DNA of 57,771 bases, counting the filler, from Sluysia triapertura (lineage: Eukaryota), in NCBI GenBank assembly GCA_046118255.1. It is 4 parts of 4 records of this genome, joined end to end, with 100 filler letters (N's around TTAATTAATTAA, not from the genome) between each part and the next. Parts side by side here need not be neighbours in the genome. Positions count along the whole stretch, not along the records: positions 1 to 13,321 come from JBJNIA010046569.1; 3 more parts are not named here. One strand, given 5' to 3'. Made by a program: the position numbers and the translations under genes. Below, piece after piece: positions 1-57,771 of this stretch (positions are counted from its first letter, which is position 1; every line of letters starts with the position of its first letter). The notes under the pieces were generated by a model. That model was given only the letters and a program-made list of their open reading frames with translations, had not been told where the DNA came from and searched no databases.

Positions 1-72
<72 letters not shown>
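1..72. repeat. (TAT)n microsatellite
   Basis: Perfect TAT trinucleotide run. Confidence 0.97.
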
Positions 73-74
<2 letters not shown>

Positions 75-756
75 GTGGTAACTTACAATCGATTAATAAT
101 ATTATTAATATCAAAATAATATTATGAAAACATCTTCGAGGTTAAATAATCTCGTGGTGCTACCAGCATTAAACAGTGTTTTAAAGGTCTATTAATTTAT
201 TGAGGTATATGTTGATTCGTTGTCTAGAAATATGATTCATGAAGTCGGTGATGATTCAGCGTAGTGGTTTGAAAAGTAATGACTATTTTTATATATTATA
301 CTCTTAAAATTTTTCATAAATGAAATCTATTTTCGATCCATTAAATTTTTGCAATCATACTAGAAATAAAACTTTAATATTTTCAGATGTTAATTGAAAC
401 ACTATATTACGTTGACTACTTTTATAGTCCCATATTAGAAAATATGGGTAAGGTAACCACTTTCGGTGATCGCTTTATCAAATTTTTAATGCCAATTTTC
501 TAGCATGAAGGGAATGACTATGAAATGAAATATTTTTCTGACAATGAACTTCAATAATAATGGTTGATCATTTATGATCATTTAAAGACATTTTTGAGTC
601 CAAATTTCAAAATTCATTCCAGCTGCACATTCAAAAGTCCAATTTATGCAATTAAATCTTTATTTAATTGAAATTCTAAAAAATGCAAAATTCAAAATAA
701 TTCTAAAACAAAATAAGGATTGAGTCAAATAATCAATAAAAACAAAAATAACTAAC

Positions 757-1520
757 CTTCACTTCTAAGCTAGTTTTAACATTGATAGTACTTTTAATTG
801 TTTCTCTTAATTCTTCATTTCGCTTTACATATATAGCATCACTTGCTTTTTTATTCTCCCGAATATCATCGAGATCTTTTTCTAAAGACGTAACTTTCTG
901 TAATAACTCTATCTTTTCATTTTCTAAATTTGAATTCGACGATTCACTTACTTCCACATTCATAGATATTTCATTATTAGTAGAGTTCTCATTCACAATG
1001 TCACTTGAATTAGAATATTTAGAATCATTTTTTAAATGTTTTAATGCAATTGTCAACATTAGTATTTGTTTTTCTTGCATTTGGGCACGTAGTTTATAAT
1101 GATCATTTTCTTTTTTCATATAAATATTCTGATCAGATAATTGTTTTATTTCTTCAACTAAACCGCTATTATTTATATGATCTTCCTCTTGTCTGCTTAA
1201 TTCTTCTAATTGCTTTTGTAAATCATCAATTTCTTTGTGCAACTTGGTATTTTCACTGACAATGTCAGAAATCCGATCCAAAGAAATACCACTATTATCT
1301 AAAGATGATGAATTCGCCAATAAGTTTTTTAATTGATCTTGTAAATTCACCAGTTCCTTTTCGGCTGTTTTCATTTTGGATTCTAACAATAAATTTGAAG
1401 GTGTTTTATTATCTATACTATATTTACATTCCTTTAAATCATTTACTAAAACCAATACACGATTTTTTAATGTTTTATTTTCATTCTCGTATTCGTCAAG
1501 TTTGTAATTAATGTCTGCGA
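757..1520 (-). CDS. Exon encoding a coiled-coil protein of unknown family
   Basis: The open frame extends the 733..1455 ORF upstream to a TTTAG acceptor at 1521-1522 (ADINYKLDEYENENKTLKNRVLVLVND...). It is L/E/K heptad-rich and has an AAG|GTTAGT donor near 756. Confidence 0.65.
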
Positions 1521-1859
1521 CTAAAGTGTTGGTACAAAAGAAAAATTAAAACAAACAGAGAGAGATAAAAAAAGAAATGATAATAATGAAGATGAAAGGA
1601 AAAATAACTATAATAATGATAACAATTATGTGGTGACTATGTTTATTAATATAACAGTTATTATAAAAGTTATTATTTGATATTTATTATACAACAATAA
1701 TGATTATAATTTTTAATACAAGTTTTAATATGATATAAATCGCAATAATAATAATGATAGTTCATGATAGTTAGATGGGATGGTCGTGTTTACTTTTGAA
1801 TGAGTTTAGTAGTTCGTTTAATAGTTTGTGTATGTGTGTAGCGTTTTTAAGCGATGAAT

Positions 1860-1918
1860 TGTGATGAGTTATGGTGAATATTATGTGATGAATTATGGTG
1901 AATATTGCATGACGAGTT
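1860..1918. repeat. 24-bp tandem repeat (~2.5 copies, TGTGATGARTTATGGTGAATATTA)
   Basis: Directly visible. Confidence 0.8.
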
Positions 1919-2399
1919 CCCTACATTGTAGATAATGCAATTGTTGGTATTATCTGTCGTACTCTAAACATAGAGATTGTTAGGATGAGGACTAATGTGT
2001 AAGACATATGTCGACATATTTAAATTCATCTCAAAATCTTTAATAATATTATAAGACTTGTCATAATAAGGTTTTAGATTAAGCATAATTTAAATTGTCC
2101 TTACCGTTAATTTGCCAAGATTTTATTATATATGGATTTTAAATGGCCATTATTAACAAGCAAATTGGTCAGCAACAAGTAATACATAAATTAAAATTTT
2201 GATGATTATACTTAATTTGTTTTCCAGATATGAATAATAAGAATAATTTTATTATAAGTCGGATTTCTGTATATAACAAAATGAATATTGAGATTGTAAT
2301 GTCAATTTGATAATTAAATTCTAAAATTGCTTTCCAAATTTGTGTAATGAATGTTTCATACAAGACAGAATATAAATATAGATTCATATTAGTACATAC

Positions 2400-3324
2400 A
2401 ATCCAAATTAGGCTTTAGCATTTTTATTCCGATTATTTTATCCATGAATTCTGTATCTTGCAGATCATTTATTACATGTTCTGCGTCATTCAAGTTTGAC
2501 ACGGAAATAACCCAAAAAAATGATGGCGATTGAAGAAGTTTATATTCGAATATTTTTACTTTACTTGCATGATCATATTTTCTGAATAAACTACATACAT
2601 CATGAGCTCTAATCCCACTATATAAATTTGATACTCATAAAAATCCCAATTCTTTTTTATCTTTCTTTCCATTAATATCATAATGATTAATGGTTTTTGA
2701 TTCTTGATTATCTTCTTGGTTTTTATTATGAGTATTTCATTGAATTTCGGCAACATCATGAATATAACAATCACCAATTTCATCTTGATTTTGTATTTCG
2801 CTATTAGGTGAAGAGTTTGATGGTGTTTGCATGTTTTTGTCATCTTGAACATTATCGAAATTAATTGAAGATTTTAAAGTAGCTAAAGTCACTGATACTC
2901 GTTATAAGTGTCACAATATTCTTGATACTCCAAATTGTGTTCAGTAGAATTTATGTCACATTCTTTCATTCTAAGAGAAGCATTATACATTTTGGAATAA
3001 ATTGAATGCAACATTTATACTTGCATAATTACTATCAGATTGATTAGAATTTGAAGGTAAATTTGATGACGCATCATTTAGAGTGATACTCTTTTCATCA
3101 CAGAAATTAATTGGACTTTTTGAAATTGTCTTCAATTGCGAATTAGAGACTATGTCAATTGTATTGGATGGAATTGTTATAGATTCTTGGGTATCCAAAT
3201 TCATCGTAACTTCATTTTCATGCAATGAATCTTCTGCCTCTGCTTCAATTTTAGGAGATTTAAGTGTTTCTGTGATTGAGATTACATTTTCTGTTAAATT
3301 ATTTTCTAAATTCTTATCATCCAT
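2400..3324 (-). pseudogene. Disrupted gene: acidic/Ser-rich N-terminus plus a SAFB/SLTM-like RRM
   Basis: Hand translation near 2660-2400 gives GFL*VSNLYSGIRAHDVCSLFRKY...HHFFGL/(fs)VSNLNDAEHVINDLQDTEFMDKIIGIKMLK. This matches the RNP2/RNP1 layout of SAFB-type RRMs (LWVSGL...YGFVTM...CIxHLHxTELHG). It has in-frame TGAs and several frameshifts. Confidence 0.6.
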
Positions 3325-3348
3325 ATTCTTTATTACAGTTTCTGTATT

Positions 3349-3445
3349 TGTTAGACTTCATAAAATGGACTGACCGGGGATCAAACCCGGGACCATCGTC
3401 TGTGCAGTCGATTCTCTACCACTGAGCTATCATCCCCGTCTAACA
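3349..3445 (-). mobile_element. tRNA-derived short element with TGTTAGAC/GTCTAACA inverted termini (copy 1, full length)
   Basis: Reverse complement reads TGTTAGAC-GGGGATGATAGCTCAGTGGTAGAG...CCGGGTTTGATCCCCGGTCAGTCCA-TTTTATGAA-GTCTAACA, with A and B boxes. Homologous to copies at 11503, 41522 and 56347. Confidence 0.85.
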
Positions 3446-4266
3446 ATTTCATTTTTAATATATTCAATTGTACTACTTAGCACTTTTTAGGCCTTTTACC
3501 CCAACATATTTTCTATTATCTGATTTGGTTCATTATTTACATCTAATTTAATATTATGTTCTGTATAATTAATAACTGATCCTTTATGAAATTTTCTTGA
3601 GTCTGTAATTTAAGTGAATATGAAACAGTGATAAATGATCTTGAGGTGGACCAAGTGTGATTCTGGAAGACAATGTATTATTATTGAACAAAAGCAAATC
3701 ACTCGAACTAGTAAGTTGGTATGAGTTTTCATCGAGAGGTATTGTATAGACCTTTTACTAACTACGTTTTGAATGACAGACATTGCATAGTGATAGAAGA
3801 AAGATAAAAATAAAAAAATTATGAAAGAGAGTTGTGAGAGAAATTAATGAAGTTAAAGGTGTTAAAAGAAATTCCATTTAGTTTATTGTTATTTTTAAAT
3901 TTTTATTACAAATTTAATGATTTTTTGATGTAGTGAGTGCTTTGGGTGTTGCAAAAAATATGATTTTTAGTGTAGTGTGATGTGTTAAAATTATCACATC
4001 CCACTAGTCCTTACTAATCTATAAAAACAATTAATTTCAACATTATTAGTTATTTCTTATTTACAATTATTGTCACAAATTTGTTTCGATATTTTGATTT
4101 ATATTATGAACACTAATTAAAATGCAAACACTCTCATTTATACTCACAAAAAAACAATGTTTTACAATTTAAGTACAATGATAATACTTCTTTTAAACAA
4201 TAACAAAAGGGCAGAAATTAAATTTATATAAACTAAGATAAAGCAATGTTTCAAAAGTTAAGTACG

Positions 4267-4307
<41 letters not shown>
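4267..4307. repeat. (AAT)n microsatellite
   Basis: Directly visible. Confidence 0.95.
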
Positions 4308-4309
<2 letters not shown>

Positions 4310-5019
4310 AAATATTTATAACAATAGAAGGTAGTCACTCTCTTTCTATTAATTATGTTGCTTTTAACAAATGGATTTTAATGCAGTTTTGTTACTAGCT
4401 TAAGCTAGCATAACAATTAAAAAATTTACGTGGTATTTTATTTCTTCATTAAAAAAGAATAAACCTATTAATTACAAACTTACAAATTTTATTTTATAAA
4501 ACTCGAAAATTTGTAGGACTCTGGAACTTCTTGACTTGCTAGTAAAATTCATTTAGCAGAAAATAAATTTGACCGAAGACAGTATTAAAAAACATATAAA
4601 TTGATGAATTGTCACAAACACAATTTTAAAAAGTATAATTTATGTCTGTTCTGGTTACGATGTTTACTGGTTATTTATATTCTTTTTATTAAAACAGTGT
4701 TATTTTCTCACTTGATTATAAAATTTAAACATTTAAATTTCCAAAATTATTAATTCAAAATTTGAACTAATTATTGTAATGAGTTATTATTAATGTCACT
4801 TTTCATAATAAATAATCTAATTATTATGATAATTATTAACATGGTAATTTTCATAAATAATCTAATTTAAAAATATTTATTGATAAATCATTAATTTAAG
4901 GCTAATGCATATGATTATCCTCATGATATTAAAAATTGTTTAATAAAAATTGTCACTTAATTTTTTATTATTTAAATTTAGTTTTTCACGTCTCAGATAT
5001 CAGATATCTACTGATATAA

Positions 5020-5950
5020 AAAAATCAAGCGCAAGTACACGTGTAAAGAAAGGATATTCTAGTTTGAAATCAACCATTCCCATTCCATTATTTATTAAGA
5101 TATCCTAAGTTTCTAATAATTGATTGTACTTAAGATTAACCATTGTATGTATATTATCAAGATTCACTATGCACGTTTTTTGATAGTCTGTATTTCGACT
5201 CAGACTAATTGATTCGGCATTACTATGTGCAGTTTGAAATGTAACCAAAACAAATTTCTGAAGTCCCGAATCACTAAAAATTTGATATTTAAAAAGTACA
5301 AGTTGTCCTTTTGGGGCATTGCAAGTTTTATCCCACGAATTGGATAAATTGTTTTTGATTTTCGTAGACCTAATTAATGTCCAACTAAGACTGATGGCTC
5401 AAATTTAACTCGTCTTACGCATATGTTTTTTGCATCTGTCAAACCACTTTATAACTACCAGCACCTGCATCAGATGCAAAGGAAGTGCTTGATTTATTAC
5501 TCTGAAATTTCAAATAATCATCTACATCCGGAGTCAAATAGTTTGGTTGATTGAAAAATTCCAACAATAATGAACCACACATAGCAAACTTTTTTGATTT
5601 TTCAATCCATTGTACTCTGACTTTTATTTGAATCACATTCAATAGCACTTGTGTTATAGTTTCAGTATCATGACTATAATTTAAAATATTTTCTAATATT
5701 GCTTTATGAGCACAATGATAATTTCTACCTTCAACTTAAGTACTATTAAATCATAAAATCACATTTTTGTATAATTCATGAAACATGTAACTCGAACATC
5801 TTCTTTATCAAGTAAATTTGTACTGCATTTCAACTCTCAACCCAGAAAATAATAATATATCATTAAGATCAAAGTGATCAGTTTTTGTTACGTATAGTTT
5901 AAATTTTACATATTTATTTATTACATGCATATGATAAAGCTGCATTTTAT
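5020..5950 (-). pseudogene. Decayed Polinton/Maverick/adintovirus-type major capsid protein (PY/hexon-like)
   Basis: Frameshifted blocks in canonical order: DHFDLNDILL; NYHCAHKAILENILNYSHD; RVQWIEKSKKFAMCGSLLLEFFNQPNYLTPDVDDYLKFQ; YKVV..VRRVKFEPSVLVGH*LGLRKSKTIYPIR; PKG. Compare the PY pattern YPYRAYIETLLNY / SKxFxMxGxLHxDxFxQxxYLxxGVD / VRRVKxSPSVxLAH..A.YPI. Confidence 0.8.
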
Positions 5951-6059
5951 ACAAAAACTCGATGAGAAAGACGATCATTATTTATCATTAATTACAGTTT
6001 ACAGTTTTTCGACTTTTTGGTTGATTAGAGGAAATGATACCGCTTCCATACTTGTGGTA

Positions 6060-6313
6060 AGAACTCTTTAGCTTTTTCAACAACAACTGTAATACTTCTT
6101 TTGCTTCGTCCATAGCATTTTTTCATAAGTTCAATTACTGGTGGTTCATTACCTAATGCATCTGTTATTCTACCTAAAAATCATGCAACTCCCTTAATTA
6201 AAGGAAAAGATAGTCTTCCGAATGTTCTTAACCACCCAATACCATATTGTTTCCCAGCAAAATGTGGTAATTCACCACTAATTTGTGGTTGGTTAAACTT
6301 ATATTACTTCCAT
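6060..6313 (-). pseudogene. Decayed Polinton/adintovirus small core protein (pVII/pX-like)
   Basis: QPQISGELPHFAGKQYGIGWLRTFGRLSFPLIKGVA*FLG matches the QxG-LPxFxG-QxGxG-LxxLxRxxxPLxK pattern of the small gene that lies between penton and hexon in these elements. Confidence 0.72.
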
Positions 6314-6339
6314 TTTATTATTTCCTGATTTAACTTTTT

Positions 6340-7190
6340 GAAAGCCTATTCTTTCTATATATCTGTATTGTTTATAGATGTTCATGATCTAGATAAATAA
6401 ATAGCATTTTTTACAGTTACAGTTACTCTATCATGATTTTCAATAATGGTATTTTTTATTTCCAACAAATTAAATTCAAATAAATGTACATATGATTCAT
6501 TATTATTCAGTAAAAGAGAGTTATCTGCTGCATATACTATTTCTTTACCAAATCTATTAAAACTAAATCTTTAAGTTGTAAAACCGTTTTATTATTTCAT
6601 GATTCAACTTTTTGAAAGCATATCATTTCAGATTTAATTGCATCGATAAAAATAGTTTATAAAAATATTTATATTGACTCACATGTATTGATTCAACTTC
6701 AAATTCAGCTTAATATTAAGCGTTTTTTATCATTGGCGAATTGAAAAGGAACATCAATTATAAAATAACCAGCATTCTTGTTTAGAAAATCCAAAATCAA
6801 TATTAAATTTCCAGATGGATAATAATTTTATTTTTGTCAATATAATAATGCTACTTACGTAATAATCCACGTTTTTAGTATCATTTTTTTATTTTCCATA
6901 AAAGCATTAATCAAAATTTCGTTGATCTATTTTTCTGCAATACATGATTTATCAATAAGTTTATTTTTCTCACAAACACATTAATGATAGCGTAAAGTTA
7001 AATTTTGGCCATATTAATTTGTTACTAAATAATATTCTGTTCCACAACTAATTGAAGTTTTGTAGAAGTTATAAGTTATTCGATTAGTACAACTTCCCCT
7101 CTACTGGATTTCGATAATCCACAATTATTTAAATGACTTTATTGAAATCTGTAATTATACATTCATTGATATTGTGAAGAATCTGGAATT
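6340..7190 (-). pseudogene. Decayed Polinton/adintovirus minor capsid protein (PX/penton-like)
   Basis: Blocks RFFTISMN..ITDFN..RNPVEG/EVVLIE (cf. FxxxLxSN..NxxxxF..PxxLxGxWEVxLxEI), YYPSGNLILILDFLN (cf. GxYxxxxxLIxxLN) and NAIYLS..SINNTDI (cf. PxYxPV..IxxIxI). It lies upstream of the core and MCP genes. Confidence 0.6.
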
Positions 7191-7214
7191 ATGCTCAGAT
7201 TCGGATTCGGAATT

Positions 7215-7460
7215 TTGTTGTGGGACATTATGTATAAAAGCTACAACTAAATGTTTGTTTTCCATCAATAATTCAACTTTAGATCTGCAGCATGCAGGAT
7301 CTCTAACGCATAATTAACCGCAGCAGATTTCATGTTATTAAAACGAAATCCAGACCACATTGTTAATATTTACTCATGGCTATTATATTAATTGATCATA
7401 ATTAGAAAGTGAAGTTTTGCCTGTGTTAGCATGAACCACATTAATACAATTGTGAAATCG
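7215..7460 (-). pseudogene. Decayed superfamily-3 helicase fragment (parvovirus NS1-like)
   Basis: HNCINVVHANTGKTSLSN (Walker A-like, 7404-7454), then SGFRFNNMKSAAVNYALE/DP (Walker B-like, ~37 codons downstream, needs one frameshift), then KVELLMENKHLVVAFIHNVPQ (motif B'-like). Confidence 0.5.
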
Positions 7461-7804
7461 CATCATGAATATATTAGTTTCCACTTTTCTCAGACTTTTA
7501 ACATTAAAATTTTTAGGAGCCGTAATCATGATCAACCAGTTTGTCTTATAGTGAAAATCGTTTCACCAATTATTATAAAATTTTACTTTCAACTTTTATT
7601 AATTAATTCTTGTTATATTGATTTTTGAGTTTCTTTTTGTAATCATGCTATGTTTGTTCCAATGAAATATGAATTGGCACAGATGTAACCAATTCACATT
7701 TCACTGCTTTGGCAGTAAAATTTTAATTTTTAATGAGGTGAAGCAATAATTCATTGTTACGTCATTATTATGGCTGGAATTGACGAAGAAATAAATAAAA
7801 AATA

Positions 7805-8085
7805 ATTGATCAAACACTATAAATATTGTTGGAATAAGAATGACGAAGACTGAAACATCTATCGTAATGTTGACGATCCAGAGACCTTTATAAGGTGTTG
7901 AGACCTTGTGGAGACTTGAGATGAATTTGGAAGATCTCTGGAGGCATTAAAGTGCCCTTGTGTTTGTGAACCTTGAGATCACTTGAGACCTTATTGATCT
8001 TTAAGTAATCTTGTGAAGCATTCGAGACCTTTGAGTAATTTAATAAAGTATTTGAAATCTTTAAAACATTTGAGAAATGGAGTAT
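7805..8085 (+). repeat. ~290-bp dispersed repeat with internal ~9-bp periodicity (copy 1)
   Basis: Aligns by eye to the reverse complement of 48730-49030 (shared TATAAGGTGTTGAGACC, GAACCTTGAGAT, CTTTAAGTAAT) and to 37925-38080. Confidence 0.8.
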
Positions 8086-8259
8086 TTGAGGATTTTTAAT
8101 ACTGGCTTATTTTTCTTATAAATCGGAATTCCCGGTACGTTGTTCAAAGAAAGAACGCATCAATAAAAACAGCAAATGAAAAACCTATTCAACCGAATAT
8201 TGTTCCCGTTATCATAGACTTAACTCATGGTAACGATGCTCAGTGGTCAGAGAATGCCA

Positions 8260-9078
8260 ATGCACGAGAAAAAACTTTTCTTTAATGTCGGTTTGTCACT
8301 CAGGCACTTTGTCACTCTGAGGAAGTTTTCCGGACACCACAATACCTATGTTCCGAATATTGTCAGATAGTTGGTTGGAATCATCATGAACATCCCGAGT
8401 TGCCTTCCAGGTCAGTATGGATGGACGATACCTGCAACAATGCCATATTAAAAGAAAATGATGCAAGTTACCTCTCACTTGTATTAGGTACCATATTCTT
8501 TTATGTGCCTAATCCTTGTGAAGCAATGATGAATATGACTAGAATGTTCGGTGATAATGATGAAAAGCAAGATGATGGAAAGGTTGATGAACCTGAAGAA
8601 GATGACGAAAACGATTGTTGATGAAGATCCAGCTGCTCGTGAAAAAGATGTTGGTGGGGATGAATTAGAAGAAGGTTATGGTGATCAAGAAGATGATGAA
8701 GAAAAAGGTGATTGTAAAAATGAAAATCCAGTTTATGAAGAACATAACAATGACGAAGAAGACGATGAAGATGAAAATAATTGTACTGATGAGGAAGATA
8801 ATAATACCAACCATGCTGTTCATACCTCACCTCGGAGGGAACGACATATTGGTGATGTAGCTGCTTGTGAAAAAGAAGACGTTATTCCTGATGAAGACGA
8901 AGATTATAATGAGAGTGATGGTCCAGGTGTGGAAGAAGACGCCATGGAAGAAGATGATGATAACATGGATCATGCTGCTTCAAATTCAACACGAAGAGAA
9001 GAACAACATGGCGATGGAGATTTCGCTGCTCGTGGTTGCCAGACAGTAGTCGTTCCTGTTCCAGTTGTTCCTGATTGA
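8260..9078 (+). pseudogene. Frameshifted coding-like region: MYND-like motif followed by a D/E-rich repetitive tract
   Basis: YLCSEYCQIVGWNHH upstream of and in frame with the 8400..8621 ORF. The acidic ORFs 8400..8621 and 8551..9078 overlap in different frames. Confidence 0.4.
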
Positions 9079-9439
9079 AATGAAGATGGTACTGTGGATG
9101 ACACATAGTCTTACCAGTGCTGCTGCATTTTTGGAACCCAAAGATGGATCTTCAACTGTTGGAGACAAGGGCCCATTGTTAGCAGAAAAATGGATTGAAG
9201 ATAGATCGGCTGTTCGAGTACTCGTTTTTTTAATTTTAATTTTTAATTTTTTTACTCTGCTTGATCTGACCTTTTTTCTGAGCTGTAAATGTGTGCATGA
9301 TGTATTTTTCTTTCATGTAGTCGAAATATTTTTATCATTTTTATCCTCTTTATTATGTTGTTGTTGTCGTGCCCTCTCTTTCCTTCAATCGCAAAATACA
9401 CTTAGGGGCCGGTCCTAGTAATAAGGACCTTTGGCTCTA

Positions 9440-10740
9440 TGAAGATGAAATATAGTCATTCTTCACTTGTTTTCGTTTCCCAGATATTGCTCTTGTTACT
9501 TCCTTGTGTGACCCATACTATAAGAATCCCATTCTTTTCAAACGTTCCATTCTTGGATATCTCCCGGGCTGCCCTACGATTTGTGCAGTAATCTGCATCA
9601 AATTTCATTTTTTTTCTCAGCGCATATGTTCTCTTCTTGACATCAAGAGCACATTTTCCCTTTAAGCTCCAGAACAATTCTTATGACTGTGGAGTCATGC
9701 TTTGTGGGTGTCTAGAGGCCATCGCTTTGCGCCGCATCCTCTTGGATATCGATCCACATGCAATTCGTTTCTTTCTCCCTAAAAAGTCCTGCCTTAACGA
9801 ATTCCAGTCTGCATCTCGACAGACTCGGTTTGGCCCACAAAAGAAGAAAAATGGGCCTGAAGTCCAACATCTCGTCCCACCTAAGAAGGACTACCATCAA
9901 CCTCCGCCAAGAGCAATAGTCCCTCACTGGAACAATGTTAAGCGCACATTCTCCCAAATTGTTAAGGGGACTAACTCTGCGCCAAAATGTACAGATGTCA
10001 AAATCTCATATCCTCTGCACCTAAGCCGCCTAACCCGAAATGTAACAAAGTCACTCTAATATAGCTCCCCTAAGGATGTCGAAACATCCAACCCTAAAGG
10101 TCGCGAGATTCTTTTTCAAAAAAATGAAAATGGAGGAAAATACCATTCCATTATAATAACCTCCACGTCACTCTGAATTATGTTATCAACCCTGCTACGA
10201 AGGTACTGAAATCCTCCATCTATGTAACAAAAGGGTTCACCACTAACAACATCATACTTACCATCGACGAGGACACATTTTTCTGTATAAAATTAAATAA
10301 CATAGAACCTCGGCCTATTAATAATATACCCACACTGACTGATACCGTCGTCTCTCCTATCACTTGTCCCGGTGAGGCTTTGAAAGTGAAACGATTGGCC
10401 ATGTCTTATGTCTGTGCCCTCACAATGTTACGGGTGGTACACTGAAACATAATAAGATACTAGAATGCCTCTCTAGTAAACTTATACAAAAGGCCTTTTC
10501 AGTTAAGAAAGACACACAAACCCCTGTTACTGATGACTACCGAAGACCCGACATTCAGACCCAATCTATCCCAACTCTTTCTCATTGATGTCAAATCACC
10601 CATCGATGAATACGACAAATTTAGAGCGGCCAGGTCTCTTAATATTGCTAAGTACTCTGATCTTAGGGTTTCCCTTGATACCTTTGTAGTGATGGACTCG
10701 GTTCATGGGATCCCGAAAATAACATTCTCTTAAAAAAGTT
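9440..10740 (+). mobile_element. Internally deleted NeSL-like (RLE-type) non-LTR retrotransposon
   Basis: Ulp1/C48 protease motif QNNSYDCGVM (~9670-9700); RT-like YHSIIITS..LLRR..QKGF (~10140-10240); zinc knuckle ETIGHVLCLCP plus KHNKI (10388-10460); RLE motifs RPDI, IDVKSPID..F.AAR..IAKY and GLGSWDPEN (10541-10723). Confidence 0.8.
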
Positions 10741-11502
10741 AAGTTTCCACAAATCTGATATCACTGATTGAGTTGGCGCGCCAGTGTATCAAGCTGTCCT
10801 TGGAGTCGTCATTTAACATTTACAAGGATCATTCTTTCCAGAGTCCCACTTGAATACTGGGCATCTGTTACTATCTTAGTTCTATCAGAATTTCATTTTG
10901 GAGCATTCTACTGCGGAATTTCCAATCCAATGTATACTGTTTGGGTACTCTTTTTTCTCTCAGTGTTATTTCTTGCAGTATTTATTGTATGCATATTTTC
11001 TCCTTTTCTACCTTTGAATTCATTTTTCGGGCATCCCTAATTTGTACAAAATGTTTTCTTCCTCTTCTGGGTGTTTAATTTTATTTTGTCCCTGCTTTGT
11101 AATAATACAAACACTCAATTGTTTCTCTTTTTATTTAATTATAATTCGACAACAATTTCCCTCTTACGCTTCCAATTTCGTTTTTGCAATTTTAAAAATA
11201 AAATACAAATTTTGTTTTCTTTCTCGTTTACGTTTGCTTAACATACTCCCCTCTCCTTTTCATTCATTTTTGTACATGTTTTTGTATGATGATATGCCTG
11301 TAATCCTCAGAGTTTATATCTCTTGTTATGCAGCAGAAGTGGCAGCAGCAGCATGAGCCAGTTTTTAGAACAATGTTGACTTTCACAAACATTAACAAAC
11401 ATTTTTGTGATCCCCATAATTTTGCCTTATTTATACATATAATTATTATGCGATTGTCTATATGTAAAACCTGTTATGCTGTTGAAATAAATGTTTTAAA
11501 TT

Positions 11503-11554
11503 CATCGAACTGCGCAGCGAGGGATTCCGGGTTCGATTCCCAGTCAGTCTAACA
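11503..11554 (+). mobile_element. 5'-truncated copy of the tRNA-derived element (copy 2)
   Basis: CATCGAACTGCGCAGCGAG...GGTTCGATTCCCAGTCAGTCTAACA followed by an (AAT)n-like tract. Confidence 0.8.
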
Positions 11555-11763
11555 ATGATAATAATAATAATGATAATGATAATAGTAAGAAAGCTTCGGA
11601 GAAAGAGTTTAAAAATATGAAAGAAATATATCATCACTTTTAATTAGCAAGTAGATAATTTGTTAGGTATCAGAAATTAACTATAATTTCGTATCAGTGG
11701 AAATTTTATTGGTTCTTTCAATCCAACTGTCGTAATATAAATAAAACTATCTTTCTAGCTTAC

Positions 11764-11866
11764 TTTGTTGACAAAAATATCCAGAACTCCAACTTCGTAC
11801 GATCTGATCATCAATTGGGTATTTCGTTTTTCCAGAACACCCCAGGCCGCTTTGGATAAGTTGGCA
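11764..11866 (-). CDS. TDP1: Tyrosyl-DNA phosphodiesterase 1 C-terminal exon (fragment, possibly pseudogene)
   Basis: Flanked by TTTCAG| and |GTAAGC. Encodes (S)[28 protein letters not shown], near-identical to the TDP1 signature [22 protein letters not shown]. Confidence 0.85.
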
Positions 11867-13321
11867 CTGAAAATATAAATAAGAGAAAACTACTAAAAAT
11901 ATAAAATAAATACTCACTACTTACTCAAGTTAATATTATTATTAAAACTGAGTATATCATTGCTGATGGAAAACAACGAAGAATAAAACAATAAAACAAT
12001 AAAAATGGATTAATGCAAACACAATTTTAATGGTGATCGATAAACCTCGACACGACTTGGACGTCGTGAGTTCTCGAGCACCATCGCGCAATTCGATAAA
12101 TTGTCTGAGCCACGACTCGTCTTCTGATAAGATAGCAGTCAAAGACAAATTATTCTCTACTTCTTCTTTTGACGTCAATAGATCTAAGTACCATAAAATA
12201 GCTTATTAATTGGCAATACTGACACCAACTTCGTGTGCTCATTTGTAGTTTGTATGTGCTATAATTAAGACCTCTTATAACATCATAAAAATAAGCTTTG
12301 TTTACGTACTCGTTTTGAAAACCATTTATAAGTAATTTATAACTAATTGGTTGAACTCTATCATGAATTTTAAGTGGACTATCTTGCCTGCATTTTCATT
12401 TGTTACAATCTTCAGTTCTGTCATTCAAATACTTGACAATATAACGTAGAAGCTCATTCGAAGTAGCTCTTTCCATTTAAATTTGTTTATCTATGCTAAT
12501 TTCATCAATTAATTAATAAATCTACTTTGATCTTCGTTATAATTTTATTAATTTTTTAATAATATTTTATAATTGTTATAAATGTTTTAGAAATAAAAAT
12601 GAATGTCATAAAATGGAAAAATAATAATGATGATACAATAACAATAAGAGAATAAAATAAAGAATGGAACAGTACTAATAAAAGGATGGAAACAATAATG
12701 ATTTTAACAACAATGATGCGATAATAACAATTTTAATAAAAATGACACTACTATTGAAATTCGTATTGTTATTATGCTGCAATTGCGTTGTTATATGGTG
12801 TGCAGATTGTTTATTTCAGTTTATTTAAATTGTGCTATTCAGTGATTATTTGGTGAGTATGTTAAATTGTGTTGAAGCTTGTTCATGATTTTGCTTATAA
12901 GGAATGTGTTATTTTGTGTTTATGTTTATTATTAGAGTCGAATACATAATAGCATTCTCAGTTTAAAAAATGATTACTGAAGAATTGAAGATAAAAACAG
13001 CCACCAACATTCTGTACAAAATATTTACAAGCTAAACACACCGTGATTCACAACACAGCCGTTCAGTTGGCACCTTTTATATCCCTTGATGCATTTCTAT
13101 TTTTACAATTTCAGAACTTAAAACTTCATTCATCTAATCGATAGCATTCAACAGGCCCTTAGAGGAGCGATGAATGAATTTCTCTCATAAAGAACAGTGC
13201 ATTTTATGAAGTCGAGTATCTATTATACTTGTTTTCTTGTACGTTGTTTGGTTTTTATTTTATATATACTTTTTCACCATGCACACTGTTCATTACTAAT
13301 ATAATTCTGAATTATATATTG

Positions 13322-13421
13322 NNNNNNNNNNNNNNNNNNNNNNNNNNNNNNNNNNNNNNNNNNNNTTAATTAATTAANNNNNNNNNNNNNNNNNNNNNNN
13401 NNNNNNNNNNNNNNNNNNNNN
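13322..13421. other. Artificial contig spacer (44N-TTAATTAATTAA-44N)
   Basis: Identical 100-nt construct occurs three times; TTAATTAATTAA places stops in all six frames. Confidence 0.97.
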
Positions 13422-14205
13422 ATAATAACGTTATTATTATTAGTATTATTATTTTTATTGTGTACCATTGTAACGATTAATTTATTAAATTATCAGCTTT
13501 GTAACTACCACTACCAGTGGTGACATTATTGATTCACAATCACAATTTATCGTCACTACTGATAGTGATAGTGTGTCTAGCTAATGTATGGATTCTATAT
13601 TGCTCAATCTGTTATCAGTCGGCAGACATTTATTCAATTAATGTTATTTAACTAACTGTCGACCGATGACAGTTCATTACACACATAATCGTCCATGTAA
13701 ATTATTGTTGAATATTTTACTGGCTGCCCAATTGAGATTATTCATATTGTTTGCTTTTTGGGCAGCCACTGGAATGTACAAGAGTCATCATCAAAAATAT
13801 TTACAAGATTATTATTATTAAAAAGAGAAACTTAATTGTCAACTTTTAGAATTTCAAAAAAACACCATCCAGATACTTTATTAGTTTAGCTTTTTGGTAA
13901 CTTTTAGTATCTAAAAAATTTAATTTAATCGTAAAACAAACATCAAATGGCTCTGAGGTATCAACAAAATAGAATGAGTAAATCAAAATCTTGGACAAAG
14001 ATAATGAATTGCATGTTAATCCTTGAATTGCATATCACGGTAACCGAAAGAATTAATGATAAAGTCAATTTCGAATTTACTACTCTACGATCCGTAATTG
14101 TAACTGATAGTCAGTGTACAACCTAAATGTATAAAGGACAAATAAATAAATGCCGAGAGAAGTGATTTAACTATTACCTCTTTAATTTCAGACGAAAACA
14201 ATATT

Positions 14206-14763
14206 ATGTCTGATATAGAAGATTTAGAAAATAATGGTACATATTTTGATGAAAACAATGTTAATCGAGTTCAAGGATACAATTTGACAAAATTACGATA
14301 TTATGAATTTTTTAGAAGAACTTTGAAGCAATTTGATTCATATGTACAAGAAAATTTAATTAAATTCAAACCAAATGCTGATAGTCAAAAGAATATTCGT
14401 GTTGATTGTATTTGGGCCGAAACAAGTAAAGTGATTCTAGCCAAGCATGAATGTGATATATTTAAACGAAAGATTGAAGTAAATGTATATCGTTATAATT
14501 ATTTCAAAACTAAGAAAAAACGAATTTTTGTGTTTTATATAAATATGTGGATGAATGACGTTCATAGTTGTACTCTGTTAAGATCAAATATTAATATTGA
14601 AAACGAATTAAAGATTATTTATAAATGTTATAAGTTAAGTAATAATGACTTATCCTTTTATTGTTATATATTTGTTAAATATAATTCTAATGTTGCATTA
14701 ATAAATTTACAAGATGACTTAATTATGTTGGAGATAAAAAAACGAATTCAACATTACCTTTAG
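14206..14763 (+). CDS. Hypothetical protein (185 aa ORF), possibly the 5' part of the CCCH gene
   Basis: Long ATG-initiated ORF with ordinary protein composition in ~75% AT DNA. Confidence 0.5.
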   Translation: MSDIEDLENNGTYFDENNVNRVQGYNLTKLRYYEFFRRTLKQFDSYVQENLIKFKPNADSQKNIRVDCIWAETSKVILAKHECDIFKRKIEVNVYRYNYFKTKKKRIFVFYINMWMNDVHSCTLLRSNINIENELKIIYKCYKLSNNDLSFYCYIFVKYNSNVALINLQDDLIMLEIKKRIQHYL

Positions 14764-14817
14764 CTAGTTTGTCAATCTATAGGTTCGAATCCCCTGAATT
14801 TTTCATTCAGCTGTAGC

Positions 14818-15092
14818 ATGCTTAATAAAGATCAGTTTTCAAAAGAGAAGATAGCCAAAACTGATACTTCGACTATCGATACTCAATTGATACGATCTGA
14901 TCTAGTCAATGAATCACGAAAATTCAAGTCTGGTTGGTGCCTTTACGCTACGACTCTAGAGGGACTATGCACAAAATATGGAAATAACTGTGTATACGCT
15001 CACAATGTAGATAAACTTAAGGACAACTCTCCTTGGATGGAATGCTCAATACATCATTACCACCGAATCCAGCAATTCATTTCATCTTTAAA
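14818..15092 (+). CDS. CCCH zinc-finger-containing exon
   Basis: RKFKSGWCLYATTLEGLCTKYGNNCVYAHNVDKL: C-x9-C-x6-C-x3-H with a (R/K)(Y/F)K(T/S) lead-in and AH motif, as in TIS11/unkempt-type fingers. Confidence 0.7.
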
Positions 15093-16039
15093 AGTAAACA
15101 TAATTTCTTACTTTGACTATAATTATGTAATAGTATTTTATCATCCTTTAATAATTTTTAGACAAATGAAATAGGCCAAGGAAGTTACGTGCAAATTACA
15201 AATTCGAAAATTAAAGAACAGTACATTTTTTAGAAGAAATATAAAATAATTAATATAAAAATAAAATAATAAATATAAAAAATAATTATGTCTATTTTTC
15301 AATTAATGTTATAATAATTTATAAAATAAATTTATAAATAATTTATAAAATAAGAAATTTTCGTATTATCATTTGAATTCAAAATAAATATATTATTTTT
15401 CAATAAAAAATTTTATAAATCATGAATTTTATTACAACAGTTATTGAAATAATAGAAACAATTTTAGAAATTCAAGTTGCTGAAACTATTGACATCAGAT
15501 TAGAAGAACAATTAGTAAATATGTATAATTATAATAATCATAAAATTTCTAATAATGAGGCTATCTGGGCCATTAAGTAGATAAAATTAATTAATTTTAA
15601 TAATTAATAAAAAAATTAATGATCTAATAAATAATCTGAAATGGAAAAATACATTTCAAGATTAGACATTTTCTGACACAAGTTCAAGTTGAAGATGATC
15701 CAATCCAATAAGCGATATTATTTCAATCATAAAATAACTTTTCTGTGAACTCTTTCAAATTTACCAGATTGTACAAAGTGCTTTACTCATTTTAATTACA
15801 GAATAAACATTTTGCTTTTCTTGCAAATAATCAAACACATATTTCTTTAATTGGGTGCACAAAAATAAATTACATTCTTATTATTATGCTTTATAGAAGT
15901 TAAAATTATTTTATTAGTTATTAAAAGATTGATCGTGACATTTTGTTACCAATATGATTTATATGCATTATTATTATTATTTAAATAAATTATTATTGTA
16001 AAATTCAATTTCTACTATAATTAAGTTAATAAATCTAAC

Positions 16040-16315
16040 ATTTTTTAAATATGTAAAAACATCATCTTCATTACACCATTTAAGTGAAACATTAACACTT
16101 TGAGCATATTTAATTAAATCGATTGATAAATCGTGTGTTGGAGTAAAGCATTGACAAGTTTCTATCATTATTCTTTGCATTTCATCGTTTAAACAATCGT
16201 CTCGTGTGTATTTCAAAAATTCTTTCGATATCGGAATTTTATTCACATCGATTACTGAGGAAAAATTAAAATACAGTTCAACGATTCTGTATCTTTTATT
16301 ATCCGTTGTTAATTT
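16040..16315 (-). CDS. DEG/ENaC channel exon (cysteine-rich thumb region)
   Basis: TTTAG acceptor at 16316-16317 and GTTAGA donor at 16039. Phase 0, in frame with the 18401 exon. Encodes YTRDDCLNDEMQRIMIETCQC. Confidence 0.75.
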
Positions 16316-18400
16316 CTAAATAAATATTTTTTGGAATTTGGATTATTGTTTTATCATTATATAGATCAAAATTCAAAATAATGAAATAAGTCTATTGCTA
16401 ATTTTAAATTCACCAAAAATATTTTCTAGATATTTTTACTAAACATGTATAATTCAATTTTTTATTAAAATTCTTACAATTCGTAGAAGAAACTTGTAAT
16501 AATGATTTAACATTTAGTGTAAAATTAAAATATTTAACTTCTATAAGAAAAGTTTAATATAATAAATTGCATAATTTGTTACGATATTTTTCCAAGATTT
16601 TAATATGGACGATTTTAAACTATAAAAATGGTTTTAATTTGCAACAAGGTTTTTAATTCGATTCGTAAAAATGAACCAAAACTTTTCCGAAAGATTTTAA
16701 TTTCATATAATTTTTAATTGATTACACAAAATCTTTCAACAATCTGAATTTATATTTAAATTACAAATGATAAAAAACAGAAAAAATAATAGAGATAATA
16801 ATAATTTAAACAGATTATCAAGATAATTTCAAGCTATATTTTAGAAAAATATTTTGCTCAGCTACCTTATTTAAAGAGTAGCTATGAAAAATTGACAAAA
16901 TGACTTTACAAGATGCAACGTTAAAAGTTGCGTAAAACTTATCAAAATTAAACTAACGAAATGAAAATAAGTTGTGTTGGATCCCATCTACATAGTGCAT
17001 AAATTAATGACTTAATATGATTTACATTAATGATATTATTTTGATTTACATTAATAACATTCATCATTTAATTCTGGTATTTTATATTATTTATTGTTAT
17101 ATATTTTTTAATTTATGATTTCATAAATATTATAAAATATTTAATATTATTTCTATTATAAAAATAAAAATAATTTTTCTAGAAAACAAATTAAAAAACT
17201 ATAATAAATTTTTGATTTAAATTTGTTTAAATCAATCAATTTTAAAAATAATAAGAACAAATGACAATATAGCGAACTGTATTATATAAACAAGTACAAT
17301 TTGGAATTACTCGCCATAAAATTGCAAATGAATTTTATTCGGACTTAAAACAAGAAGTTCGATTTTTCTGAAGTCAACGTCACATCCATGCAAAAGTAAT
17401 TTCATATTGTTTAAGTTTTATGTAACTCTAATTTTAATATAATAGGGTTTTCTGAAATCGAGGCATTAAGCTTAAGTTGTTAAATTTATTATTATTATAC
17501 ATCTTGTTACGATGTTTTTACTTGTAGTTAATAAAGTATTAGGATAATTTGGATTTTATTATTATTAATTAAAATCTTTATTATTTTGGTCAGACCGTAA
17601 CATAAAACAATATTACACTTATCAGACCGTAAAAAGGCTGACTTAAATTACAAAAATTCAATTTCAGTGAGAAATATAACTTTTATTTTACGCACTGATC
17701 GTAAGTATTCATATTTTGAAGGAAGTAATTTAAATTTTTTGTACAGTGATATAAACATTCGGTAAGTTATAAATTATCGGTAAAAGATAATTGCTCTCTT
17801 TTGTAAATCTAATTAGAATGTCTTCACCCAGATATAATTAGTCGGACTAACCTCAGAACCTGTTCATTTTGCAAGTTAGCAGTTGTAAGCTTTGTAATTG
17901 AACAAATAGAGCTACGGGTCAATAAAAAAATTAAGGCATTAAGGTTTTCTTATTAAATAGTAAAAATATGATCTTGAAGGTCAAAATAAAAAATTTCTTA
18001 AAACAAAATTTATTTTTATAATCCAAAAAATTCCTTTAAAATTTTATTATAATAATTATATTAAAATAATTTGAAATTAATTTAATACTTACTTAATTTT
18101 TAAAGTATTATTTTCCACAATATTAAATTAACAATCAATAATTAAAAAAACGATTATATTAAAATCAATAATTTTACAATTGTGTATTAATGTGTACAAA
18201 GTCAATTTACTATTCAATTTACAAATTATCATGTGTTACTATGTATATTTACATTACTACGTAATAATAATTATATTATTTGCATTATTAACTTTTACAT
18301 TTTTAGCTGATATTTAAATCACAAATCTGTACAGTTGAAAAGTGATTGATACTAAATAATATTTATTTAGAAATAATTTAATGAAAATATTATAACTAAC

Positions 18401-19143
18401 TTTAATGCATGGTTTCTTTGGTAAATTCAACCGATTTGTTTCTTTTGTAGTAGTTTTAATAACAAAATTACTTGTATATATATCAACGATGGCGGCTGTA
18501 GTTAAAATAGGTCTAGTGTCCGGTGGATGAATTTGTATACGATAAGATTCTTCACGAATCATTCCTGATGTACTAGTGTGACTGAATCCTATGCCAGTAA
18601 TGCTATTGAAGAGAATTTTCAATTCGATTTTACCAGATTTTGATAAGGCACGCTCGGATATGTTTTTATTTTTCATGTACAATTTTAAATCAAATGTAAA
18701 ACATTTCTGATAATAAGGATCCATGTATTCATGAAAATCTCTGAAATCACACCTTTCATTGTTTACATCGCAATAAAATAACAATGTTTCAATTGGTAAA
18801 TAAAGATTTAATTTTCTTTGATAATACAATTTCATTATTTCAGCGTAAATCATTGGTGATTTTTTGTGTTGATAATTTTCATACCTTTCCATGACTATGC
18901 TTTGTACCATTGGAACGACTTTATTTATGTAGAATGTAAAAGTAGTATTGTAACGTTTTATATAAGCTTCTGGCATAGATTCATTAAATAGTTCATATAT
19001 AAAATTAAATACACTTTGACAAAATGTGACGTGTGGAAAATCGTCAACGCTTGATTTAATTTCTGTAATTTCAGTATTTATTGGAGTTTCGTAAAATCGA
19101 CCAGCTACGTCTTGTAAGTGATAATATAATCCAAATATTGATC
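18401..19143 (-). CDS. DEG/ENaC (amiloride-sensitive channel family) exon: end of TM1 and extracellular domain
   Basis: Open from the AG acceptor at 19144-19145: SIFGLYYHLQDVAGRFYETPINT..FPHVTFCQ (FPAVTxCN motif), DPYYQKCFTFD (GNCxTFN-like), RIQIHPPDTRP, RLNLPKKPC. GTTAGT donor at 18400. Confidence 0.88.
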
Positions 19144-19716
19144 CTATTTTGTTTAATAATTATAATGATAAATGACAAATTAATTAATTAAATTTTATAT
19201 ATGCATCTAAACATTTTGTAATTAAAAGAATTTAAAACTTGAAACATTTCTAAACAAAGGCTAAACTGTTTTAATAAATGCAATTGGTGGAATGATATCA
19301 GTGAAAACTATTTGTAAGATGTAGTAAAAATTAAAGTGCGATTTAGAAACCTTATCTATCACCACTTTTCGTATTATAATATTTTAATAATTTTTTAGTT
19401 TTCGTTAGTTTAAATTTTTAGTTACTTTAATCTTCAAAGAATTGCAGAGAAAGCTGTCAACCTATTTCAAAAGCAAGAAACGTAACCATCGTTTAGATCC
19501 ATGGAAGGACCCGCGATCTTTTGGAAATCCACTAAATAGATCAGGGAACTGGTTATCGCACTCACTGACAGCTACAGTCCTTGTGGAGAAGGCAGTATTT
19601 TATTTTTAAATAAAAAATGTAATTTGTAATTGGTGACAAATAAGTTAGAAAGTATCTGGTCATTTAATTATAAGTAGTATTAAAAAAACTGTAATTTTAA
19701 TATAATTTACTGAATA

Positions 19717-20994
19717 CAGTGAACTCTCGATATCTTAGCGCGGATTTTCCATGGGTAATATTTAGAATATGCATAATTGCTTAAATAAATACTCATCTAT
19801 TTATTTTAAGTACTATTTTAATTTATTGATTTACCCGTATGTATTGTTTATTATTCTTTAGGTTTAAAATACCTTATGATAATTAAAATTAAATTTCTTT
19901 TAGAAAAATACCCTATTGCAAAAGAATCATACTGACTGTGAAACAAAAACTTCAGTTAATTGAAATAAGTGAAAATGGTAAATCCACATCGAAACTTTCG
20001 GCAGAATACGGAGTTGGTGCTCAAACAGTTCGCGATATAATTAAGCAAACAAGAGATTGTGAAAGTAATGCAGCTCCTTCAACTCGGAAAAGTATGAAAA
20101 TGTCGTCATATGAAGATTTAGATACAGCTATACTTAAATGGTTTAATCAAAGGAAGGCCAATTACAGGCTCTATAATTGCACATGAAACCAAATTCTTTT
20201 ATGATTCTTTTATGATTGGGATTAAAAGACGACTTTAACGCATCTTCTGGATGGCTAACCATGAGCTCCTTGTCATCCAAATGAAAGCATACTGAAAACA
20301 GACGACGACCGTGTAGCTACAATATTTTTACCACCTAATATAACATCTTGAATTCAACCTATGAATCAAGGAATTAGGTCTTTAATTAGATCTTTAATTA
20401 TCGGAATGATCTCCTTAGAAGCTTTTGCAACGAGAATGATGATTTAATGAATTTATAGAAAAAAAATGATAATGTTGGATGGAGCTGTTAAGCCAATAAC
20501 ACTAGTTCGATCGTTACTGAAAATTTCGGACTCTATTGAACCTGGGATATGTAACATTTCAGAATTATGTGAACTAATGAAAAATTTAAATGGTATTGAA
20601 AATTTTGATGACCAAAATATTGAGTAATGGATGGAATTTGATTCATCTGATCCAGGATTCCAGATGCAGAGTGACACTGATATTATTTCAAATCTAATTT
20701 CAAATCCAAATGAAAATGAAAGTGGGACAGAAAGTGAGGTAGAAGACATTACCAATCGTATTAGTCACGACACAGTTCACACTTTACTAGAATACATCGA
20801 TAAATGGAGCTTCATGGTGAAATTAAAAGGTCATTGAGAAATTCACTTAAACAAATCAAAATTACCGATTTTTTAATAACGCATTTAATGTATTTTCATT
20901 GTTTTTGTATTATACTAGTATTTTTTTATTATTATATTGCAGATTATCCGTGCCGACCCTCACCATTATTAGCCCGAATAATCGGGGTTTACTG
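19717..20994 (+). mobile_element. Tigger/pogo (jerky-like) DNA transposon, internally deleted and degenerate
   Basis: Imperfect TIRs TA|CAGTGAACTCTCGATATC and ATAATCGGGGTTTACTG. HTH-psq/CENP-B HTH (KQKLQLI..YGVG.QTVRDI..DLDTAILKWF..FNASSGWL) and DDE motif FLPPNITS.IQPMNQGI. Confidence 0.9.
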
Positions 20995-21459
20995 CATAAT
21001 TGCTTCTCAAAGCGTATATAAAAATAAAATAAAAGTACAAATGTGCCAAAATATTATTTTCATATTGAAAATAAATTTATAAATATTATAATTATTTGCA
21101 TAAATAATAATTTACTATTATATCAAATATTATTTATAATTAATCACGATTTTTATATGACAAATCTGAAAATAAATAGTACTGTCTTAATAAAGAAATT
21201 TATGGTAAAATCTTTTGATATTAAATGAAAAATTACTTGGAAAATAAATTAAAATTATGCGATATACGTTTAATAAGTACACGGATTAGACAAAAAAAAT
21301 AAAAGGTGAAGAGCAATAATAAGAATATGAAAGAAATATCATTCATTATTCCATCATTCCAATAAATCAAGAAATGCATTTTGAAGAAAATATTAGACTA
21401 TTTGGAATGATAATCTTTCGTGAACTGATTGATCCATTTATGTAATATAAAATCAGTTC

Positions 21460-21600
21460 ACTCTTTACTTGGCGTAAAACCAAAGCTATCATAATTCATT
21501 ATTCAAGTACTAAATTTGAAAACATACCAGTGGGGAATAATCAATAAATAGTACATTCAAACAAACTATCCTTAAACTACCTAGGGTATATTACCTAAGA
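21460..21600 (+). mobile_element. Possible LINE reverse-transcriptase C-terminal fragment
   Basis: KTKAIII...IPVGNNQI...NYLGYI resembles NxxKTK...IxxVxxFKYLG; frameshifted. Confidence 0.35.
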
Positions 21601-37403: not shown

Positions 37404-37867
37404 CAGTGTTTCCCACAAGGGCGCGGACAATTTGAAAATGGACTCGACACAACTTTAACCCTTTCGCTCCGGGCCATTTAAAAGCAATGCTAAAAATCGG
37501 TACCAGATTTAACAAAAAAAGCAAATTCTTAAATAATTATCAGATATAATTTCGTTTGACGAGACCAAAAAACCAAATTGGAACCCAATATAAAATCTCT
37601 CTGCAGCAAGCATCAAGCGCAAGGATCTCACTAAATTAAAATAACAAATTAATATAGAAAAATCATTATTAAAATTATTTGGAATTTGAATTTCAGTTTT
37701 TCATTATATGTTTTGAAATTTTAATTACTGTTAACAATTTGATAGTGATTTATTCCTAGAATCAACCATTTATATTTCTTAAGTAAACAAATCAATTTTT
37801 TAATGTTAAATATTAACTTTAGTAAGGTTAAAGTTGGGCATGGCACAAAAGTGGTTGGGAAACACTG
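37404..37867. mobile_element. hAT (Charlie-like) MITE
   Basis: Perfect 12-bp TIR CAGTGTTTCCCA / TGGGAAACACTG. The 8-bp flanks (CTCTAAGT / TTTTATAT) match at only 4 of 8 positions. Confidence 0.75.
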
Positions 37868-37924
37868 TTTTATATAGTGTATGAGTTAACCCACCACCAT
37901 ACACTTACGTGTTGCGGCTGGTCC

Positions 37925-38080
37925 GGAGGATTTTATAGGTATTAAGATATCTTTGAACTTGAGAGCCTTAAGGTCACCTGAAACTATATTAACCTTTAAG
38001 TATTCTTGAAACCTTTAAGATCTTCGAGTAATATTAAAGTGTTTACAATCTCTAAAATAGTTGAAAAATAAAATCATTGG
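37925..38080 (+). repeat. Partial copy of the ~290-bp dispersed repeat
   Basis: Shares GGTATTA..TATCTTTGAACTT, ACCTTTAAGTA..TTGAAACCTT and AAATAAAATCA with the 48730-49030 copy. Confidence 0.7.
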
Positions 38081-41000
38081 TATTGGTATTAAGAATAAAC
38101 CTAGCAGAGTAATAATTAATACGAAGAACTAGAAAAGGAATCAGAGAGGGGGAGGAAATTTTAATATTAGTTAGTTTTGCGAGTGACACCTTGCCCAATT
38201 TTTTTAATATTTTGAGTTAATTATTTGATTTTTAGCTATTTTAAGTTAACTTTGTGAGATAGACTCTGCCAATTTATTTTTTAAATGTTTGATTTCGATT
38301 TTTGTTGTGCAATATGTGGGAATAATATTTTTGTTGCGTCACCTCTGGTTTTCTTTTTGTGATGGTTATTGTTAACTTTCTTTTAACCGTTTTATTATTT
38401 GTAGTTGTCTTATTTACATTACTGTTAAAGCGGAGATTTACTGTAATAATTTGTATTTAAATTTTTTGTAATTATTGTCAAAATTACTTTTTATACTTTA
38501 TTGTGTTACAATATTTTATTTTGTAGATATTAATTTTAATTTTGTATAAATATTATCTTTATTATAATTAAGCAAATAAATTAAATTTATAAAATTAAAA
38601 GAAGAAATTTAATAAATTAAAAAAAGTATGAAATTTAAATAAAATTTGAAAAAATAAAATTTAAATTAATTAATAAAAGATAATTTATTTTAAACAATTA
38701 TTTTGTAATAATGGCTGAAAAACAACGTGGATGACTACAAATAGGTTAGCACATTTCTAAAATCCAAAACAAAAATTTTTAAGGTTTAGGTATTTTTTAC
38801 CGAAAATTGTGGAACATATTGATTTTCAGAAGAATTTTTTTATCCATGGAAAAGTAAATTTATTTTATTAAGATCTAATCATCAATATAGGGAATCATAA
38901 AATCACACGTAAAATAATTTTTATTTCATCCATCATCTTAAAAAGAGTTGCGAAATTTCATCATAAATTTTCATTACAATCAACCGAGGTTGAATTGTAT
39001 AATATAAAATTATTGTTATTATAATTATTGTTTTTTGTGTAATTTTTAGTGTGAGTAATTTTTTTAATAAACCTTAGTGAGTTAGGTTTCATTAATTTTA
39101 TAGGCTAAATTAACTTTTTAATAAACTAATTTTTTAAATGAAGACTTTAAGAATGGTTGCGCAATTTACTAAAATATTATTAATTTTAAAGCAACACCTT
39201 AATACGTAATTATAAAATATATAATTAATTAATCTGTTAAGATATAAACGAAATTGTAAGTGTTAATGCTTAACGAAGTATTAAAAATCCTAATAATACG
39301 TCTCCAATAGTGGTTTAAATCGTATATATTAGGCGAACCGATTCCTTAGATATTTTGTAAGTAAGATTAAGTTTTTAAAAAGAAATACTTGCATTACTAT
39401 AATAATGAGTTTTGTTGTTAATTTGAATTAAGGAATCTAACTTCTGTTGGGTTTGAATAGTTACCCTTATCGTTACCGTAACAATTTAAATTTTTTTGAT
39501 AAGTAATGAAAAAATTAGGATTCCGTTTAAGTAAATTAAACTTATAGTGATTATTGTTATCGGTCATTTCAGAGACGCAGCAAATTTACTAAATTGGGTT
39601 CTCTGACAATAAAGATCTTGTAAATGATATTAATTTAAATTTTACTTCTTAATTAATTTATATTTTATTTTGGCTTTCTTTATAACTCAGACCTTAAAGA
39701 TTACTTTCTAATGATTTTATAAAGGTTTTATAATGATTTTATAAACAGAACCATCAAGATTATATGTTTTATTTTGAGTTTTTTTGAAATTAAAACTTAA
39801 AGTTTATTTTATATATTTTACTCTGGTTCCTTTTTAAACGAAACCTTAAAGATTAATTCTTTATAAGTTTATCAAAATTTAGAAATAACTAGGACAAAAA
39901 TTATTTTAACCCAAGTTAAAATATTCAATTAATTAGGAATGTTTATTAATTAAAAACGTAATAAATATCGGTTAATCAAATACACAAAAAATTAATACAA
40001 ATTAATGTCAACGAATAAAAATTACAAGTAATTAATACGTATGAAATGGTGTAGTAAGAACACTTTTATCAAGATTATTCTTGTTGGAATAATCTTTTTG
40101 GTTACTCAGCTCTCTCAAGAAACAGTAGCTGTAAAAATGAAACTTTAAAAGATTACTCTATATTTTACTTGTCAATTATAATGAAAAATTGCTATACTTA
40201 TTAAATAAAACTAACGATACTGAAAAAGCTCCTCTTGTGAAAGATTCAAATAAATTAGAGTCAATGTTAATATAATTAAGATAGACGTCGAAGAAATATA
40301 ATTAAAAATTCTCGAAAATGCAACTGTTGAAGATTTATAAAAATCTTATGTGTACTTGTGTGTTGTCAATATTTTTTGTTCAGCTATTTACAGTATAACT
40401 TTGACCTTAAAGGTCTAAATAGCTATTAAAACTAGATTAAAAATTGAAACTAAATTAGTAATTTTTAGTTCTTTAATAATTTTTTGCACTTTAAAATAAT
40501 TTTAATCATTGTATTATATTTTATAATACTTCAATAAAATATTAATATTTTATACATTCCAGTAAAAATTATCGTATACGTATACATAACACATCTTCTA
40601 TTTTGCAAAAATATTAAAATTCTATTTTCTTAAATAATTTCTTTAATATTTTCTTAAATATTAAAATATTTATTAAAATCATGCTTATATTTTCCATCTT
40701 CACAATAAAATGAAATTGAAAACAAAGTCTTACAATATAATTTTAAAAGTAGACTGTATAAATAAACATTAATTTAAGAAAACTGAAGTTTTCTTCAAAA
40801 TTTTAACTTCCAACGCTAATAGTATAACTTTATATTTGATAATATTAACATTAATAGTAATCTTGTAATATAATATGCTCAATAATTACCAATTATGTCC
40901 ACTTTAATCTCTTCGCTTGCGTAAACTTCACGTGTGATAATTTTCATCATCTTATTCTTTTATCATTTGAATTACCATTTTGTGTCATTGTACTATTAAT

Positions 41001-41521
41001 TTAGTTTGAGATTTGCGTTGGGAAAAAATCCATTTTAAATCGAGTTACTGTATTAGTTGTGTTAAACAATTTGCTAATAATAGTTAAATTGCTTGTTTTA
41101 TTTGATTAATTTTTTGGGATACAAAATATCATTTCCATTATAATAATAATATAATATAATATAGTATAGTATTTTTCCTAATTAAACCTTAGTGGGCAAG
41201 AATTTAATGTAATTTATAATTGTAAAGACTTTAAAATTAAAATTAATTAATAAAATTGTACCTCTTCTGAGATACAATTTAATAACTAACCTCACTGAGT
41301 TAGAGTTTCATCAAACCGTTTATCGCTATTTAACTTAATCGTTTTTGCGATAAGATATTCATTTTAATAAAATAAATTTTGTTTTAACTAGTAAAGTTAA
41401 ATATAGTTTAAAAAATTAAATGTTTGAAAAATTACTGGAAACTAACCCTCAAGGTAATAAAACTGTTGGGATATAGGCCTAAGGTGTTACTTGCTATGGT
41501 TAGCTTTTCTATTCTAAAAAT

Positions 41522-41619
41522 TGTTAGACGGGGCTGATGACTCAGTGGTAGATCATCGAACTGCGCAGCGAGAGGTCACGGATTCGATCCCCGGTCAGTC
41601 CATTTTACGAAGTCTAACA
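41522..41619 (+). mobile_element. tRNA-derived element with inverted termini (copy 3, full length)
   Basis: TGTTAGAC-GGGGCTGATGACTCAGTGGTAGATC...GATTCGATCCCCGGTCAGTCCA-TTTTACGAA-GTCTAACA. Confidence 0.88.
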
Positions 41620-42232
41620 AAACTGTATAAAATTTTATTACACTATTACAAACATAATCTTTTTTATTATTTATTATTATAATTATTATTTTACTGAATA
41701 AATTGCGTAGCTAATACTTAGTCATTATACTTTCTTAAACACAAATTGAATAAATTAATTGCAATTTTAAATTATTACGTAAAGTTTGGATAATATAATG
41801 TTTGATTACCAGAAAATTTTTGATGAATAAATTATTGTTCAACTCGAGTTATTCAATAAATATAATATAATTTGCGCATATTTAAATGGAAATTATAAAA
41901 TCAATAATGTAATAAGTGTGACTAGAAATTGTGCTTAATATTATATATAAATGAAACATCTAAATTATGAATGTTTTTAAAAACGAATGTGATAATAACA
42001 TCATATTTTATGTAGACTATACATTCGATTAACGAAATTGTTTTAATACTTCATTATGCTTAATAAATTTTGACCTTGACAAAAAATGTTAATCTGTCTT
42101 TATGAAGCTTTTTTTAATATTTCAAATTAACATAATTTTATATTTCATATTACAAATTCATTAATTTTGTGTTTTCTTTTAATTTGTTGTTTACGTTTAA
42201 TTGATATAATATTGCAGATAAATTTCTTTTCT

Positions 42233-43906
42233 ATGATAAGTCTTGAAGAACGAGTTATTTTAGAAAGGAGATTGCGTTCTCCTGCTGAAGTAATATATTA
42301 TTTGCTATGATTAATTTGTAGATTACTTCAATGAGTTTAGACAACTCTAAAGCTAGAAAAATAGAAGGCATTACTGATGAATATGTTAATTTACAAGAAT
42401 TATCTCTTATAAATATTGGCTTAATAACATTAGATGGATTTCCAGTTCTGGAAAGACTTATTACTGTAAATCTTATTGTATTATTATTATGCATTTTTTT
42501 AGTTAGATTTGAGTGGAAATAAAATATCAGATTCTTTAGATAATATTTCCAGATGTTGTCCTAATTTAAAAAATCTAAATTTATCTAACAATAGACTAAG
42601 TAATTTTTCGGAATTAGTGCCTTTGTCTGAATTGAAAAAATTGGAATCGTTAGAAATCTTCAATAATATATTTAACGAAGAAGTTGAAATAATACGAATA
42701 AAGATATTTGATCTTATACCATGGTTAATTAATCTTGATGGTTACGATAAGTAATTTATTTTTGCTTTATTTTATCATATTAGATATGAGGAAATCGAAG
42801 CATCGGAAACAGATACTTATGATTCTAATGAATATTCGAGTGATGTTGAGAAAAAATCCTACGATGAATATGGTATGTATTTTACGTAAACATTATTTAA
42901 TAATACTAAAAGATATTAAAAAAAGTGTTCATAAATTTGTATATCTATTTCATGGACTTTAGCTTTTTGAACTTTATAGTTGATAAATAAAACAATGATT
43001 ATTTGTAATCTGTCGTTATATTTTATTCTATGTTAAATTTTTTGTTTTTTGTAAATCAAATGTGTAATCTTACACCGATTTCAATGAAATCACATTTCTT
43101 TAATATTGAATGTTTTATTCAAAAATGAGTTTCTTGAAAATATTCTGAATTAAATTAAACCATTTTTATTAAAAAGCATAATTTATGTAAGGCTTTGCAT
43201 TATTAAAATCGGTTATTAAAGCATGTAGTATCAGTGTTATATTTTACATAATCCATTTAAATTAATATAAAAATGAAATATAGTCAATAAAAACATGAAA
43301 AATTTTCGGTTCAATTTTATTCTATATTCAACTGTATTACTATATTTGAATATGCAATTATTAGGAACTTCTTTTAAAATTTATACATTATTAGGCTATG
43401 CAAATTCTGATGACAATGATTATGAAGGAGAAACTAAGTGTCATTTAAGTTCACAATCTAAAACCGGAAAATCTAAAGTAAAAATGCGTGTTTCAACTCT
43501 TGATGATAATGATTATCGGGATATCGACGAAAAAACAGAAGAAAGTATTAACGATAGTCGTAGTGATTCTGTACCTAATGCGGTTACGCAAGAAGACATG
43601 TCAGCATATGAATTAATTGGAGATTATAATTCTGAATATGTTGATAATTCTGGCGATCCTGTAGCAAATGGCCCTGATTCTGATGTGTTACAATTGATTT
43701 ATTCAGATGAGTGTGTTGATGAACATGATTATACAATTGTATATGACGATTTAATTGATTATAATATTATTAATGCTTCAGAACAGGCATCTCCAACTGT
43801 TCAACAGAAGCAGCCTCGTAAAAGACCTAAATTAAATGATCATAACTTTCAGTCGAAGGTTTTTATTGGAGATGTTGATCAGGTATTCTCACAACAGAAT
43901 TTTTAA
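42233..43906 (+). CDS. ANP32: Acidic leucine-rich nuclear phosphoprotein 32 family gene; exons 42233-42289, 42322-42465, 42503-42750, 42784-42872, 43395-43906
   Basis: Spliced translation MISLEERVILERRLRSPAE|ITSMSLDNSKARKIEGITDEYVNLQELSLIN..|LDLSGNKI..CPNLKNLNLSNN..LDGYD, then an acidic tail and NLS-like PRKRPK. All four introns are GT-AG with consistent phases. Confidence 0.93.
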
Positions 43907-46267
43907 TGGTGTTTTGATATTAATTTTGTAAGAATAATTTTATAGTAAAGTAACAAAAAATAAAATTTTAAATAAAACAATCTAATATATCTTAATAGTC
44001 TTGATTGTTTTTAAGTAAAGACTTTTAAAAGTTCTGAAAATTTAAAATACTCTTAAATTAAGAAACAGATACAATTATCAAATGGAGGTTACGGATTATA
44101 TTCGGAAGAAAAAGAATAACAATTTTATTAAAATAGAAATACAAAATAAATTATAATATAGTTAAATCAGTATTAAGAAAATTAATATGTAGATGAACTT
44201 GCTCATGTTATCATGATATGGATCATTTGTGATTTTAGTTATAGAAAAGAATTGATCATACAATAAAATTTAACTATAAAGAAAAATAATATAATTGTAT
44301 TTAGGAATTTATATTAATCTTTAATCTTAGTTAACAATTTATTTGGTTTTAATGAAATACTTAAATTTTGTCAACTATTTATTTCCACAAGTCAAACATT
44401 TTTGGCAAAATAACTGATTAACATGTTGAATGCCATGGAAATCACCGGATATTAGAAACATACTGAGAAATTCATTTTACATGATGGGCAAGTCATGTAA
44501 AATCAGAGTGGAATTCAACGCGTTAAATTAAATGTATCTATTTAAATTTTTCAGGAAACAATTTTGATCATAAATATTGGTGTTTGAGCATATTTTTGTT
44601 ACAGAGTTTAATCTGTTTATTAATGCAGAAATTACAGACTTCAAATTATTTTAACTATTAAAATTTTTCCTTTCATTTGTGCCATCAACGACAGTTCAGA
44701 ACTTAGCTCAATGACGTTACGACTAATTATAAATCGATTTAATTACCTATCGTATTTTAGCGTTAGTGGTAATTCAAGTAATCCTAATATGATGATAAAA
44801 TGCTACGAATTAGGTTAAATTCTAGTTTTGCATCGTATTAAAAATAAAATTTTAAGTACAAATATTAAATAATAATAAATATTAAAGTAATAAAACCTTG
44901 AAACTTATTGCTAATGAACGCTCAATGCGAGGATATCTGATGCGTAAATAAGCACTTTACAATCTTCATTATACATTCAGTTTCATATGTTTACTTACCT
45001 AATGCATTAAGTTCTTTAGTTGAGACAGTTTTATTTAATTAAAACATTTTTAACTTAGGCTTGCAAGTCTACTTTTACAAATTATCAAAAAGATAAATAA
45101 ATTATAAGTGACTTATGACTAGATAAAGAGAATACATATGTTAGAACAAAAAGTAAAAATTAAAATTAATTTAATGAATTGAAATACAATAGGGCTAAAA
45201 TGTATAATTTAAGATCTGCATTTGAATTTTGGAAATAATGCAAAACTTATTGCAGAATATGAAGGAGCGGATCTTTGGGTTTTACCCAAAAGGAAAGATG
45301 CTTAACAAATTCTTTCACATTTAATGAACATTCATCAAATGAATTTAAGTATATTAGGATTGAAGAAAATATAATCGGCAAATGTTGAAAGCTTCTTTTA
45401 TAAAGAACATTGTGTTGAAGACAATATATTTAAATAAGCAATTATTTAGGGATAATGCAAGAAAAAATAGTATATGATTATGCCTAACACACTCATCTAA
45501 AATGAGAAGATAAAAAGAAAAAATTTATTAAAACTCGAGAAAATTTGTTAAAAGAATACAAATATCTCCATGTCATTACTGCATCAAATGCTCATTAGAA
45601 AAAGTAAGAAATATAAAAATAATTATTTATAAATAATAAAAATATATACTTTGCGATAAAAAGGAGTAGAATTCATTCAGTATGGGTAAATTTAATTAAA
45701 AATAAAATAAAGTGCACCAAATAATGTAGGCAAGATAAATTTAATGTATCAACGCCTCAGGACAATAGCAATCATGTATCTGGAAAAATGAGATTTAAAC
45801 TTCAACGGAATAATACAGAAATATCTTGAACTTATAAATCACATGAAAATTTTACGAAACAACTTTACAGACTGCCATGATTTACAGAAAGGAACCTCCG
45901 AAATTTACATGATATAAATTGAAGTGGGCAGGTTTCTTCAAAAATTCGCAACCAAATTATTATAACGAACACGAAAATAGTTGATTACAAAATTACCAAA
46001 CATAGAGCTAAATAGATAATAAAATTTTCAGAGTCAAATAAATTGTAAACTAAAATTAATATTCTTGCTGTGCATAATATTTTCCACTAATATTATTCAA
46101 TATCCAAATATTCATCAATTCTATAATAATATAATTTATTTATAGATTCACATGCAATCATTTAGTAGTTATTTGTTGGTCTGTATTAGTTTGTGTTTTA
46201 ATAAAATCAGAGGTTTGTTCTCATTCGTAACAATTTCTACTTGATAATTAAGTGCGGTGAATGTCAT

Positions 46268-46367
46268 NNNNNNNNNNNNNNNNNNNNNNNNNNNNNNNNN
46301 NNNNNNNNNNNTTAATTAATTAANNNNNNNNNNNNNNNNNNNNNNNNNNNNNNNNNNNNNNNNNNNN
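46268..46367. other. Artificial contig spacer
   Basis: 44N-TTAATTAATTAA-44N. Confidence 0.97.
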
Positions 46368-46857
46368 TTATTTGTAACTAAAAGTTAAATTATTTTCATT
46401 TTATTGTAAAATTATTATTGCTTGTCAGGAAATGAAATACTAAAGACATGCTTAACTTAATCGTAGAAAATAAAACATTTATTATGTAGACTACATCCTT
46501 TTTTTAATTTAATACAAAGAATTGCATGTTTATCAATATTTACAATATTATCCTATTCCCAATAATAAGTCAAATTCATGTTCATTTTGAAGTTATCATT
46601 AAATATATTTATCGTAGAATAAATTTATCAAATAAAAATAAATTAAAAAGTGCTTTTTATTGTTATGTATTCCATTAAAATTTTTGTCTTTACCATTTGT
46701 AATTTTCTTTTATATTATTATTATATTATTATTATTATTATTTTATTAACCTTTTTTACTATTTGTCTATTTTATTATTATTTATTTTATACGAATGTTT
46801 AATTTTATTATTAATTTTGTTTTAATACTCGTCAAATATTGAATTTTTTAAAAATTT

Positions 46858-48412
46858 ATGCTTATGTTCTTTATGCTCCAGCAGTCCATGTATATGAATA
46901 AGTACAAAAGGAAGAATTTAAGAAACGAGCTATCAATTTCTCCTAAAGCAAATTTTGGTGATTTAAATAAACCAACTTCTCCCGTTGAAAATAAAACTAC
47001 CAAAGTAAATGAAAATAAAATGAATTTAAAGAAAACAGAAAGACTTCAAGAAAACAATCATAAAGCTGATGGTAAGACAATCAGAATTTATTTATGAAAT
47101 ATTTATTTAGGTGTTAGCATCATTTCCGTAACAATTTTAAAAGCAATTTGTTTAGAGTCTTGGAATAATATCGCTGCACATCTTTATAAACGGAGTAACG
47201 AAGTTGATTTTGGTCAGACCATGCGACTTTTCCGTGTACTAATGTTGACCAGATTTAGACGAATTGTTGTTTCAACGGCGGTGGAACTTACAGAGGCTCT
47301 GGCAGGCAAAATTGATCAACATCAAGTTGTACGCGAATCCATGATAGATACAGATACCATAGACTTACATAAAGACTGTAAAATTGTCGATAATATTACG
47401 ACCAAAAAAGTAAGCGACTTCAAAAGAGATGCTAAAAGCGTAATCGATTTAAAGACATATGTTGAAACGTTAGATAAATTTAAGACATATGTTGAAACGT
47501 TAGATAAATTTAAGACATATGTTGAAACGTTAGATAAATTTAAGACATATGTTGAAATGTTAGATAAATTAAAGACATATGTTGAGACATTGATTGATTT
47601 AAAGACTTTTGTTGAAACGTTAGATAAAATAAAAACATATGTTGAAACATTAATCGATTTACAGACATGTTGAAACGTTAGATAAATCAAAGAAATATGT
47701 TGAGGCATTAATTGATTTAAAGACTTTTGTTGAAACGTCAGATAAATTAAAGACATATGTCGAAAGTTTAAATTACTTAACTAGATATGACGGAAGTTTA
47801 AATAAATTTATTGAACATACTAATAGTCCTAACTTGTACAAAAATATGACAGAATATTTAGCTTATCTAGCTCATTTGCATCTTGGAGACATATTCTGTA
47901 TTTCCATTAGAGACTTGGGTGAACGAACGGACGTCTCCGAATGGATTTGGAAAGATCTCAACACACTCTTTTGGTTTACTGGATTTACGTCTGGTTCAAT
48001 GAAGCAGGATCATCAGAGAACATTTCCCGTCATCGAGATTCATAAATCGTTAGACTATATAACGTTTTTATTGATTGTCTATACTTTTCAAAATTCTGAC
48101 ATTTTTAAATTCATAACATTTATCAAGACCTTTTTAAAAATGGACACTATTCTTATATGTGATGCTTTTGTTATGACTTTTTATATGTTTCGTAAATTTA
48201 AAATCAAATACATGCATTCACTTAGTTATATTTCATTTAAATTTTTTAATAGAGACAATTTAAATTATTATAATATTTTGAAAGACCTTAAGTCTTATTT
48301 TGCCCTAAATATAATTATAAATCTAAATCTTAAATATTTCGTAAGCATACCCCGGTCATTACACATGTCACATTCAATTCATTCTAAGTATAAAAAATTC
48401 AACATTCCATAA
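46858..48412 (+). CDS. Hypothetical gene or pseudogene containing a 10-aa tandem repeat
   Basis: Co-oriented ORFs 46858..47097, 47221..47673 and 47834..48412; candidate 40-nt intron GTAAGA..TTTAG near 47072-47110; frameshift inside the repeat. Confidence 0.45.
47452..47779 (+). repeat. 30-bp minisatellite (~11 units, AAGACATATGTTGAAACGTTAGATAAATTT; encodes KTYVETLDKF)
   Basis: Directly visible; the first three units are identical. Confidence 0.95.
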
Positions 48413-48729
48413 TTAAGAATTAATTAAATTTTGACTTTTCTAAATATTATGGCTTTCCTTTCATGAACCATACCTTCATATAAATTTCTTTTCAAAACAA
48501 ATATATACCAGTTTCAAACGTTATTCACAAATCGGTCCTTTTTCTTAGTTAAGATTTTAGACTTCATTTTATTTTATGTTTAAAGGTTTTATTAAGGTTC
48601 TAAAACAATTTAGTACGTCATCAGTCATTCAGGAGGCTCTGTATGCTTTCACCTTCATCAATCTGATTCTTTTTCTGCTTATTTATGTTAATGACTACCT
48701 TACAAAACTTATCTTTAATATTAGTAACA

Positions 48730-49030
48730 GTGATTTTATTTCTTAAATATTTTAAAGACTTGAGCTACTTTATTAAAAGATCTTAAATGCTTAACAAGGT
48801 TTCAACATTACTTAAAGGTCAATGAGGTCTTAAATTATCTCAAGGTTCAGAAGTTCAAAGATACTCTAATACCTTTAAAGTTTTTCCAAGTCCATCTCAA
48901 GCTTCCGCATGGTCTCAACACCTTATATAGGTCTTTGGAATACAAAGGTTTTCTTCAGCTGTCAACATTATTATAAATGTTTCAATCTTCATGAATCTTA
49001 CTCCAACAGTGTTTGTAATGTTCTATCCAT
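48730..49030 (-). repeat. ~290-bp dispersed repeat (inverted copy)
   Basis: Reverse complement aligns with 7805-8085. Confidence 0.8.
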
Positions 49031-49964
49031 CACTTTGTATTGAATAATACTGCATCTTTATAATTCCACGTGTTTCTTACTCTCTTCTTATTCAACAATT
49101 GGACAATCCCAACATTACTAATAAAGACAAAAATTCTAAAGCTTTGATTTTTTCTATTTCAGAAACTTTTTCATTTATTGACAAATCGCTAAAATCGCAA
49201 AACGACTAAGTCAAAATTCAAAGCTATGACATTTAACACGATAAGTCAATGGCCAAATTTATTCAATATCTTAACATTTCTACTGAACTTTTAAATAAAA
49301 TCGACATCGAAAATAAAAACAATCCTATAAAAACTGAGATTGTAAAATGTGCCATTAATCCTACGAATATAGCTGGAAATGAAAGTAAATACTCAGATAC
49401 TAACTACGACCTTCAGGATTAATTAAATGTTGCAATCCATCAATTTTAAAAGAATTTTGTTATTCTTTAGTAAGGACTTTATAAAATTTGTGTAATATTA
49501 AAATATAAGAACTTCAGAAAATAGTATAAATGGTTTTAAAATAATGACACATTAGACATTTTATAACTTTTTAGCATCTAAATTATTAAAATATTAAATC
49601 TTTATCTAAAAAATTCAAAATTATCAGACTTTAATTTTTTCGAAAAAATAATGTAATAAATTTTTATTATTACATTATTAACCTTTAACATATAAATAAC
49701 AATAACAAATATAAAATATGCTTTATTGTTATTAATTTTTACAAATAATTAACATATTTGTAAATGGAAACTATTGTTTTAATGACAATAGTGAATGAAA
49801 AATAGAAAATATAGCTTTACTATAAAATTATTATTAATTTAAATTAACAAAATTAAAAATAAAACATGAAATTTTAGTCAAATATTATAAATATAAAAAT
49901 CTTTATATGAACCTGGTTTTGGTCATTCAGTAATGAATTGATTTATGTCACTGACTAGTTAGTA

Positions 49965-50800
49965 CAGTCAACCCTGTTCAATATGAGCCTTGCTTAATAT
50001 GAACAGAGTTTAATATGAACATTTAAGTCACAAATTATTGAAAACCATATGGTTTTCATGGAAAATTAAGTCTTATAATATGAACATTTTTTATTTTGAA
50101 CAATGAACAATAAATAATCTAAAATAAATTAATAACTTCTTCATTTTTGTTTAAATATTCATTTTTAACTGTCTTTTAAGAATATGACAAATACAAATAC
50201 AAAACGAAAGAGAAACAGAAATTGTTGAAATTATTTGTTGAAGATAAAGGTCGTTCTCAACGCTTTCTTTCATCAAAATACAATCTTTCATTAGGTTGTA
50301 TAAATAATCTTATGAAATCTTGAGATTCAATTTTGAAGTCAAACTTGAATACCAAACAGAAAAGAAAACCACATTTACGTAGTGGATTTCAAGTTGATGT
50401 CATTCTTTATGAATTGTTCCAGATTCAGAGAACAAGAAATATCAGTATCAGTGGTGATATATTGTAACAGAAGGCATTAGAATAATCACAGCACTTAGGA
50501 AATTATCATTTTAAAGCATAAAACTGTTGGCTTAATTCTTTTCTTTCCAGGCATATGATATCATCCAAAAGAATTACTGGATAATCAAAAACCGTCAATG
50601 AAAGGTATATTTGAGGGAATTGTACATATCAAAGTTAAAAGAATAAGAAGATAAAAATGTTTATAATTGTGACGAAATCGGACAATTCTGGAAATGTTAA
50701 TTAAACAGAACATATACAATTTCTAAAGAGGATAAGGCAAATAGTAAATTTTCTAAAGATCGAATTACTATACTTTTGGGAGTAAATATGTTAAGAGAAA
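49965..50800 (+). mobile_element. 3'-truncated Tigger/pogo (TIGD4/6-like) transposon relic
   Basis: TA|CAGTCAACCCTG left TIR with AATATGAAC subterminal repeats. Decayed ORF from ~50184: SQRFLSSKYNLSLGCINNL, ISISGDIL*QKAL, VYNCDEIGQFWK, SKDRITILLGVNM. Confidence 0.88.
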
Positions 50801-53557
50801 CCTGCCATTTTATCCTTTTTATTATTCTTCTTATTGTTCTTGGTCGTTTAATAATTTCAAGTGATTTAATCCTTAAACCGCTTCTATTTTCCTTATCAGT
50901 TCTTAAATATTGATATTAAATCTGAAAATCTAACTATTCTAATGAACGTAATATGATCTCAACACTTTAAAACTTACGATACTCTAATAAATTTAATTTA
51001 AACTTAATTCAAAGATAAATTCACAGTTAAACTTAATGTTTCTAATGAAAACTCGAATTCAAACTTAAATAATTTTAATTCAACTTATTCAAAACTTAAT
51101 CGAACCTATAAATGTCTTACTTCAAAACAAATCAAATGTTACTTAAAAACTTTATGTTATCAATTGTCGCAATTAGGGCGCCAAATAAGTGTTGTGTTTT
51201 ATATCAACTTAAACTAACAATTATAAAATTATCTTTACGGGTCCGCCTGTAATCCTATGGTTTATATCCCTACGGAAGACACAGTTACAAGTTTTTTCAG
51301 TCAATTAATTACGAAAATAATCCCTAAAAACCGTTTCGAAATATATTGTTTCTACAATTAATACAAATGAGGGTCCTTGATATTACAAGTTAAAATTCTC
51401 AATTAACGTATTTTGCTCTTTATAAATATAATTTTTTTAAAGTCGTTTAAACCCATTAACAATCAATAGAATCGTAAATGTCTCGAAATTTTAATTTTTT
51501 CAAATAACTAAGAGAATTACTTTAAATTTCTTAAAATCTTGTAATGATTAATAAACTTTCTTTGATTTTCTTTAAATTATTTATAAATTCTCTTAATCTC
51601 ACTTTGATCAATTAATTCTTAAACTTTTAAAATTAAGCAAATTAAATTGTTAACTTATTATCTAAATAACGAATTAAAAGAAACACAGATACGCGTAGAT
51701 TTATTAAATTTATTGATTTATATAGAAAAAATATAATAATATAGACAAACAATTCAAAATTAAAATTAAGGATATACTCCTTAGTTAAACAATATTATTT
51801 TAAAAAATAAGTTGAGACAAGATAAATTCTGAGCTTTTTTTAAAATAGATGATAGTTTACGTTTAATTTAATGCTAAGCAAAGCAAAGCAAAAAACTTTA
51901 AAGTTATTAACTTACGATGACATTAATCTTCATATCAGAGAAAAACAATTCCAATTGTTATGTCCGAAAAGATATAATATGCGAATTTCCATCAAATATT
52001 TGTCATTTAAATCTCTAACACCACTAACGAATTATCTTGTACAAAAATTAATAACTCCTTTTTCGTAGTTCTAAATTTCTTTTTGTTGTGTGTGAATTTT
52101 ATGGCAATTTTCTATTTATATACCTAGATGTTGGCATCGTAAACTTTGCGAGAATAATTTTACATTATAAAATATTTTTATTTGTTTTTTACAACTGCAA
52201 AAATAATTTTATTTATCGTTTTTATATCATCGTAAATCCGCAAATATAAACTAAATATTTTGTGTAATAAAATAATTATGTATATTTAAAGTTCTTTAGA
52301 ATTTTTTAATAATTTAATATTTATAATTCTTTTTGATATTTTTTGGTTTAAAATATTAAATATTTTACAAATATTACAATAATTATTACAAATAATTATA
52401 AATATTACAATTAATTAAATTTACTAAAATCAAATTTAATCAATTAAAATTAAAAATTGTCTTTTTAGAATTAATTTCAAAATATACTGAATTTAACAAT
52501 ATAATTAAACAAAAACATAAATAAACATTACCATCCAAAGTTGTTTGCCTTAAATGGCTTTCGGTTATTTTCTCTTTAATTTAATTAACTTTTGTATTAG
52601 TAAAGTTGAAAACAGCTTTAAAATAATTAATATTTTACACAAAATTCTAATTTAGTTTGATGGTGACAAACCTTTCTGACCTAGTAATATTTTGTGCCTG
52701 CTGTAATTTATAATCCAATTTAAAACCACTTAAAACTTTAATTTGTAATGTTTATTTGGAAGTTTACGCTTATGGTGATGTTGATTAAAATGTACATTTG
52801 TACAATAAATCGTATATAATAAAAATTTGTTTCGTAAAAGAACAAATATAAATATTTCCTTATTGTTTAATTCACAATCCATCAACAAAGATTGTCTTCA
52901 TTTCATAATCAGTGAAAGTATGGCATTCGTTTACGTCAGGAATTAATTGATTAAATTATTTCAGAATATTTAAAGGATTAATAGATTCAAAGCAGCAAAA
53001 CTTTTTCAAAATTTATCAAAACAAGTAGTACATATTGTAGTAGGTTTATTCCAAATAATAGTAATAGTGGCTTTGGCATTAGTAACGTTAAAAGTGATAT
53101 GATTGGATTATCTAATTTTTCGTTTTATCAATCGATAAAATGAAGTAGTTTCGTAGGAGAGAAAGGATTTGAGATGAAAGGTGCTATGCAATAATAAGTA
53201 ATGGGATAAGTTTCGTTATATGTTTGTGACATGTTTTTGATGCAATAAATTATCGGCGAAGGGCTGGGCCACCACACCTTGACTAAAAATCTTGTGTACA
53301 AGTCCTTATGTGTATAAGAATTGGATCGAAGAAGAACTCATTTAAGATAGTAGCAGATTAATCATATTAAAGTAAAGCCAAACCATGATTAATATTAACA
53401 AAGTTACAAAATGAAGTCGCAGTACTTCCCTTGTACAAAGCTAAACTTTTTTAAGATGTATTTGTAAAACCTGCTTACAAAATATGAATAAATTTTATAA
53501 AATTTAATAATTTTTTATTTCCTTTATTTAAATTAATCAATTCTTATTTATCTATAG

Positions 53558-53851
53558 GTAGTGATATTCGTCGTATACAGTTATCTATTTACTGAAATTT
53601 TTACTCAACAAATTCTTGCTACTGATACAATAAATTCTCGCCGATTCAATTTTCAAACATATTTTCCAATATTAACAATTCTTAAATATTTTTTGTATAT
53701 GGGCTGGTTTCAAATTGGTCTGTGTCTTATGTATCCATTCGCCGGAAATAATGTGGATATGCCGCTTAATGATATACTCGATTTCAATATTTCTGTTGCA
53801 ACCGTTGGGTGTAGAACAACACCTGATATATTTCCGCCTTCACTTCGATAA
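53558..53851 (+). CDS. Bestrophin-family exon (TM3-TM4 region), divergent, possibly pseudogenic
   Basis: TATAG| acceptor, then VVIFVVYSY..QQIL..YFPILTILKYFLYMGWFQIGLCLMYPF..N.ILDFNISV. Compare bestrophin Q|VVTxAVYSF..RQFL..P.FT.LQFFFY.GWLKVAE.L.NPF..N.IIDRNLQV. Confidence 0.85.
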   Translation, partial: VVIFVVYSYLFTEIFTQQILATDTINSRRFNFQTYFPILTILKYFLYMGWFQIGLCLMYPFAGNNVDMPLNDILDFNISVATVGCRTTPDIFPPSLR

Positions 53852-55193
53852 TCGGCAGGTACTCCGAAAGAATAAATATCAAAATTAATTAAAGAAGTAG
53901 TCGACATTGCACTTCAAATACTAACGGAATGTTAATCAGGTGATGAAGCAAAAAAGAATGAAAAAGATTCAAAAACCAAAGTACCAGATGAAGAAGTTCC
54001 ATTACATGTCGTTACTACTTAATAACATCGATATAATATTAGTTAACGCTTATTTTAATTTATGTGCTTAAATCTGATTTTCATTCTACAATTTTGTAAT
54101 TTACCTAAGTATACCTGAGGCACCAAAAAATTATTTTTGAGTGTCGTAATTAACATTAAATTACGTACTTTATTGTTAACAATGTCCGCCACATTTTAAT
54201 CAACGTATCTTATTAAATTTTGTATTGCGTAATTATTATTACTATTATTTTATTGTGTAATAGAAATAATAATAATAATAATAATTATTATTTTTGTAGT
54301 CAAGTATGTCCACTACATTTTAACCAACGTATTTTATGAAATTTATCATACTTTTGTTGGTTCATTCTGTGTATAAAAATTGATTTATATATTAATTTTG
54401 TTTAATTTGTGTTAATAAAATAAATGAATATTATTTTTATATATATTTTTTGAATTTAAATAAATTAATTTCAAATTAAGCTCAAATTAAAAACAACTTT
54501 AAACACAACAAAATATTTTACATTTTTATCTTAAATTTAATTTTATCATTTGTGTGTTAATTAAAATCAAATTAAAATCAAATTAAACATTACTAGTATT
54601 ATTAAATTTGAATTATCTCTTATTTAAAACACCGCCGAGTATATTAGTGCCTTAATTTGATGTGGTTGTTCAGGAACTGCTAATACATTTTAGTAGTGAG
54701 AAGAAGTTGTAAAAGTCAATGAAATAAAGGGTAGGATGTAAATAATATAAAATGATGAAATTTGTAATAAATAAATAATAATAAGATTAATCGTATTAAT
54801 AATAGTAATAATAATAATATGAAATCTTGATCAATATTTATTTAGTAAATGTGCTATATTATATTTATAATTTAAAATTACATTGGTTAAGAGAAAACGA
54901 CAATTTCAAATTTAATTAATGTCAAATATTGTCAAGTTTTATGCACATTGTGAAAACTAAATATTAAAGTTTATTATTTTTTTCAGTATTAAATTGTTTG
55001 TAAATGTATTAAACTAGTACATTTATTGTACAACATGCAAAATTTTTAAGCTTAAAAATATTGAAATATTTGTTTTCAACGGTTTAAAAAGGTTTACAGA
55101 TTTTTAATTCTAACTTAGTTTACATTATTAATATAGATTAATGAAAAACCATGCTTTTTCATGTGTAAATGTAACAATATTTGCATTTTGATA

Positions 55194-55206
55194 CTATTAT
55201 TATTAC

Positions 55207-55244
<38 letters not shown>

Positions 55245-55253
55245 TATTATTAT
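55194..55253. repeat. (TAT)n microsatellite, imperfect
   Basis: Directly visible. Confidence 0.9.
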
Positions 55254-56029
55254 TTCAGTAATTATAGTTTATAAATGAATATGACGACATTATAACATGC
55301 ATTAATACATAATTATAAACTGTTTTATCGTTTTGATGTACTGGCAGTTGTGTTAGTGTTCGTTGACTTAAACTTTGTTGTTGCTGAAATAAAAAAACAT
55401 AATAATTTAAATTTTTGGATAAATATTTAATATATAGAAAATATAGTAATTACATTTATGTAATATTTAAATGAAAAATTATTTATATTAGCCATAATAA
55501 AATAATTCGTCAGAAAATATTTATGCAAATTATATTTTTGTAAATATTTGATAATTATTATAGTAAAATTAATAATTTTCAGTTGTAATTATTAAAGCGT
55601 TTATTACTTATCATTTTTATTGACTATTTAGTTGTAAAATTGTAAAACTTTGTACTTTTCTCTTTTGAAATGTTACATCTCTTTTTACATCATTTTCTTG
55701 TTCTATAAACTAAAAACATTGGCACAAAAATCACGTCACTACGTTGTAATTATTGCAACTACATGCTGATCTGTTTTAAAATTAAGCATACTGAATATTA
55801 TGATTAAAATTAATATTTTTTTCTGAATATTAATGGAAAAACAAATAATTTACTATTTCAGAAAGCAGGTTCCATCTAATTTAAGTAAAAATGCAAAAAA
55901 ATCAAATAATTTGTTTATTAACTAAAATAAAAGAAATTATTTAAAACAATTGCTTCTGTTTAATGTATTTAACAAAAAAATAACTATTAGATGGTTAAAA
56001 AAGATTCTAGCAGTTACATATTATTTTTA

Positions 56030-56226
56030 TTAAATTTTACAAAAAATAATAAAACAGTAACCCTTTCTTTTATTTTTCTTGTCTTGCTTTTTATGGCTTA
56101 TTGGTTTTCTTTCCTTGTCACGCTGTAAAACTGCATTTTTACAGCTTTTGCAGCACGTATAACGATAAAGATATTTTCGACATAATTTAAAACGAGGTTG
56201 GCATGTTTCTAATAAATCTACACAAC
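56030..56226 (-). CDS. Terminal exon with a PLAC domain (ADAMTS/papilin-type C-terminus) and basic tail
   Basis: TTTTAG| acceptor, then CVDLLETCQPRFKLCRKYLYRYTCCKSC (CxD-C-LC-Y-CCxSC pattern), open to TAA at 56030-56032. Confidence 0.75.
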
Positions 56227-56346
56227 CTAAAAATAAATTTGATTAATTTTTGCATAAGATAATCACAATGTTACTCAGGTGTTTCAAATTTAATACTGAA
56301 ATTGTTGGGGTGCCGTTTGGTAAAATTGACTATAATAAAATAAAAT

Positions 56347-56445
56347 TATTAGACGGGGCTGATAGCTCAGTGGCAAAGCATCGAACTGCGCAGCGAGAGG
56401 TCCCGATTTAATAATAATATGAACCCGGTCAGTCCATAATATGAA
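56347..56445 (+). mobile_element. tRNA-derived element (copy 4) with disrupted T-loop and no right terminus
   Basis: TATTAGAC-GGGGCTGATAGCTCAGTGGCAAAGCATCGAACTGCGCAGCGAGAGGTCCCG-[AT-rich]-CCCGGTCAGTCCA. Confidence 0.85.
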
Positions 56446-57771
56446 ACTCCTTGAAAACCAAAGAGATTATTTTTAAAATTTAATAAAATTTCAACAGAGT
56501 GACCAGTAATATTAATACACTATTCAGGGTGTTTATGAAAAAAGGATAACATTTCAAATCATTTCACCATTTATTTATCTTTGGAGTGTCTTGGAGTTTC
56601 TGCTTAATTATAATTTTAAAAACGAACCTTTTATTGTTATTACTCAATATGTATTCATTTTAATATGTGCAACTATCTTGTTATACTTACTGAAATGTCC
56701 TTTGTAGGCGTGGGAATAAAAATAAAATATTAAGTTACTTAAAATACATTAACAAAATTAGTTAATCATCAGTTAATTCAATGTGAACAAAATTAGATAA
56801 TTATATTTTATTTTATCAGTGTAAAAATTGAAAAATGTTACTTTTAAAAAATGTGTTAATAATTTTAAATTTAATTAATTAAGTGGAAATAATAATCTGC
56901 TACATTATCAGTTTATATAAAAATATAAAAATTTTAATATGACATACAAAAAGATTTGGGTTTTTATAAATTTTTAATGAACGATTTTAGTCAAATAGTT
57001 TTAAAGAATTATTTTGTAGTCGAAAAAATCGGTTGACTTAAACCCAGATGAAGGAATATTTTGATGATCAATAATTCAAAATGAGTTTTTTAAATTTGTA
57101 GAAATTGTGTACAAGGATATCCATATCGAGCTGTTTTGAGTTATTAAACTTTATTCATTATTCATTATTCCAGATTCATTAAAAGAAGATATAAAATCTT
57201 TAAGTAAAATTTATTTAATTTTGATCTAGCTTAAGCGAGATATAAAATCTAACTAAAATTAGTGTTAAAAAACACTATGACCTTCTAATGTTATAAGATA
57301 TTATTATTATATGAATATTATTGTAAGGCGTCTTATTTTCTATGAATATAAATTTGTAATTTATTACTTTATTTTTGAGATAGTTAGTGGTTCGAAAAGG
57401 TTCAAAGCTTATAAATATAAATAAAATAAAATAAATAAATAGATCACTGCATAATAATAATTAAAATCGATTAAAGATAATAATCAATAAAACTGGTAAA
57501 AAATGAAATTTTAAATAACGATCATTTTAAATTTATGATATAATTTAAAATAACTAGACACTGTGATAGATCAATTATCTAATTAACAATTTCTGCGATG
57601 TTAAGTTGTGGTTTAACCAACTTAAACCGTAGGCGAACCCTTCATGCTAATGTTGCAAGCTTAAGGAAAGTATAAATAACTATCAAAATCATGTGGCAGG
57701 ACTGGGTCTAAAAATTTAATTAATAATAAAAATTGTATTAAAAATTAATTTAATAATAAAAAGTAATAATA

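Follow-up and report, generated by a model that had tools for sequence, protein, structure and literature searches.

Within the window, by which we refer to the whole 57,771-nt stretch of Sluysia triapertura DNA that was analysed, a penton-core-capsid block is a dead virion module, with its three pseudogenes and their order directly visible. As judged from its relatives, this module is the decayed remnant of a multi-copy Polinton/Maverick element of the adintovirus type. A helicase-like fragment is found upstream of it, and the best explanation of the whole, to which we would give a probability of about one half, is that a decayed Polinton late module stands beside a separate endogenous NS1-like fragment. 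Against the two parts being separate, they share one orientation and a similar state of decay, the distance between them is only a few hundred bases, and no significant integrase remnant is found where the relatives predict one. The features are collected in Table 1, and nothing in the stretch is predicted to be functional.

Table 1. Features of the viral block and its surroundings, in window positions.
Feature	Position	Strand	Evidence or remark
Major capsid pseudogene	5918-5012	-	Profile match, best segment iE 1.4e-31
Small basic core gene, pseudogene	6300-6003	-	iE 2.4e-14; gene precedes the capsid gene in relatives
Penton (minor capsid) pseudogene, C-terminal third	6585-6358	-	Profile tests
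46-nt direct repeat	6310-6355 and 6584-6629		87% identical, blastn E 1e-9
Multi-copy stretch grouped with the capsid family	6630-7070	-	Joints 6835 to 6925-6944
Candidate junction, single-locus depth	7048-7140		Depth 17-42, versus 96-840 and 143-360 on the flanks
Likely SF3-helicase fragment (NS1- or E1-like)	7559-7215	-	Walker-A-like word, degenerate Walker B, LLxE-like word
Very high-copy interspersed repeat, bounds the fragment upstream	7658-8078		Depth 6300-8600; loose ends 8078, 7658/7660

The virion module

A six-frame reading evidences minus-strand frames that are broken throughout positions 5000-7560. The first-pass annotation had described here four co-oriented, broken minus-strand relics, and this description holds for the capsid, the core gene and one third of the penton, while the helicase scores above chance but is not decisive. 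When one frame, with its stops written as X, was compared with 1.84 billion proteins by phmmer, all 33 matches at E<=1e-3 fell on the capsid part (best 2.7e-20). Frameshift-aware alignment covers 296 columns of the capsid with about 8 frame breaks and places the core gene at 6291-6003; within the capsid gene, frames extend from stop to stop over 97 and 98 aa. The profiles used for capsid, core and penton were built from the loci of metagenome relatives, and their matches confirm the earlier assignment to a Polinton/adintovirus penton-core-hexon module. The penton-like gene was recovered in its C-terminal third, which ranks top among 82 window tiles, its score being reached by 0 of 40 shuffles and, in a second profile test, by 0 of 270 tiles; the first two thirds have no profile match in the window. 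Repeated profile tests gave no match for the stretch at 6630-7070, which may hold the start of the penton or the tail of a preceding gene, neither being significant, and a second penton within 6590-7100 was likewise not significant. A penton-like match on the plus strand (7417-7512, score 50.2) was rejected, as unrelated tiles score 47-49. The score of the 46-nt direct repeat equals the best of 200 shuffles, and its first copy spans the end of the penton and the start of the core gene, so that a local duplication is likely.

With respect to the features by which Polintons are recognised, the block has a double-jelly-roll major capsid (the fold being read from the relative P0001), a single-jelly-roll penton, seen by its C-terminal third alone, and a small core gene between penton and hexon. 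Other genes are missing: in agreement with what had been noticed before, profile searches of the window recovered neither PolB nor integrase, and neither the A32 ATPase nor adenain. The rve integrase with chromodomain is absent or unrecognisable in the window copy, protein-primed PolB has no significant match, and the copy has neither the A32 packaging ATPase nor adenain, for which profiles were not significant after the capsid or at 9592-10059. Among the candidates that we rejected, a weak PolB match (6550-6834, iE 0.074) was gone under a frameshift-aware test. An integrase tail within 7240-6860, plausible by eye, had its score reached by 40/300, 46-122/200 and 53-147/150 shuffles and was not significant by hhalign (E 0.46); weak integrase-like words at 7241-7087, seen by hhalign and by the aligner, are also not significant. 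None of the 25 longest among 533 inverted-repeat pairs frames the element, and the copy is truncated.

Relatives of the module

A metagenome scan yielded 55 related loci from 81 candidates. The capsid proteins matched by phmmer are unnamed and about 410 aa long, and none of seven has a Pfam family. The model of the relative P0001 (pLDDT 87.6) matches double-jelly-roll capsids (E 1e-17), the best viral fold match, with 25% identity, being to a protein of a Cotesia bracovirus, and the pentons of the relatives fold like those of mavirus and adenovirus (E 2.9e-8). The capsid is not adomavirus-like in its sequence, an adomavirus-like lineage having been one possibility raised earlier: P0001 is only 11% identical to adomavirus LO7 in a fold comparison, against up to 63% to Polinton-type loci. 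In a capsid tree of 59 rows, restricted to those covering the window's segment, this segment falls within a 24-row clade (98/90), alongside loci of standard Polinton layout. Its branch of 1.99 and best identity of 39% mean that the relatives are distant, and its exact place in the clade is unsure. No candidate was confirmed when the capsid was scanned for by a word index with the 98-aa frame as query (0/59) or when viral contigs were scanned with capsid alignments (0/25 and 0/13).

On long contigs the relatives have a common gene order, namely A32, one or two small genes, integrase, one or two pentons, core, capsid, adenain and a small gene, which is followed by a large reverse ORF, likely PolB. 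Pfam confirms rve, chromo, A32 and C5 protease in these loci. In five of them we take the large ORF to be PolB from its size and a GDTDS word; in the PolB-like long ORFs Pfam finds endonuclease VII only. Wherever the upstream gene can be recognised, in 14 loci or about 11 once near-identical pairs are merged, integrase lies directly before the penton; the other 41 of the 55 end too early, lack the upstream part or, in the case of L041, have no penton. NS1, E1 or SF3 profiles matched in 0/55 related loci.

Some of the relatives show arrangements of their own. At L041:21-1520 an A32 ATPase stands directly before core and capsid, with no penton or integrase between, and tandem penton genes are present in L018, L020, L021, L043 and L053; duplicate pentons are also mentioned in 10.1101/2024.03.25.586562. 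Cargo or neighbouring genes include a TBP-like gene, a ubiquitin-conjugating enzyme, a dual-specificity phosphatase and a RING finger (L021:225-2866, L008:2-1260, L001:1710-2168 and L035:6502-6966).

By analogy with these relatives and with established Polinton biology, the parent element would have built an icosahedral double-jelly-roll particle. Like its intact relatives it would have replicated through a protein-primed PolB, packaged its genome through an A32 ATPase and integrated by means of an rve integrase encoded directly before the penton. The window copy would then have lost its replication, integration and packaging genes and been truncated at both ends, and would now be decaying. 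The window thus adds a decayed Polinton of a short-capsid clade that has no name and is represented in metagenome contigs by intact but unannotated members; this is useful for mapping the host range of the clade and is not surprising.

The helicase-like fragment

The NTGKT, RDP and LLMEN words reported previously are indeed found, all in a single frame of the upstream piece. A motif-C-like word occurs near 7180-7160 in the same frame, profile alignments ending at 7206-7255, and the acidic pair of Walker B is not intact. As SF3 references we used vertebrate NS1, shrimp and insect-type NS1, and three E1 sequences. With vertebrate NS1 and E1 profiles the match hardly extended past the Walker-A-like word. 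Invertebrate NS1 profiles aligned in order over 7560-7215, their scores being reached by 1 and 2 of 300 shuffles and by 6 and 9 of 374 tiles; for a mixed SF3 profile over the same positions the figures are 0/300 and 1/374, and in a further test of SF3 profiles 0/150 shuffles and 2-5 of 216 tiles. A 51-sequence SF3 profile scored 53.9, which was attained by none of 500 shuffles and none of 448 tiles (best tile 53.1). Among 17 single-sequence tests one, with an E1, reached 0/100 shuffles, and a D5-like sequence, the only one tried, gave a score at chance level. As several profiles and settings were tried, we hold that the piece is probably an SF3 helicase by its sequence, of NS1 or E1 type. The parvovirus-NS1-like SF3 helicase proposed initially is plausible but weak as SF3, and it may be E1-like rather than NS1-like.

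A somewhat doubtful alternative is that the words of the upstream piece arose by chance in decayed repeat DNA and do not mark a helicase, possibly lying over an unrecognisable integrase or other gene. The piece has no Pfam match in single frames, no phmmer match among 1.84 billion proteins and none in a PDB sequence search with the helicase frame, while hhalign of one frame against SF3 gives a probability of 2% (E 0.022). The narrow distance between the 51-sequence score and its best tile, the 1-12 of 374 tiles that exceed other SF3 profiles, the single success in 17 single-sequence tests, the number of profiles and settings tried, the broken acidic pair and the integrase-like words already described all favour chance. 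On the other hand, every multi-sequence SF3 profile peaks at the same place and strand with its motifs in order, control profiles (A32 and integrase) are at chance there, and reversed and plus-strand controls score 34-35 as compared with 53.9. A KDM6 match in another frame, under the Pfam cut-off, was taken as chance.

It is very improbable that the fragment derives from the packaging ATPase (A32/FtsK) of the element itself, moved beside the penton by a deletion; such an ATPase had been named beforehand as a reading that would overturn the helicase. In the relatives A32 does share its strand with the integrase and lies upstream of it, L041 has it directly before the core gene, and the fragment contains a Walker-A-like word; however, an A32 profile from 10 relatives is at chance, its score being reached by 125/300 and 120/150 shuffles, and its alignment misses that word.

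A further possibility, which we regard as unlikely, is that in a real virus lineage the virion module of a Polinton was joined with an SF3 replicase of parvovirus or papillomavirus type, and that the locus is a shortened fossil of this lineage. The helicase would in that case either replace PolB and integrase, in an adomavirus-like manner with rolling-circle or helicase-driven replication, or be an accessory gene. The parts lie on the same strand, are closely spaced and are both multi-copy, the SF3 profile keeps its order through about 110-120 columns, interrupted by 2 breaks (0/500 shuffles), and no trace of integrase is seen where relatives have one. There are also precedents for replicase swaps in adomaviruses (10.1101/341131), meldviruses (10.1101/2024.03.25.586562) and group 2 Maverick-Polintons, in which swaps to SF1/SF3 helicases are described as frequent (10.64898/2026.06.19.733378). 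Against such a lineage, the related loci have integrase in that position wherever it can be read and SF3 in none, the relative capsid is far from adomavirus LO7, and Pfam detects no HUH nuclease or other replicase part upstream in any frame of 7000-7600 or 7600-9600. That the locus belongs to a multi-copy family of fossils of an undescribed animal DNA virus, with a parvovirus-type SF3 replicase and a Polinton virion module, is in our view slightly less probable still.

A motif scan of viral contigs gave 1 NS1, 3 E1 and 23 phage AAA loci, and in further motif scans none of the 22 in-frame matches was an NS1, while L056-L243 held no capsid of the window clade. Five intact NS1 loci are without capsid, core or penton of the window clade.

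Copies elsewhere and the junction

We have viewed other copies through the contigs of one public run at 80% identity; this run is possibly the assembly's own source and so is not independent. The capsid region is multi-copy (50 contigs differ at 5201 and 22 at 5533), and other copies of the helicase-like patches occur in 13-15 contigs. The depth drops between the two regions (Table 1), where the candidate junction is bridged by the locus's own contig and is crossed by none of the 15 joints listed out of 16. Three of these 15 lie within the capsid-family stretch, five tie patches within 7182-7483, and the remaining seven tie 7271-7542 to a repeat at about 7650. Among the loose ends listed, 14 contigs depart from the left patch at 6972 and 6 from the right patch at 7204, running on for a median of 233 nt and 255 nt, respectively; these ends are long enough to reach the partner, yet they run into other sequence, which also counts against a chimeric lineage. 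The GC content is 0.31 in 7070-7560 versus 0.23 in 6310-7070. Taken together, the depth drop, the joints and the loose ends softly favour a meeting of two repeat families at this point; contig evidence is itself soft, in that old copies match in patches, many joint sides are shorter than 30 nt and depth does not equal copy number.

The separate-fragment explanation accommodates these results if the SF3-like piece is a member of another repeat family of parvovirus-like origin, which would have come beside the module through insertion or deletion. Neither a target-site duplication nor a terminus of an NS1 insertion could be identified, and no parvoviral VP neighbour or terminal hairpin was found beside the fragment. 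The proposal of one virus uniting NS1 with a Polinton capsid has no support in this evidence apart from adjacency: the SF3-like piece lies beside a virion operon at the window locus only, the relatives have integrase in that place, and among the joints listed no other copy displays the junction.

The high-copy repeat upstream has a 71% copy at 48738-49041. Positions 4611 and 7819, the latter within this repeat, are joined in a contig of depth 23 with 6 letters between; the joint comes either from an allele that lacks the viral block altogether or from paralogous sequence in which two repeats meet.

Comparison with known systems

The window resembles Polintons and adintoviruses (PMC8502044) in its penton-core-hexon order, double-jelly-roll capsid and multi-copy decay in an animal genome, and degraded adintoviruses are described as widespread in animal germlines (PMC8502044). 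It differs in lacking all of the rve and chromo integrase, A32, adenain and large likely PolB of intact relatives, in having no recognisable ends, in carrying an SF3-like scrap where relatives have integrase, and in the short, unnamed capsid of its clade. For the fragment, endogenous densovirus and parvovirus NS1 elements are a parallel, being multi-copy, truncated and frameshifted; such insertions in invertebrate genomes are multi-locus and often truncated, and multi-copy ones are documented in flatworms (PMC6880638, PMC13055364). Unlike these elements, the fragment has no VP gene or terminal hairpin in the window.

Adomaviruses combine SF3 with a penton-core-hexon operon (10.1101/341131; 10.1101/2024.03.25.586562), as the window would if the adjacency were genuine, but the window has no LO7-type hexon, and no Cah/LO4-like gene or adenain was recognised in it. 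Adomavirus genomes are circles of 9-20 kb, whereas the locus is an integrated fragment. In group 2 Maverick-Polintons and PLVs helicases replace pPolB on related capsids (10.64898/2026.06.19.733378; PMC11161782), with SF3 domains that in general form part of a fusion protein with a polymerase or an AEP primase, unlike in the window. Gene exchange between Polintons and parvoviruses is documented in bidnaviruses and bidnaparvoviruses (PMC8502044), where NS1 and a parvoviral VP accompany a Polinton PolB, so that the proposed chimera would be the reverse pairing. An NS1-plus-Polinton-capsid virus was not found in the literature passages searched. The presence of an NS1-like gene in some nematode Mavericks, as stated earlier, was equally not found there or in the main text of the nematode Polinton survey PMC10748475, in which the words parvo, helicase, HUH and NS1 never occur. 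If the junction were recurrent, it would add to the pairings seen in that literature one of an NS1-type helicase with a Polinton capsid, with a bearing on the origins of adomavirus-like genomes; a true chimera would mirror the bidnaviruses and be the counterpart of adomaviruses among invertebrates.

Genomic setting

The window contains animal exons in a sequence rich in AT, with a GC content of mostly 19-30%. Positions 8140-11000 are occupied by a multi-copy element that is richer in GC (0.40), with an acidic low-complexity frame at 8539-9078 (+) and a further broken frame from 10128. A QNNSYDCG word within 9592-10059 (+) presumably recalls Ulp1-type proteases; the element has no Pfam match, nor is it matched by the adenain profile. 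A tRNA-like sequence at 3366-3436 (-), matched by Rfam and uncalled by ARAGORN, and a 48-nt word repeated at 11502-11549, 41553-41600 and 56378-56425 are likely tRNA-derived SINEs. Host exons lie at 11400-13300 (-), 14764-15174 (+), 18314-19159 (-) and 47098-48412 (+), the identities being a tyrosyl-DNA phosphodiesterase, an unkempt-type CCCH finger, an ENaC/ASC channel and exportin-like pieces, the last of which hold an in-frame 30-nt tandem array at 47390-47866.
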